DNA from: Phyllosticta citribraziliensis
Lineage: Eukaryota
NCBI RefSeq assembly: GCF_038025025.1
Contig: NW_027117339.1
Coordinates: forward strand, 558,001-622,000
Reading direction: 5' to 3'
Length of the DNA: 64,000 nucleotides
The notes beneath the pieces were generated by a model. It was given only the letters and a program-made list of their open reading frames with translations. It did no database searches and was not told the origin of the DNA. Both the position numbers and the translations under genes were made by a program. Positions 1-64,000 of this stretch are shown here, in pieces (the stretch's first letter is position 1; each line of letters starts with the position of its first letter).

Positions 1-2500
1 GCCAACTCGTTAGCAACCCCCAACGTTGTGGCCGTGGCACCACAGCCAGCAATGCAAATGGTGGCGGCGTGTCCATCGGCTCACGCCGTTCACTCTCCTT
101 ACTCGACTATCATGCTGCGTTCTATCTGTTCTCCTTGATTGTGCGATCATCTCCCAACGGCTGCTCCATTGATTGACTGGCTGTTGGTCGATGGTCGAAG
201 CATCTTGGCGTGGGCAGAATATCTTCGATCAAACCAGACCAATGCAAGGCGGCTGCGGGAGCGATACGGGCAGATCTCCCGCTCTTGGTCTGCCATTGAC
301 CCGGTTTAACAAGCGAGTCGGGAGAAGTGCTCTTGCCCAGCAGCCCGGTATCTGGTTCGGGAACGAGAAGCGTGAAATTCAAGAGTTCTACGCGAGGCCT
401 TGTCTCCCTTTCGGTCTTCTTTGACCCAAGTCCTCTGTAAGGAGTGATATCTGAGTGCAGACTGACTGACTAGAAGTAATAGTAGAGTCGACTGACGGCG
501 TAGCGCAAGGAAGGGCACCAATGAGGCGCTGTGCGCTAGATTACAGTCTAGACAGGCTCCACAAGATGTATAGCAGCCTTGATCGTCGCTCTACACCGAT
601 TCAGTCTTTCAAAATAGACACTCAAAAAATTCTGTAGGCGCAGGATGCAACAAAAACAAGGTTCTATCCAGGGGCGCTGTGGTTTCATGAGGATCCCGTG
701 GTAAATTCACGCTGGACTTGTCGGATGACCACGCCCGAAGTACCATTTGGCCGAGCCATTGAATTCAATCTACTTCAGGATCAAGAGCATTGTCGGATCT
801 GAAGCCACTACACTTTACAAAGCATGACCAACGTTTTCCGACGATGGACTATTCCCTTCCACAACGTATTTGGAATGCAGCCACCCGCCGGAGAGAGACA
901 TCAATGTAACGGCAGCATCAACATCGAGTCCTCTTGCCGGCCGGCCGAGTCCATTTATACAAGCCAACCCGAGAGAATCCTGCCGAATGGCCGGATCAAT
1001 GGCTCTCCTGCGGGTACGTGCAGTCAATAAAGCCCCATTCTTCAAGGTAGTGGAAAGGAATCAATCGTCGGGAATCTCCAAGATGCGACTCTCTCGGCAT
1101 CCGGCTCCCTCCAGTTTGCTTATTGAAACATCCGACTTGTGCAACCATAATCATTTAGCGCCACAGTGCCAAGGTTGTCTACAGTCCAGTACTATGCGCT
1201 TCAATTTTCGCTCGGCCGATGCTGTTCAGGCTTTTGATGTGCAAATCAGGCATACAAGTAGGTCATCAAGCCAGATGCCTGCCAAGCTCTGCGGAAAAAG
1301 AATGCTGCGGAGCTCCTCCATTCAGGGCCAATCGAGGGATTGTTTGCTCTCGAGCTACTGCAGTTGCTACGGCGCTAGCAGAAAATACGTTGGAGCACGA
1401 CAGAAGAATGCTACTTGGAGGTTGTTTGAGTCAGTACCTGTCTTGCGAGCCGATGGTCCACGGGCCAGTAAGGATTACGGAAGAGGCTTCCAAGCTCTGC
1501 GCGGGGACCCCGTCATGCTGGAGATATCGAGATCTGATCCCCTCATAACCCAAGCTGGCGGATGAATAAGGGCAATGATCGACTTTGCATGGTCGTCACG
1601 AGGAGTCTGGAGCCAAGGCCATTTCCGAGGGGCTGGTCAGGAATATACCCATGCTCCTACAACAACAGGCTTGGAAGCGTCAACCGCGTCGGCGGGAAAC
1701 TCGAATTAGAGTGGTCTGACATTTGTTGGAGCAATGCCCCTGGGGCTGGCAGTGCAAAGGCTGTCGGTGTGGGATTGCAGTCGGCAAAGGCCGCCGACAT
1801 GTGCAAGGCCGGCGCCGTGTCACTTTCCCGAAAGCTTTCTGCAAAGGTTTTTTCAGTCGCGGCACACGGCATGGGCCGTTATCACGAGCGGCATGGTACG
1901 TAGGCTGTATGCGCTGCGCGGTGGGCGGCAAGCCAAGTTGCGAGAGAGAGGGCGTGGCGGTGACTGGAGGGAGCAGTTGATGATAATGTAAGGTAGGTAG
2001 ATGAGCTGACGGGGAAAAGGACGCCTCGAGCGGAGTTCGTATTCTTTCGGCGCCACGAGCATGTCTGCGACAATGCGTTGACGCTGTCCCTGAAGCGCGC
2101 AGCCCTCACCGCCCGCCTCGCGGCCATGGACGTTACGCGACGGCGATGCGGGCACGTCATCCCGCAATATCAGCTGCAGCTGCAGTTGCCCACCTGCCCT
2201 CGTGCGCTCTCTGCACGAGCCTCGACGAAAATGCTCCCTCGACCTCCCTCGTCGACCCCACTCACCCAAATATCCACCGCCGGGCTGTCAGTCCTTATCA
2301 TGGACACCTTGCCGCTCTCGACCGTGCTTCTCGCTCCAGAATCACTACCAATTCGGACCTGGGAAGCTCGGCACTCCTCTCGGGTCACCACCAGCTCCTC
2401 CACAAGCAACACCAGCGCCTCCACTTAAAGCCAACACTGGACCACCATGGCCCCATCACATCAATACCGTCGAAGCTCGCCACGAGACTCACAAAGAGTC

Positions 2501-3837
2501 ATGCCACTCTCGGAAAAAGAAGGCTTGCTTGAGCCCAACCCAAACTACGCTCGGGTGCCATTCAAGGACATTGCTCTCACCTTCATCTTCTTCATGTCAA
2601 TACCATGGCGGTTCCTCTGCTGGCTGTTCTTCCGGATATTCACAAGGTCGAATCCAGACAGGCCACCTTCTTTCCTGACTGACTGCTGGCGGTCATTTGC
2701 ACGGGCGTGAGTCGAATGCCTCCTCTCCTACTACTTGTAAACACTGCTAACTCAAGCAGAGGTACCGCCAATCTTCCCATCTCCACTACACGCGCCCTCT
2801 TCCGCATGCCCGCCTCTACCATCCTCGACTCTCCCCGATTCTGCTCCCTCACACCACGACCCTGCGTCCCGGTCCAAACGCCGCATTTCGCCGGCATGTG
2901 GATCGTCCGCGGCACACCCGAACCCGCCGACAGCGACCTGATCTTCTTCGTGCTTCACGGTGGCGCCTTCGTAGTCGGCGAGCCGACCATGAACGCCGTC
3001 ACCATGCTGCGCATGGCCGAGCTCGCCAACGAACGCGGCACCAGCAGCAGCCCCCCAACCAGCAAAGAAAGGAAACACGCCTCAACCAGCAGCACCTCCA
3101 CAGCATCAACGGCCACGGCCGTCGCCGAGCCCGCTCCCCTCACCATCTCCATCTTCAGCCTCGACTACTCGCTCGCACCCGAGACGCGCTTCCCGGCGCC
3201 CATCGACGAGGCCGAAGCCGCCTACACGTACCTGCTGCACAAGCTGCGCATCCCGGCGGCCAAGCTGGCCATCTACGGCGAGTCGGCGGGCGCACACATC
3301 GCGCTGGCGCTGCTGCTGCGCACGCGGCTCACGCAGCCGCGGCCCGGCGGCGGCCTGTTCCTCGTCGCGCCGTGGCTCAGCCTGCTCAATGGCGGCGCCA
3401 GCTTCGAGCGCAACCGCCACCGCGACACGCTGATCAAGGAGGCGCTGGACTTCGCGACGGACGTGTACGTCGGCGGCGAGGGCGGGCGCGCGGCCGCCGC
3501 CGGCCAGTTGGACTTTGGCGGCGCGCTGGATCCCGCCGTGTGGGGCGATGGCGCGCAGCGCCCGGCGTGGGATGCCGTGCTGCCGCCGCGCACGTACGTC
3601 TCGTGTGGCGGCGACGAGGTGCTGGTGGACGACGCGCTGCGGTTTGCGGCGAGGGCGCGGGCGGATGGCGCGGTGGTTGAGGTCGAGGTCGAGCAGGGCG
3701 CCAGCCATGCGTGGCAGGGGATGATGGACGCGCTGGACGTTCCCAAGTACTTGAAGATGGCGCCGGGGGAAGCGGTGCCGGTGGACATGATGCGGGGCAC
3801 CCGAATCTTGACGGATGCCATTTTGAGGGGGCGGTAG
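2501..3837 (+). CDS. Alpha/beta hydrolase fold-3 (HSL-like; Say1/steryl acetyl hydrolase-like) esterase/lipase, 2 exons (2501-2706, 2760-3837)
   Basis: HGG oxyanion motif (LHGGAF), FSLDYSLAPE..FPA, nucleophile GESAG, acid in GGDEVLVDD, His in SHAW. Intron 2707-2759 (GTGAGT, branch GCTAAC, CAG) joins a hydrophobic N-terminal exon in frame. Confidence 0.9.
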
Positions 3838-4577
3838 CGTTTGGATGCTCGCTGCTGCTGCTTGTATGATACATACCCTGTGTAGGTGCGTGGATAAGTC
3901 TTGGGCGGCACTTGTGGATAGCCATGGATGGCACTTGAACAAAATGAAATCTTGAAAGACTTTTATGCGCTCTCAGAGACTGTAGGAAGTAAGCTACTTC
4001 AACTAGAGACAGCCCTTTGAAGTGCTACTCACTCACATGTACCAAAGGACATCCTACCATATGCGAAAGGGACGAGCGATCCAGATTTCCGCCCAACTCC
4101 GAACAAAGAAGTGATACGTCGAAGCGGGCACGGCGTGGGATGGCAGAGGGCTGTAGACGCGGTCTTTGAGAGCTGGGGTTATGGAGGCAGAGGAGTAGGT
4201 TTGGCGAGACGAAATGTGGTCGAGAGGGACGGGAGGAGAAGGTGCTTTATATTGCTTTTGGCGGGGCGTGACGTCGGGACTGGGGAGTGATGGGTCAGTG
4301 GGTGACCGACAAGTACCGTGAGGCCCTTTTCCGTGCTCTGATTGAGCGTCATCTTTCTCTTGTCTGGCCGTAAGACGTGCTATGGTCTTCGTGCCTTAGC
4401 ATTGTTGATATCATGTCGTGTCTTCAATGTTGAAGTGTCAGCGATGCGCTGGGTGGCAGAGATAACCGGACAAGTCTCAACGAAGGGCACGGAGCTTGCC
4501 ATGATGGCAGAGTACCTAGAACCGCACCCCCGGCCTTACCACCTGCCCGGGCGCGGGCACCCTCTCTCGGACCCTCA

Positions 4578-4940
4578 GCGCACAGTCCCCTATGCGCTCG
4601 CCCACTGATTGGCCCCCCGATTCGAGATTCCTCACGCTGCGTTGGAAGTTGACCGATTGGGACTACCCTCCTGTCACGCAGCGCACAGTCCCCATCGCGC
4701 TGGCTCGTTGATTGGCCGGGCATTCGACATTTCTGGCCACGCTGTTGGAAGTTGGACAAAACAGGCCTACGCCTCCCGCCCTCAGCGCACTGTCCCGCAG
4801 GCGCTCGCCCACTGATTGGCCCTCCCATTCCAACGGGCGCATGCCACTGCCTCTCTACCGCCCGCGGCGCACAGTCCCCTTTGCGCTCGCCCGCTGATTG
4901 GCGCGCAATTCGAGATTTGGGGCTGCGTCGTTGGAAGTTG
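4578..4940. repeat. Degenerate tandem array of 4 units (periods 103/104/82 bp), each containing a CCAAT box on the minus strand
   Basis: GCGCACWGTCCC at 4578, 4681, 4785, 4867; each followed by a GCGCT(C/G)G block and YTGATTGG (4605, 4708, 4812, 4894). GTTGGAAGTTG at 4641, 4744, 4930. Confidence 0.85.
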
Positions 4941-7900
4941 GCCGCATGCGGGTTAGAGGCGGGTTTTAGCTCGGCGGGAGGGACGCACGGGGTTGCGGGG
5001 ACGGTGGGGGAGCGCGGCGATCAGATGGGTGATTGATGTTGCGCCTGCCGGATGGGAGGCTTGGCCGTTTTGGGACGGACGTGTTGGTTGGGGTTGGGGG
5101 GTTGCACTGTGGTGACTGGCGGGTAGTGTTGGCTGTGGGCGTCTACGCTACCTGGCGCTGTAGTGGTGGTTTGATAGTGCTCTACGTATGCTTGGCTTGC
5201 CTTACTCGTAAGTCCACCATGTGCTTGTAGACGTCAGCTGTAGTCTATGCTGCAGTGGCATGTTCAAAACGAAAGTGACAGGTAGAAAGCCCTGGAGCAA
5301 GGAAACCTCCAAATTATCGAGACAGGAAGCCGAAAAGAGAGGCGCCTGTCATTTGATGGCCTCTCAATAGAAGCAAGGATGCAGGTAGTATTGAAGATAT
5401 TTGTGTTTATGTCACGCCTATAGAAGAAACTAGACTGACCGGTCGGTGGATGGTCAAGACCAAAGACTGACTGACAGGCAGACAGAGCAAAGCCCATCCA
5501 TATCGCAACACCATCGACGCCATCAGTACCGCCCGACGAAGCCATTGAAGCCACTCATCTTCGACAAGAATCATCAGACATCTTCGTGTCCAAAACACAG
5601 TCAAGACAGGCCTGAGACGTTGAGCACGCGCAAGCGGCGGCTGTCACTCTCAGCCTCTGGCTGCCTCTTTCTTTCAATGTCAGTACAATGCCATTGTGGC
5701 CATGCTCGTGCTCGTGCCAAACGCCTCAGACATGGACTCTCGCCATCGGACGTCGTGCGAGCGAGCAACACGAACCAGCAACACAAGGCCGCCGCCGACA
5801 GCATGCACGCATGGTAGGACACAGAGACAGAAATTAGAGCGCGAGAAACGCAGGTAGGTAGGTAGTCAGGTAGCGGTGGGGGCTCTGTAGGACGAGAGCG
5901 CCTTGGGCAGACGGACAGACAGGCGTCAAGACGTCAGCCGTGTCAAGTTGTCGTGGCTGGCTGGCCTCGTGCAACAGGATGTCGGTGCTGTCTCAATGCG
6001 TGCATTGAATTCGAGGGCGAGGCGAAGCCAAGCCTTGGAGTCGACGAGGGCGGAGGCGCATTGGCAAGGGGTTGCGGTTGTCGATGAGCGGTTGCTCGAG
6101 GCATGGATCGGACGCAGGGGTAGGGGTACCTGGTCCGTTCAGCAACTCTCCTGGGGTCTGCCTCTTCTGGTGGGGCAAGCGGGCAAACAAGCAAAACGAG
6201 GGGGCGACGGCGAGGGGAGGGGTTGCTAGCTAGGTTCAGCAGGGGAGAAAAGGAATATAGGCAGCACCCGAGGAAAAAGCAAAGGCGATTTTCCCGGCGG
6301 CAGTGGCAGCAGCGCAAAAAGCAACAAACGGTCAACGAGAAGCATGGGCGGCGCCACATGTCGGCGAGAAGCGAAAGAAGCAAAAAGCCGTCGTCGAAGC
6401 TCGACATTTTCCGTGATCCGCCCCGTTCCAGCAGAGCACATCAGTCGACTCAAAGTTTACCACGGCAGCGGGCGACGCGCCGAGATGGCGGCGAAATTGC
6501 AGTACGGCGATACGTAGCGGTGGGCGAGTAGAGTGCCGTGGTTCGAGTATCTGTACTTAAGCTTGCGAGCACGTGGCTTGGTGATAAGCATAAGGAAGGG
6601 TGGGACGATCGATGGAGCGTTGCGAAAGTTTGCGACACGAAATGAAATGAGATGTCGGACGGCGGCGAGTCAGCTGGGGTTGGTGTGTGGACGACGTTTG
6701 TTTGGTTGACGTTTGGTCGATGGTGGTGTGGTGGGTTGGAGACGGGTCTATCGCTGGGCTAGCAGAAAGGTACCACAGTTCTGTCAGCCCCTGGGCCTGG
6801 AGCGCTTCCTTGGCAAGCGCAGCGACGGGAACTGAAGAGGCGAGAGACTGTCTCAGTCGTGACGACGTGACGTCTGTCGCAGGGCGGGTAGGCGGGAAAG
6901 GCTGACGGTGGAGCGGAGCCACAGCTACCTCAGGCACTGTACTGTACTGCGCTGTAGAGTACGGTAGAGGACGGGCTGGACTGCTGAATTGGCTCGGGAA
7001 ATGCGAAACCGAGGGGACTTGATGAAGCGGGCCAGTCGGGTGCCGTCCAGCCGTCGCGTAGGTACATGTAGGTATGTAGATAGTACTGTAGGTGGTGACG
7101 GGCAGGGCTGATGGGACCTGGAGTGCAGGGCGAGCCAGGATAATTGCGTTTCCAGAAGACGACGCCGACGCCGACGCCTTCGCCTTGATTGGCCCATTTT
7201 TGGACCATTTCGTCCCGCCTGCGTGTCTAACGAAAACCCGGACCCAGCAGCCATGCCATGTCTTGCCGTCGTCGTCGTCGTCGTCGTGCGCTTGTCGTTC
7301 CGAGCTGTCAGTCCGTCGCATCGCATCGCATCGCATCGCAGTGCAGTCCGAGCTGAGGATCCACGGGCAGACAAGGTTGCCATGTCCATCTCCATCTAGC
7401 TTCCCTCTGGTTCGACGGCAAGCCGGCAGGGGTAGGCTTGTATTTGGGGATTTACATGTCGCAACAGTACGGTCGACGACGCAGAGGGCGCCGTGAGGTG
7501 AGCGAGCCACGTGGAGGCAGCCGTGGGCACCGTGTGGTGTGGCGCGACGGCTTTGTCTTGATCCCTTTGCAAAAGCCATAAACACCTTTTCTGCGACATG
7601 TTCACCCCAAGGGACCTTGGTGTCCGCCGGCCCACCCCAGCCCAGCGGCTTAATTTAACGGAGAGGCACTGGACGGCGTCGGCCACGCGCGCCCTCTCCG
7701 CTGCTTCACGTCGCACCGCAACACATCTCCCACCACCGCCAACACAACACCAACCACTCTGCAACACAACCCGCTCCACCGCCCACCGCCAGTCTCTCGT
7801 CTTCTCTCCGTCCTCGCTTTTTCTCCAATACTTTTGCCCGTCTTTCGCCCCCACGCGCATCCACACTCTTCGCCGGCTCTAATCTGCCATTGCACCTGAT

Positions 7901-8303
7901 CGACACGGGGATTGCACTACTCCGCAAAGACCCTTTGGCTGCCCCTCGCCTCAAATTGCTCGCCGCTCCCGAGCTCCTGACCAGCTGCGCATCTTTGGCT
8001 ATTCTTCGATTCCGTTCTCTCGACAAGAAGACGTCCGTTGTTGCTGTCGCCCATGAGCCATGTCGTCGTAGCTCAGCTCGTTTGCATAGCATCAACGCCG
8101 TCATTCGCTCGCCTTCGACCCTCCGATTGACCACCGGCCTCGCAAATTCCCTACAACTGTGCGACGGCGAAGTCGCAACCTTCAGCTCTCCCTCGGCCTG
8201 CCATTGGTGAGTCGCCAGCCGTCGCGCTGTTGTCTGAGCCCTACCACCGGGCTGACCTTCAATCAAGCTTCCTGAGACCCGTATAGCATTCCTCGCCAAC
8301 GCC

Positions 8304-11300
8304 ATGTACCGACACGCGACTCGGGACCGCCAAGGAGACAGCGAGCGCGCCTCCTTGCGCTCCAGTCGTCCGGGCAGCGTCAGTAGCGACCAGCAGTCCA
8401 TCCTCTCTCCCTCCTCAGCCGCCTCCTTGCTCGTCCCCGCCCCGCGCGAACCGCCGCCCGCATACGTCGCCGTCGCCGCCGCGTCGCAGATTGTGACCGA
8501 CCATCAGAATGCCAAAGTCATTGACGAACTGGGGCCCACCGCCGACGCTGTGCCTGCCGAATCGGCGCGCGTGTCCGAAGAAGCGCTATCGCTGCTCAAT
8601 TCCTTTCTCGATGCGTTGATTTATTCGGTCCTGGGCACGGCGCGTTCGCCCAGTATCACCGCAATAAGGCCGGCCATCTTAGATGTCTTGAAGCCGCGGC
8701 TGGCCCGAGAGGCCATGTCCACGGCTGACGATGAGTTGTCCGGCTTGTTGGCGGGGGACGAAGACGAGGAATTTCCAGAGGGACATGATGGCTCCGAGTT
8801 TGGTTTGGATGCCGTCTTTACGCGCACTCGGCTGCGCATCATGGTGTACACGCGGCTCGGTGAGCTCGAGGATGAGGACGAGGAGCGCTTTCTCGCCGAA
8901 GACCAAGACATGAATGTCGATCTTGATCAAGGCCTGCCTCACGAGCGCAACCTCGTGTCCTGGGCTGCTGCCATTTTCCTCACGTCCGTTGTCGAATACG
9001 TTGCCGAACAGACGCTTGTAGTTGCTGGTCAAGCGGCGTTTACGCGGGTGCGAAGCAAGAGAAAACGCTCAAATGCCGGAAATGCAGACGAAGCTGCAAC
9101 GGAGAGGGTCATTGTTCACGAGCACGACATGGAAAAGGTTGCGCTCAACTCGGCCTTGGGACGCCTGTGGAGGACCTGGAAAAAGGCCCTTCGCTCCCAC
9201 AACCACCCCCTCGCGTCGCCAGGGTCCGGTCGCAGCTCGTCGCATTCGTCCCTGTTCCAAAGCTTCCACGGTTACCGCCGATATAGTACGGGTAACGCGC
9301 AAGACGCACCAGGCGCGACCGCATTAACAGAGGAGACGGAAAAGGCACAGCCTGACTCGACTGCAGGCGCCACGGTCAAGGAGCCAGACGGCGACGACAA
9401 ACCCCGGCAGGCCGACTTGCCTGAGTCGGGGGTCGCCAAGAGATTTTTGGAGGATGCCGGCAGGGAAAGCCAAAAGCGTAGTGCGGTTTTAACTCGCCCT
9501 ACGAGCTGGCTATTCACCCCTGGCCGCGGTCAGTCGGCATCCCTGTTGCGATCCCGGTGCAGCTCCATGCCGTCATTGCAATTGAAAGCCATTGAAAAAG
9601 AAGCTCTCGCAAAGGCGCAGGAGAAGCAACCGGCGCCAGAGACTGCTGATAGCTCACCCAGTCCATTCGTCACCCCAGCCGAGTCAGCGTCAGATTCCCA
9701 GGACCAAGTGGCTTCTGACAGGAAGCAAGCGTCGAGGGAACAAAAAGAAAAGGAACGCAGGCGTCGGCACAGCGTCAAACCCGCACCGCTTCACATTTCG
9801 ACCTACAGCACCTTGCAGGCCTCATTTCCCTCGCCGCCCGTTGGAACTCCAAAAAGTCTGTTTCGTGACCAGTCGCCCATCAAGGGTCCAGAGGGCAGAA
9901 CCGCCGCAATGGAATCCAATGGCAAGTAGACTTACGCGAGATCGCTTCATGGCTAACGTGATTGGACAGGATCGATCAAAGGGCTGTCGTCTAGAAGCAG
10001 TCGGTCAAACGTCTCGGACGGCAAGGACAGGCCTGACAAGTCAACAACCGTGTCGGAGAAGAAGGGTTCGAAATGCCGCACGGAGAGTGTCCCAGAAAAG
10101 AGCATCTTTTTCGACGCGCCGGAACAGAACAAGTCGCACCTGCGGAATGGATCGGCGGATAGCCAGGTAATTGGTTTGGCCAAAACCTCGGATCTGGCCT
10201 TGGCTGCTCCACCATCACCACTCCCTCCAAGCGGCGAAATGGAGGAGCAGGCTCAAAAGGAAAATTTAAATGGCATGCAGCCTGTTGCAAGCTTGCCCAT
10301 GGGTAATGTATCGGAAGGAAAAGTGACCAAGGCCGTTGATGCGGGCTCCTCGTCTTCCAAGCAACCTGGGGAATGCTTGCGCGAGGGCAGTGGACCCCAA
10401 ATGGCCAACGCTCGCCCTGCGACGAGCTCCGCGCCTGGATTCCAAAACTCTCCAAAGCCACCGTCGCTGTCTGGTACGTCGTCTCACACCCGTGAAAGCG
10501 CTCCCCGAAAGTCTCAAGAGAGCTCGAGGAGCCGCAACCGGGTCCCTTCAGGCTCGGATCAGGGCGTCGAGCGTGCAGCCCTGCAGCGAGTCTCGTCGGT
10601 TTCTTCGTCTGGAACATCAACCTACCACCAATCACGCGGGTCAGAATCCAGCATTGTCTTTGGGCGGCAGCGCGGCAAACCCACTCGCTTGTCCGAGGAC
10701 GATCGCACGCGGGAATTCGACGCCCAGATTGCACAAGCCGACACTGTGTACTACACGCTGACCCCTGAGCGCATGCGCGAAGTGAGCGCGAAACCTGCAG
10801 CCGAACGAGCGACGGCCGAGGCCCAGAAGCAGGCAGGAACCGCGGCCGCCCCTGCCAAGGTCACCGTATTTCCTCGAATAATCGATCAAAAGCCGCCTTG
10901 GGTCCCTGGCCGTTCCAATTCGTCGGTCGCATCCAGCAAGAAAGGAAGTGTAAGTCTCCCGGGCCGTCGTGCATCCGACGACAACGACAAGGAAGCCAAA
11001 ACCCGCCGTCCCATACCCGTCAACGAAGGAGCCAAAGTTTTCTCACGCCTAAAGCAGTTACCGAGGGAGCCACGAGTGCAGACGGATCCGACCTTTGACT
11101 TGCGCGACTTTCTCATGTCAACAACTCCAAGCGGGCCGCGGATGAAACCCATCGACACAACGCTGTCGAACCGCTCCGTGTCTGAGACCACGACTCGCAC
11201 GCCGACCTCGACCACGGGCAACATCTTTTCCAAGTCAAGCAAGAGCTCTGCAAACGGCTCTGGGCCTGCCTCGCCATTTTCCAGGGAAAGCAAATCCAGG

Positions 11301-12479
11301 GAAAGCAAAGAAAGCATGCCGCCGCGCAGCAGCCACAAAAAGTCCAACCTGGAACCCCGCAGCGCTGCTGGACCATCGCACATTGACAACGACCTTATTG
11401 ACCTCATCCGCCAGGGCCCACCAGCACCACCAGGAGAACATCGCATTCCACGCACGGTTGCACCTTTCCGCGATACCATGGATTCGGACCAATTGGAAAT
11501 GTACGCCAGCACAGTTCCGTCCCTCTCAGAGTCGCATCAGACGACCGACTCGCGCAGTGGTCTACTTCCTCCCATTCCCACATCGCAGCCCGCCTTTTCT
11601 GGTGAGTCGCAATCTTTCCTGGGCGAATTCTCCGAACCCGGGCCCGCGATGAGGCGCAATCGGCCTCAGAAGAGGCTTGACCCATATGCCATCCCCGACG
11701 ACGATGAAGAGTTTGATGAAGATGACACCGACGTCACTGCACTACCCAATCACAGCACGCCCAAGAAGCCTGCACACTCGGAAGAGCAGTCTCTGGCCGA
11801 CTTTCTTGCCAGCGAGCCCCCGCCACCGCACTTGGCGGATAACACCAAGACGGAGCCCTTCTTTCTCAGCAACGACACGCTTAGCGCCATCCGATCCGGC
11901 AACGCCGCGACGCCCGCCTCGGCCAACGGCAAGCGCAACCAGCGCCACTACCAACACCAAGCGACGCTGTCGCAAACCCAATCCCTCAACCCGCCACCCT
12001 CATCCTCCTACTCAACCCAGACCGTACCGTCCTTCTCCACACTCAACCACCACTCGCGCTTCGACTCCAACGGCACGCCCGGCTCGCCGCTCCGCCGTCC
12101 GCCCACGTCGGCCACGACGGCGACAAAGCGCAGCCAGCACCCGCCGCGCGACGCGCGCCTCGTCGACGACGACCGCGGCGTCCTGACCGAGATGGCCGAC
12201 TTCTTGCGCTTCTCGGGTCCGCCGCCAAAGAACAAGGGCGACGCCGCCGACTCCAAGCCTATGCCCTTCGTCAAGATGGGCCGCGACGGCGCGCTCTTCG
12301 AGGTCGGCCCTGTCAGTGCGGGCGAGTTGGGCGGCGAGGTGAAGGAGCCGGACGAGGGCAGTCTCGGCGCTGGCAAGGAGGGCGGTCCCGTCAAGCAGAG
12401 TAAATGGGGACGCGGCCGCTTCTGGCGGAAGGGGAGTAGCGCCAGCGCGGGCACCGCCGCGGCGTCGGTGGGGCATTGA
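8304..12479 (+). CDS. Large conserved-type fungal protein with N-terminal histone-fold-like region and long S/P-rich disordered C-terminus; 2 exons (8304-9921, 9970-12479)
   Basis: The 541 aa and 809 aa ORFs are in the same frame, separated by two stops (9927, 9954). These are removed by a 48-nt GC-AG intron 9922-9969 (GCAAGT...GCTAAC...CAG). Repeated short D-[FL]-[LI] motifs in the tail (LRDFLM, LIDLIRQGPP, LADFLA, MADFLR). Confidence 0.8.
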
Positions 12480-15400
12480 GTGAGAGTGTCGTACGGTGGT
12501 GGTAATACGTATGCAAGGGGGGCGTCGAATCGTTTGGGCGTTTGGACCTTTGGGTCCGTGGATAAACAAAGTAAAGTAAGGATTGGGACGGGTTGGGTTG
12601 GGTTGGAAGCGTTGGGGTGGTGGAGTTGAATTGTCTCCTGGTTTGGCTTGTCCTGCGCACATACTTTTGGCTTTTTTTCTTGTTTGTTTTTTGTGTGGAT
12701 GGATGGAGCTCCGCTGAGCTGTGGATACGTTGAGTTTTGCGTTGGTGCTTGCTTGCTTGCAACTTGCATGCGATAATACCAGGTTCACCACACGATACGG
12801 GACGACACTTTTCCGCGTCATCCCCATTGCACCACCACCACCACCACCACCTTACTTCCTTTTCACTCCATCTGTCTCCTTTTTCCGCCCCACACAGATA
12901 CTGCGTCGACACGCACTCTTTTCTCTCGTTTGTTCGTTTTACATCATGTTCCCCGTTCTCACATACCCACCATTCATTCGCTAGATACCACGCGCTTGTT
13001 TTCTTCTACTAGCCCGCTTTCCTTTCCTAGTTGCTTGTATCTTTTTCTGTTTTTTGGTGGTGATGGTGCCGATGGTGGTGCTCGTCGTCGTCGGGTAATG
13101 TAATGTGCTACCATAAGTCAGTGCTGTAGCAGCGGCCAATGGACACCAGTGCAATGGAATTTGTCGCTTTGTGCAAGTAAGCAAAAACAAAGCGAGACGC
13201 CAGAAGTCCGGAACGGCTGCGGTTCCGAGCCCGGAGTCCCTTGCTATGTCGACTTTTGTGCTTGGAGCTCTTGCTCTGTCTTACTGCCGCCGTGGGAGAG
13301 GAGGGAGGGCGGTGGTACTTATGCGACAAAGAGAGCGAGCGACAGAGAGGGACGGCCTTCACATGGCTGCGCGCCGACAGCGGACGTCTTCTTTGAGTTG
13401 GTGTCTTGCTTGTGCTGCTCGCGTCGTACTCGCACTGCTGCAGCCTTGCCGATCACGCGCTTACCGCATGCGCAGATGTCTCAGCCAAATGGCATCCGGG
13501 CTGGTATAAAAGACCAACTCCAACTCCTCAACGTCTTTCTCCATGACCAGGGCATCGTCTTTCCACTGAAGAAGGATGCATGGACAGTACACTGCGGTGC
13601 CGGAAAACCCTAGCCGAGATTGATCCATTGGGGTGGCTTTTCTGTACCGGTTAAAAACTTTCTTTGTCTGTTTTCGAATTAAGTAAGGGTTTTAAGAAGC
13701 CACCAGTGTCAGGGGGGGTGGTGATGGTTGATGCGATTTGATGGTGTTGCCTTTCTTTATTGTCGCAAGTGGTGGATGGATTGAGGGCTGTTCTGTGGGA
13801 GGGATGGGAGCGAGGAGAAAGAGAAAGGAAAGGAGTGTTTGGCGAGGTAAATGGAAGACACCCAAGCCGCAGACAGTACATTTGGTTTCCAATCGTCAAA
13901 GGCTTGGAATCTCCCGGATGCTCGAGCGCACCGCTTACAGTTTGCTTTCCTGGAGGGAGAGAGGCCACCTTTTATACTCCAAAAGCGACGTCTGTGCGTC
14001 AATCAGCCTGCCGCGTGGACTGAAGGGAGCCTCGCGCAGCTGCCTGGGCATGTGCTTCCAGCACGCGACGGCGCTCTTTCAGGTGCTTGCTGCAGAAGAT
14101 GAAGTTCGGACTACGGGGAGGAGTATTTAAGAAGAGGACCGAGGCGCGGCTTAACTCTCCTCAATCAGTCGGTGGGCAAGACTCCTCTCATAATTTGCTT
14201 CGGAACCATCGACTTTGGGAGGAGCTGTCTTCGTTACCTGAGGGATCGCTTGCTGGGTGTCCGTTCTTTCGCGCGGTCATCCGAATATTCACACACTTTC
14301 GCCGCTCTGTCTCCTCGCCATTCGACCATCTGTGGATGATGACGGTGACGAAGATGCTGAGTATTTTGACTTGGAAACGACGTTCGCCGCCATCGCTCTC
14401 TGGAAAGTTAGCAAATTCTGGAATCTGGGGGAGAAGTGAATGTGAGCGCCAGAGCAAAGGGCAAAGAGTCGTTTGGTTGGAAGACATTGACAAGGGCGTC
14501 CAGTCATTTTGTCGTTCATTCTTGACCAAGACACGACGATACCTTTGGATGCACTATACAGCGGAAGATGTGGGACTGAGGGCGGTATTTATACGTCGAA
14601 AGAGAGCCCCTGAATTGTACACGCGTCGTGTCTTGCGCCGTTCGTCGTGACTGTGTACGTCTTTGGCAGCTGATTTCTGAGCACATTGCTGGCGGCGTGC
14701 TACGCTTCTGGGGCTTGGACGTGGTGCGTGTATAAAAGAAGGCTGAGTTGCGCTGTGCGTTCGTGCTTCACTGACGAAGCCTGAGCCTGCAAGCTGTGCA
14801 TACGACAAAGAGGACTACTGCGGGGATCCTTCGTGTTGTTCCACTGCGATTGACCTTTGGGTTTTCGGTTCACTTCCTTCTGGCCCTCCACTCATCCTAA
14901 GAGCTCCTCTTCTTTCGAGCTATCGCCATTCACGAGCTACGTTAGAGTCAGCCATCACGATCTGCTGAAGCTGAACACCGCCCTCATCAAGGACTCAAAG
15001 GGAACATGATGCAAAAACCCCACGACCGTGAAAACAAAAACCAGACACAAAAGAGAAAGAAATCTCCAAAGTAGGATCCCTCTAGACTGGTCTGCCAAAA
15101 GCAACCTCCAGGAGTGGGGATTCACTGCACCTGCGGTCCCGTCAACCGTCTTCCTGAGCGGCGCGGACTTGATGTTGCTGTTTTGGGCAGAGAAGTCTGC
15201 GCTTTTATAACTAAGAAGAACGACTTGGGTTGGCGGTGATGTGAGGACGCACGTGACTGCTTCTTAGGCGGCTGTTCGGTCGGTATAAAGTGTATGTGGA
15301 AAACAACTTGGTGGACAAGATGAGGAGTCAACAGTCTGCGATTCAGCTTGGGCTCGACAAGTGGCAAGGACGCACTGTGGGTCGGAAACCCCGCGACGAA

Positions 15401-17751
15401 AGAAATTCCAGATGTTGGGAAAATGAGACTCGCATGGAGCGGCGTAATGTTGGAGCTCGCTGCCATTCAGTGTTGCCGTGCTTCATCATCACCATGGTCT
15501 AAATCTTTTCTGAGTTTGCACTCGGAATAGATCCACTCAGATTGAAGGATGAAAAGGGGAGAGAAAGAGCACCAAGTTTCTTTTCCGCCTTTGAGTATTC
15601 TTTCTCCACCCAAGATCCTTGGTTCACTTTGTGCTGCTGAGGAGGAGTTGAATGGTGTGGTTTTTATATCTGCAACTCGCGGGTCAGAAGCGTCAACGGC
15701 GTGTTTCCCCTGAGATTGGGGGAGTCCCGCGCGACTGGCGCTTTCAACATCTGGCTGCGTGCCTGAGAGGCTCTCGATTCGCTCGGGTGGCGCATGGAGG
15801 AGCTTTGGCCTCTGGGGACGCGGTATAAAGCAGAGACTTCGCAATCTTGCTCGTCTCTACTCAACTATAAAGGTCTTGAAGCTATGTGGAAAATGCCCAC
15901 GCAGAAGGCAAAATGTACTGCTGTGTGGTGGGGATTTTCTTCTGACGTTGGAATATCGGCCTGAAGCCTTCGACGATGGCGACTAGTTGATCGAAGTCTG
16001 GCGGCCGACATTTGCGACACTGTCTCGGTCTTCGATCGTTGTCTTTGCAGAGCGTTGAAGCTCTTTGCCATTTGAGGACGCGGTTCCTCATCACTTGTCC
16101 ACAAAGTTCGCGAACTTGCTGCCCTGCTCGGGCCAAGGAAGAAATACAACCAAATGAAGTAGGTACTCATAGTTTCCCGGCACTCGTTGATGGGAAATGA
16201 CTGGGAACCATGTCCTAGATCCAAGTCGGCTGATTACTGCCACGGAGGAGGGAAGTGCTTCAGCTTTATACCCTGAGGGAAAGATCTGTGCGGTTCAGGC
16301 TCCAACAAGCGACTTTCCTTGTGATTCGGCCCAGGTTTGGCAGCTGAAATGCTGCACATGTGATGGTGTCTTTCAAGCTCGTAAAGAGCCCTGTACTAGG
16401 AATCTGTGGATATAAAAGATGGTTCAGCAGCACTTCTCAATTTTCAATCTCATCGGAAGCCTGATCTCCCTGAAAGAATTTATGACAACCGAGAATTCAA
16501 CTGCTTTTTTGCGGTGTCTACCAGGAAGAAAGCACGCATTTTGTTGATGTCGGGGGATTTCGAAGTGGCTAGTGGCTTCCTTGCTTGAGATATTGTCTTT
16601 TCGAAAGCCTACATAGTCAGCAGATGATGGAAAGCGGCAGAATCGGCACCAGGAACAATTCCGCATTGTTTGGCAACACTGACCAGCAGCCCTTGTTTCC
16701 ACTTTCCTTGTCCTCAAGCGATTGCTCGAAGTTCGTCAGGTGTGCGAACAACCATCCAAGCCAAAGAGTGTTCATGATAGATGCTAGTAGGCACAACAAA
16801 GTGCGTTGAAGTGTGCTGTCTCTTTGCGCAGAGCTTTCCTGGATGAGGATTTCGAGTCGAAGAACGTACTTTCGCAAGTTGATATACTACGCTCAGGGCG
16901 CTAGTCAAGATCGTGATAGGAAGAGTTGGTGTCAATGCGTTTCGTGTGACGGCTGACATTTCCAGTCCACATGGTCGACCTTGCATGAAGAGGCACGAGG
17001 TGGTCAAGTTTGCACGTTAATGCTTCCTGAGCACGAGGATACCCGGTTCACGTGCGAATGCTTCGAACGTGCTGAAGGTTTCCACCGATGACTGATAGTA
17101 CTGTGCCCAATCGATGCTACGTAGAGCCGACTGTCGCTTCTTGAGAGAAAGAACTGGAAGGAAGAGCAAACTAAATGACCAAGAAAGAAAAGCCAAGTGC
17201 TCACCAGCGACGATGCTGGGTTGTTATGTTGGCTCTGGAGCTGACTGCGTTTTCGCATCGTGTTGGTCAAGTCTGCGCGTGTACCGCCAGAAGTGCGGTC
17301 TGGTTGCAATTGAAGAGCTGCGTTTCGGAGAAAGCTTTTGGTGGGTAGAGTCGTCCTGCGGGATAAAACTACAGCCGTCCAAGTGGAGCAGGTAGAGGGA
17401 CGGCAAATAGTGTGAACAGCAGGTAGGCGGATCGAGGGTGGTGATGGTCCTGGGCGACGTCAGCATGTCAGCGGTGCTTCAGATTCTGCGAGTGCAAAGG
17501 CGGAACGGACCTTGAAGTATGTCAGTGCAGGAATAACACTGACCGTACTAGTACCAGACAACAGACACGCGACGCGCGCCCGGGCGAAGGATGCCAAGTG
17601 AGGTCGGCCAAAAAGATGCTCTGATTCAATCGTGTGGTCAAGAGACATTGGCAAAACAGGCAGTTGGAAATGGAAGTGCTATGTTAGAAGTCACAGAACA
17701 TCAAATTACCAAGTCACAGAGCAAAGGCAGCAAAAGAAGTAAGAATTGTAT

Positions 17752-17964
17752 TGTAATCCCCCAGCTGCCGACGACGCCCGGAGGCTGTTTCGGCGCACTG
17801 AGACCCACCCACCCAGGATTTTGATGAGCATCCCTGGCTCAAGGAAGGGAAAGAGAAAATGAGGAAGAAGAGGTGTAATCCCCCAGCTGCCGACGACGCC
17901 CGAAGGTTGTTTCGGCGCACTGAGACCCACCCACCCAGGATTTTGAGATGAGCATCCCTGACTC
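17752..17964. repeat. Recent direct duplication of ~90 bp (17752-17840 and 17874-17964)
   Basis: TGTAATCCCCCAGCTGCCGACGACGCCCG...CCCAGGATTTTG..ATGAGCATCCCTG is present twice, with 3 transitions and a 2-nt indel. Confidence 0.9.
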
Positions 17965-20900
17965 GAGTAATGTAGTGAGGAAAGACAAAGAGGGGAGGGG
18001 AAAAGAAAAGAGGCACAAGAGGGGGGAGGAGGTGCAGGGTGCAGCGCTGACAGGGGAAGAAGGAGGCCATAGGTCGCTCCATGGCCTGAAGCGTTGGTTG
18101 AAAAAGAAGAAGGACTGGAAGCTGGGGGGCGAAGGAAGCTTTTATACTTGAGCCCGCCGCGCCCATGCAAATTAAGCGAGCGCCTGCGGGCGCTCGTCGA
18201 GGAAGCCGCCCGCGAGCAGGCGCTCTCTTGCTGTGGTGCGGGCGGTGACCGTGGCCAGCGGCTTCGTCAGCATACTTCCCATTCACGCATTCAATCTCCT
18301 CACTCAATCGCCCAAAAAGTCAGTAACGAATCAATAAGTCAACAAACGAGCTCCCGGGGCTAAAATTGTGTGTAGTGCTGCCGCAGCTACTGGAAAACGT
18401 CGAAGTGTTCATTCAGCCTCCGAGCCAAATCGCGTACCTAGCTTTTCAAATCCAGATTCTCAAGTCTATGGCTGGTGACAGAAACCATCCTCTGCAAATC
18501 TAGTCCTTGCATGGCCAACCTCTCTTTGGACCGATTCCTCGCTCCGCAGCCTTCAACGCACGAATTTCGAGGCACATACTCGCTCGCTCACTGAGGTCGC
18601 CATGAACTGGATCCGAGCCCATAGCAGCCATGGCCACAGAGCAGGGTTGTTTGCTCAGCCCATCAACTTGATTGATGTGGACCTCAAGCGTAGGCCGTTG
18701 AAATGTCTTTTCCGGGAGTCATGTGCTTGAGGTCATCCGCTCCAACAGGCCAACGCCCACATGCCGGAACTGGCATCTGACAGCAATGGCCCTGGCGCGC
18801 TGAAACGATATAAAAGACGGACCGCTCGCCCTGATTCTTTCTCTTCCAGACATGGGCGCCACCTCCACATCAAAGGAGAGATGAGTTTGCCAACAGATTT
18901 ACTGGTTCTGTCGCGGCGTTCGAGAGTACAGGATTGTCTTCGCCGGTTCGTCCGCGCAGCCAAAGGCAACTCGCAAAGCTGAAAGGCTTACTGGTGATCA
19001 GCGAGACACGATAGTGATGAAGGGCCTCTCTATGGTTGCATGATGGGCTCCATCACTGATTTCTTCTAGGTGTTGTCATGACGGAACCGCCAGAACGAGA
19101 GCAAGCCCACAAATCCCGCAACTCCTTCTCCCCCAGAAGTGTTGAGGTACCAGTCGGGAGCAAGGAGAAAGAAGAGAAGTGAAGAAAAACTGACGGTCCG
19201 TGTTTGATGCTCACGGAGCGGGTTGGGGATGGTGTCCTGGAACCCACGGAAGTTCCCTCCTTTTATACCTCTCCCAATGGCTCGTGCTGCGGCCGAGCTC
19301 CCGATGATAGGACCCTCTCCGTTTCTTCTGACAGCGGCAGTAGCATGTGAGCGTGACGCGCGCGTGGCAACTCTCCTGTCATCCAGGCTCGTGATAAACT
19401 GCTGCCTTGCGGTCCAAGCGCGTCGAATGCCTATTTAGGGACCACAGCGCGAGCTCCGCAGATCTTTCTTCAGGGCAATGGACTGCGATTCCCAAAGGTA
19501 CCCGATGATGGTTCTGACAACTGGCTTGCAGGGTCTGCTACCGAGTTCGGATACACAAACAACACTTGGAGAGCCTGGAGGGCCAGTGTGGTGTTCGCCT
19601 TGTCGATCAATCTGCTCTGCCAACACAGCGTCGCCCACCGCAGCTGTCCATCATGCATCTCCAGCGCTGAGCCACAGCATCAAGCAATCACAACAGCAAC
19701 CTCCACCATCCAGCAAAAGGCCCCTCAGCCGGCCCCCTATTTCCACCAGTGCAACAAACCAAGCCTCAAACAACCCCACAGCACCTCCAAAGTAAGATGT
19801 GGGGATCATGTTCACACTGCACAAGTGAGAAATCCACATCCGCCGTCTTCCACACAGCAAGTGGAAGTGCAATGATCCAGAAAGCGGCGCGGAGGAGGCG
19901 CCTTTTAACTGCTCTACACCGCCGCTCACGGGACAATGACGCAACCACGCGCGCGAAGCCTCCTTGTGACGCACCACGTGCTCGGTCAAAGTCTCCTTGT
20001 GGCCTGGCTCGTGCGCGGTCGACGACCCCTTAAAAGCGCGATGCACCCCCGGTCGACCTTCTTTCTCTCTTCACTCAGCGGCACTGGGATGCCAGGACGC
20101 ACAGAAGAGCTCTGCTACTGTGTATGAAGCTCGACATCTTTGAAACTTGTGGTGGTGGGTTTGCTGCTCCGTTGGTTTGTTTGTCCAGGGTCGGTGCTGC
20201 TTTCAATGGCGGTTGTTGATGATGGTGGATGGTGGTCAGCATCAGGGGGAAATGGTGGGGCTTGTTGTTGCTTCTTCTTGTTGCTCCCCTGAGAAGCGAC
20301 GAGTCCAGAAGATACACAGGATCCCCTGCGCCTGCGTCTTCTCGCAGGCGAGAAACGCCAGTTCGAACATTCTGCGAAAGTCTCAAGCAACAAGTACTTG
20401 AGGGGATATACGCTTTTGCCGACTTCTGACACCAGAGCAAGACTGGCTCGGTTTGTCGGCTGGATTCCCGCGGAAGAAGAGGCTTATATACTCCTCGCAG
20501 TTATTCACATGGCGCGGAATCAGATGCCGCCATGACACAGCGTCCACCTGCGTCCCATCGTGCTGCCCCTGAAGCTGGAAGTGCCATGTGAAGCCGACGG
20601 CTGCACGAGGCCCGCCAGTTGCCAGCCTGGCTGGGTATAAAATCTGCTCGTCCATCTCTCTCTTAGTCTCCACAACTGCCACCAGACGCCCGACGGTGTC
20701 ACCAAACACCGAATTGTTCACTTGTCGTTTCGCCGGCTGGCCGTTGTTTCTGCAGACTCTGGCGGATGCAGGACTTCTGCGTACTTAGTCAGTCTGACTT
20801 ACCTATCAGTTGGCAAGGCTTCCAGCAAGGTGCTTTGTTTCTGGTACACAGCGACAAGCGCTGGTGATGTACTCCTTCACTGACAGACTCTTCCCACCCA

Positions 20901-21699
20901 CTCTGCGTAGCGGACAGCGCGAAGAAAGCCGCAGTCAAAAGAATGACTGTCTTTGTAGCCAGAGCAACAACCAGCAGTGTGATGTTCTCGAATCACGCTT
21001 TCAACAGAGCCGCATCGACTTTGCTGTCCAGAAGTCCGCAGAAGAGCGGCGTTGAAATACTCCTCTCCCACGAGCGACGACTACTCGCGCACCAACTCTC
21101 CGCGTGGCTGGGCTGCTGGAAGCGGCATCGGAGCCCTGATGCTTGAGAGACATGTGAGGCTAGGCTTCTGACAGCGGGATAAAAGGAGTAAGTCTCCTGG
21201 CCTTTTCTCTTCCCAGAAACTCTCCGAGCGACGAGCCAGCGCTTCTTGGACGACAAGAGAGAGACTTGGAGCCTGGAATCGTTCAGCAAGATGAATACTT
21301 TCTTTTTTCCTCTTCCCCTAGCCGACTCTTACCAAACCGCTGCCAGTATTGCAGCATACCATCACGCCTCAACGGTGCTGCCTTCCATCACCAACCCCCT
21401 ACACTGTATATCATCACCACTCCACCCAGCACCCGCCGCAGGAGCCCGCAACTGACAGCACAGAAACTACTCAAAGCCGCCTCCGCCAGCCGCAGAAGGC
21501 CACAAGTGTAGCCGTTGCAGAAGTCTTTCCAGACAGTCTCGTCGTCCATGCTGTTTCTTTTTTCCGCAGTGCCGAGTTGGAGGCTGAGGCTGAGGCTGAG
21601 GATGTTGGGCGACGAAGGTTGCTTCCGCGGCGCTTTATATATTGCCAGGAGAAGCATGTCCGGTGGACGGGCCAGTGCTAGGAGAAACACGTGCGGTGA

Positions 21700-22075
21700 A
21701 CGGACCAGTGCGCGCGTGGTAGGTTGGAGAGATCATGACTTGTGCTGTTTCACATGTGCGCGTCTGTACAAGGAGCATTCAGGCGCGCATGGTAGGATGA
21801 AGAAGTTGTGGCTGCTGTTGCCTAACGTGTAGGTGCACGCAAGGAGCATTCGTGTGTGCGTGCCGGGGGAGGGGGGACTTCTATTGCCCAACATTCGGGT
21901 TCATGGAAGGAGCATTCGTGCGCGCATGGTATGATGGAGAGGCGGTGACTTTTGCTACTCAACATGTGGCATGCGTGGAAGGAGCATTCGCGCGCGCGTG
22001 TGGTATGATGGAGAGATCGTCACTTCTGCCATTCGCCATGTGCATGCGCTCCAGGAGCATTCGTGCGCATGTCTT
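21700..22075. repeat. Degenerate ~70-bp minisatellite with invariant 10-bp core AGGAGCATTC
   Basis: Core at 21771, 21842, 21908, 21980, 22053 (spacing 71/66/72/73); most copies followed by a GCGC-rich block, TGGTA.GATG and GAGA; a partial unit starts at ~21708. Confidence 0.85.
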
Positions 22076-22919
22076 TCTTGCGTCTACAGTCGATGGAAAC
22101 AATGGTGTCCAGTTTGGAAAATTCCAGCAGCATTTTTGCGTTGCGCAGAAAAGAAACACCTTGGGTCTGCAATGCGTGACGCGACGCGAGGACACCATGG
22201 TGTTTTGGGCAGACGTCACACATCTCACACCTAAGCAGAGAAACAACAAGACGCCAAAAGCAAACACAGCAAAAAAACGAAAAGTAAGAAAAATGAGAAA
22301 ATAGAAATCAAAAGAGAGAAAAAGTCAAAAAAGTAAAGCACGCCATCGCGATGTCCATTGGCGGAGGAATCTGGTGGCAGCGCGGACGAGAGCGACGAGG
22401 GGAGGGGCCGCGATCAAACAGGAACAGCTTGACGGCATCGCGCGTTCCAGGAACGGAAGCCATTGGCTCGCCGGCGGGCTGGCGTGCGTTTAAGCGCGAC
22501 GGCCCCTCTCGCCCTTGCTTTGCTTGGTTGTAACAGTGGGTCAAAGGGACTGACTGACTGGCTGCGCTGGACTACTGGACTGGGAGCCCGCCCCGGCCGA
22601 ACGACACGACGCGCACACAAACAAAGGTCGCCGTCATACACCGGCCCGCCTGGAAAATATACCTTACCTGGCCTACCCTATCTGCTTGGTCGCGTTTCGC
22701 TCTGCTGCATCTCTTTTTCGGCGACAAGCTTGAACTTCGCGCTTGACCGACGACAGACCTCGACAACGACATTGCTCACGCGACGACGCTTGTTGTTCTT
22801 TCAGACGCGACAGACGGTCAGCCTTTATCCTTTTGCGACGGGCGCATCGCACATCTCACTCCACAGCAAGATTATCTTCGGACTCGATCGATTATCCATC
22901 ACCTGCCACGCGTTTCAAG

Positions 22920-23616
22920 ATGCCGTCTTCCAAGGGAAAGCCGACAGACCCGGAGCTGCGCGAAAAGGTCAAGAAGGGTACGTCGCGTCGTATCGTCACG
23001 CGCGTCGCAACGCGAACTAACAACTTGCAGAAGTTCAGAACGAGACGAACAAAGATGGCGGCGGCAAAGGACAGTGGTCTGCATGGAAGGTAAGCTGGCG
23101 CGGCTCATTCCAGAGCGCGTTTTGGACGAAGTAGACGGAAAATGTCTCTAATGCGCAAAATCACAGGCATCCAAGCTATCCAAGGAGTACGAAAAGCGCG
23201 GCGGAGGCTATGAGAACGACGCCGGGTCCAAGAACGAGCCCAAGAAGGGCGCTCCAGAGAAGAAGAGCGGGCGCAAAAAGGCCAAGGAGGTAGAGAAGGA
23301 GGAAGACGAGGAAGACGAGGTCAAAGAGGACGGCGAGCAGGCGGACGAAGACGACGAAGACGACGACGACGACGAGCAAGAGAAGCCCAAGGCCAACACT
23401 AGCAAAAAGGCCGTTGGCAAAAAGGACGAGCAGGCCGAGAAGAAGGGCAAGGGCGGCAGGCCCAAAAAGGGCGAGTCGAAGGCGAAGAAGCCGGAAAAGG
23501 TGACGCGCGAGGGCACGCGCAAGAGTTCGCGCATCAGCGCGGGATCCAAGCGGGGTGCGGACGGCGGCGGCGGCGGCGACGAGCAAGAGACGAAGAGCAA
23601 GAGGGCGAAGAAGTGA
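22920..23616 (+). CDS. Small (~188 aa) highly charged protein with PELRE..K...GGGKGQWSAWKA..L..EYEKRGGGY N-terminal domain (DUF5872-like, tentative); 3 exons (22920-22977, 23031-23089, 23167-23616)
   Basis: Introns 22978-23030 (GTACGT/ACTAAC/CAG) and 23090-23166 (GTAAGC/CTAAT/CAG) give a continuous frame to TGA at 23614-23616. Acidic and Lys-rich tail. Missed by the ORF track. Confidence 0.85.
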
Positions 23617-24247
23617 GGACTGGACGGTCGGTAGCGCCAGGATGGGCGGTGGTGATTGGGTACGAATGGATATTGGATGCCATGGTTCCAGACAAGCGAC
23701 GGGCTGGGGCTATTTTTGTCGTGGTCGGCATGCAGGCAGAGACGCTGAGGGGCGCCGACGTCGAATGGAATGGGAATTGTTAGCAATGCGCCTGGAGAAT
23801 TCGAGGTTGACGACAGCGAGAGCGAGTATTGGGTCAGGGTCGACGAGAGGCGCGGGAGAGAGGGGGAGAGGCAGAGAGGCAGAGACGGAGAGTTGCCCTG
23901 GGAAACACCACATGCACGCGCACGGACCATGACAGGGTTCTGCGACACCACCTGCAGACCTACATGTGCCTTACCACTACCGCTGCTGTATCCTATGTAC
24001 CATGCCGCCACCGTCTTGACACTTGCAGCGCGCTGCCCGCCCCTACCACAACAAAACACCTCGTCCTGCCCTTCTGCTCCCTCAACTCTGCCCTGTCTAA
24101 TCCATCAATCGACCCTCTCAACCGCTCCTGAAACCCCTCCACCTTGGACCCCATTTTCCGAAACCACCTTCTGCTCCCTCCGCGCCGCCTTCTCGACGCC
24201 TCCCGCCTCCTAGCCTCTACCTTCGCTCTCATGTCACGACCTACCTA

Positions 24248-26959
24248 ATGTCCGCCTCTAATTTTTTCCGCAACGCCAAGCGCACTCTGCGCCCCTACGA
24301 TCCCCTGCCCGGCGGCAACAGCTATCTCGACGATCCCGATGAGGCCTACAGTCTTGAAAAAGACGAGTCCGACTACAACGACTCGTCCGCACATAGCTCG
24401 CCATCTACCTACGGTTCTGGCGCAATGCAACCCATGATGCCGCAAAACACTCCAAAGGGATACCGCCACCGCTCAAACTCGATCAAACGCAAGCAGAGCC
24501 TCTCTGCCGCCGCCGCCCAGAATGCCTCGACGCCCTTTTACTCCAATCCACGAATCGCCCGCCGCCGATTCTCGCGCTGGTTCGCCCTAGCCCTCGGCAG
24601 CTTCGTCGTTTTCTTTATAATCTTGCTCTCGGCCATGGGCCGCCGCTCTCACATCGCCGTCGAGACGGGCATAGCCAAGGAGCCAGATCTCCCGCCACCG
24701 TGGGAGGCCTTTCCCTTTCTCAGGCGCTACCATGGCGGCATTCGCACCCTGGTCAACGACTCGGACAACAAGCCCGAATACCCTGGCACTGGCTTCAACG
24801 CGAGCGAATTGCTACAAATTGGCGGCAAAGAAGGGCGGGGCCTGCCCAAGAAGCGCGCAGAGACTGGAGGAGAGGGCTGGAGCTTTGAGGACGAGAGGAA
24901 CAGGGACCACGGCCTGCCGCCCATGCAAGTCATTTCGCCGTACCCGGCATATGGTTCCGCGGAATACATCAAGGAGTATGGCGCCGAGGTCAAGACGTGC
25001 TATTTGGATGAAAGGACCAAGCAGCGCATGCCCCAGGTACGCGCCTATCCGGGCGTCGTCAGGGGATCGCCTGAAAACGTCATGGGCTCCTACGAGATTT
25101 TTGGCTTGCGTGACGACATTTGTTTTGAGCGCTTCGGGCGTCTGGGTCCGTACGGCTGGGGATACAGCAAAAAGCATGGTGGCAGCGGCGCTGGCATGGA
25201 AGGCGATCGCGAGGGTGCCTACCAGGTGTGGCAAGACGACGACCAGGTCGATTTTAGAGAGGTCAAGTGGGCCCAGGTGCAGCAGCGCTGCATCGAGAGC
25301 AACAAGCACAGATTCAGGCCTCGTCCCAAGGACATTGGTCAGGCGGACAATCATTTTTACTTTCACGGATTGCAAGAAGAGAAACCACAGGAGGAAGAGC
25401 CAGAGACGCCCAAGGTCAAGAGAGATGCAGAAGCGGTCAAAGCGGACGCTGACGAAGGGTCGGGAGCTACGATCAAGCCCTTCAAGCCCGTGGGAGTTGA
25501 AGAGGGCACCGAGGAAACAGTGGCAAAGAAGCCGGAGAGTGAATCTGGCGAGGTCAAGCCTTTTCGCGTTGTCAATACGGGCAGTGGAGAAAAATCGAGA
25601 CAGGCAAAGAAGCCTCTCCCGCGGACCGCCGTCATCATCCGTACCTGGCACGACTTCAACTACGACGACGAGGATTTGTTTTACCTGCGCGCCTTGGTGA
25701 CGGAGCTTGCTCTCAACTCGGGCGGCGAATACGAGGTGCACTTTCTCATCCACGTCAAGGACAACGACCTTCCCATCTGGTCAGACGAAGAGACGTACCA
25801 GCGCGTGCTCGCCGAGTCTCTTCCAGAGGAGTTCCGCGGCATGGGGACCCTCTGGACGGAGCGCCAGATGAGCCTCATCTACGGCGGTCTCGCTGAATCC
25901 AACTACCGCGACCTTCCCGTGTACGGCGTCTACCGCAGCACCTATCTTCCCATGCAACACTTTGCCCACATGCACCTGGAGTACGACTTTTTCTGGCACT
26001 GGGAGATGGATGCCCGCTACACGGGCCACTACTATCACCTCTTCGACAAAGTGTCGGCCTGGGCACGGGAGCAGCCCCGTAAAGGTCTCTGGGAGCGCAA
26101 CGCGCGCTTCTACGTTCCCACGGAGCATGGGTCCTGGGATGACTTCAAGCACATGGTGCGCGTACAGACAGAGCACGGCACAGCATCCAAGTCCAACATC
26201 TGGAACGGAATGGCCAAAAATGATCCCAATATCCCCGACGACGTCAAAGCCGACGCAGCCCCACGTGCCGACAGACCCATCTGGGGTCCTGAGCACCCAG
26301 ATGACGATGAAATCGACTCGGAAAATGACCCGCTGCCGCCACGCACCATGGTCGAAGACAAATATCAGTGGGGCGTGGGCGAAGAAGCAGACCTCATCAC
26401 CCTGAACCCGCTCTTCGATCCCGACGGCACAAACTGGATCCTCGCGGCCGACGTGACTGGATACAACACGACAGCCAAGCTGCCGCCGCGCCGCACGGCC
26501 ATCATCACAGCCTCGCGCCTCTCGCGCCGCCTGCTACTCCAAATGCACCGCGACACGTCGCGCCGGCGGCGCACCATGTTCAGCGAAATGTGGCCAGGCA
26601 CCACAGCGCTGCACCACGGGCTCAAGGCCGTATACGCACCGCACCCGGTCTTCATCGACCGGCGGTGGCCGACGGACTTTCTGGCCGCGACCATGAACGG
26701 CGGCCGCAACGGCGCGTCGGGCGGCAGCCGGCTTTCCGTCTTCTCGGACGAGCGCCAGCACAACTTCAAGGGCCAGACATGGTACTACAACGCTGGCTTC
26801 GCGCCCAATCTGTGGAGGCGCTGGCTCGGCTACGTGGTTGATAATGATGGCGGCCAGCATGAGGAGGTGTGGGGCGAGGGCCGCATGTGTTTGCGTGCGG
26901 CCCTGCTGCATCCGGTCAAGGATGTGGAGCTTGTTACGGAGCATCGCGAGGGCGAGTAG
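24248..26959 (+). CDS. DUF3405-family type II membrane protein (putative glycosyltransferase-like), single exon
   Basis: 903 aa ORF; one TM helix (FALALGSFVVFFIILLSAM); family motifs CFERFGRLGPYG, RTAVIIRTW, LRALVTELALNSGGEYEVHFL, FFWHWEMDARYTGH, SRLSRRLL, HHGLKAVYAPHP, LLHPVK. Confidence 0.88.
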   Translation: MSASNFFRNAKRTLRPYDPLPGGNSYLDDPDEAYSLEKDESDYNDSSAHSSPSTYGSGAMQPMMPQNTPKGYRHRSNSIKRKQSLSAAAAQNASTPFYSNPRIARRRFSRWFALALGSFVVFFIILLSAMGRRSHIAVETGIAKEPDLPPPWEAFPFLRRYHGGIRTLVNDSDNKPEYPGTGFNASELLQIGGKEGRGLPKKRAETGGEGWSFEDERNRDHGLPPMQVISPYPAYGSAEYIKEYGAEVKTCYLDERTKQRMPQVRAYPGVVRGSPENVMGSYEIFGLRDDICFERFGRLGPYGWGYSKKHGGSGAGMEGDREGAYQVWQDDDQVDFREVKWAQVQQRCIESNKHRFRPRPKDIGQADNHFYFHGLQEEKPQEEEPETPKVKRDAEAVKADADEGSGATIKPFKPVGVEEGTEETVAKKPESESGEVKPFRVVNTGSGEKSRQAKKPLPRTAVIIRTWHDFNYDDEDLFYLRALVTELALNSGGEYEVHFLIHVKDNDLPIWSDEETYQRVLAESLPEEFRGMGTLWTERQMSLIYGGLAESNYRDLPVYGVYRSTYLPMQHFAHMHLEYDFFWHWEMDARYTGHYYHLFDKVSAWAREQPRKGLWERNARFYVPTEHGSWDDFKHMVRVQTEHGTASKSNIWNGMAKNDPNIPDDVKADAAPRADRPIWGPEHPDDDEIDSENDPLPPRTMVEDKYQWGVGEEADLITLNPLFDPDGTNWILAADVTGYNTTAKLPPRRTAIITASRLSRRLLLQMHRDTSRRRRTMFSEMWPGTTALHHGLKAVYAPHPVFIDRRWPTDFLAATMNGGRNGASGGSRLSVFSDERQHNFKGQTWYYNAGFAPNLWRRWLGYVVDNDGGQHEEVWGEGRMCLRAALLHPVKDVELVTEHREGE

Positions 26960-28684
26960 TGATTTTAGCTGTGCTGTACGGCCGGAGTTGTCGATATGCG
27001 GTGTTGCGTATCAGCTGCAGCTGCAGCTGGCATGTAACCTGAAATGGAGAGGAAGAAGGAGAGAAAAAGCACCTATGCGGGCTGCGCTGAGGAGGCCGTC
27101 CTCTCTTTCTGGCGCAGACGACACAACCCTGGTGGACGCGAGAACTGACCTACCTACCTCACGCCCCCGACCAACTCGACTCTTTTCCGCGCCACCGCGT
27201 CAAGTCAAGTCCAGCCAAACCACCAAGGCTCGTGGACATGGGCAGTGGGCGCGTGCGTGCGCGCATGCGCTGGATAAAGACCGACGGACGGAGGCAAACG
27301 CTCGCAGAGACCAAGGGCCTTGGAGCGCGTGTACCGAGCTAAGGATCACGCTCAGCTTTCCCCATGGCCTCACCAACACCACAACGAGCCGGGACGCTAG
27401 GAAAGAAAGACAGAACGAAAGACCGGAGATTTGACCGCTCGCAAACACGTACGCAGCACTACCCCCAGCGTACCACACTCCGCAGACAGACAGACAGACC
27501 CACGACATCCTTTCCTCTCCTCTCCCCTCCCTTCTCCCTCTCAGAGGGCCCGCCTCCTCAGAGGGCCCGCCTCGTCTTATCTTGTCCTGTCACGATTGAA
27601 ACGACAACGAAGCGTATCCTTCCTAGCCCGCGATCGCCACCGAGCAAGCATGCCTGCCTGCGTCGGCTTCTCTGTTTTTTTTTTCTTTCTGGTCTTGTTT
27701 GTGTTGGAATTGGTATTGGTATTGCCGCAGCACAGCACATAGGCATCATACATACGTGCGCTGTTTTCTTCTTTTGCTTTCCTTTTCTTCGTGGATTTGT
27801 TTTGGCTTGGTTTGAATTGGCTCGACTTGTACAGATGGATGGCTACGACGCGCCAGGGCGCGTGGTGGCACAATGGGCGCGGCAGTGGGCGGGCATAGAC
27901 ATGCGGATGCAGATGGAGAGAGTGGGAAAGAGAGGAAGCGCCTGACTGCCATTGTAATTGCGTAGCGTAGCGTGGCGAGCGTAGTGGAGTGTAGCGGAGC
28001 GAGCGGATTGGGGTGTGAGGAGCTTGATAATACATAGACAATACACTGCACAGCCCAGGACTTCATTGACTACTGTCCTGAGTGGTTTCTCTCATCCCGC
28101 TTCTCCCTCGCCAACTCCCCGTGAGAGGGTTGAGGTCGTGGTAGACTAAGTAGGCCCAGGGGCACGCGCAGTTGGGGTGGAGCTCTGGGCCTTGGTCACG
28201 GTTGCGTTGCGCGCCACGCATGCGATATGTATGTAGATAGTCTTGTTTTGCTCCAAGAGCGCGTCTGGAGTTTTTCGTCTGATTGGCTCCCTCCTCTTTC
28301 TTCTTCTCCTTGCTGTGCCCAGGTTGGTCTACTAATGGTCCAGGGAAGGGGATTGTGTGGAGGTGGTTCCCCTGATCCTGCCTGTTTGCGTGCTTCGTCG
28401 TTTTCATCATGTCCTCCCCACACCGCGGAAGGACCGCTTCTCTTCCCTCTCTTTTTCTCCCATCTTTTCTCTCTTCGCGTAGGGATATGGCGAGGACCAG
28501 GGGGCGTCGCCGGACCCAGCCGGCCGTTATCCCCCTGGCCTGGTGTAAATGTACAGTTATGTAGTCTAGGAGGCTCTTTTGGACACAGCCGTGTCGTCAT
28601 ATCCTGAACGTGTGATCCCAGTTTGGATAGGCATTGGAATGTCTCGATGATTGAAATTGATTGCTTTTGTCTTGTTTGGGCCTT

Positions 28685-29187
28685 TTAGAGAGAGGCCGCG
28701 GCCGCGACGGCGCCGGCGCCTTTGAACGTGGAGGGGCTCGACACGCGCACTTCGATGTCGGGGTACTTCCATTCCATGAATTTGGCCCAGCCTAAATGAC
28801 GGCGGATGAGTGGTCAGCCGCACAGTCCTCGAGAATCATCGCCATGGATGACTGCAGACTGCAAGCCGGGTAGACACATGGATGGCCAGGCGGCGGGGAG
28901 TCTGCCTGCTCTTCCTGCGCCAATGGGTGCGTTGGTGAACACTTACTCCAGTATGCGCACTTGCGGCCAAAGTACTTGCCCAGGTATGGCACGACGACCA
29001 TGGTGAGCAGCAGCTCGAGTTGCTGCAGGCTCTCGCGCCATTCGCGCTCGGCGTCGTTGTCGTCGTATTCGGAGGAGAGGTCGCCGCTCGAGGACGAGGG
29101 CAGCGAGTCGACGTCGTCGTCGGCCGATGTGGAGGAGGGGTGCGAGGGGGGCACCACGAAGGAGCTGGAGCCGGTCATTGATGACAT
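28685..29187 (-). CDS. MIM2: Mitochondrial import protein Mim2; 2 exons (29187-28947, 28791-28685)
   Basis: Acidic/Ser-rich N-terminus then DAEREWRESLQQLELLLTMVVVPYLGKYFGRKCAYW|SWAKFMEWKY. Intron 28946-28792 (GTAAGT/GCTGAC/TAG). Confidence 0.88.
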
Positions 29188-29640
29188 GGCGGTAGTTGCT
29201 TGCGGGGAGTGGGTGGGAGGGTGAGGGGCGGTGGGTGTCGAGCTGGCTGGTGAGGGTCGAGGTGGTGTTTAGGAGGGGAGGTTGGTGGAGACGGCTTGTC
29301 CGTCCTGCTGCCTCTGGACTCAATGTGCTCGACCAGGCCAGACGTAGAGCCACGGATAGCTTTCCAAGGTCGAGGGTAGGTTGCCGGCCGGGGTGCAGGC
29401 GACGATGACGGATGCACGTCGGAGTTTAGCCGGAGATGGACCGGGGGTCCGAGCGCTCGCTTTGAGTTTTGGAGTCATTGTCCTGGCGGGCTCTTTGGTG
29501 ACGGACCGCCTTCTTGCTCCACACAACAGCCCACCAGAAACAACACCTTCACCCCCGCCCCGGCCAACTTCCATCGACACGGCACCAGTTTGTGCATTGC
29601 CCTCGCCGCCGAGACTCCAGCACAAGCCCACGCCGCAATC
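29188..29640. promoter_or_regulatory. Probable bidirectional promoter shared by MIM2 and SUI3
   Basis: 453 bp between divergent start codons; C/A-rich leaders on each outgoing strand. Confidence 0.5.
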
Positions 29641-30762
29641 ATGGCCGACACCGAGGTAGGTTCGCTGCATTCTTCTTCAACCTCCAGCTCTTCTACTGTC
29701 GACGGCTTTCTTCTCTCTCTCGCTCTCGCACTCAGCTACCATGACGTTGCCTGATAAGTCGTGCCTCAAGCAGCCGCAGAGCCCCGACGCCGAGCGCAAA
29801 CCCAGGAAGTCGGTCGCATTCGCTGATGGCGCCCAGATTGTTGATGCGGACGGCAACGTCCAGGACGTGAATGGCTCTGTGACGGGCGACAAGGACACGG
29901 CCGCAAGCCACAGCCACGACACCGGCGACAAGGCGGTCGACGAGGTGACGGACATGTTCAGCAGCCTCGCCAAAAAGAAGAAGAAGAAGACGAGCAAGCC
30001 CAAGGACGGCGATGACGCCGAGACGCCCGCTGCCGACGGCGAGTTTGACCCATCCGCGCTCAAGAAAAAGAAGAAGAAGAAGAAGGTCGACCCGGACGAC
30101 TTTGAGGCCAAGCTGGCCGAGGCCGGCGCCGTTGGCGAGGACAAGGAGGAAGAGGCCGAACCCGTTGAGGACGCGGTCCAGGAGGGCGACATGGAAAAGG
30201 GCACCGGCATCTGGGCCCACGACAACCAGACCCCCATCAACTACAACCTCCTCCTCTCGCGCTTCTTCACCATGCTGCATTCGCACCACCCCGACCTCGC
30301 CTCGAGCGGCGGCAAGAGCTACAAGATCCCCCCGCCCCAGTGTCTGCGTGAAGGCAACAAGAAGACCATTTTCGCCAACATTGCCGAGATTTGCAAGAGG
30401 ATGAAGCGTACCGACGAGCACGTCACCCAGTTCCTGTTCGCCGAATTGGGTACCAGCGGTAGCGTGGACGGCAGCAGGCGGTTGGTCATCAAGGGTCGTT
30501 TCCAACAAAAGCAGATTGAAAACGTCCTCAGGCGCTACATTGGTGAGATCTCCGGCTTTCTGAAGCTTGACTTATATTCTGACCTGCTTTAGTCGAGTAC
30601 GTCACCTGCAAGACCTGCCGCTCCCCGGACACCGAGCTCAGCAAGGGCGAGAACCGTCTGTACTTCGTCACCTGCAACTCGTGCGGATCCCGTCGCAGTG
30701 TCACGGCCATCAAGACCGGTTTCTCGGCCCAGGTCGGCAAGAGAAGGAGGCAACAGGGTTAA
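29641..30762 (+). CDS. SUI3: Translation initiation factor eIF2 beta; 3 exons (29641-29655, ~29771/29774-30542, 30593-30762)
   Basis: Two poly-Lys boxes; [52 protein letters not shown]-terminal Zn finger CKTC...CNSC after intron 30543-30592. The first acceptor is ambiguous (AAG vs CAG, both in frame). Confidence 0.97.
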
Positions 30763-32400
30763 ACTACCCTCCCTTCTCCAACACATTTTGCAGATGTCCA
30801 ACCTGGATATCGGCATTTCGAGTCTACGAGTGTGGGTTGCAAAAGTGGATTTTTGGGGCGTCACGCTTGGAAAAAGGCCGTGGTGATGATTTGATGGCTT
30901 CATTTTCCGGGCGACGTCCGAATGCATGACGAGCGTCTGCAAAGCAAGCGGCCAGCACGGCATCTGTCTAGACCGGTGGAACTTGGGTTGGTGGAGTGGC
31001 GGTGGTGTTGCCAGGGGCAAAGCATCCAAATGGCATTCGGCTCCCGTTTCTTTCCTTACTACCCTCTTCCCCTCGACACCTTGGAGCGATGAAGGATGTG
31101 TATTGTAGTTGAGAGGCGAGAAGGGGACTGCATATGCGCCAATCAAAAGTGGCATTCAGCTAGACCGCTCATGGGCTGTTTTCTCGTGATGTCCTTCCCC
31201 AAACCAAGCACGAGCAAGCGACATTCGGAATTATCGTGGCCCGCATGTCGTCTACAATGCATACGTCTACAATGCATGCAAAGTGCAAGGTACAAGCGCT
31301 TGCGGAGGCACCGTGAATAGTGCTGCAATTTTTGGTCGAGGAAGTCTGCGTGGAGAAATTATCCCTGTCGCCCTCGCCGCCCCCCGACCCCTCCATCCCT
31401 CCACCCTTGGAAGACCAGTGCGCACCTTTCACTCGTCCGCCGCGTCCCATCCACCCACCTGTCACTGCCCCGGTCGACCGTAAGCGCCGGGCTACACCAA
31501 TCACAAAGCATGCAGTCTTGCCGCCCACAACCTGCGGACTCGGCGTGCGTGGTCGTCGGCGAATCGAATCGCGGCAGACGTGGCCACAAATGGATGGGGG
31601 TGGATGAGACGGGGGAATTCTTACGACCGCCTGGTTTGACTTGCTGACTGGCCGTCTTTGACGTCTCGGGAAAGATTATGGACGAATCGCGTCGCTCTCT
31701 GCGTACGCACCCGCGTACTCTGCTGCTGTCCTTGCAAGTCCTTTACCCTCTCGTAAGAAAACAACCGCTTACGCAGACATGGAGCTGGTCTGCCGCTCGG
31801 AGGTGTTCTCGAGAGCGCAACAATGCGATCGCCGCAGGGAAGCTGGCGCTACCGCGACGACCGGGGGCTCCCTCTCTCTGGGGCTCACATATATGCTGAT
31901 GCAGTCGCCGGCGGCGGCGCGCTGCTCGAGCAGACCATACTTTCAATCGTACATTGCATGCCTACCCCGTGGTGAGTGAGGTGGGTCTCTTCTGCTGTCT
32001 TCTGCTCCGCTTGGTCATTCGTCCTTCCCAGCTCGATCTTCTGTTGGTCTTCGAGTTCGATTGTCGCTGTATTTCCAGCTACTTGCGCCGCGTCGTCAAT
32101 TCTTTTTTACCGCTTTCAGGCCCCGCTGCTGTGGCCTTGTGAGTGTTGCCTGTCACAAATTCGACACGCTGCTGTCCAAGAAAACACGGGGCTGACGGGC
32201 TGCACTACGGCTGAACTGGGCTCATTTGATTGGAGAGGAAGAGAGAGGAGAGCTTCGAGTCAGACTGCTGTGCTGCTTGTCCAACGTCATCGCCGGTCTT
32301 AGCTCGCTTCTTGCCTTGCTTCTGTCGAGCGGAAAGGCTGTGAAGAACAACCGCCTTGGAACCGGTTCTCGAGCCTTGTTGCGATTGAGCTGCCAGAACA

Positions 32401-33982
32401 ATGTCTGGATACGGATCGCAAGGCAGTCCGCCTCCTGCTGTCGCAGGGCAGGCGCAGTATTTTCCTCGTGAGTTTGTTCTCTTGTTTGAATTTCAAATTG
32501 AATTCTGCTGATTGAGGTGCAGCTCCGCCGCAAGGTAGTGATTTTCCCAAGCACTTTCAGAATAGATTTGAGCAAGGTGTTGATCAGAACGCAGACGGAC
32601 AAGGACCGCATTACCCACCACCTCCGCCGCCCCAGCAGCAACAGCAATTCTTCCCGCCTCCTCCGCAAAGCCCGCCGGCTTCTCAACAGCATTTCAATCC
32701 TCCCCCGCAGAGCCCTCCGGCGGGCCAACAGCATTTCAACCACCCTCCACAAAGCCCGCCGGCGTCTCAGCAACACTTCAATCCTCCCCCGCCTCCGGCG
32801 TCCTCTGGAAATCCAGTCGAGCATGTGGTTTATCATGGGACTCCACCGCCTGCAGCACATCAGCATGTCCAACAGTACACTCAGCCCCCCGCACCAGGAG
32901 GCAACGTTGGACATCACGCGAACCCGTCTCCGCCTCCTTTCGCTGCACCTCCCACTCCAGGTTATCCTCCAAGTTACTCCCAACAGACAGCACCACCGGC
33001 AGGCTACCAGTCCGAAAAGACGGCTCCACCTCATACGGCACCGGCTTCTGGCTACACATCCGAAAAGCAGGCACCCAGCCAAGCGCCAACGCAGCAGCAA
33101 ATGCAGCGCATGTCCACATTCAACTCGAACGCGCCAGGCCAAATGCCCGGCGGCGCACCATCACAGACGCACTTCGTCGGCGTGGGCACGACACAAGACG
33201 ACGTGGGCACATTCAACGGCGGCAGCTACCGCATCAGCCACCGCGACACCAACACGGTGCTCACGATCCAACTGGCCATGGGCTGCCCCGTCAGCGCCAA
33301 GCCGGGCGTCATGTTCGCCATGTCGCCGACCATCACGCTCAAAGGCTCGGTCAAGTTCAGCATGAAGAAGCTGATTGCCGGCGGCGACATGGCAAACAGC
33401 ACGTACACGGGGCCCGGCGAGCTGCTGCTCGCGCCCCAGGCCCTCGGCGACGTCACCAACATTCGCCTCGGCGGCAATGAGACGTGGAGTGTGAGCAAAG
33501 ACGCCTTTTTGGCGTCGACCCAGGGCGTCGTCAAGGAGTATAAGAGTCAGGGCTTGACCAAGGCCATGTTCTCGGGCGAGGGCCTGTTCGTGTATAAGAT
33601 GAGCGGCGCGGGCATCGTGTGGATCACTAGTTTTGGCGCCATTTTGCGCAAAGATGTACGTCTTTCACCCCATCATTTTTTCTTCTCTTCTTCCCGTCCA
33701 TACGTTTCCCCTTAAAACCATCCCTACCTCCAGCTGCTTGCTGACAAATCCCCATTATAGCTCGTCGAAGGCGAAAAGCACATTGTCGACAACGGCCACC
33801 TCGTCGCCTGGAGCTGCAAGTACGTCCTCGAGCGCGTCGCCAGCGGCGGTATAGTGTCGGGCCTCGTGTCTGGCGAGGGCCTGGTGTGCAAGTTTACCGG
33901 GCCGGGCACTGTGTTCATGCAAACGCGCAACCCGGCTGCTTTTGCTACTTGGTTGGCAGCGCATAGCGCGGCGAGTGGGTAG
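32401..33982 (+). CDS. AIM24/DUF124-family protein with long P/Q-rich N-terminal extension
   Basis: ATG 32401; introns 32468-32522, possibly 32535-32594, and 33656-33760. Domain motifs [77 protein letters not shown]. Confidence 0.9.
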
Positions 33983-34514
33983 ATTTCTGCACCGAGGACA
34001 GGTGGTGTTTGATAGGTGCGGCGTGACGGTCAATTCTGCTCCATGGTCGATTGCGTCCTGGCAATGGGGTGCTTTTGCTGTATGGGGGCTGATGAGTTCG
34101 GCGTAAGCTTGTGCTGTGTCTGCTCGTCCCGGGGGCAAATTTGTCACTTTTGTATTACTATTCTACTATTGCTTTCCACTATTTTCTACGAACGCCTGCC
34201 CCTACTTATGGTTGCGAGAGAGTTGCAGCCATTATTCACTCTTCTAGTGCTTTGAACTGTTCCTATCACAACCCTCACTTTTAAGCCCCCGCTTGCCTAG
34301 TCGTCATCGATTTCGGAGAACCAGCTTACCAAGTCAGAATGACTAAGAGGCCGAAACCTGCTGTGCTTTCTTAGCACTCTATATCTCCAATTGTTTAACC
34401 ACTTTTTGCGCAGCGTCTGTTTCGGGATGTACGTCTCCGACGCCCGTAGGTGACTGCAGATCCAATCAGTCATTCTGCCTCATCCAGAGAGGACGAATCG
34501 TGGCAGAGGCAAAC

Positions 34515-35849
34515 TCACTCGAATGAAAACTCCTTTGGCAAGTCGCGGACGGGTTCAATTTCCAACATCCTCTTTGGTTTCCAAATCGGAGAGTTCAAGA
34601 TTTGCGTCTCGAGGCGGTTCAGGATGACGTCCTTGTTTTTGCGGCGCCGAGGGCGCGTAAATAGGATCTGGTTCGACCAGTCGGGCTCGCCAGGGGTGTA
34701 AAAGTCGGTGTTGATGAAGCAATCGTCTTCGGGGTGGAAAACAAAGGCGACGACCCACGTGCAGCAGCAAGCTTGTCTGTTTAGCTTGCAGGAACAGTCC
34801 TTGGTGGGGTCTTTGACAGTGACAGGGCGCGGGCCCCTGACGGTTCTGGGCAGCATGGGGAGGAGCTCGTAGGCCCTGGACGCCATCAGCTGCATTTTTT
34901 CCTCGACCTGGTCGCAGAACTCTATGGGGTCGGTGGGGAACGGTTGGAAGCGGTGCGAGAAGTTGGCCTGTATTCGGAGCATGCGGATTTGTGGGCAGAG
35001 CCGGAGCAGGCGGAAGAGCCACAGTGTCTCTTCCACCATGAAGGCGTACGGCGCCTTGTTGTCGAGTTTCAGCGACGTCGTTACGAATCGCACGTTGGCC
35101 AGGACGCCCATCGTGGACAGGGGTTTGAGCGTCTCGAATGACGGCCCGAGGGGCTCGAATCGGAATGGACCAAACGGGTTCAGCTCAATGACGGCTTTGC
35201 GGAAGTAGACGCCGAGGAGTTCGCGATGGATTTGCTTGCAGGCGAGTAGCATTGACATGCTAATTCCATGGTGGGCGCGGCGAATTTTTACTTCGCAGTC
35301 TGCTCGGTCTTTCATTTCGATCTCGTCTCTGTTTATCCATTCCATCGATTGCCACCAGGGGCCACGGTTCTTGAGGCCATTTCTGTATCTGCGATTTTCC
35401 TTCACCACGAGCGTGACGTAGTCTCCCTGCACTAATTCTTTCCAGATCATCTCGCGAATCTCAGGCGGAAGGCCAAGCAGCATGCTGCTTTGCTTGGGCT
35501 GACTGCGGCGCAGTGGCGCTTTGTACTCCATGTATTTGAGTCGGAGCGCATCCTTGAGCGCCTGTAGTTTGACTGAGAAATTGGAACGGCGTGAAGGCGG
35601 CTCAAGATTGATGCTTTGGACGAAAGTTTTAAGGAAGGCGGTCGGGACAGGATCCACTGGCTCAATGGCAGTTGAAATGGATGCGTTTTGGACAAGATCA
35701 TCGTCAGATGTATCCGAGACTTTATTTGCAGGCTCCATTGGTGATGTTTTGATGAGATGAGATGAAAAGCGCGACGATTGCGTCAGCAAGTCGCCTTCAG
35801 AGGGCTCCATCGATGGTGCTCCGATAGAATGAGACGAATAACGCGACAA
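34515..35849 (-). CDS. Fungal F-box-like domain protein (5' end uncertain; first in-frame ATG at 35810)
   Basis: 444-codon open frame; LLGLPPEIREMIWKEL and MLLACKQIHRE motifs typical of fungal F-box-like orphan families; Cys cluster CSCKLNRQACCC near the C-terminus. Confidence 0.7.
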   Translation of the reverse strand: MSRYSSHSIGAPSMEPSEGDLLTQSSRFSSHLIKTSPMEPANKVSDTSDDDLVQNASISTAIEPVDPVPTAFLKTFVQSINLEPPSRRSNFSVKLQALKDALRLKYMEYKAPLRRSQPKQSSMLLGLPPEIREMIWKELVQGDYVTLVVKENRRYRNGLKNRGPWWQSMEWINRDEIEMKDRADCEVKIRRAHHGISMSMLLACKQIHRELLGVYFRKAVIELNPFGPFRFEPLGPSFETLKPLSTMGVLANVRFVTTSLKLDNKAPYAFMVEETLWLFRLLRLCPQIRMLRIQANFSHRFQPFPTDPIEFCDQVEEKMQLMASRAYELLPMLPRTVRGPRPVTVKDPTKDCSCKLNRQACCCTWVVAFVFHPEDDCFINTDFYTPGEPDWSNQILFTRPRRRKNKDVILNRLETQILNSPIWKPKRMLEIEPVRDLPKEFSFE

Positions 35850-36921
35850 ACGCGTCGGAAAGTCGCCTTCAGAGGTATTTGGGAGTCGGCGAGGGTTTGG
35901 GACTTTTGAACAGGCGGTTCGTGATTTTCAAGGTCCACTCTGACTGTGGTCCGGCGACACGCTTAATTGGTTGAGAATGTTAGCAAGAACCGTGAATTGT
36001 CCTAGGAATTCCGACGTAGAAGTACTCTCCCACTCGACGTCACCACGTGTGCTTTAGCAAGACGAATTCAATAGCAAAGGACGGTCTTGGACCATGGCTG
36101 GTGGTTCAATGACTGACTGCGTCAAAAGTCTCTCTGCGAAGTTATCACAGACGCATCACTGTACCCTCAACATTCTTCATCAAACATCATCAACTGCATC
36201 CTGCGCTGAAATTTGAGAAACTCTTGTCACCTTCGACCTTCGGCGCGTGAGAGAAGTCGAGCACAGGGCATCTCCTCTCGAATGCTCTCTATGCGAAAGC
36301 ACCGCCAAGCAGCGGCTTGACTGCATTGTTGAAATCGGCATGCTCGGCTAGCGACAATCGAGACAAGTTTGACTTAAAGACAGGGCGAGAAAGGAGGTGA
36401 CGTTGAAAGACAGGGACAAGGAGGGCGTTGAGGTTGGTTGGTGGGCGACGCGTTGGCCGGCGGTCTGTGAGCGGTTTGGCGCTAGCACTGTTTGGGCTTA
36501 GCCGGAGAAGCCACAGCCCCGCCACAGTCACCTCTCACTGGACTCAACAGCATCTCAGCCTCTGTCATCCGCTGCATCGTCGACACCAATCTCGTGGCCG
36601 ACTCACGCATCCAGAGCAACATGACACTATTCCCCAGCTTCTCAGCGCTCTGCATCTGATTTCGAGAAGCGTGGGGCCCTTTTCAGAGGTCTGCTCTGCA
36701 ACTTCGGTCTACTGCGGGGCTGTTTAGCTGATTGCTGGCCCACCTTTCCAATCCGATGTCGTTTACGTCCAATCACCCAACCTGCAGCACCACGGACCCG
36801 CCCGCGATGTTATCCAAAGCTGAGCCGTCCTATTCATGATGCTAAGCTGGAAGATGAGCATCCTTCTTCATTTGCGTTTGATTGAACCTCCACATCTCCA
36901 GGCTCAACAACTTGCGCAAAA

Positions 36922-39072
36922 ATGGAGCTTTGTCAAGTGTGTTATGAAACCCTTGAAGGAATCTTGAGTCCAGAGAATTCAAGAAGGCTCGGTCGGTTAC
37001 CGCCTGCAGGTATGTTCTGGCACGAACTGCCTGAGAACTTGTGAAGGTTCTGACATGGTGATAGAGCTAGCAAGGACACGCACAGAGGAGAATCATCCTT
37101 TGGCATATGAATACGCCCATCATGTCGACGTGGAAATATTACGACACTCCCGGTCATACTGCCGTGTATGCAGCGCGCTCGAGAATGCTGCTCCTACATA
37201 TCCGCATCTAGGCGTGGTTACCATCGTTCGCTTTAGCAAGAACACAACAGGACCGATAGGACCATCGATCCTCGCTTCCTTTCGTGGGTCAGCAGATGGC
37301 GAAGTACTGATAGACTTGTATCATCATGGTGGTGAGTTGTGGTTTTTGCCGACATAATGCTCCACGCCCAATCTAACTGGTCAGATCCATTATTGCCTAT
37401 TTCCAAGTTCCCCTTGTCGGCATCAACAAAGTCAACTGAGTCTTTTGCGCAACTCTCGGCCTGGATGGAAGACTGTCTCCACACACACGACCGATGTGAC
37501 TTGAGTTCTTCCTCTGGCTTCACTCCATCTCGTCTCCTCAAGCTCGAAACCCGACACTCTGAAAAATCTATATCTCTGGTGCTCAGGCATGAATGCCCGC
37601 CAGGGACAGCTTACATGACGCTCAGTCATTGTTGGGGAAATCAGCCAGCCACGAGCAAGCTAAGGCTTTCTTCAGATACACTTCTCATCCTTCGTGAAGG
37701 GATATCTCTGGGTACGCTTCCAAAAACCTTCAGGGATGCCTTCCACGTCATCGAGACTCTCAACTTTCGATATCTTTGGATCGACAGGCTCTGCATCTTT
37801 CAAGATTCGCAAGAGGACTGGTCCAGGGAAAGTTCTACGATGCAAGATGTGTATCGGCATTCCTCTTTGAACATTTCGGCCCATGCAGCGTTTGACGACA
37901 CAGATGGCTGCTTCTTCGACCGCGATGGTTCCGTGGGTCGCACCCCCTGGCTGAATATAAATCTCGGGACAGCTGCAATCCCACAGCTTTACAGCGTCAG
38001 GGAGTTCATTCCATTGACCATTTCTGAAGAATTCAATGAAGGACCGATTACATGTCGCGGATGGATCCTGCAAGAGAGGTTGCTAGCCCCTAGAGTTGTT
38101 CACTTTGGACGCAAACAGCTTTTTTGGGAATGCATGACGTCCATGTGCTCTGAAACCTTCCCTGCTAACTTGCTCGACTTTTCCTGGGACCCGCCGATAT
38201 CTTCAGGCAGACGCCACACTTGGAAACATATTCTTGACTCCAATCAGACCTTCATCCTCGAATCTGACTACGAAGGCCCGGGTAGAGAGTTGTTCCTCGA
38301 TTGGGATGGGCTCGTAAGGGACTTCTCACTTACCAAACTGACTGTCCCCAGCGACAAATTGGTCGCAATTGCAGGTCTTGCGAATGACATGAAGGAAAAG
38401 CTTCGACAAGAGAGACTTCTGCGGCGAATTCCCGACGATGATTCTCTACGTCACTTTGAGACTTACCTTGCTGGCATTTGGAATGCAACTCTTCCGATGA
38501 GCCTTCTATGGTGCGTTTGGGGGGACCGTTTGCCTCGACCAAAGTACCGCGCCCCATCCTGGTCGTGGGCTTCTGTCGATGGGAACATCAATCCCAACGA
38601 CTTTTTCGACTATTGGGGAGAGGAAAAACAACTTGTTTCAGTCAACCATGCGGAAGTCATCCCACTGCATGATGAGACAGGGGAAGTCGTAGACGGGACT
38701 TTGAACGTGACTGCTCCTCTTGCAGTCTACGGACTGGAATCCAGTGGATTGGACAAATCGCAGGTCAAGATCAAAGACCTTCGTAGTCCCCTCGACCTCA
38801 ACAATCGCCAAACCCTGCAGGGTGATAATCAGTATCATCATCACATCGACTTTGACACAGCAGACGACGTTTTTGAAGAGCTCTACTGTTTGCCCATAGT
38901 TTCGTCATGTTTTGCGAACCTGGGATTGAACGTACATGGGCTAGTGCTCAAGAGCGTGGGAGCAAAGTTCTGCCGGGTCGGATACTTCTCTATCGAGGCC
39001 CGGAACAAGATCTCTGGAGAAGTTGGAACATTTATCGAAAAGCTTCCGAGGACGGTGGTAGAAATTATTTGA
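36922..39072 (+). CDS. HET-domain (heterokaryon incompatibility, PF06985-type) protein; 3 exons (36922-37009, 37065-37331, 37385-39072)
   Basis: WMEDCLHTHDRC, PSRLL, YMTLSHCWG, LPKTFRDA, YLWIDRLCIFQD, MQDVY, RGWILQERLLAPR, DKLVAIAG, YLAGIW, RAPSWSWAS. N-terminal CxxC...HH...CxxC restored by introns 37010-37064 and 37332-37384. Confidence 0.93.
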
Positions 39073-40850
39073 CGGGATAGAAGCATCTAGTTCACTGTCA
39101 ATTGTACGTCACTCCGGTTGGATCTTTAAATTGCCAGTCGTCGAATTTTGGTCTGATTGGAAGCCCAGAGCTGTAAGTTCTCTTCTCAATTTGGAAGCTG
39201 CCAGACAAACTCATGTGCCATTTGCACGCCATCGGATCTTTACTTTGGAAAGAATTGGAAATATCACGCCATTGGGTAAGTTTGCCTCCATTTGCAGACA
39301 AAACTGATCCACCAGCAGCAGGCAATGCGATGTCTCGTGTCCAACTTAGCTGCGAAAGGCAAAACTCCGCCATGTCGTATTTACATCTTCACCATGATCG
39401 ACACGCACGCCAATTGCAAAGTTGTTGAACAGTGGCATGACGATGTACGGCGCGTTAAGCCGAAACTTCAAAGCCAAAGAGATTTAAGCTCGAACCACAG
39501 CCTCTTGACAACCTTGAAGCTTCCAAATCCCACTCTTGCGTGAAGCTCGGCCACTTTCAGAGTCAACACCTCAGCCTCGGTCTTCTGCATGTCAGTCAAC
39601 ACCAAGTCAATCATGATCGGCTTGCTCGCAGCTTATTTAACAACGATTACGTCATTGAGACCAGAGATGTCATTTTCAAAAATTCCGTGGAGGGGTAAGA
39701 GTTGCCGACAGAGTTTTGGTTATACTTTTTGATCTGAATGGCTCCCGTCCACTGACAGCACAGCCTAAAAGACGCGCGTAGCGCTTGCATGCACTCGAGG
39801 AACTTTTGGGTAAAATGCTTCTTGGCCGCGGCAGGTGATGGCGAGCGACATTTTCTCCGCATTTGTCAACGCGGAGACAAACTTCCGCTCCGCTCCGTGC
39901 CTTCCAGTCTGAGCTTTCCGACAGTTACCCGAATAGGCTATCAGGGGGCGACAGGATTGTCAGGGGCAAAAAATACGATGCGGAGGGCGGGGCACAAGCA
40001 ATGCTAAGCTTTGTTAGCGCAAAGCCAAGCCACAGTAAGCTCGGCATGACCAGGACCCTGTAGGGCTCGAGGCCGTGAAACATTCTTGGGACGCACTAGC
40101 TCATCGACGTCTCCAGCTCAGCTTAAAACGACTCACCTTCCCTGTCGCCGCTCCGCTGGCTTTCAGGCGTGGCTTTGGCCGCGGCCGCGGCCCAAGTCCA
40201 TCTCGCCAGCCAGCCTCACCGCCCCACGACGATCCAGACTTGGACACGAGCACAACGCCCGTTGGATTGGGCGCTTGTCATCTTCCGGATGGTGTGTCGT
40301 TGGGCAAAGGGGATTCCCGTTTGCCGGCGCCGACCACGTTTGGGAGGGCATGCCTTCGCTGCAAGCCTGCGTACGGCTGTTGAACCAAAATAAGCTTCCG
40401 GCAAGCGGTGGCGGAGCGCTACGTCCCGCCGCGATTTTCTTGCTAGATTTGACCTTCGTGATTGTGGAGCCATTGTGAAGTAACACTGACGATGTTCGGT
40501 AGGTCGTTGAGGACAAACGCACGTGAGCGGTGCGGCAGCCCGATTGCGAGCCCGCGGAATGCCCAAACAAGCTTTCAACGTGACATCAAATGCTTGCCTA
40601 CTCGAAACATTGGACCTACCAGATTCAAGGTGATTAAGGAGACGAGAAGCGTTGTTGGCTGTGCAATGTGCGGCGTTTCCACAGTGGCGCGGTCTACCAC
40701 CCGCCGCGACTTTGAGGCCTATTCTCGCCCCGATTTAACACCATGCACTAACATTTGATCGCGTGCAGCCTTCTCTTTCCTCTGCTGGCCACGGCCGGTT
40801 AATACGCACCTCTCCCTCCACTCCTCCGCCTGCTCGCGTGCCTCTTCGCA

Positions 40851-43780
40851 ATGGAGGTTACTCTCCCCACCGGAAAGCACTCGCCCAAGAAGATGCTACG
40901 AGGTATTCTTCAAGGCCCTTTGGGCATCTTCCACCGCACCGAGGACCAGTTTGCTTTCTTCTTTGTCTCCTTCTTCGCAGCAAAGTTGCTCCACTTGTAC
41001 ACTCACATTCTTTCGCTGCCAATCCTCCTATATCTGTTGTACCTGCCGACTTTCCTCTCAACTGATGTCGCGCTCCTCGCATTCGGCAAGCTGCTGTTTT
41101 ATCGCCGCAAGCGCTGCGCATTCGGTATGCTCAGAAAGCTGCTGGGCGGACTCCTCGCGTAAGTTTTCCAATTCAGACTCTCCAAAACCATACTAATGGC
41201 TGTTAGAATGCTCACTGCCGCGGCGGCGGCTGCCTCGATTTCGTTTTACATGGAGACGGGAGGTGAGATTCAATGGCTTGCGGGGACAGCTATGGCCAAC
41301 GACCCCGGCGGACTGAAAATGCTCCTGTCAGGGCTCCCATGCATGGCCTTAGCATTTGGAGTCTTGGCACTTCTCGCCTACCTCATCGCGCCAAGTTTCA
41401 ATGACGTTGTTGACCACGCCTTGGACGCCGTCGCTGGCTCCTTCAAGGAAGTCTTTGGCTGCTCGAGGCGCAGTGATGGGGCTGACGATCCAGAGAAGGT
41501 GGCCATGCTGGTGGAGGAGACCAATGGCGAGGACAGGTAAGAAACACTTGGCTGCCAATCCCTTGGCGCAGTGGAAAGCTGACTCACAGATATAGGATCA
41601 GGGAGAGATCGGCTGTCTATCCTCGCAAACTCAGGTCCTTGGCTCTGATTTCCGCTTTGGTCACCGTCATCGTGCTGCATGTCGTGCGTCCAACGAGGCC
41701 TCCGTACGCTCACATGTCCGGCTCGATTCCGCTGACGGTTGTTGGAGCGCTTCTCTTCAATCCCGTCGACTCTGACTTTTGTCTCCCGTACCCTCGGGAG
41801 CCAGTAGAGTTTCCGTTTGAGGACTTCCCGGCCTTTGATTGGGAGGGTGGCTCTTCTGACTTTCCGGAATGGATGCCGCGCTCAGATTACTGTCGCTCTT
41901 TACAAACGTACTCTCCGCAGGATAACCACTCTCATTTCCCAAACTCTGGAGCAAACGATCCATCAACCGAAAGCCATGGAAGCTCAACCAAGAAAACATA
42001 CGACCCAAGATGCGATCCGCTCAAGTTTACAAACATCAAGCAGGATGTCTTGAAGTCATTGCAGGATACATTCCGCAAGAGCAAACCATCCATTAAGCAT
42101 GTCGTTGTTCTTACACTGGAAAGCACTCGCAAAGACATGTTTCCATTCAAAAAAGAAAGTGACGTATATAAGAGGATGATCTCTGCAAACGGGCCGAATC
42201 TGGATCAGCACGACTTGGACAGGAAGCTCAAGAACCTTACCCCGGTGGCCCAGCTTTTGACTGGAGAATCAAACGGATTTGGCGAGGACAATGCCATTGA
42301 CAAGAAGCTCTCGTCCCAAAGCTGGAGGAAGGCTTTTGAAGGGGACATGGGCGGAGTCAATGTCCAAGGAGCCATCACTGCCGCTGCCTATACCTTGAAG
42401 AGCATGCTGGGAACTCACTGCGGTGTCGAGTCCTTGCCCGTCGACTTTAATGAAGAAGTCAAGGGCCAAATATACCAGCCGTGTATCGCGCAAATCCTGG
42501 ACCTTTTCAACTCGCAGATGAACAACGCGTCAGCTGGTGGCCAGGACTTTCTTTCTTCGCAATGGGAATCCGTTATCATGCAGTCCGTCACTGACAAGTT
42601 TGACCTGCAAGACATTCTGGATCCGCAAATGGGCTTCAAGGACAAGGTGATGCGAGAACAAATACGCGACCATGTCGGCTTTCCACCTCCAACGGGACCA
42701 GAAGTCAACTATTTTGGCTATCCTGAAACAGAGCTGATTCCATACATGCGCGCACGCTTTGAGGGCGCGAAAAAGGATAGCAAACGCCTCTTCATCTCGC
42801 ACGTAACCAGTACGACACATCACCCTTACAGCACACCCAAGGACTGGGACGGTCGTCAGGATTTCCACTCGAGATCTCGCTTCTCACGTCACGACCCCTT
42901 CTACGACTATCTCAACGCTATCAAGTGGCAGGACGAGTGGATCGGGAGGGTTTTCGAGCTGCTGGACGAGCAGCAAGTTCTTGACGAAACTCTGGTGGTT
43001 CTGGTCGGGGACCACGGCATGGCCTTCCACCCCATCGACGGCTCCTCTACATGCTACGAAAACGGGCACAACTCCAACATGCACATCCCACTCCTCATGC
43101 TGCACCCCTCTCTTCCACGCGTCCAAATCGCACCCTCAGAAACCGCCTCCATTCTCTCCATCCTCCCAACAATTCTCGACCTGCTCCTCCAAACCGACTC
43201 CCTGCCCGACTCCGCCGCCAAAACTGCGCAGCGCCTGCTCCCCAACTACCAAGGTCAATCTCTCCTGCGGCACCTTGCCTCTCTTCCTCCGTCCACTGCC
43301 TCCAGCGCCGCGCCCGCCGCTCCCACCACCTCTGCAACCGCCATCACCAATACAAACCAAAACAACGCAGCGCTCTTCTCCCCCGCCAACATCACCATCC
43401 CGCCCGACTTCCACATCACAACCATCAACCCAGGCGGTGCGATCCTGGCGCTCTCGTCGACCTCGCTTCCCTACCGTCTCGTCATGCCGCTGTGCAGTAC
43501 GACGGCGCTGCGCTTCACGTCGACGGCGACCTCAGCCCTCGAGCCCGCGCCGCAAATCGTGACGGGCTGGACGAGCGCCGAGCTGCGCGACCGCGTCATG
43601 CGCGCCCACGGACCCCTCGCCGCGCGCTGGGCTGAGGTTGCGGAGAAGGTGGGTCGGTGGTGGGTTTGGGAGAGCCGCAGACGTTGGAATTATCACGGTG
43701 TTGCCAGGAGTACGGATCGTGGTGGTGTGGAGGGTGCGAAGGGCGGGCGCATCGAGAAAGAGCATTGGTGGGAAACGTGA
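40851..43780 (+). CDS. Membrane-anchored alkaline-phosphatase-superfamily ('sulfatase domain', LtaS-like) protein; 3 exons (40851-41158, 41207-41536, 41596-43780)
   Basis: Several N-terminal hydrophobic helices; VVVLTLESTR, YTLKS..G.HCG, TTHHPY, YLNAI, TLVVLVGDHG, HIPL, ILPTILDLL. Introns 41159-41206 and 41537-41595 are canonical and frame-consistent. Confidence 0.88.
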
Positions 43781-44289
43781 TCGTGATAGTGGAGGAATGG
43801 CTGGAGGAGGACAAAGGCGTAATGGTGTTTCAGGGATTCTGGGTTGCTTGCTTACTCTTGCTTGCTGCTGATGAAGGTTAGGAAATCGTTGCTTGTTCGC
43901 TGTAAGCCCAACGAGAAAGGGTTCGAATGGAGACTACCATAGACTGCTGTCGAAGTGGATAGACAAAAGACACGAATTAAATTACTTGAAAGCACTATCT
44001 GTTGAGCGCGTTGTTGCCCCGTCTCCACTATCGCACTCGCCATGTCGAAATCACCACAATACTCCTGACTCTTCTTTCTGCCATCTGCACGTCACTCTCG
44101 CTCTATTTCCCTCTCGAGCACAGCCACCCCTACCGCATTCAATCCGACACTCAATCGACCTAGACGCCCTAACTCCCTTCCAACCGCTGTCCACGCGTCG
44201 TCCACCTCTAGGTTTGCGATGCGAGACGGGCGGCGAGTCGCCCTCCGGCAAAATTGCAACTCAAAATGTTGCCGTTGCTGACGCGTCAC

Positions 44290-45520
44290 GACCACCAAGA
44301 CGGAAACTCACCTCGGACCCGGACCCCCCCATCATCTGCGAGCTCATGAATAGGGAGACAGGCGATTTCGTTTTCGCATCATCTTCGTTTACGTGATGGT
44401 GGTGTGCAAGGTTGAGGTGCGGCTCCTTTCATTGAGGGTGGTGGTGTCCACGCGTCCTTTCATTTTTCCTAGGTGCAGACTCGCCGCCAAAAGTCGCAAT
44501 GAGGTGACGGAGTCGTTCTGGTAGCATCCGCGGGTCACATGGCTCACGCGTCTCCATGCCGATGTCCTGATTTCCTAATCCTCTTCTCCGCGGCCTCTTG
44601 ATCGCTAGGTTCGTCTTCGTATACGCGGTCGACAAGTTCGGCACATTGTATTTGCTTGAGGATATGTATACTGGCTGATGTCAGTATCGGAAATTGAGTC
44701 GAGAGAGCAGTTCGTGGCTTACATGGACGACAGGAAAAATGTAACGAGGACGTCTTGTAGGGCAACCTATACTCAACTGTTTCGCCGCGAATCCTTCCAC
44801 TACGACCTTCCGCTTTCGTGCTTCCCCTCACATTCCTTCCGGTCTTCGTTCACACGGCAGAAGTGTCGAGCGAACGTGCCAATGAAGAAATATGGGATGC
44901 CACCAGTGGATTTACCACTTTGTCAACAGCAACCCTCGCCAGATACCAAAACAACGTTTCCCATGGTCCTTGGGGCATGTGCCGAGCCCACCACTTCATC
45001 ACTAGCACGAGACTGTCATGGCGCAGCTTTGCTGGACAAAGACTTTGGCATGGTACATCTTCTTTGACGACGCGGTCGTCCGTGTCCACCTTCTGCTTCA
45101 GGGGGTCGGCGTCAATGTGGGGAGCCAAAATCATCAGATCTGAAGTGGGCTCTTACAGGTCATCACAAAAGACCGCAGTAAGCCTATCTTGTGCTGTCCT
45201 CGGTGGATTTTGGAGGGCTATTTCCTAATAAATTTTGACTTACAAGTCTCCAAGGCTAACCGTCTCCAAGTCCCCCATTTCTCCGATGAGAACAGCACCA
45301 GACCAGAACTTGTCAACCAAGGCCTCAATACCCTTCAGATCCATCTCAGCAAGGACTTTTCGCTGCAAGCTGGGCGACTGCCAGCTGGGCAAAATCCACT
45401 CGAAGCAAAGTCACTAATGTCAACTTGAAACTGCAGATATCTGTCGAAATTCATGCCCAAATTCTCCAATCCTAGACGTCCCGGCCATTCTCCAGCAACA
45501 AGGCACTCACCATCCAAACA
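44290..45520 (-). pseudogene. Possible decayed gene relic (unidentified)
   Basis: Several short minus-strand frames with protein-like composition (e.g. LQRKVLAEMDLKGIEALVDKFW, LKQKVDTDDRVVKED, ELVDRVYEDEPSDQEAAEKRIRK) broken by stops or frameshifts; no recognisable family. Confidence 0.2.
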
Positions 45521-46324
45521 GTCGTCCGTAGCCGAAGCAAAATCGACGAAAAGCGTCTCCTAATCGCGAAGACGCACATTCCCAGCCCCAGGCTTCCGCA
45601 TCAATCTAGCCTAGCCTAGCCTAGGTAGCCGATCAGCGCCAGCGCAGATCCGCGCGGCGATCCCCCGTCGCGGACAGGCAGACAGACCCTGGTTGACAAG
45701 TTATCCGAGAGCGACGAGCTGCGCGCGAGGCTCGTTGGACCTCTTCCTGTTTTGGAAAAGAAAGGGCGGCGGAGGGGGAGCGGAGTCTTGGGCGCAGTAG
45801 TGGAGCGGAGCTGATTGAAGATGGGGCGTTGGTCAATGCAAGATGCGGGTTTCGGGCACCGCAGTGCCGAATATCTTTCCCAGGCAGCAGCTCCCAAAGA
45901 ATAGCATTCAACACATTGTACTCCTTGAAACCTCAGTACCAACAGCCTCAACAGCAGCAGCCACCAAAATAGAGCGCTTGTTGCGTATGCTAATGCTATC
46001 TATGTACGGACGCACCTAATGCTGTACCCAAAAACCCATTCACACCCGCTACCAAAAGGGGGAAGGAAACACTCGACTACCAAAACGCCTGCTCGATCCA
46101 CGACGGCTGACGCGACAGCGGCTCCTCCGAGTCGAGATCAGCAGCATCGAAATCATCCACAACAGCATGCTTCGGCGAACGAGGCTGATGCTCTGTACAA
46201 GAACAAAACAAGTCAGACAGGTTCGTGGTCTGCTTCACTTACAGTCTGACTGGTGCTGGTGTAGCACACTGCGGAGGCAGATGATGGATAGGTAGGCATG
46301 TATGTGATTCTTGGAGGATATCGG

Positions 46325-48030
46325 CTAAGACGAATCCACCTTACCCTTGCCCTTTCCTTTGTCCGTGGCTTTGGTAGAGGCGTTTGCGTCTTGGGGAGGT
46401 TGTTTGAGCGGCGGGCTGGCGTCTTTGGATTCGATGTGGCCTTCGATCCCGTCTCCATTTGCACCTCCTGGCTCTTGAGGGGCTTCATCGTTCCGCGCGG
46501 GGTGTTTATCTTGCCCTTCAGAATCGCTGTCGTGTTGACAGAGATCTCCGCCATGTAGCCAGTCGCCATTTCTTTTCTCCTCAGCCGCCTCCTCTGTGGC
46601 AACGCCTTGAAGATCACTCCAGTACTCCAAGCGCCGACAAGCTTCGTCCGCGGCCTTGACTGCGCGGAGCAGGTTGTCAATCTTGCGTGATTCTTCCGGT
46701 CCTTCTGGCTCATTGTCTTCCGTGTGAGCGCGGCGATGTGCCGAGGCAGCGTCGCATGTTTGAAGCAGGAGAGAAAGAAGTTGGCGGCGAGATGACTGGA
46801 ACACAAACAAGGACATGATTGTGGGAACCTATGAATGTCAGATGGGGCTTGACTTGATTGTAAGGTTAGGCTTGCCTGCTCCGCGAGATAGTACAGCTCG
46901 TCGGCTCCATTTTCCAGAAAGTTGCGGACGATGACAATCTTCTCCCGGTCTATCGCTGCTTTCTTGAGCCGCAGCATGAGAGTGGGTATGTCTGTAATGT
47001 CAGGGGCCTCCTCGGACTCTTCATCAGCGGCTCGGCGTCGAGAAAACGACAAGGAACGGGCGAGGCTCGCGTCTGGGCTGCTGTCTGGGCTTCTTGCTCG
47101 CGCAGCCTTGGGATGTATCGTAAAGTAGTCCTCGTTGAGCATGTGGGCGGCGCTCAAGTGTTCTGGCACGATATTCGTCCCCGCGCGGATAGTATGCTTG
47201 CGGATGCGCTTGCGGAGCCAGCGTCTTCTTCGCACAAACGAGTGGAACCACGGATGATTTCCATGCCAAGCGAAGCCTTGATGGAAGGAGAAGGAGTATT
47301 GCCAGCCCTCTTCGTCGACATCGTGGGACATGTCCACGTACCACGATTTCCACGCCCATTCCCAGCTTGGATCCGGCACAGAAGCGTTTGTGATATTCAC
47401 TGGGCTGATTCTGAATTGACCATTGACCCAAGGCGCGGGGTCAAAGTTGAGAAGCGACTTGGATGAGAAGAGCGGGATCCCAAAGAAGAATGAGCCTCGC
47501 TGGTTTTCGTACAAGACGTCGACCACGGCATCTTTTTCCTTCTTCAAAGACTTCTTGGATTTGACCAGGCCCTTTACTTTTTGTTTCCCTCTCTCCAGTT
47601 TGCTGTGGACACGGTCCACTCGGCCCTCCTTGGTGCTATTGCCCTCTCTGACGCTATTGTCCTCGGTGTTTTGGTCCGTCTCGTCGGCGTCGGCCCGAGC
47701 CTGCTTGGAATCGATCTGCACCACCTCGGCCGAGCCGCTCCCTTCACCCCCGTCCGAGTATCTATTCTGTTGCCATCTCGCGTACTTTTGCTTTACTAGG
47801 CCGCGCTTCGCGAGATCTTCCCGCAGCGAAGCGCGGTTGAGCCGCTTCGAGGGATGCGAGGACAAGGGCGCCAGAGAGTCAGAACCCGCCGAGGAAGTGG
47901 GCACGATCTCCCGTTCTGTTTCTCCATTCGCGTTTTCTGTGTGGTCTACGAGGAGGATTTGGTGGTCGTACTTGGCTGGACCGGAGACAGCGTCGTTGTG
48001 GCGCGACGAGGTCAAGCCCAGAATGGACAT
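46325..48030 (-). CDS. Spo73/Mug65-like dysferlin(DysF)-domain protein; 2 exons (48030-46876, 46828-46325)
   Basis: DVLYENQRG..FFGIPLFS, PDPSWEWAWKSWYVDM..DVDEEGWQYSF, SFVRRRRWLRKR. A 47-nt GC-AG intron (46875-46829) joins ELYYLAEQ to VPTIMSLFVFQSSRRQLL and RRLEYWSD. Confidence 0.88.
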
Positions 48031-48662
48031 GGCTAGGATCCTGCGCCGAGGGTATGCAAGGACGGGAGGACGGAAGTAGGCCGGATAGGTAGGTCGGTCG
48101 GTACAATGCTAAGGCAACCCTTTCATAAGGGGGGCCGGGTGCCTGCTGCGGAGAGAGCTGAAGGGTTGAATGCAGCAGCTAGGACGGCGATGGGATTCGG
48201 AGTGCAGGAGGAGGCGGGCAAAGGATCATGGCATGGCGCTGGCGGGCGGAAGCAGTCGCGAGGCAGCTGAGGCTCCCGACAACGGACTGGAGTGAGACCT
48301 GCGAAGCATCAAGCAGTCAGCATTAGGTAGAGAAACACAACATAGCAGAGGCGGTGACGGTGGCACGTAGCGTCGAAAGCGGCTAGGCGGAGGCCCGTGG
48401 CAGAAATGGCGGAGGAGAGCAACAAGGAAACCTAACGCGACCTGGACTCTTCAGGTCCGGTCCCTCGCTTCGGTTCCCTCACCCGCTACGTCATGGCTGC
48501 GACGGCCAATGATTCCACCTCCACACATCTCCCCCGGCCGAGACTAACCACCCACCGCACTCACCCCGCAAACACTCGACCCTCTCCAGGCCTCCAGCTG
48601 TTGATACATGAACCCCATCCTGCCCCGACCGTCGCCCGCCAACCTTCGTACATTTCTTCATC

Positions 48663-49139
48663 ATGGCTACTCGTAAGACATCAATGCAAGTCTGGCTCTG
48701 GAGCAGCGCTGCTCTCAGCGGTGGCGTTGGCTGGTATCTCTACCAGGCCGGCGGCAAGAAGTCTGCTGAAAAGGAAGCTCAGCGTGAGCAACCCCACATC
48801 TCTGATTGCTGGCCAAGGCTGACTGGCCACAAGAAAACTCCATGACCAGTGCCAAATCCATTGGCGCAGACGCCGGACAGAAGATTGACTCGGCCGTCAG
48901 TGGACAGAGCCTCTACCACCGCAAAAAAGCTAACACGCGCCCAGATTAACGAAGCCAGGACTACAGCCAACAGGGTAGATCAGAAACTCGAGGCGTATCG
49001 CGCGCAAGCTGACAAGAAGGTGGGAGACTACTCCACTCAAGTAAAAAGGGACGCGCAGAGCGCCGTCGAGCAGTTTGACAAGACGGTCGAGGACCAAGCG
49101 GCCAAGTCCAAGGGCTGGCTTTCAGGCTGGTTCAAGTAG
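48663..49139 (+). CDS. Small conserved-type fungal LEA-like helical protein with N-terminal hydrophobic segment; 3 exons (48663-48783, 48834-48895, 48945-49139)
   Basis: GGVGWYLYQAGG anchor motif, A/K/D/Q-rich helix, C-terminal FDKTVED.AAKSKGWLSGWF. Introns 48784-48833 (GTGAGC/GCTGAC/AAG) and 48896-48944 (GTCAGT/GCTAAC/CAG) keep frame. Confidence 0.8.
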
Positions 49140-50023
49140 GAGGAACGGACTCCACGCTTGATCCCATGATGAACAACACGGACGGTCAATTACGCACGAT
49201 ACGAGCTCGACGACATTAATGAAATTGATGATTGGCTTGGCTTGACGACCGCTGCATGTGTTGCTAGCCCCAGACTGTGCGCGCGTACTGGATCCTGAAA
49301 CGACCTGCTTTCAACTGCCAGCCGCTAAATGCGCCTTTTGCACTGCCAACCCAAGGAGCTGTGGGCTTGCGTGCGACCGTCGAGGCACATGAGCTTCTGC
49401 GAACAAAGCATTCATTTCACACACCAAGGCCCGGATTGCTCATTGGACAGCTAGTTTCACCTCTAGCTGCGCCCGGTTAGGAACGGCTCTCCACCCCAAC
49501 TCGCAAACGACGGATTGACGGCGAGCCGCGACACCCGCCAGTCTTTGCACGACGTCTAGTTCGTGATACACTGCCTCTGCGAAGGTATGCCGCTGCTGTT
49601 GTGTTGATCCCCTGCGATCTACCAAGAATACAATAGTGCATGCCGTGACCAACTAACCCCTTTCTTCTCGGATATGAGGAGCAACCATTGGATGCGACTG
49701 GTGAGATTCTGGGGGAGGCTGAAGGTATCACAAGATGACGACAAGGCAGTCGCGTATAAGAACATGGCACGAGGCGGAAGGGGCTGGACAATGCTGCGCA
49801 TTGTTCCTACCTGTCCGTCAGCCAAAGGAGTCGACAGACCAAAATCTCACTCACCGGGAAACGGACCAGCCTCAGCTCAACGCCACAAGCTAGCAAAGTC
49901 CGGCAGTGACAGTCGTCAGGGCGCTGGAGCAACACCCATTGTATAAATGCGCTTTGGAATCCTTTGGCCCTCGCCCGTGATAGCGACTCGCGCTCCCCGA
50001 CGAAACGAAACGCGCCCTCAATC

Positions 50024-51709
50024 ATGAAAGTCGCTGCCACCTCAGCGATCCTTGCGGGCACCGCGGTGCGCGCGGCATCTGCTGCCCAGGTTCTGGCGGA
50101 CTTCAAGGTCAAGACCGAGGCCTGCATTTGATGCTTCAACCGCTGAACTCGCCAAACAGCTCACCAATGCCCATTCGTACACGCAGGACACATGGAAGAC
50201 CGACATGCAGGCGGCCAAGGACAGTGGGATTGACGGCTTCGGTCAGGCCAAAGTCTCTTTTTTGACGCGCATCCAGGGCCTCGACTAACGCGTCTTTAGC
50301 TCTTGTCGCCGTGCCACCCAACTGTCAGTCGCAGGATCTCAATTGGCAACTTGACAGAATCGAAGATGCTTTCGCCGTTGCCGCTCAACAGCAATTCCTC
50401 ATCGCGCCGGCGTTTGACATGAGCTACAACACGCACAGCGCAAACTGCCCGACGGGAAAGGCGTGGAACGTCACGTTCATGGCGCAATTGATTTCCAATG
50501 CGTACTCCAAGTCGGCCGGTCTGCGCTGGAACGACAAGACGCTAGTCTTGACCCACGAGGGCGACTCGTACGGCGACGGCTACTTTGGCCAGCTGAAGGC
50601 GCTCCTCGCCAACAGCCCGGCTGTCATTGCGCCGTCGTTCAGCTCCGTGGAGAATGCGGTCGCGACCAACAAGTCATCGTCTGACCAACAGGCTGCGGAT
50701 GCCATTAGCCAATTTACCAATATTGACGGCTACTTCAACGGCAAGTGGTGTCGGTATTTGCTTACGACATGAAACCTAACAGACTTGACTCAGGATACTC
50801 TCTTCCCCATGATACCCGCGCGGATAACGTCTCATATGTCGATGCGGCTTTCCAGCGGGCTTTGAAGAAGGCGGGCAGGCCTGGACCGTTTGTTATGGGT
50901 AAGAGTCAACAATGAACGTGAGACGGGAACATTTCTGACGGGCAGATGCAGGGGTCGCCCCGTGGCAGTTCCAGGACCTGACAAGCGACACTGCGGCCGT
51001 CGAGTACGGCGACTACGCGTGGTTCAACCGATGGAATGATGTCTTCAATATGCAGCCGGATCTAGTCAACATCCTGACGTGGAACGACTACGCTTCGTCC
51101 AACTACATTCGCGATGTACCCCAGGAAAATGGCTCCAAGCCCGGGTCGGTCGATCTTGGCGAGCAGGGCAACTATGTCTACGGCATGAACCACACGGCCT
51201 GGCGCACGGTTGCTTCTTACTACATCGACGCGTACAAGTATCAAAGCATGCCGTGGATTGTCCACAACAACCTCGTCTACTGGTACCGGACGCACAAGAA
51301 GAACGCAACGTGCTCAGGCGGCATGGGGCCTGGAGGTGCGGGCATCAAGAACTGGGACTTGGTCGAAGATGCGCTCTTTGTGTGGGTTGGCGTGCGCACT
51401 ACGCTCGACTTTGAAATCTTTTGGGGCACGAGTGGGCAGAACAACTCGCCGCGCAAGGACACGCCCAAGCTCACCTTCACCTCGAACAACACGACGCCCG
51501 TCGTGTACAAGCTGCCTTTTCCGACAGACTTCCCCGCCAGTGCCGACGAGAAGATTTATCCGCAGGTTGTTGCCAACCACGACACGCGCATCGCGTACTC
51601 CAAATACAACAACGTGGCCGTCACGGCGGAGTGTAAGTGGGAAAACTTTAACGCCGCGGTCGAGGAGATGCCGCCGGATTTTGACGACGTTGTCAAGAGC
51701 CACCACTGA
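50024..51709 (+). CDS. Secreted glycoside hydrolase family 71 (alpha-1,3-glucanase/mutanase-like) protein, probably non-catalytic; 5 exons (50024-50107, 50160-50241, 50300-50740, 50794-50898, 50952-51709)
   Basis: Signal-peptide-like N-terminus; YTQDTWKTDMQAAKDSGIDGFAL, PAFDM, IDGYFN, MGVAPWQF, RW, ILTWNDY, H.AW, YYIDAYK, LVYWYR, NFNA. TATAAAT at 49942. Confidence 0.85.
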
Positions 51710-52404
51710 GGCCGGCGGTAGAGTATCGCGACGCCGTTGGGCGTGTTTTGATTTCCCGGAAAACAGAAGCACTAGACGAGAGCATGAATAGAAAAGAGTT
51801 TACGGTGGACCAGTGGTGCATTTTCCCGCCAGCCCGGCCGTCGCGGCGCACAAGGACAAGCCTTCAGACTGGCGATGGACATTTCGGCGGCGGGGGAGAA
51901 GGGGGCCAGTGGTTTCCGGGGCCGTGGTCAAATTCCCGCCGGCGGCTGATTTGGTCTAGGGGGCCAAACGGTCGTCGGGTGCAGGATGGAGGCTCAGGGG
52001 AGTGGTTTCCGGTTGTTGGGTGCTGGCGGCGACGGCGGCGCTAGACGGCGTGATTGGTATGAAGACGACGGCTGGACGGGTTTATCAACACGGGTGCGAC
52101 AATGTGACGAGATTCAGGTTGAGCGATGAGCCGTGGCGGTGTATCAGAGGCGCGGCGGCAGGGAGAGAGGGTAAGCTTTCGCGCAGCTGTTGCTGGGGTG
52201 AGGCAACCTTGATTTTCGAGGGAGGAGTGGCACCGTAAGACGAGGTGAAGCGCTGGGCCGGCAGTCGGGCCGGCGTAGCCACAACTAGCGCTGCGTCTCC
52301 GTGGCAACCCCCACGCAAAATCCGCATGTGTACCTCTGCAAAGGAGAGAATATAAAGTACCCGTACACAGAGTGAGGCGTCGCAATACCTGGATTCCCCA
52401 TTTC

Positions 52405-52561
52405 GACGCGGGCCTCTTATCCTTATCGCGCGCCTCCCGTCTGCCGCCTTGGGTGCTCGTGCTCGTGCTCGTCCTCAGGTTCAGCACATTCGCTATTACA
52501 CTTCCCCTTTCGTCTTAGCGCGTCGCGCTCGGTGTCATTTTCGCGTCGCTTGTGTCGCGTC
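52405..52561. promoter_or_regulatory. Cluster of MCB-like (GACGCG) cell-cycle elements upstream of CDT1
   Basis: GACGCG at 52405 (+) and at 52519, 52542, 52556 (-); TATAAAG at 52351. No perfect ACGCGT. Consistent with known MBF control of cdt1 in fission yeast. Confidence 0.45.
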
Positions 52562-52637
52562 TTTCTCTTCCACCATCACCAGCCCCGTCATCTCATCACC
52601 GCCATTGACACCGCCATCCTCACCCCCGTATCTTACC

Positions 52638-54779
52638 ATGCCTCGCACTCGAGGCCAGAGGCCCATTTCGACGCCTGCCGCAACCCCATCCAACAACAGA
52701 CTATCCACAATATCCACGCGCTCGCAATCCGGCATTCAACGATTCGGTCGCATTGGCAAGGCCGTCCCCGAAGAGTCGCCCTCAAAAAAGAGAAAGGCAA
52801 TCGTACACAGTGACGGCGATGAGGAGGAGGAGGGAGAGTCCACCATTGTGGAGGCGGCCGAGGACGTCGACGAGACTCCACGGCTCAAAAGGTCGCGGAA
52901 GAGGCTGCTGTTGAACCGTCCTCTTCCCCGTCCGCCTTCCGAGGATGACACTCCTACGAGGGGCACCAGCGGCCTTCTCTCTGCGCTGGACCTGTCGCAG
53001 ACGCCGCCCATGATGCAGCCTCGTTTCTCGCCTTCCAAGGAGACGATGAGAACGGCCGACACCATCAAGACCGTGGACACGCCCAATTCGCCCACCGACA
53101 CGCCTGCCACAAGTCCTTGCTGCTCAGAGCCACCAAGCTCCCGCCCAAGCATGCAGGACAGGAAGAGCGACGAGCTGCCTCAGGGCTTGCTGGATCTCAT
53201 TGATTTGCATTCATCATTTCTCGGCGCATTATCATTCTACTACGCCCACAACGGCATCTCAGCACCCGTCGACATTCGCATGCTTATACCGGCAATTACT
53301 ACAAAATGGGGCAAGCGCAAGGTCACGGTCGAAGATATCAGGCGCTCGCTCGGCGTCATGCAGAGCAGCGCCTTCACAGCGCATCCCCACCCCGCACTCA
53401 AGGCCCGCACATTCTTGCTCTCGGACTATGGCCACGGGAAAATCTGTCTGGAACAGCAGGAGAGCAGAAAGGCGCGCAGCAGACGCTCGAGCACCGTCAT
53501 TCCGCAAGTCCTCGACGAGAATGCTCTCAATGCTCTCTTCTCGATAGAGCTGTCGCAACGGTGGGACGAGTACAGGAGAAAGATAACGCCAAACTCGAAG
53601 AGTCCGCAGTCCGTCTCGTACTTTGTCAGCCAGATGCCTCTTACTGAGATTACGACATGTCCTTCACTCGCCAAGATGGGCCCGTTCCTGGCAAAGGGTC
53701 AACAGCGCTTGGAAGATTTCAAGGCGGGTGCCCTCAAGCGCCAGGCCTCCATGATGAACTTTTCAAGGCCGTTGGGTGCGCAGACTCCAGCACCGGCTGA
53801 GACGGATCCGACGCCAGAGAGCTCAGAGAGCCCATCTGAGACTGAGGAGGTGGAAGAAAAGGGCATTCTCAAGACTCCCCGGCCAGCCACATCAAGCGCA
53901 GTTCCTGAGACCCCAGCGGCTCCAACAACTGCCACCAAGAATTCCCGCTCATTATTCCGCTCGAAATCCATCTCAAATCTGTCGGCGAAGGCTACATCTG
54001 TGACGAAAAAGTCGACGCTCATGACCAAAAAGTCGTTCTCGTCTCTCTCCTCCATGGCCAAGTCCTCAGACACAACCTCATTTCCACCTCCGGTGCCCTC
54101 GCTCCCCAAAACCAAAACTCTCCCCTCCACTCAGCCCGCCGACCCCCAAACCCCTGCTCCCAACCGCTCGCACCACTCGCGCGGCGCCTCCCTCCTCGAA
54201 CGCATCCGCGCCAAACAAACCGCCGCCGCCAACGCTCCTCCAGGCCCAACACCCGAAGAGCGCGCGCGAATCGCCGCCCTCCACCGCGCCGAAGACGTCC
54301 TCGCCACCCTCAGCCTGATGGCAAGCACCGCCTCCGTCGTCACCGGCTCATACTACTCCGCCGCCGCGCTCGCCATGACCGCAGCGTTGCCCTCGCCCTC
54401 GCCCTCAACGCCCTCTTCCCCTTCCGTGTCCACGTCAACGCGCGATTCGGCCGCCCTCTCGGCCGCCTCGACGCGCGCCTCCACTGCCGCGTCGTCGACC
54501 GGCTCCGGCGCCCCGCTGCTCGGCAACGGCTCGTCCCCGCAGCGCGTCTCGTTCCCCCTGCCGCGCCTCGTCCGCGACGTGCAGGCTAGCAGCCGCAGCC
54601 CCGTGGGCGCGGACGAGGTCAAGCGGTGCGTCCAGGTGCTCGCCGACGAGGTGGCCAAGGGGTACGTCGCGCTTGTCAAGCTCGGCGCGACTGAGGTCGT
54701 CGTCGTGGATTTGGCGAAGAGGGTAGGGAGTGCGGAGGTCAGGCGGAGAGTTGGTGTTGCGCTGGGTGGAAAGATTTAG
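52638..54779 (+). CDS. CDT1: DNA replication licensing factor Cdt1 (filamentous-fungal type), single exon
   Basis: ELPQGLLDLIDLHSSFL.AL..YYAHNG..AP.D, WGKRKVTVEDIRR, LSDYGHGKICLE, SLLERIRAKQ, C-terminal winged-helix-like segment; many S/T-P CDK sites. First ATG of the frame is at 52638. Confidence 0.82.
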   Translation: MPRTRGQRPISTPAATPSNNRLSTISTRSQSGIQRFGRIGKAVPEESPSKKRKAIVHSDGDEEEEGESTIVEAAEDVDETPRLKRSRKRLLLNRPLPRPPSEDDTPTRGTSGLLSALDLSQTPPMMQPRFSPSKETMRTADTIKTVDTPNSPTDTPATSPCCSEPPSSRPSMQDRKSDELPQGLLDLIDLHSSFLGALSFYYAHNGISAPVDIRMLIPAITTKWGKRKVTVEDIRRSLGVMQSSAFTAHPHPALKARTFLLSDYGHGKICLEQQESRKARSRRSSTVIPQVLDENALNALFSIELSQRWDEYRRKITPNSKSPQSVSYFVSQMPLTEITTCPSLAKMGPFLAKGQQRLEDFKAGALKRQASMMNFSRPLGAQTPAPAETDPTPESSESPSETEEVEEKGILKTPRPATSSAVPETPAAPTTATKNSRSLFRSKSISNLSAKATSVTKKSTLMTKKSFSSLSSMAKSSDTTSFPPPVPSLPKTKTLPSTQPADPQTPAPNRSHHSRGASLLERIRAKQTAAANAPPGPTPEERARIAALHRAEDVLATLSLMASTASVVTGSYYSAAALAMTAALPSPSPSTPSSPSVSTSTRDSAALSAASTRASTAASSTGSGAPLLGNGSSPQRVSFPLPRLVRDVQASSRSPVGADEVKRCVQVLADEVAKGYVALVKLGATEVVVVDLAKRVGSAEVRRRVGVALGGKI

Positions 54780-55608
54780 CGTTGTTGCTGGTTTGGGCAT
54801 TTTGCTTCTGATGGTTTCTGCTGGACAGACTGGATGGTTGGATTCGAAATTTTGGGTGCGATGAGAGCGCTGTGGTTGGTTGGTTGCTTGAGCGCTTGGT
54901 TGTTCGTTGGATTCGGGTGGTACGACTTGATGCTACGACGTTGGATACCCACCGCACCGCACCCCACCCCGCGCCTTCGATGGTCATGATCACGAACGAT
55001 ATGATGATAGTGTGTTGTACAGTACAGTATGGGACAGGACGGTCACGACAAATACGCTTGCTTGCTCTATACTAAACTACCTATGCATTTGACGAATACG
55101 TGTGCATGCTTGGATGAGGTACATTTGAGGACTCTCCCTCGTCCTCGCTTTTCCGCCACACCTCCTCACTCTCCCCCTGAGAAGGCACGCGTGGCCCCCG
55201 TGTGCCGCACCTCCTTCCTGCCGAGTGCCGCCTCGGCTCTCGTGGCCGTCTTTCTTTCGACATTAGTCATTCGGTTGCCTTGTTTTTGGGCTGTCTGAGC
55301 GCCGCATATTGCAAAGAGCATGGGAGTTGTTGGATTTTGGACCGCTCCCGTCTATCTTGTGTGCTGTTCGACAGGGGCGAATGGGAGAATCTACGAGACG
55401 CTTTGATCCGACGGTTAGGGCTTGGAGGTTTTGAGGGCCAGCCTGCGTCACCGAAGTCCTCTCGAAGAATAGACCGCGAGATCTAAATGTCACCCGTACA
55501 CCAAGAGTCACAGTCGGATGCAGTTAAGTCTTGAAAACACAACATTGCGACGGAAGGCGGTTTTGGCCGTTAGGGGTGTCACGAGGATTCGCCCCGTAAG
55601 TCACAGCC

Positions 55609-58251
55609 CTATCGCTTGTTCATCGCTTCGAGTGCTCCCTTTCTTTCCTTCTCCGCCTTCTTTGCTTCTTCATCCTTTGCCGCCAGGATATTCTTGACTT
55701 TACTCAGATGAGTTTTGGCCCTCCATCCTTTAGGCTTGCGGCCGGAGGCCTTCATTGATATGCTCAAGTCCTCCTTGTGCTTGAAGTCGTCCAGGATGTA
55801 GTAGAGCAGCCGAGTATTGTACATTGTGAGAGACTCTTTCTCTTCGTCATGAATGAAACCGATCTCCTTTCCGACCTTCCCTAGGTACTCCACATACGTG
55901 AAGCCGAGGCGGTAGTAGTCGCGCTCCACGTCGGCGCAGGCGAGCTTTGGCAGGCACCTCTTCAGTATGCCGACGAATTTGGGCCATGACAACGGCCGTC
56001 TCACTCTGTTTGGCGGCGCTTGCTGCGGCGCTTGCACCTCTGCACCATATTCTTCTAGCTGCCTCGCAAAAAGGTCAAGACCTACGTCTTCTTCACACTC
56101 CATGGCTATCTCCCACAATGTCTGCACTGGCTTGGGTACTTGTATCTTTGTTCCCGAGAAGTCGTATTGACCATCTCCAGTCCTTGGAAGTCGAGTCTCG
56201 ACGAGCTGCAACAATGCCGTGGCGTTGGCCGGAATGACGGCAGGGAACCATTCTGGACATTGATCCAAGATGGCTTGGTCTTGTCGAGCTTTGGGGTCCG
56301 ACTCTCCATCCATGACGTTGAGCGCCATAATGAGATGGACCAGGACAAAGACGGATAGGTGCCCGTTCATAATTTCGATATCCGCCTTGTAGTCCACAAG
56401 TCGCCGCCGCAGCGCCAACTCGCCGACATATAGAGGCTGGTTCTTGAGGTAGAATTGCCCTCCTTCCAGACCTAGACCCGCAAACCAGTTCACTTCCATC
56501 CGCTTCACGGGGAAATGAGGAGCCTTGTCGATCTTGGACAGCTGATCGTCTTCTGGAATCGGGACAGTCCGTCGTGATCTACCTTCGGCGACGTGGTAAG
56601 TCTCGTTCCCCTCATTGTCGACGGCCCACTCGAATTTGGCGGAGAAAATTGTCTCTCCGGATTGTCTGAGACAGTTCTTCACCACCCGCTCCTGAGTGAA
56701 GCCCCAATTATCCTCGTATATTCCCTTCCGTGATTTACTGCTATCGTGATAATCTCGATAGACCATCCTATTTTTAAAATAAGGCTCTTCTCCTGCCTCG
56801 TCGTTCACCTCCTTATGTGTCTGTCTATACAGCAATTCTTGTTTATTTATCATATTTTCGTCAAAAAGTTGACTGATTTTGACCAGGAGTTGAACGGTGT
56901 AGCTGACACCCATGAACACATCAGAATTGCCCTCAACAACGTGGTTCAAGCAGACCGAGAAATAATCTGTTCCAAGATAACTGGGCCTAGGACGGTCCGG
57001 TTTCTGTGGGTCGAGTATGGGCTCCCCACCTGACGGGTCGACAATGGCACTGTACGAATACAGCAGCCTAATGTCATTGAGGTACTTCCAAGTCAGTTGG
57101 ATCTGTTCGTCGTAAGCCGTCTTCAATTTTTTCCGAGACTCTAGTTGGTTTTTGTCCAGCTTTCTCTTTTTCCCCTGACCCGGCTTTGACTGGGGCTTGT
57201 TGAAACGGTCCCCCGGATACACGTGTCCCAAGTCCACTGGGTAGCCCGGGACCGGAACCTTTTTCTTTTGCGAGTCCCACAACTTTGAAATCGCCCGGAA
57301 GTTGTTCAATACGGGAATGGTTGGATAGTGGAGCAGCTCCAAGTGGTCCTTGAGTGTGGTCATGGAGCTGATCTTCTGATCTTCTTGGTCCAGTAGAAGC
57401 AATCCGCGCACGTCCGCCAGAAAAGTGGGTGGATATTCATCATTTTCGACATTGAGAGCCGCAACACACCTCTCAGATTGCCATTCATGGAGAATTTCTA
57501 GCAGTTTCTCATCCTCTCCTGTCTCTTCCATCATTTGTTCGAAGAATTCTCTTTCCATCTTGAGCGATCTTGTTGCAGCACCGCGGGCTATCAGCGACGC
57601 TTGAATCAGTCCCATTCCCGTCTTCCTGTATTGTTTCCATGCATCCATGACCTCGAACGTCATGCTCCTCATATCTATCATCAGCCGGTAGAGCTTCATT
57701 GCGAAGTAATGCCTTGGATCCCACAACATGCGCAGGATATAGTAAATGACGGCGATGAAAAATTCGTGGTTGCGGTTTGATTCAAGGTGTTTTTGATATT
57801 GCTCAAAGGTCCCAAAATCCCTGCGTGTAAAGGTCGAAAAGTGTCGATTGGCTTTCTTTCGTAAATCAATGCATCCCTCCAACGATGCTTGCTCCTGTCG
57901 AGGGAGTGTGACGCCCTGAAGGTTGAGAAGATCTGCTTGCTGTGCGATCTTCAGGACACTCTCCCCGAAGAAAGGTGATTCCAGTTCTCTGCTTTCTTGA
58001 ATCTCTACAAAGCCGAGTCTTTCATTCAAAGATCTCCTGTATTTCCGGAGCTTTTCTACCTCTCTGTTCCATGATCTGGGGCTGGTAGGGGTCATTGCCT
58101 CTCTCCAGCCGTGTTTCTTCGCGTTGGTCTCGATCCAGTTGGTAAATCGCTTCGTGCGATTTGTGTAATTTGCTCTGATTGTATCCAGCTCCCTACTTTC
58201 GAGCCGATCAGTATCTTCTTGGCTGATCTGCCTTGACGACGTGTCCGCCAT
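55609..58251 (-). CDS. DUF6604-like protein, paralog A (880 aa, intronless)
   Basis: Long ORF; N-terminal Y....K.F..W....AK..GW, LEGCIDLRK, SNRNHEFFI.V...IL, W.QYR....L; clear homology to the two neighbouring ORFs. Family name is from motif memory. Confidence 0.8.
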   Translation of the reverse strand: MADTSSRQISQEDTDRLESRELDTIRANYTNRTKRFTNWIETNAKKHGWREAMTPTSPRSWNREVEKLRKYRRSLNERLGFVEIQESRELESPFFGESVLKIAQQADLLNLQGVTLPRQEQASLEGCIDLRKKANRHFSTFTRRDFGTFEQYQKHLESNRNHEFFIAVIYYILRMLWDPRHYFAMKLYRLMIDMRSMTFEVMDAWKQYRKTGMGLIQASLIARGAATRSLKMEREFFEQMMEETGEDEKLLEILHEWQSERCVAALNVENDEYPPTFLADVRGLLLLDQEDQKISSMTTLKDHLELLHYPTIPVLNNFRAISKLWDSQKKKVPVPGYPVDLGHVYPGDRFNKPQSKPGQGKKRKLDKNQLESRKKLKTAYDEQIQLTWKYLNDIRLLYSYSAIVDPSGGEPILDPQKPDRPRPSYLGTDYFSVCLNHVVEGNSDVFMGVSYTVQLLVKISQLFDENMINKQELLYRQTHKEVNDEAGEEPYFKNRMVYRDYHDSSKSRKGIYEDNWGFTQERVVKNCLRQSGETIFSAKFEWAVDNEGNETYHVAEGRSRRTVPIPEDDQLSKIDKAPHFPVKRMEVNWFAGLGLEGGQFYLKNQPLYVGELALRRRLVDYKADIEIMNGHLSVFVLVHLIMALNVMDGESDPKARQDQAILDQCPEWFPAVIPANATALLQLVETRLPRTGDGQYDFSGTKIQVPKPVQTLWEIAMECEEDVGLDLFARQLEEYGAEVQAPQQAPPNRVRRPLSWPKFVGILKRCLPKLACADVERDYYRLGFTYVEYLGKVGKEIGFIHDEEKESLTMYNTRLLYYILDDFKHKEDLSISMKASGRKPKGWRAKTHLSKVKNILAAKDEEAKKAEKERKGALEAMNKR

Positions 58252-59658
58252 TGCGTATTATGATGTAAGTGATACAGCAAAAAGGAGTCAGGATAGTTGG
58301 AAAACGTGCCAGAAAGACTCGAACCACCAGGCGAATGAGGCACTACAAATGGGGAATGGTCTTTGGATCAATCTCGGGCGAACAAAGGGCACTCGAGAGG
58401 GGTTTCTTTAAGCATCATTTATCTGTGGAATAGAAAGTCCTGTTATCACAATACCAGTTTCGTGATCGGGAACTTCAAGAGACTGTTTGATCAAGTTTTC
58501 AATAGGAACTTTTTTCCGGCGTTCGTATGCCCCTGGGCAGGAGGAATAAGTGTCTTTGTTCAGCGATGTCCGTCTTCGGCTACTTCGAAGCTTTCAAGCA
58601 GATTTGGGAACACAAAGCCTGCGTTCGCAACAGGTTGAGTTATCGACGGTCAACAAAGACCTTCCTTCGCCGAGAGAGGCTCCGAGTAAACCCGTGCACA
58701 GCTGCATTTGGCCCACACAAGTGTGCGGGCAGTCACTTCAGCACTCCTGTGGCTTCTCCGTCTGCCACTCTCAATCAACCATTGAGATTTCACTTCTTTG
58801 GCCGCGACTGTCTCGCCAGGTCATGAGTCGTGCGTTTGATGTTCAGATGCGGTCGCCTCTGTTGCACAACCATACGGGCTTCCGTCTACGGCTCCGGACG
58901 GCTCGCCCTTCGACGTCACACATCATCGTTTACACCTCCCGCCGGAGCCAACAGTTTGCGCTCTAGTATCCAGACCCTTCGCCTTGGATAGCCGCCCATT
59001 CTGCGACCTGCGACCAAGCCTATCATGTTAGACAGCAAACATCGTTCTTGTCTAGCTCCCTTGCACAGTATGGAGTCCCGTCATGGATTTACAGCTGCGT
59101 TTTTGCGGGAAGATCGATCCCTCGACGAAAGCGGAAAAGGCCCTTTGTCCTCCAAGCGGCGATTTGCTCCGCTCAATCAACAGACCGTAACTTGTCATTG
59201 TCGCACGATACAAAGGCCTCCTGTATCTCAGCGATGGATTCAAGGGCCTCATTTCCCTGAACGCGAATTTGTGCGAAACACAGTAAATGACGCGAAAATT
59301 CTAGTGCAGCACACTTCGTGGACAAGGAGCGCATTCGTACGCTTCGAACCGGCAACTCACAGTTGCATTCGAGCGACCTGGTGCCGGAGGCCTTCAGGGG
59401 TTTTGAGCATCTATATGGGATGGTAGCAGCTAGTACCCATCCTCAAGCTCACTGGGATGGTTCTTGTGTGCCTCGCGACTTTCGCCGTCAAAGGGCTGTA
59501 CACGCCGCAAACGTACAGTACAATGACTGGAAAAGTTCTGGAGAGCTCTTTGTGCTTTTGCGGACCATTAAACCATAGCCTCCCGCTGACAATTTCTCGC
59601 CCGTATTTTTCCAACTATCTTGACTGGCCACTACTGCACACTTTTACGTGGATTCGAA

Positions 59659-62475
59659 ATGTCATCGCCCGGACAGCTACACAAACTGTCAGCACATGAG
59701 ATTGACTCCAAGTACAAAAAATACAAGGACTTCAATGAAGAGTTTGAACGATGGCTGGTGGAAAAGGCGAAAAGCAAAGGTTGGCAAGGCCGAAACGAAG
59801 GAGTGGACAGATTCTCTGAGCAAGGCGAACTCCTTCGGGACAAAAGTATCAAGCTTCCCCCAGGAATCCAAACTTCATTGGAGGAATGTATCAAGCTCCG
59901 TCAGCAGTTAATTCAGCACTACGAGGCTCTTTCACCGAGAGAGATCAAAGACTCAAAAAGTGCACAATCATGGAAACGCCACGTTGAGAAGAACGAGGGC
60001 CACGACAAGTTCAACCACGTTCTACAATACATTCTGAGTATTTTGGGAGTGAACACATCCGATTCTGACAAGGTGCGGCGGAGAAGGATCGCCATAGAGA
60101 TGCGCAAGACCTTGAGGGAAATGCAAAAGTTGACAGTGGATGTCATCCGAGCTTGGGAACAGTATCGTGTGAACAGACTCAGCTTGTCCCAGGTTACACT
60201 GGTAACCCATGCGGCAGTTGAAGAATCACAGAGCATCGAAAAAAAGTTTTACGACCAATGGCCTCCGAATTCAGAGGACTATCAATTTGTTCAAGACTTC
60301 TATACCGATTACGATCCGAAACTTGTAGACTTGGGGGATAACAGTCTAAAAACGAGTGCAAAAACGACTTTGGACGATGATTTGACCGGGCTGCTCAACC
60401 AGGATCGTTACTACCCTCAGTCGCAAGAATTCGAAACTTCCATGGATATTCTACATTGGCCTACAATCTACGTACTTTCAAACTTCCAAGGCATGATGGA
60501 GCAGTGGAAAACATACCCGGTACCAGGGCATCCGCTTTGCCTTGAGCATGTCTTTTACGAAGGAAAGAAACATCGTAGTAAAGGTCCTGGAAAATACGAG
60601 ACCTACACCGACACCGAGGCAGTACCGGACGTGCGTGGACTAAAGGACAACAACGAACGCAAGATAAAGCGAAAGAAACACGAGAATTTGAAAGCTCAGT
60701 ATAAAGACCAGATCAAAAGTACCGTGGAACATCTCAACGAGATTCTATATCTGCATACGTTCCCAGTCGACACAGATACACAGACAGCAACTTTTGGTGT
60801 TTATCGCGAATGCCAAGAAGAGAAGGAAGGAGAATCCGATCCAGAGGAAAAGAAAGAGGTTTTCTTACCGAAAGATATATTCTCCAAGGCCCTGAGCGAC
60901 GTTGTCCAAGATCGTGGGAAGATTTCCATGAGCACGAGCTTCACAATCCAGCTTTTGGTCAAAATACATCATCTCTTTGAAAAAGTCCCGAGTGAAGCGA
61001 CAGAATCCAAAGCCTTGTCATTCCGCGAAGAAGTACACAATGAGGCTACGAAATCCTCCGATGACGACCCTGAGCGGACAAAGATCAGGCTTGAAAATGA
61101 GTCTTTACTGTCGAGCATATATGCTTCATGTCAGAATGGCCACGCGCTCTGGATGAAGAAGCAAGATGTGCCTGGTTTGACCAACAATTTCCAATTTCAG
61201 ATGGACGACAACTCCAAGAGCGTCGTCGAGATTGGTATTAACGGAGATGAAGTCAGCAAAACCACGGTTCCAGCGAGCCCTCGGATACATGTGGTCAATC
61301 CGTACATGATTGATGATTGGAGACACGATGTTACCTGTCACGCAAAAACAGCGGAATACTACTCCAACAAACAACCCTTGTACGCTGGGACCTTGGATTT
61401 GGTGAGAAGACTTGCCGAATATCGCGCTGATATCGCATCGGCAAATAGCACCCTCAGTATATTCGCCCTGACCCATCTCAAGGAAGTGCCCGAAGCCCCA
61501 CCAGAGGCACACTATCATATCTCTCCAGTATGCGAAGCCGTGATGCGACAGCATCATAGTTGGTTCCCACAAGAATTCCAGGCCCGAAGCGCAAGCGACA
61601 TCATTGATCTGATCAAGGATAAAGTTCAAAAAACCGGTAAAGCGTCTGCACCCCTGACAAACCAGTTCGTAAATCTAATGGGGGTCCCTCCAGGTGTGAC
61701 AGTAAATTACGACATGTACGATACCAAAGAAGACGCCATGATGAAGCCAACTAAGCCCCTGGAAGCTTTGTGGGAAATCTTTGCGCTCGATCATCCTGAA
61801 ACAAGGATCTCGACATTCTTGAAAGAGCTTCGAAAGCCCCCTCGCAGAAGCACTAGGATAAAAAACAAGGGGAAGCAAAGGGCTTATTCAACACCAGTGA
61901 AAACTGTATTGCAAACGGGATCCAGCAGCAGTAAAACGTGGTGGGAAAGTTGCGGCCAAGATCTAGTAAACTCGTGGCCAGCACTTCCTTGCTGCGACAC
62001 TGAATGCGACTTTTTCGGGACTTCCGACGTCTGCATGAAAGCTCTTGACCAGTTAGGCCATTCCGAAGGTCTCGTTCGGTTCAAAGGCGAAGGCAGGAAA
62101 AGCTTCAGCTGTCGTATACTCCACTCTCTTTTACAGGTGTGGAAGTCAAGCGAGACATCAGTCATCCAGGAGGAAGTCATCCAGGAGGAAGAACCCACCC
62201 AGGAGGAAGAACCCATCCAGGAGCAAGAGAACAACAATGGAGAGGGGTCATTTGTGCAGGCGGACGCAGACGAAATCAGCAGGGATATGGGAACCAAGTA
62301 TGAGGATGCAGAAGCTGCAAAAGACGCAAGGAGACGGGAGATAAACAAACAAAGAAAGAAAAAAAACAAGGTGAACCGAAAACGAAGGGCAGCCGAAGCC
62401 GAAGCCGAAGCCGAAGCCGAAGCCAAGTCCAACACGGAGTCCTTGGCTCGCAGCGACAAGAGGAGAAAATTGTGA
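59659..62475 (+). CDS. DUF6604-like protein, paralog B (~938 aa, intronless)
   Basis: YKKYKDFNEEFERWLVEKAKSKGW, LEECIKLRQ, NEGHDKFNHVLQYIL, WEQYRVNRLSL, QPLYAG..LVRRLAEY. First ATG of the frame is at 59659. Confidence 0.8.
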   Translation: MSSPGQLHKLSAHEIDSKYKKYKDFNEEFERWLVEKAKSKGWQGRNEGVDRFSEQGELLRDKSIKLPPGIQTSLEECIKLRQQLIQHYEALSPREIKDSKSAQSWKRHVEKNEGHDKFNHVLQYILSILGVNTSDSDKVRRRRIAIEMRKTLREMQKLTVDVIRAWEQYRVNRLSLSQVTLVTHAAVEESQSIEKKFYDQWPPNSEDYQFVQDFYTDYDPKLVDLGDNSLKTSAKTTLDDDLTGLLNQDRYYPQSQEFETSMDILHWPTIYVLSNFQGMMEQWKTYPVPGHPLCLEHVFYEGKKHRSKGPGKYETYTDTEAVPDVRGLKDNNERKIKRKKHENLKAQYKDQIKSTVEHLNEILYLHTFPVDTDTQTATFGVYRECQEEKEGESDPEEKKEVFLPKDIFSKALSDVVQDRGKISMSTSFTIQLLVKIHHLFEKVPSEATESKALSFREEVHNEATKSSDDDPERTKIRLENESLLSSIYASCQNGHALWMKKQDVPGLTNNFQFQMDDNSKSVVEIGINGDEVSKTTVPASPRIHVVNPYMIDDWRHDVTCHAKTAEYYSNKQPLYAGTLDLVRRLAEYRADIASANSTLSIFALTHLKEVPEAPPEAHYHISPVCEAVMRQHHSWFPQEFQARSASDIIDLIKDKVQKTGKASAPLTNQFVNLMGVPPGVTVNYDMYDTKEDAMMKPTKPLEALWEIFALDHPETRISTFLKELRKPPRRSTRIKNKGKQRAYSTPVKTVLQTGSSSSKTWWESCGQDLVNSWPALPCCDTECDFFGTSDVCMKALDQLGHSEGLVRFKGEGRKSFSCRILHSLLQVWKSSETSVIQEEVIQEEEPTQEEEPIQEQENNNGEGSFVQADADEISRDMGTKYEDAEAAKDARRREINKQRKKKNKVNRKRRAAEAEAEAEAEAKSNTESLARSDKRRKL
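62161..62424 (+). repeat. In-frame coding repeats in the tail of paralog B: 15-18 nt ..CCAGGAGGAA units x4 and (GCCGAA)5
   Basis: VIQEE VIQEE EPTQEE EPIQE at 62161-62223; (AE)n at 62392-62424. Confidence 0.85.
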
Positions 62476-62751
62476 AAGGAGCGGCAATGTGTGTTTTGGT
62501 AGTATGGATAGCAGGCCTTTGCGCCGCAGGCGGAGCGACGACGTCGACGATTGGGGGTTGTCTTTCAAACGCTGGGTAATTTTCCGCGCGTTCTCTAGAA
62601 AATATAGCTACTACAATCCCCGGTTTCTCAAGGTTGTGCGTCTTCTTGCACGAATTTCACGCGTGCGTCTCATCTGATGAAGCAAAGTGACCTTGGTCTA
62701 CAGATACTTAATTTCCTTCCAAAATACACAAAGGTCTGAACACAATTACGA

Positions 62752-64000
62752 TTACGTTTTCTTTCCCTCCATCTTCATCAGTTCGTTCTCTCGCTTAATT
62801 TCCCGCTCGACCTCACGTTCCTCCTTCTGTTTGAGCAAGGATTGCACCTTGATCAGGTGAGTTGAATTCCTCCACTGATTCCGTCTTGCTCCTGGCGCTG
62901 CTGCTTGGGTACTGTAGTCATCCAACACCGTAAAAAGTAACCGGGAGTGGTAATGCTTGCTGTTCTCATCAGGAAGCTGTTTGCAATCAATGTCCTTACC
63001 AAGTTGCTGAAGGTATCCCTCGTACTCCACTGAAAGATCATAGAAGCTGCGCTCAATATCACCGCAAACGAGTGTTGGAAGACCTTTCTTCAGCGCGTCA
63101 ATGATCTGTTCCAAGGATAATTCCATATCTTCTTGCTGTTGCGAATTCTCCTTCTCTTTGTCTTCCAGTGCTTGTATCAACTTCTTCCTCTTGTTCTTCA
63201 CTGTGTTGTTGCGAATGTCTTCCCTGCACCGCCACTCCTCGTGATGCCTTCGTAGCTGGCTTGCGAGCAGAGAGAAGGTCGGTATGGAGGAATCGTCCTC
63301 GCTGCTCCCCAAGATTATATGAGACAACGTCTTCACAGGCACGGGCGGGTCCAAGATGCTCTCACGATCGTGGTACTGGAAATCATTTCCGACCTTTTGG
63401 ACACGTGAGTTGACCGTGTTCATAAAGGCTGTTCCATCCATTGCAACATCGCAGGGGAACCAATTCGGCTGGTGTTGACAAAGTATCGCATCTTGCCTCG
63501 CTTCTTTGATCTCCGGGTACCAGACATGGAGCGCTTGAACCAAGTGGGAAAAGACAAAAATGCTGAAGTTCTCGTTCGCGAAGTTGAGTTCGGCCGCGTA
63601 GTCCACAAGTCTTCGCTTCAACCCTGCAATGCCGACGTAAATGGGCTGTAATATGTCATAAGACTGACGCTCCGCTGGAACTGTATACCAGCTCACGTCG
63701 ATCGGTTGTCCAAAGACGCGATTCGATTCCACTCGACGGAGCCCAGACTCGTTGTAAATCCGGACGGTCTTTCGCTCTCCTTTTCCCCTGACAAATTGAA
63801 CTTCGTCCTCTGCTTTGTCATTGCTTGTCCACTCATACTTGTAGAGAAAGGTCGGCAATCTGTCCTTTTTCTTTAGCATTGCGGCTTTCATTCTAGTATG
63901 GTAGGATTTCAATTCACATTCGGCGTGAACACTCGCCATCTGCTTTCTATCACAGTGTTGCGTCCTTCGGTCGTCTCGCAAATCCCAGTCTTTTTCGTTG
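62752..64000 (-). CDS. DUF6604-like protein, paralog C (C-terminal part; 5' end beyond window)
   Basis: Frame is open to the window edge; QPIYVG..LKRRLVDY, SIFVFSHL, ARQD, NWFP, LPTLVCGDIER, RLLFTVLDDY and WRNSTHLIKV align with paralog A. Confidence 0.8.
   Translation of the reverse strand, partial: NEKDWDLRDDRRTQHCDRKQMASVHAECELKSYHTRMKAAMLKKKDRLPTFLYKYEWTSNDKAEDEVQFVRGKGERKTVRIYNESGLRRVESNRVFGQPIDVSWYTVPAERQSYDILQPIYVGIAGLKRRLVDYAAELNFANENFSIFVFSHLVQALHVWYPEIKEARQDAILCQHQPNWFPCDVAMDGTAFMNTVNSRVQKVGNDFQYHDRESILDPPVPVKTLSHIILGSSEDDSSIPTFSLLASQLRRHHEEWRCREDIRNNTVKNKRKKLIQALEDKEKENSQQQEDMELSLEQIIDALKKGLPTLVCGDIERSFYDLSVEYEGYLQQLGKDIDCKQLPDENSKHYHSRLLFTVLDDYSTQAAAPGARRNQWRNSTHLIKVQSLLKQKEEREVEREIKRENELMKMEGKKT

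What the first reader, a model, noticed from the sequence alone, without database searches (positions are those of the whole stretch)
55609..64000. Cluster of at least three highly diverged DUF6604-like paralogs in alternating orientation: candidate undescribed conflict/recognition locus
Seen: three adjacent large ORFs with no introns needed in the visible sequence (A-, B+, C-) share motifs. QP[LI]Y[VA]G...L.RRL.[DE]Y.A[DE] reads QPLYVGELALRRRLVDYKAD in A, QPLYAGTLDLVRRLAEYRAD in B and QPIYVGIAGLKRRLVDYAAE in C. They also share S[VI]F...HL, WFP, P.L.C.D.E and R[LI]L...L. A and B additionally share the N-terminal domain, LH[YW]PTI.VL.NF and PVPG[YH]P..L.HV. Between motifs they are very divergent, and the region is visibly more AT-rich than CDT1 next door. 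Knowledge (from memory): the N-terminus resembles DUF6604, a fungal family of unknown function. Inference: old local duplications kept intact with rapid divergence are typical of allorecognition, meiotic-drive or defence loci, so this may be an uncharacterised system.
Basis: partly seen in the sequence, partly recalled or inferred. Interest (0 to 1): 0.75.

Follow-up and report, generated by a model that had tools for sequence, protein, structure and literature searches.

The report
Fast-evolving fungal DUF6604 gene trio
Three very different copies of a fungal gene of unknown function sit side by side in a citrus-dwelling fungus, are repeatedly broken or swapped in its relatives, and carry promoter signals typical of mating-stage genes, which makes them a plausible but unproven candidate for a new sexual-stage conflict system.

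Summary
Observation confirmed. The genome is a Phyllosticta (P. citribraziliensis by named matches). Exactly three intact paralogs (A 880 aa, B 938, C 904; 25-33% identical) lie between CDT1 and an emp24 gene. All pass the Pfam DUF6604 cut-off, are homologous to canonical members over their whole length, and form one divergent clade found only in Phyllosticta. The locus is syntenic across the genus, but copies are often broken, and they diverge far faster than flanking genes. The B-slot gene of the sister species is only about 41% identical (A 83%, C 84%) and groups with more distant species. New here: the upstream regions hold 11 HMG-box core sites (ACAAAG; 1.6 expected; top of 2,080 hexamers) and a shared 16-nt box, suggesting mating-stage control; an RNA contig shows a frameshifting 58-nt splice inside C. 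AlphaFold gives a confident, mostly helical model with no known-fold match. Against the het-locus reading: no divergent alleles within any species sampled, no known incompatibility domain, no Starship. Best reading: a sexual-cycle-regulated accessory cluster under birth-and-death turnover; a spore-killer or suppressor system is possible (about 25%) but unshown.

The parts
52638..54779 (+). CDT1, conserved left flank (not part of the cluster)
   Evidence: Pfam CDT1_C E 9e-17; orthologs carry the accession number next to a cluster gene in P. citricarpa, paracitricarpa, citriasiana and capitalensis
55609..58251 (-). Gene A, 880 aa, divergent DUF6604-family protein; the copy that is full length in every concentrica-side species seen
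   Evidence: AlphaFold model pLDDT 85.1, pTM 0.87
58252..59658 (.). Shared divergent promoter region of A and B with 7 copies of the HMG-box core ACAAAG/CTTTGT
   Evidence: 0 of 745 background windows of this length reach 7
58286..58304 (-). 19-nt box ending 34 nt upstream of A's ATG; 18 of 19 identical to the box before B
58380..58387 (-). Position-matched HMG-box-like site CTTTGTTC at -136 of A
59548..59555 (+). Position-matched HMG-box-like site CTTTGTGC at -111 of B (C has the same 8-mer at -127, outside the window)
59607..59625 (+). 19-nt box ending 33 nt upstream of B's ATG; a related 16-mer lies before C at G000:C2:623490-623505
59659..62475 (+). Gene B, 938 aa, divergent DUF6604-family protein with an acidic then basic low-complexity tail; its genealogy disagrees with the species tree
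61906..62136 (+). In-frame 231-nt GT..AG stretch that another annotation of the same protein removes as an intron; it would delete the conserved P.L.C.D.E motif; no RNA support seen
62752..64000 (-). Gene C, C-terminal 415 of 904 aa; continues to G000:C2:623466; followed by an emp24/p24 gene
63860..63917 (-). 58-nt GT..AG intron inside C's reading frame (exitron); splicing shifts the frame and ends the protein at 571 aa, before the QP.YVG motif
   Evidence: RNA contig of run X3 skips it; frame computed; DNA contig of X1 holds it

Best explanation
A Phyllosticta-specific, fast-evolving subfamily of DUF6604 that expanded to three copies between CDT1 and an emp24 gene before P. capitalensis split from the other citrus species, and has since gone through birth-and-death turnover. 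Shown: family, synteny (from accession order), speed, frequent breakage, discordant B slot, promoter motif excess, a truncating splice in C. Inferred: MATA-type HMG-box factors switch the genes on during mating or fruiting-body development; they stay low in other conditions, C partly through unproductive splicing. The products are soluble, probably nuclear, mostly helical proteins with no enzyme fold detected, and most likely act as binding scaffolds through an N-terminal three-helix bundle that holds the family's most invariant residues (Y29, W39, R131, H162, F165 in A). One copy (A) does a job still under selection; B and C are dispensable variants that come and go.
For: Whole-length homology to canonical DUF6604: hhalign probability 99.9%, 647 columns. 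One clade, support 100; all 11 non-canonical hits of the 1.8-billion-protein search are Phyllosticta by name. Kimura distances to the sister species: A 0.19, C 0.18, BTB flank 0.07; to P. citricarpa A 0.76, CDT1 0.11; to P. capitalensis C 1.35, CDT1 0.16. ACAAAG 11 times in 2,524 bp, 1.6 expected, Bonferroni 0.002, 0 of 2,000 shuffles; this core is the HMG-box site of PMC3730723 and the FMF1 motif of PMC11708053 (passages). This genome's STE3 and MAT1-1-1 genes each have one perfect (A/G)ACAAAGAA close upstream, as C does at -284. No signal-peptide-like N-terminus; basic KR clusters near residues 337-374 in all three.
Against: No sexual-stage RNA was seen; promoter control rests on motif counts against a 157-kb background that is largely coding. 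One background promoter on C18 has 6 sites and 10 of 757 windows (1.3%) match C's count of 4. No ortholog DNA was available, so dN/dS is unmeasured and relaxed and positive selection are not told apart. Breakage in relatives is read from gene models, not DNA. The scaffold role rests on a missing fold match, and residues 180-880 were barely tested. A has one moderately hydrophobic 19-residue window (1.65).
Confidence: 0.45

Rival explanations
1. A selfish sexual-stage system: one or more copies kill or disable spores lacking them, and paralogs or the truncated splice form act as antidote or suppressor. Slot B records replacement of one driver lineage by another; copies decay once fixed.
For: Probable mating-stage promoter control. 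B of the sister species is 41% identical in three aligned blocks (41, 48, 41%) where A is 72-85% and C 83-87%; it groups with the P. citricarpa-group B at 100/98, and the species-tree grouping is rejected at p-AU 0.016. The non-coding DNA just after B is still alike in the two species (19 of 28 residues when read in a frame). Many broken copies. Two possible products of C. wtf drivers likewise show meiotic promoter motifs, pseudogenes and syntenic genes that do not group together (PMC9562144 passages).
Against: One fixed locus for the whole genus, with no dispersed copies of this subfamily and no sequence homogenisation between copies. No nuclease, kinase or multi-pass membrane signature. Alleles within species near-identical. 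The B test uses fragmentary models, and long branches can mislead it. Reciprocal loss from an ancestral tandem pair explains slot B without drive.
Confidence: 0.25
2. A vegetative allorecognition (het-type) locus: unlike alleles at slot B trigger cell death after hyphal fusion.
For: Deeply divergent B lineages with a sharp 3' boundary resemble the trans-species het alleles of PMC11138114 (passages). In mixed run X2 depth drops from about 190-285 in the left flank to 15-30 over B's body, and only a depth-15 contig spans B.
Against: No two divergent alleles were seen inside one species: A and C are identical in two assemblies of this species and B differs only by an annotated intron; listed pieces of X1 and X8 in the genes have 0 differences; P. 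capitalensis alleles differ at 9-14 of about 1,000 and 2-6 of up to 874 residues. No HET, NLR, patatin or gasdermin domain. The promoter signal points to sex, not fusion.
Confidence: 0.1
3. A defence family that recognises mycovirus, transposon or microbial products, diverging in an arms race.
For: Fast divergence and turnover; canonical members of this genome lie near AT-rich contig ends and two more are remnants; 1 of 55 scanned members carries C-terminal ankyrin repeats.
Against: No repeat, sensor or effector domain in the cluster proteins; no structural match in PDB or viral libraries; low variation within species.
Confidence: 0.1
4. Near-neutral decay: redundant duplicates drifting under relaxed selection; promoter motifs and the splice are by-products.
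For: Frequent breakage in relatives; a cryptic truncating intron in C; low GC3 of 0.53-0.59.
Against: Three frames of about 900 codons remain open here at 25-33% identity with 148 or so invariant columns; A is full length in five species; short upstream boxes survive although the proteins are saturated.
Confidence: 0.1

Closest known systems
DUF6604 (Pfam PF20253), canonical ascomycete members
   Same: N-terminal domain over the cut-off; colinear over the whole length; same run of long helices in both AlphaFold models; no other domain.
   Different: Own long-branch clade, 13-21% identity to canonical rows; lacks the RLKGKARK and NxFxxL loops and has a short beta insertion near 539-586; clustered between housekeeping genes, whereas this genome's two intact canonical genes are single and near contig ends, with 0-1 ACAAAG upstream.
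wtf meiotic drivers of fission yeasts (PMC9562144, passages)
   Same: Fast-evolving family, many pseudogenes, a shared sexual-stage promoter motif, syntenic genes that do not group by locus, more than one transcript form.
   Different: No homology; three copies at one locus rather than dozens dispersed; soluble helical protein; no gene-conversion homogenisation; killing not shown.
Spok spore killers of Podospora (PMC6660238, passages)
   Same: Large intracellular ascomycete proteins that diversify by duplication within lineages.
   Different: Spok has a predicted PD-(D/E)XK nuclease and a kinase domain and rides a mobile block; none of these was detected here.
het/vic allorecognition genes (PMC4540973 abstract; PMC11138114 passages)
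   Same: One slot with deeply divergent gene lineages across sister species and a narrow boundary.
   Different: No balanced divergent alleles seen within a species, no HET/NLR/patatin domain, no incompatibility test.

Membership tests
DUF6604 family (PF20253) | N-terminal domain above the gathering score of 27 bits | tested here: met
   A 43.1, B 37.9, C 47.9
DUF6604 family (PF20253) | Homology over the rest of the roughly 850-residue protein | tested here: met
   hhalign 99.9%, 647 columns, positions 18-841; canonical profile hits A at 1e-41, B 8e-40, C 4e-25
Canonical DUF6604 subfamily | RLKGKARK basic loop, NxFxxL motif and AHLYNA..W motif | tested here: not met
   Columns conserved in 70-96% of 96 canonical rows are absent or changed in 6 of 6 cluster proteins shown; filed as a separate subfamily
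het/vic allorecognition loci | Divergent alleles segregating within a species | tested here: not met
   few isolates, and some species are clonal or selfing, so the test is weak
het/vic allorecognition loci | Trans-species polymorphism | tested here: inconclusive
   B genealogy disagrees with the species tree, but no species was seen holding two lineages; run X2 is a mixture of unknown strains
het/vic allorecognition loci | HET, NLR, patatin, HeLo or gasdermin domain | tested here: not met
   Only DUF6604 passes in Pfam; the fold searches cannot exclude a remote fold
het/vic allorecognition loci | Cell death when unlike alleles are co-expressed | not testable with these tools
   Needs transformation or pairing tests
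Spok spore killers | PD-(D/E)XK nuclease plus kinase domain | tested here: not met
   No such Pfam hit; model almost all helical
Killer meiotic drivers (wtf-like logic) | Sexual-stage expression from a dedicated promoter motif | tested here: inconclusive
   HMG-box core enriched upstream; no sexual-stage RNA seen
Killer meiotic drivers (wtf-like logic) | Poison and antidote products | tested here: inconclusive
   C has a spliced, truncating transcript and an open unspliced frame; activities unknown
Killer meiotic drivers (wtf-like logic) | Biased transmission or spore death in heterozygous crosses | not testable with these tools
   Needs crosses
Starship cargo | DUF3435 captain at the element's edge | tested here: inconclusive
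   No match in G000, but nothing rang in the controls either; the genes right of C are emp24, BTB and HAD-like
Starship cargo | Position that varies between strains or species | tested here: not met
   Same CDT1 neighbour in four other species and same BTB neighbour in a fifth, by accession order

The most novel reading that the evidence does not exclude
The trio is a new class of ascomycete sexual-stage killer and suppressor genes, built on a helical fold unlike any solved structure: HMG-box mating factors switch it on, a frameshifting exitron sets the ratio of full-length to truncated product, and competing driver lineages replace one another at slot B. It would give DUF6604 its first function and point to a spore-killer system in Dothideomycetes.
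Probability: 0.22. Interest if true: 0.82.

Novelty: new variant of a known kind. Interest (0 to 1): 0.55.

Why it matters
DUF6604 is a widespread ascomycete family with no paper in the library searched and no solved relative. This locus gives the first concrete handles: a confident structural model, a short list of invariant residues, a testable regulator (mating-type or Ste11-like HMG-box factors), a natural splice switch, and a slot where gene lineages were swapped between sister species. It sits in an endophyte with a selfing relative that can be studied, so the sexual-stage and drive ideas can be tested directly. If it is a driver, it bears on fertility and species barriers in a genus that includes citrus pathogens. 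If not, it is a well-documented case of birth-and-death in a sex-related family.

Tried and rejected
More copies: genome searches with A and B gave 3 places each; 36 kb right of the window holds ordinary genes at GC 0.48-0.66. RIP as the cause of low GC: composite index -0.65 to -0.74 in A, B and C, no signature. Starship captain: no DUF3435 match, uninformative control. Known fold: Foldseek PDB 0 matches at E<=0.001 for both models, viral library 0 for A; VIA-align best Z 8.2 (A; rmsd 3.6, 94 aligned) and 7.1 (canonical; rmsd 4.2, 97 aligned), nearly all on residues 1-215; several MIT-domain rows at Z 6-7.4 are within the noise for helical bundles and are a lead only. The C-terminal 700 residues were not folded alone, so a known fold there is not excluded. 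PDB sequence search with the family profile: best E 0.13. ESM Atlas with A: nothing at 0.9 or above; with a canonical member: only DUF6604 clusters. Rfam over 54500-64000: 0. Neighbourhoods in metagenomes: 0 loci from two scans. Expression: no RNA holder listed as such; X3 gave a trace over A and no cover over B, which is no evidence either way. Upstream similarity by shuffle test was poorly calibrated: unrelated pairs with the BTB upstream also scored p<=0.002, so I rely on the position-matched motifs and the hexamer count instead. HMG-gene loci as positive control: 2 of 7 loci had a consensus-type site upstream, and gene starts were uncertain. Orthology of the P. capitalensis copies: position 1 is C-like (support 84/95) and rejected as A (p-AU 0.023); positions 2 and 3 unresolved. 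Earlier scan notes: none bore on this locus. No complex prediction was run, since no binding claim is made.
Full report
Setting. The window is G000:C2:558001-622000 of a 31.35-Mb fungal genome in 22 contigs. The closest named relatives of gene A are from Phyllosticta citrichinensis (83%), P. citricarpa (52%) and P. capitalensis (31%), and a protein identical to B apart from one 77-residue gap is named from P. citribraziliensis. I therefore take the genome to be P. citribraziliensis, an endophyte whose closest relative is P. citrichinaensis, with P. capitalensis the most distant (PMC9073689, passages; bioRxiv 2020.04.14.040725, passages).

A (55609-58251, minus, 880 aa), B (59659-62475, plus, 938 aa) and C (minus, 904 aa, starting 1,466 nt beyond the window) are open frames. 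All quoted motifs are present, and C also has the two said to be shared only by A and B. Identity to A is 25% and 33%. The cluster has exactly three genes: CDT1 is on the left; emp24, BTB and HAD-like genes are on the right; searches with A and B find 3 places each. GC is 0.49 against 0.62 for CDT1, with GC3 0.53-0.59 and no RIP signature.

Family. All three pass the DUF6604 cut-off. Homology to canonical members runs the whole length: hhalign 99.9%, 647 columns. A profile of six cluster proteins against 1.84 billion representatives gave 169 hits at E<=0.001, of which 150 were listed. Eleven are cluster-type and all eleven are named from Phyllosticta. Of the rest I scanned 53, plus this genome's two canonical genes: 55 of 55 carry DUF6604 and 1 of 55 adds ankyrin repeats. 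Of 8 looked up, 4 had species names, all other ascomycetes. In a 40-row tree the 13 cluster rows form one clade, support 100, on a long stem; the tool warns that long branches meet there. The cluster proteins keep Y29, W39, P117, R131, H162, F165, W205, D429 and H639 (A numbering) but lack the canonical RLKGKARK and NxFxxL loops. This genome also has two intact canonical genes near AT-rich contig ends (C9, C18) and two remnants on C11. Searches for 'DUF6604', 'PF20253', 'IPR046539' (recalled), 'DUF 6604' and a recalled annotation phrase found 0 papers; subscription papers and supplements were not searched.

Structure. AlphaFold2 gave mean pLDDT 85.1, pTM 0.87 for A (121-row alignment) and 85.6, 0.88 for the canonical C18 protein (114 rows). 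Both are almost all helix; A has a small beta insertion at 539-586. Neither matches PDB by Foldseek at E<=0.001. VIA-align finds only generic three-helix-bundle matches to the first 180-215 residues, best Z 8.2 and 7.1; MIT domains recur (MITD1 Z 7.4, rmsd 2.3, 72 aligned) but this is within noise. The rest was barely tested. N-termini are hydrophilic, so these are not secreted effectors; each has KR clusters at about 337-374, which I read, from general knowledge, as possible nuclear signals.

Synteny and turnover. Gene order was inferred from consecutive accession numbers, and breakage from public gene models, not DNA. P. citricarpa, paracitricarpa and citriasiana: CDT1, then full-length A (884 or 810 aa; 4 distinct sequences); in citricarpa and paracitricarpa then a B fragment (188-389 aa); no C was among the hits. 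P. citrichinensis: A (876 aa, one isolate), B as two pieces (459 + 233 aa, other isolate), C as 636 aa in one isolate and 864 aa with an out-of-frame stretch in the other, then BTB two numbers further. P. capitalensis: CDT1, a C-like gene (874 aa in 4 of 6 records, C-terminal pieces in 2 of 6), a second copy (937-1,048 aa in 6 of 6) and a third seen only as fragments. So the cluster predates the deepest split, its order has changed, and copies are often lost. Distances exceed those of the flanks by about 3 to 8 times. The canonical genes also lack a 90%-identical partner outside this species, so speed may be a family trait.

Slot B. In three blocks, B of the sister species is 41, 48 and 41% identical to ours, where A is 85, 80 and 72% and C is 87, 86 and 83%. 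It groups with the paracitricarpa B fragment at 100/98, and forcing it with our B is rejected at p-AU 0.016 (12 rows, one B fragment left out as a duplicate; the grouping tested is the species tree). Yet the non-coding DNA right after B still matches (19 of 28 residues in a read-through model). Our B is thus a lineage older than the species split. An ancient allele, introgression, or reciprocal loss from a tandem pair would all give this. Run X2, a mixture of relatives, has contigs about 95-97% identical over A, B and C, but depth is 190-285 in the flank, 70-120 over A, 15-30 over B's body and 67 over C; its short-sided joints are not reliable enough to call deletions.

Against balancing selection. 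A and C are identical in two assemblies of this species. Listed pieces of runs X1 (4 in the genes) and X8 (2 in A) show 0 differences (the table is cut). P. capitalensis alleles differ by 9-14 residues in about 1,000 (position 2) and 2-6 (position 1), against 2-4 of 722 for CDT1; P. citricarpa and paracitricarpa A are identical over 810 residues. het genes are defined by divergent allele groups within populations (PMC4540973, abstract; PMC11138114, passages). Samples are few and partly selfing or clonal, so this lowers the het reading without excluding it.

Promoters (new). A repeat search showed a 19-nt inverted pair in the A-B gap. It is one box, 18 of 19 identical, 33-34 nt before each ATG; chance expectation in the window is 0.03. 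A 16-nt consensus with C's version occurs 3 times in the genome, once before each gene (the pattern was built from them, so this shows only that no other gene has it). CTTTGT[TG]C lies at -136, -111 and -127. Over both upstream regions (2,524 bp) ACAAAG occurs 11 times against 1.6 expected (2.4 GC-matched). It ranks first of 2,080 hexamers, Bonferroni 0.002; 0 of 2,000 shuffles reach 11; 0 of 745 windows reach the A-B count of 7, though 1.3% of 757 reach C's 4. This is the HMG-box core bound by the Ste11 ortholog in Podospora, consensus (A/G)ACAAAGAA (PMC3730723, passages), and the FMF1 motif TCTTTGTY enriched in sexually induced Fusarium genes (PMC11708053, passages). In G000 the STE3 receptor and MAT1-1-1 genes each have one perfect site close upstream, as does C; CDT1 and BTB have no core site in 1 kb, and the canonical genes 0-1. 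Mating-stage control is an inference from these counts.

Splicing (new). Run X3 is RNA, since it skips GT..AG introns in neighbouring genes, and is identical to the window. One 3,685-nt contig covers C down to 62689 and skips 63860-63917, a 58-nt GT..AG intron on C's strand; the depth of that bin (36.4) fits the spliced contig alone. Splicing shifts the frame and stops the protein at 571 aa, before the QP.YVG motif. The skipped stretch is coding in the paralogs and in the sister species, so it is an exitron. Contigs drop minor forms, so unspliced RNA may also exist, and the part of the transcript beyond the window was not seen. It may be a regulatory off-switch, a second product, or decay.

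How it most likely works. Shown: an old, syntenic, fast-turning three-gene cluster of a Phyllosticta-only DUF6604 subfamily, with shared upstream elements rich in HMG-box cores. Inferred: mating factors switch it on in the sexual cycle, where soluble helical proteins bind partners through the conserved N-terminal bundle; A is retained and B and C are exchangeable (0.45). A killer and suppressor system has the same regulatory logic and explains slot B and the two forms of C, by analogy with wtf (PMC9562144, passages), but lacks dispersal, homogenisation and any known toxic domain such as Spok's (PMC6660238, passages) (0.25). het-type recognition, defence and neutral decay get 0.1 each.

Verdict. 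Interest 0.55; 0.82 if it proves to be a driver (probability about 0.22).

Noticed in passing
L019:2051-4742 (G000:C18:16051-18742): The densest ACAAAG cluster in the 157-kb background (6 sites in 380 bp) lies in a divergent promoter between a gene with no Pfam match and a probable nucleoside hydrolase (label recalled), about 2 kb from the canonical DUF6604 gene on C18; the orphan may be another mating-regulated gene.
   Followed up: partly
L022:5135-5957 and L023:5012-5215 (G000:C11): Two broken remnants of canonical DUF6604 genes, N-terminal part only, one with stops and a frame change; a fifth weak piece on C7.
   Followed up: partly
L017:1-5200 (G000:C9 start) and L019-L020 (G000:C18): Both intact canonical DUF6604 genes lie within 5 and 22 kb of AT-rich contig ends (GC 0.29 and 0.17 in the end bins), and carry consecutive-range accessions on one long contig in another assembly of the species.
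   Followed up: no
window:12123-13670: Six ACAAAG cores within 1.6 kb, in and after the 3' end of an 840-codon frame, ahead of an AT-richer stretch (14000-17000) with no long frame.
   Followed up: partly
window:49026-55045: One RNA contig of run X3 spans the GH71 glucanase gene and CDT1 without a break; overlapping UTRs or read-through.
   Followed up: no
window:62153-62228 and 62395-62426: B's tail has short tandem repeats (15-18-nt units coding EEVIQ/EEPTQ, and GCCGAA units coding AEAEAE) that could vary in length between strains.
   Followed up: no
window:52638-54779: CDT1 here is 713 aa with long Ser/Ala-rich insertions, against about 550 aa in Botryosphaeriaceae; the exact 713-aa sequence is not in the protein collection, so annotated models differ.
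   Followed up: no
L002:5467-6583 (G000:C2:623467-624583): C's RNA contig is 3,685 nt, about 950 nt longer than the spliced coding part and 3' end require, implying a long 5' leader reaching close to the emp24 gene; not seen directly.
   Followed up: no
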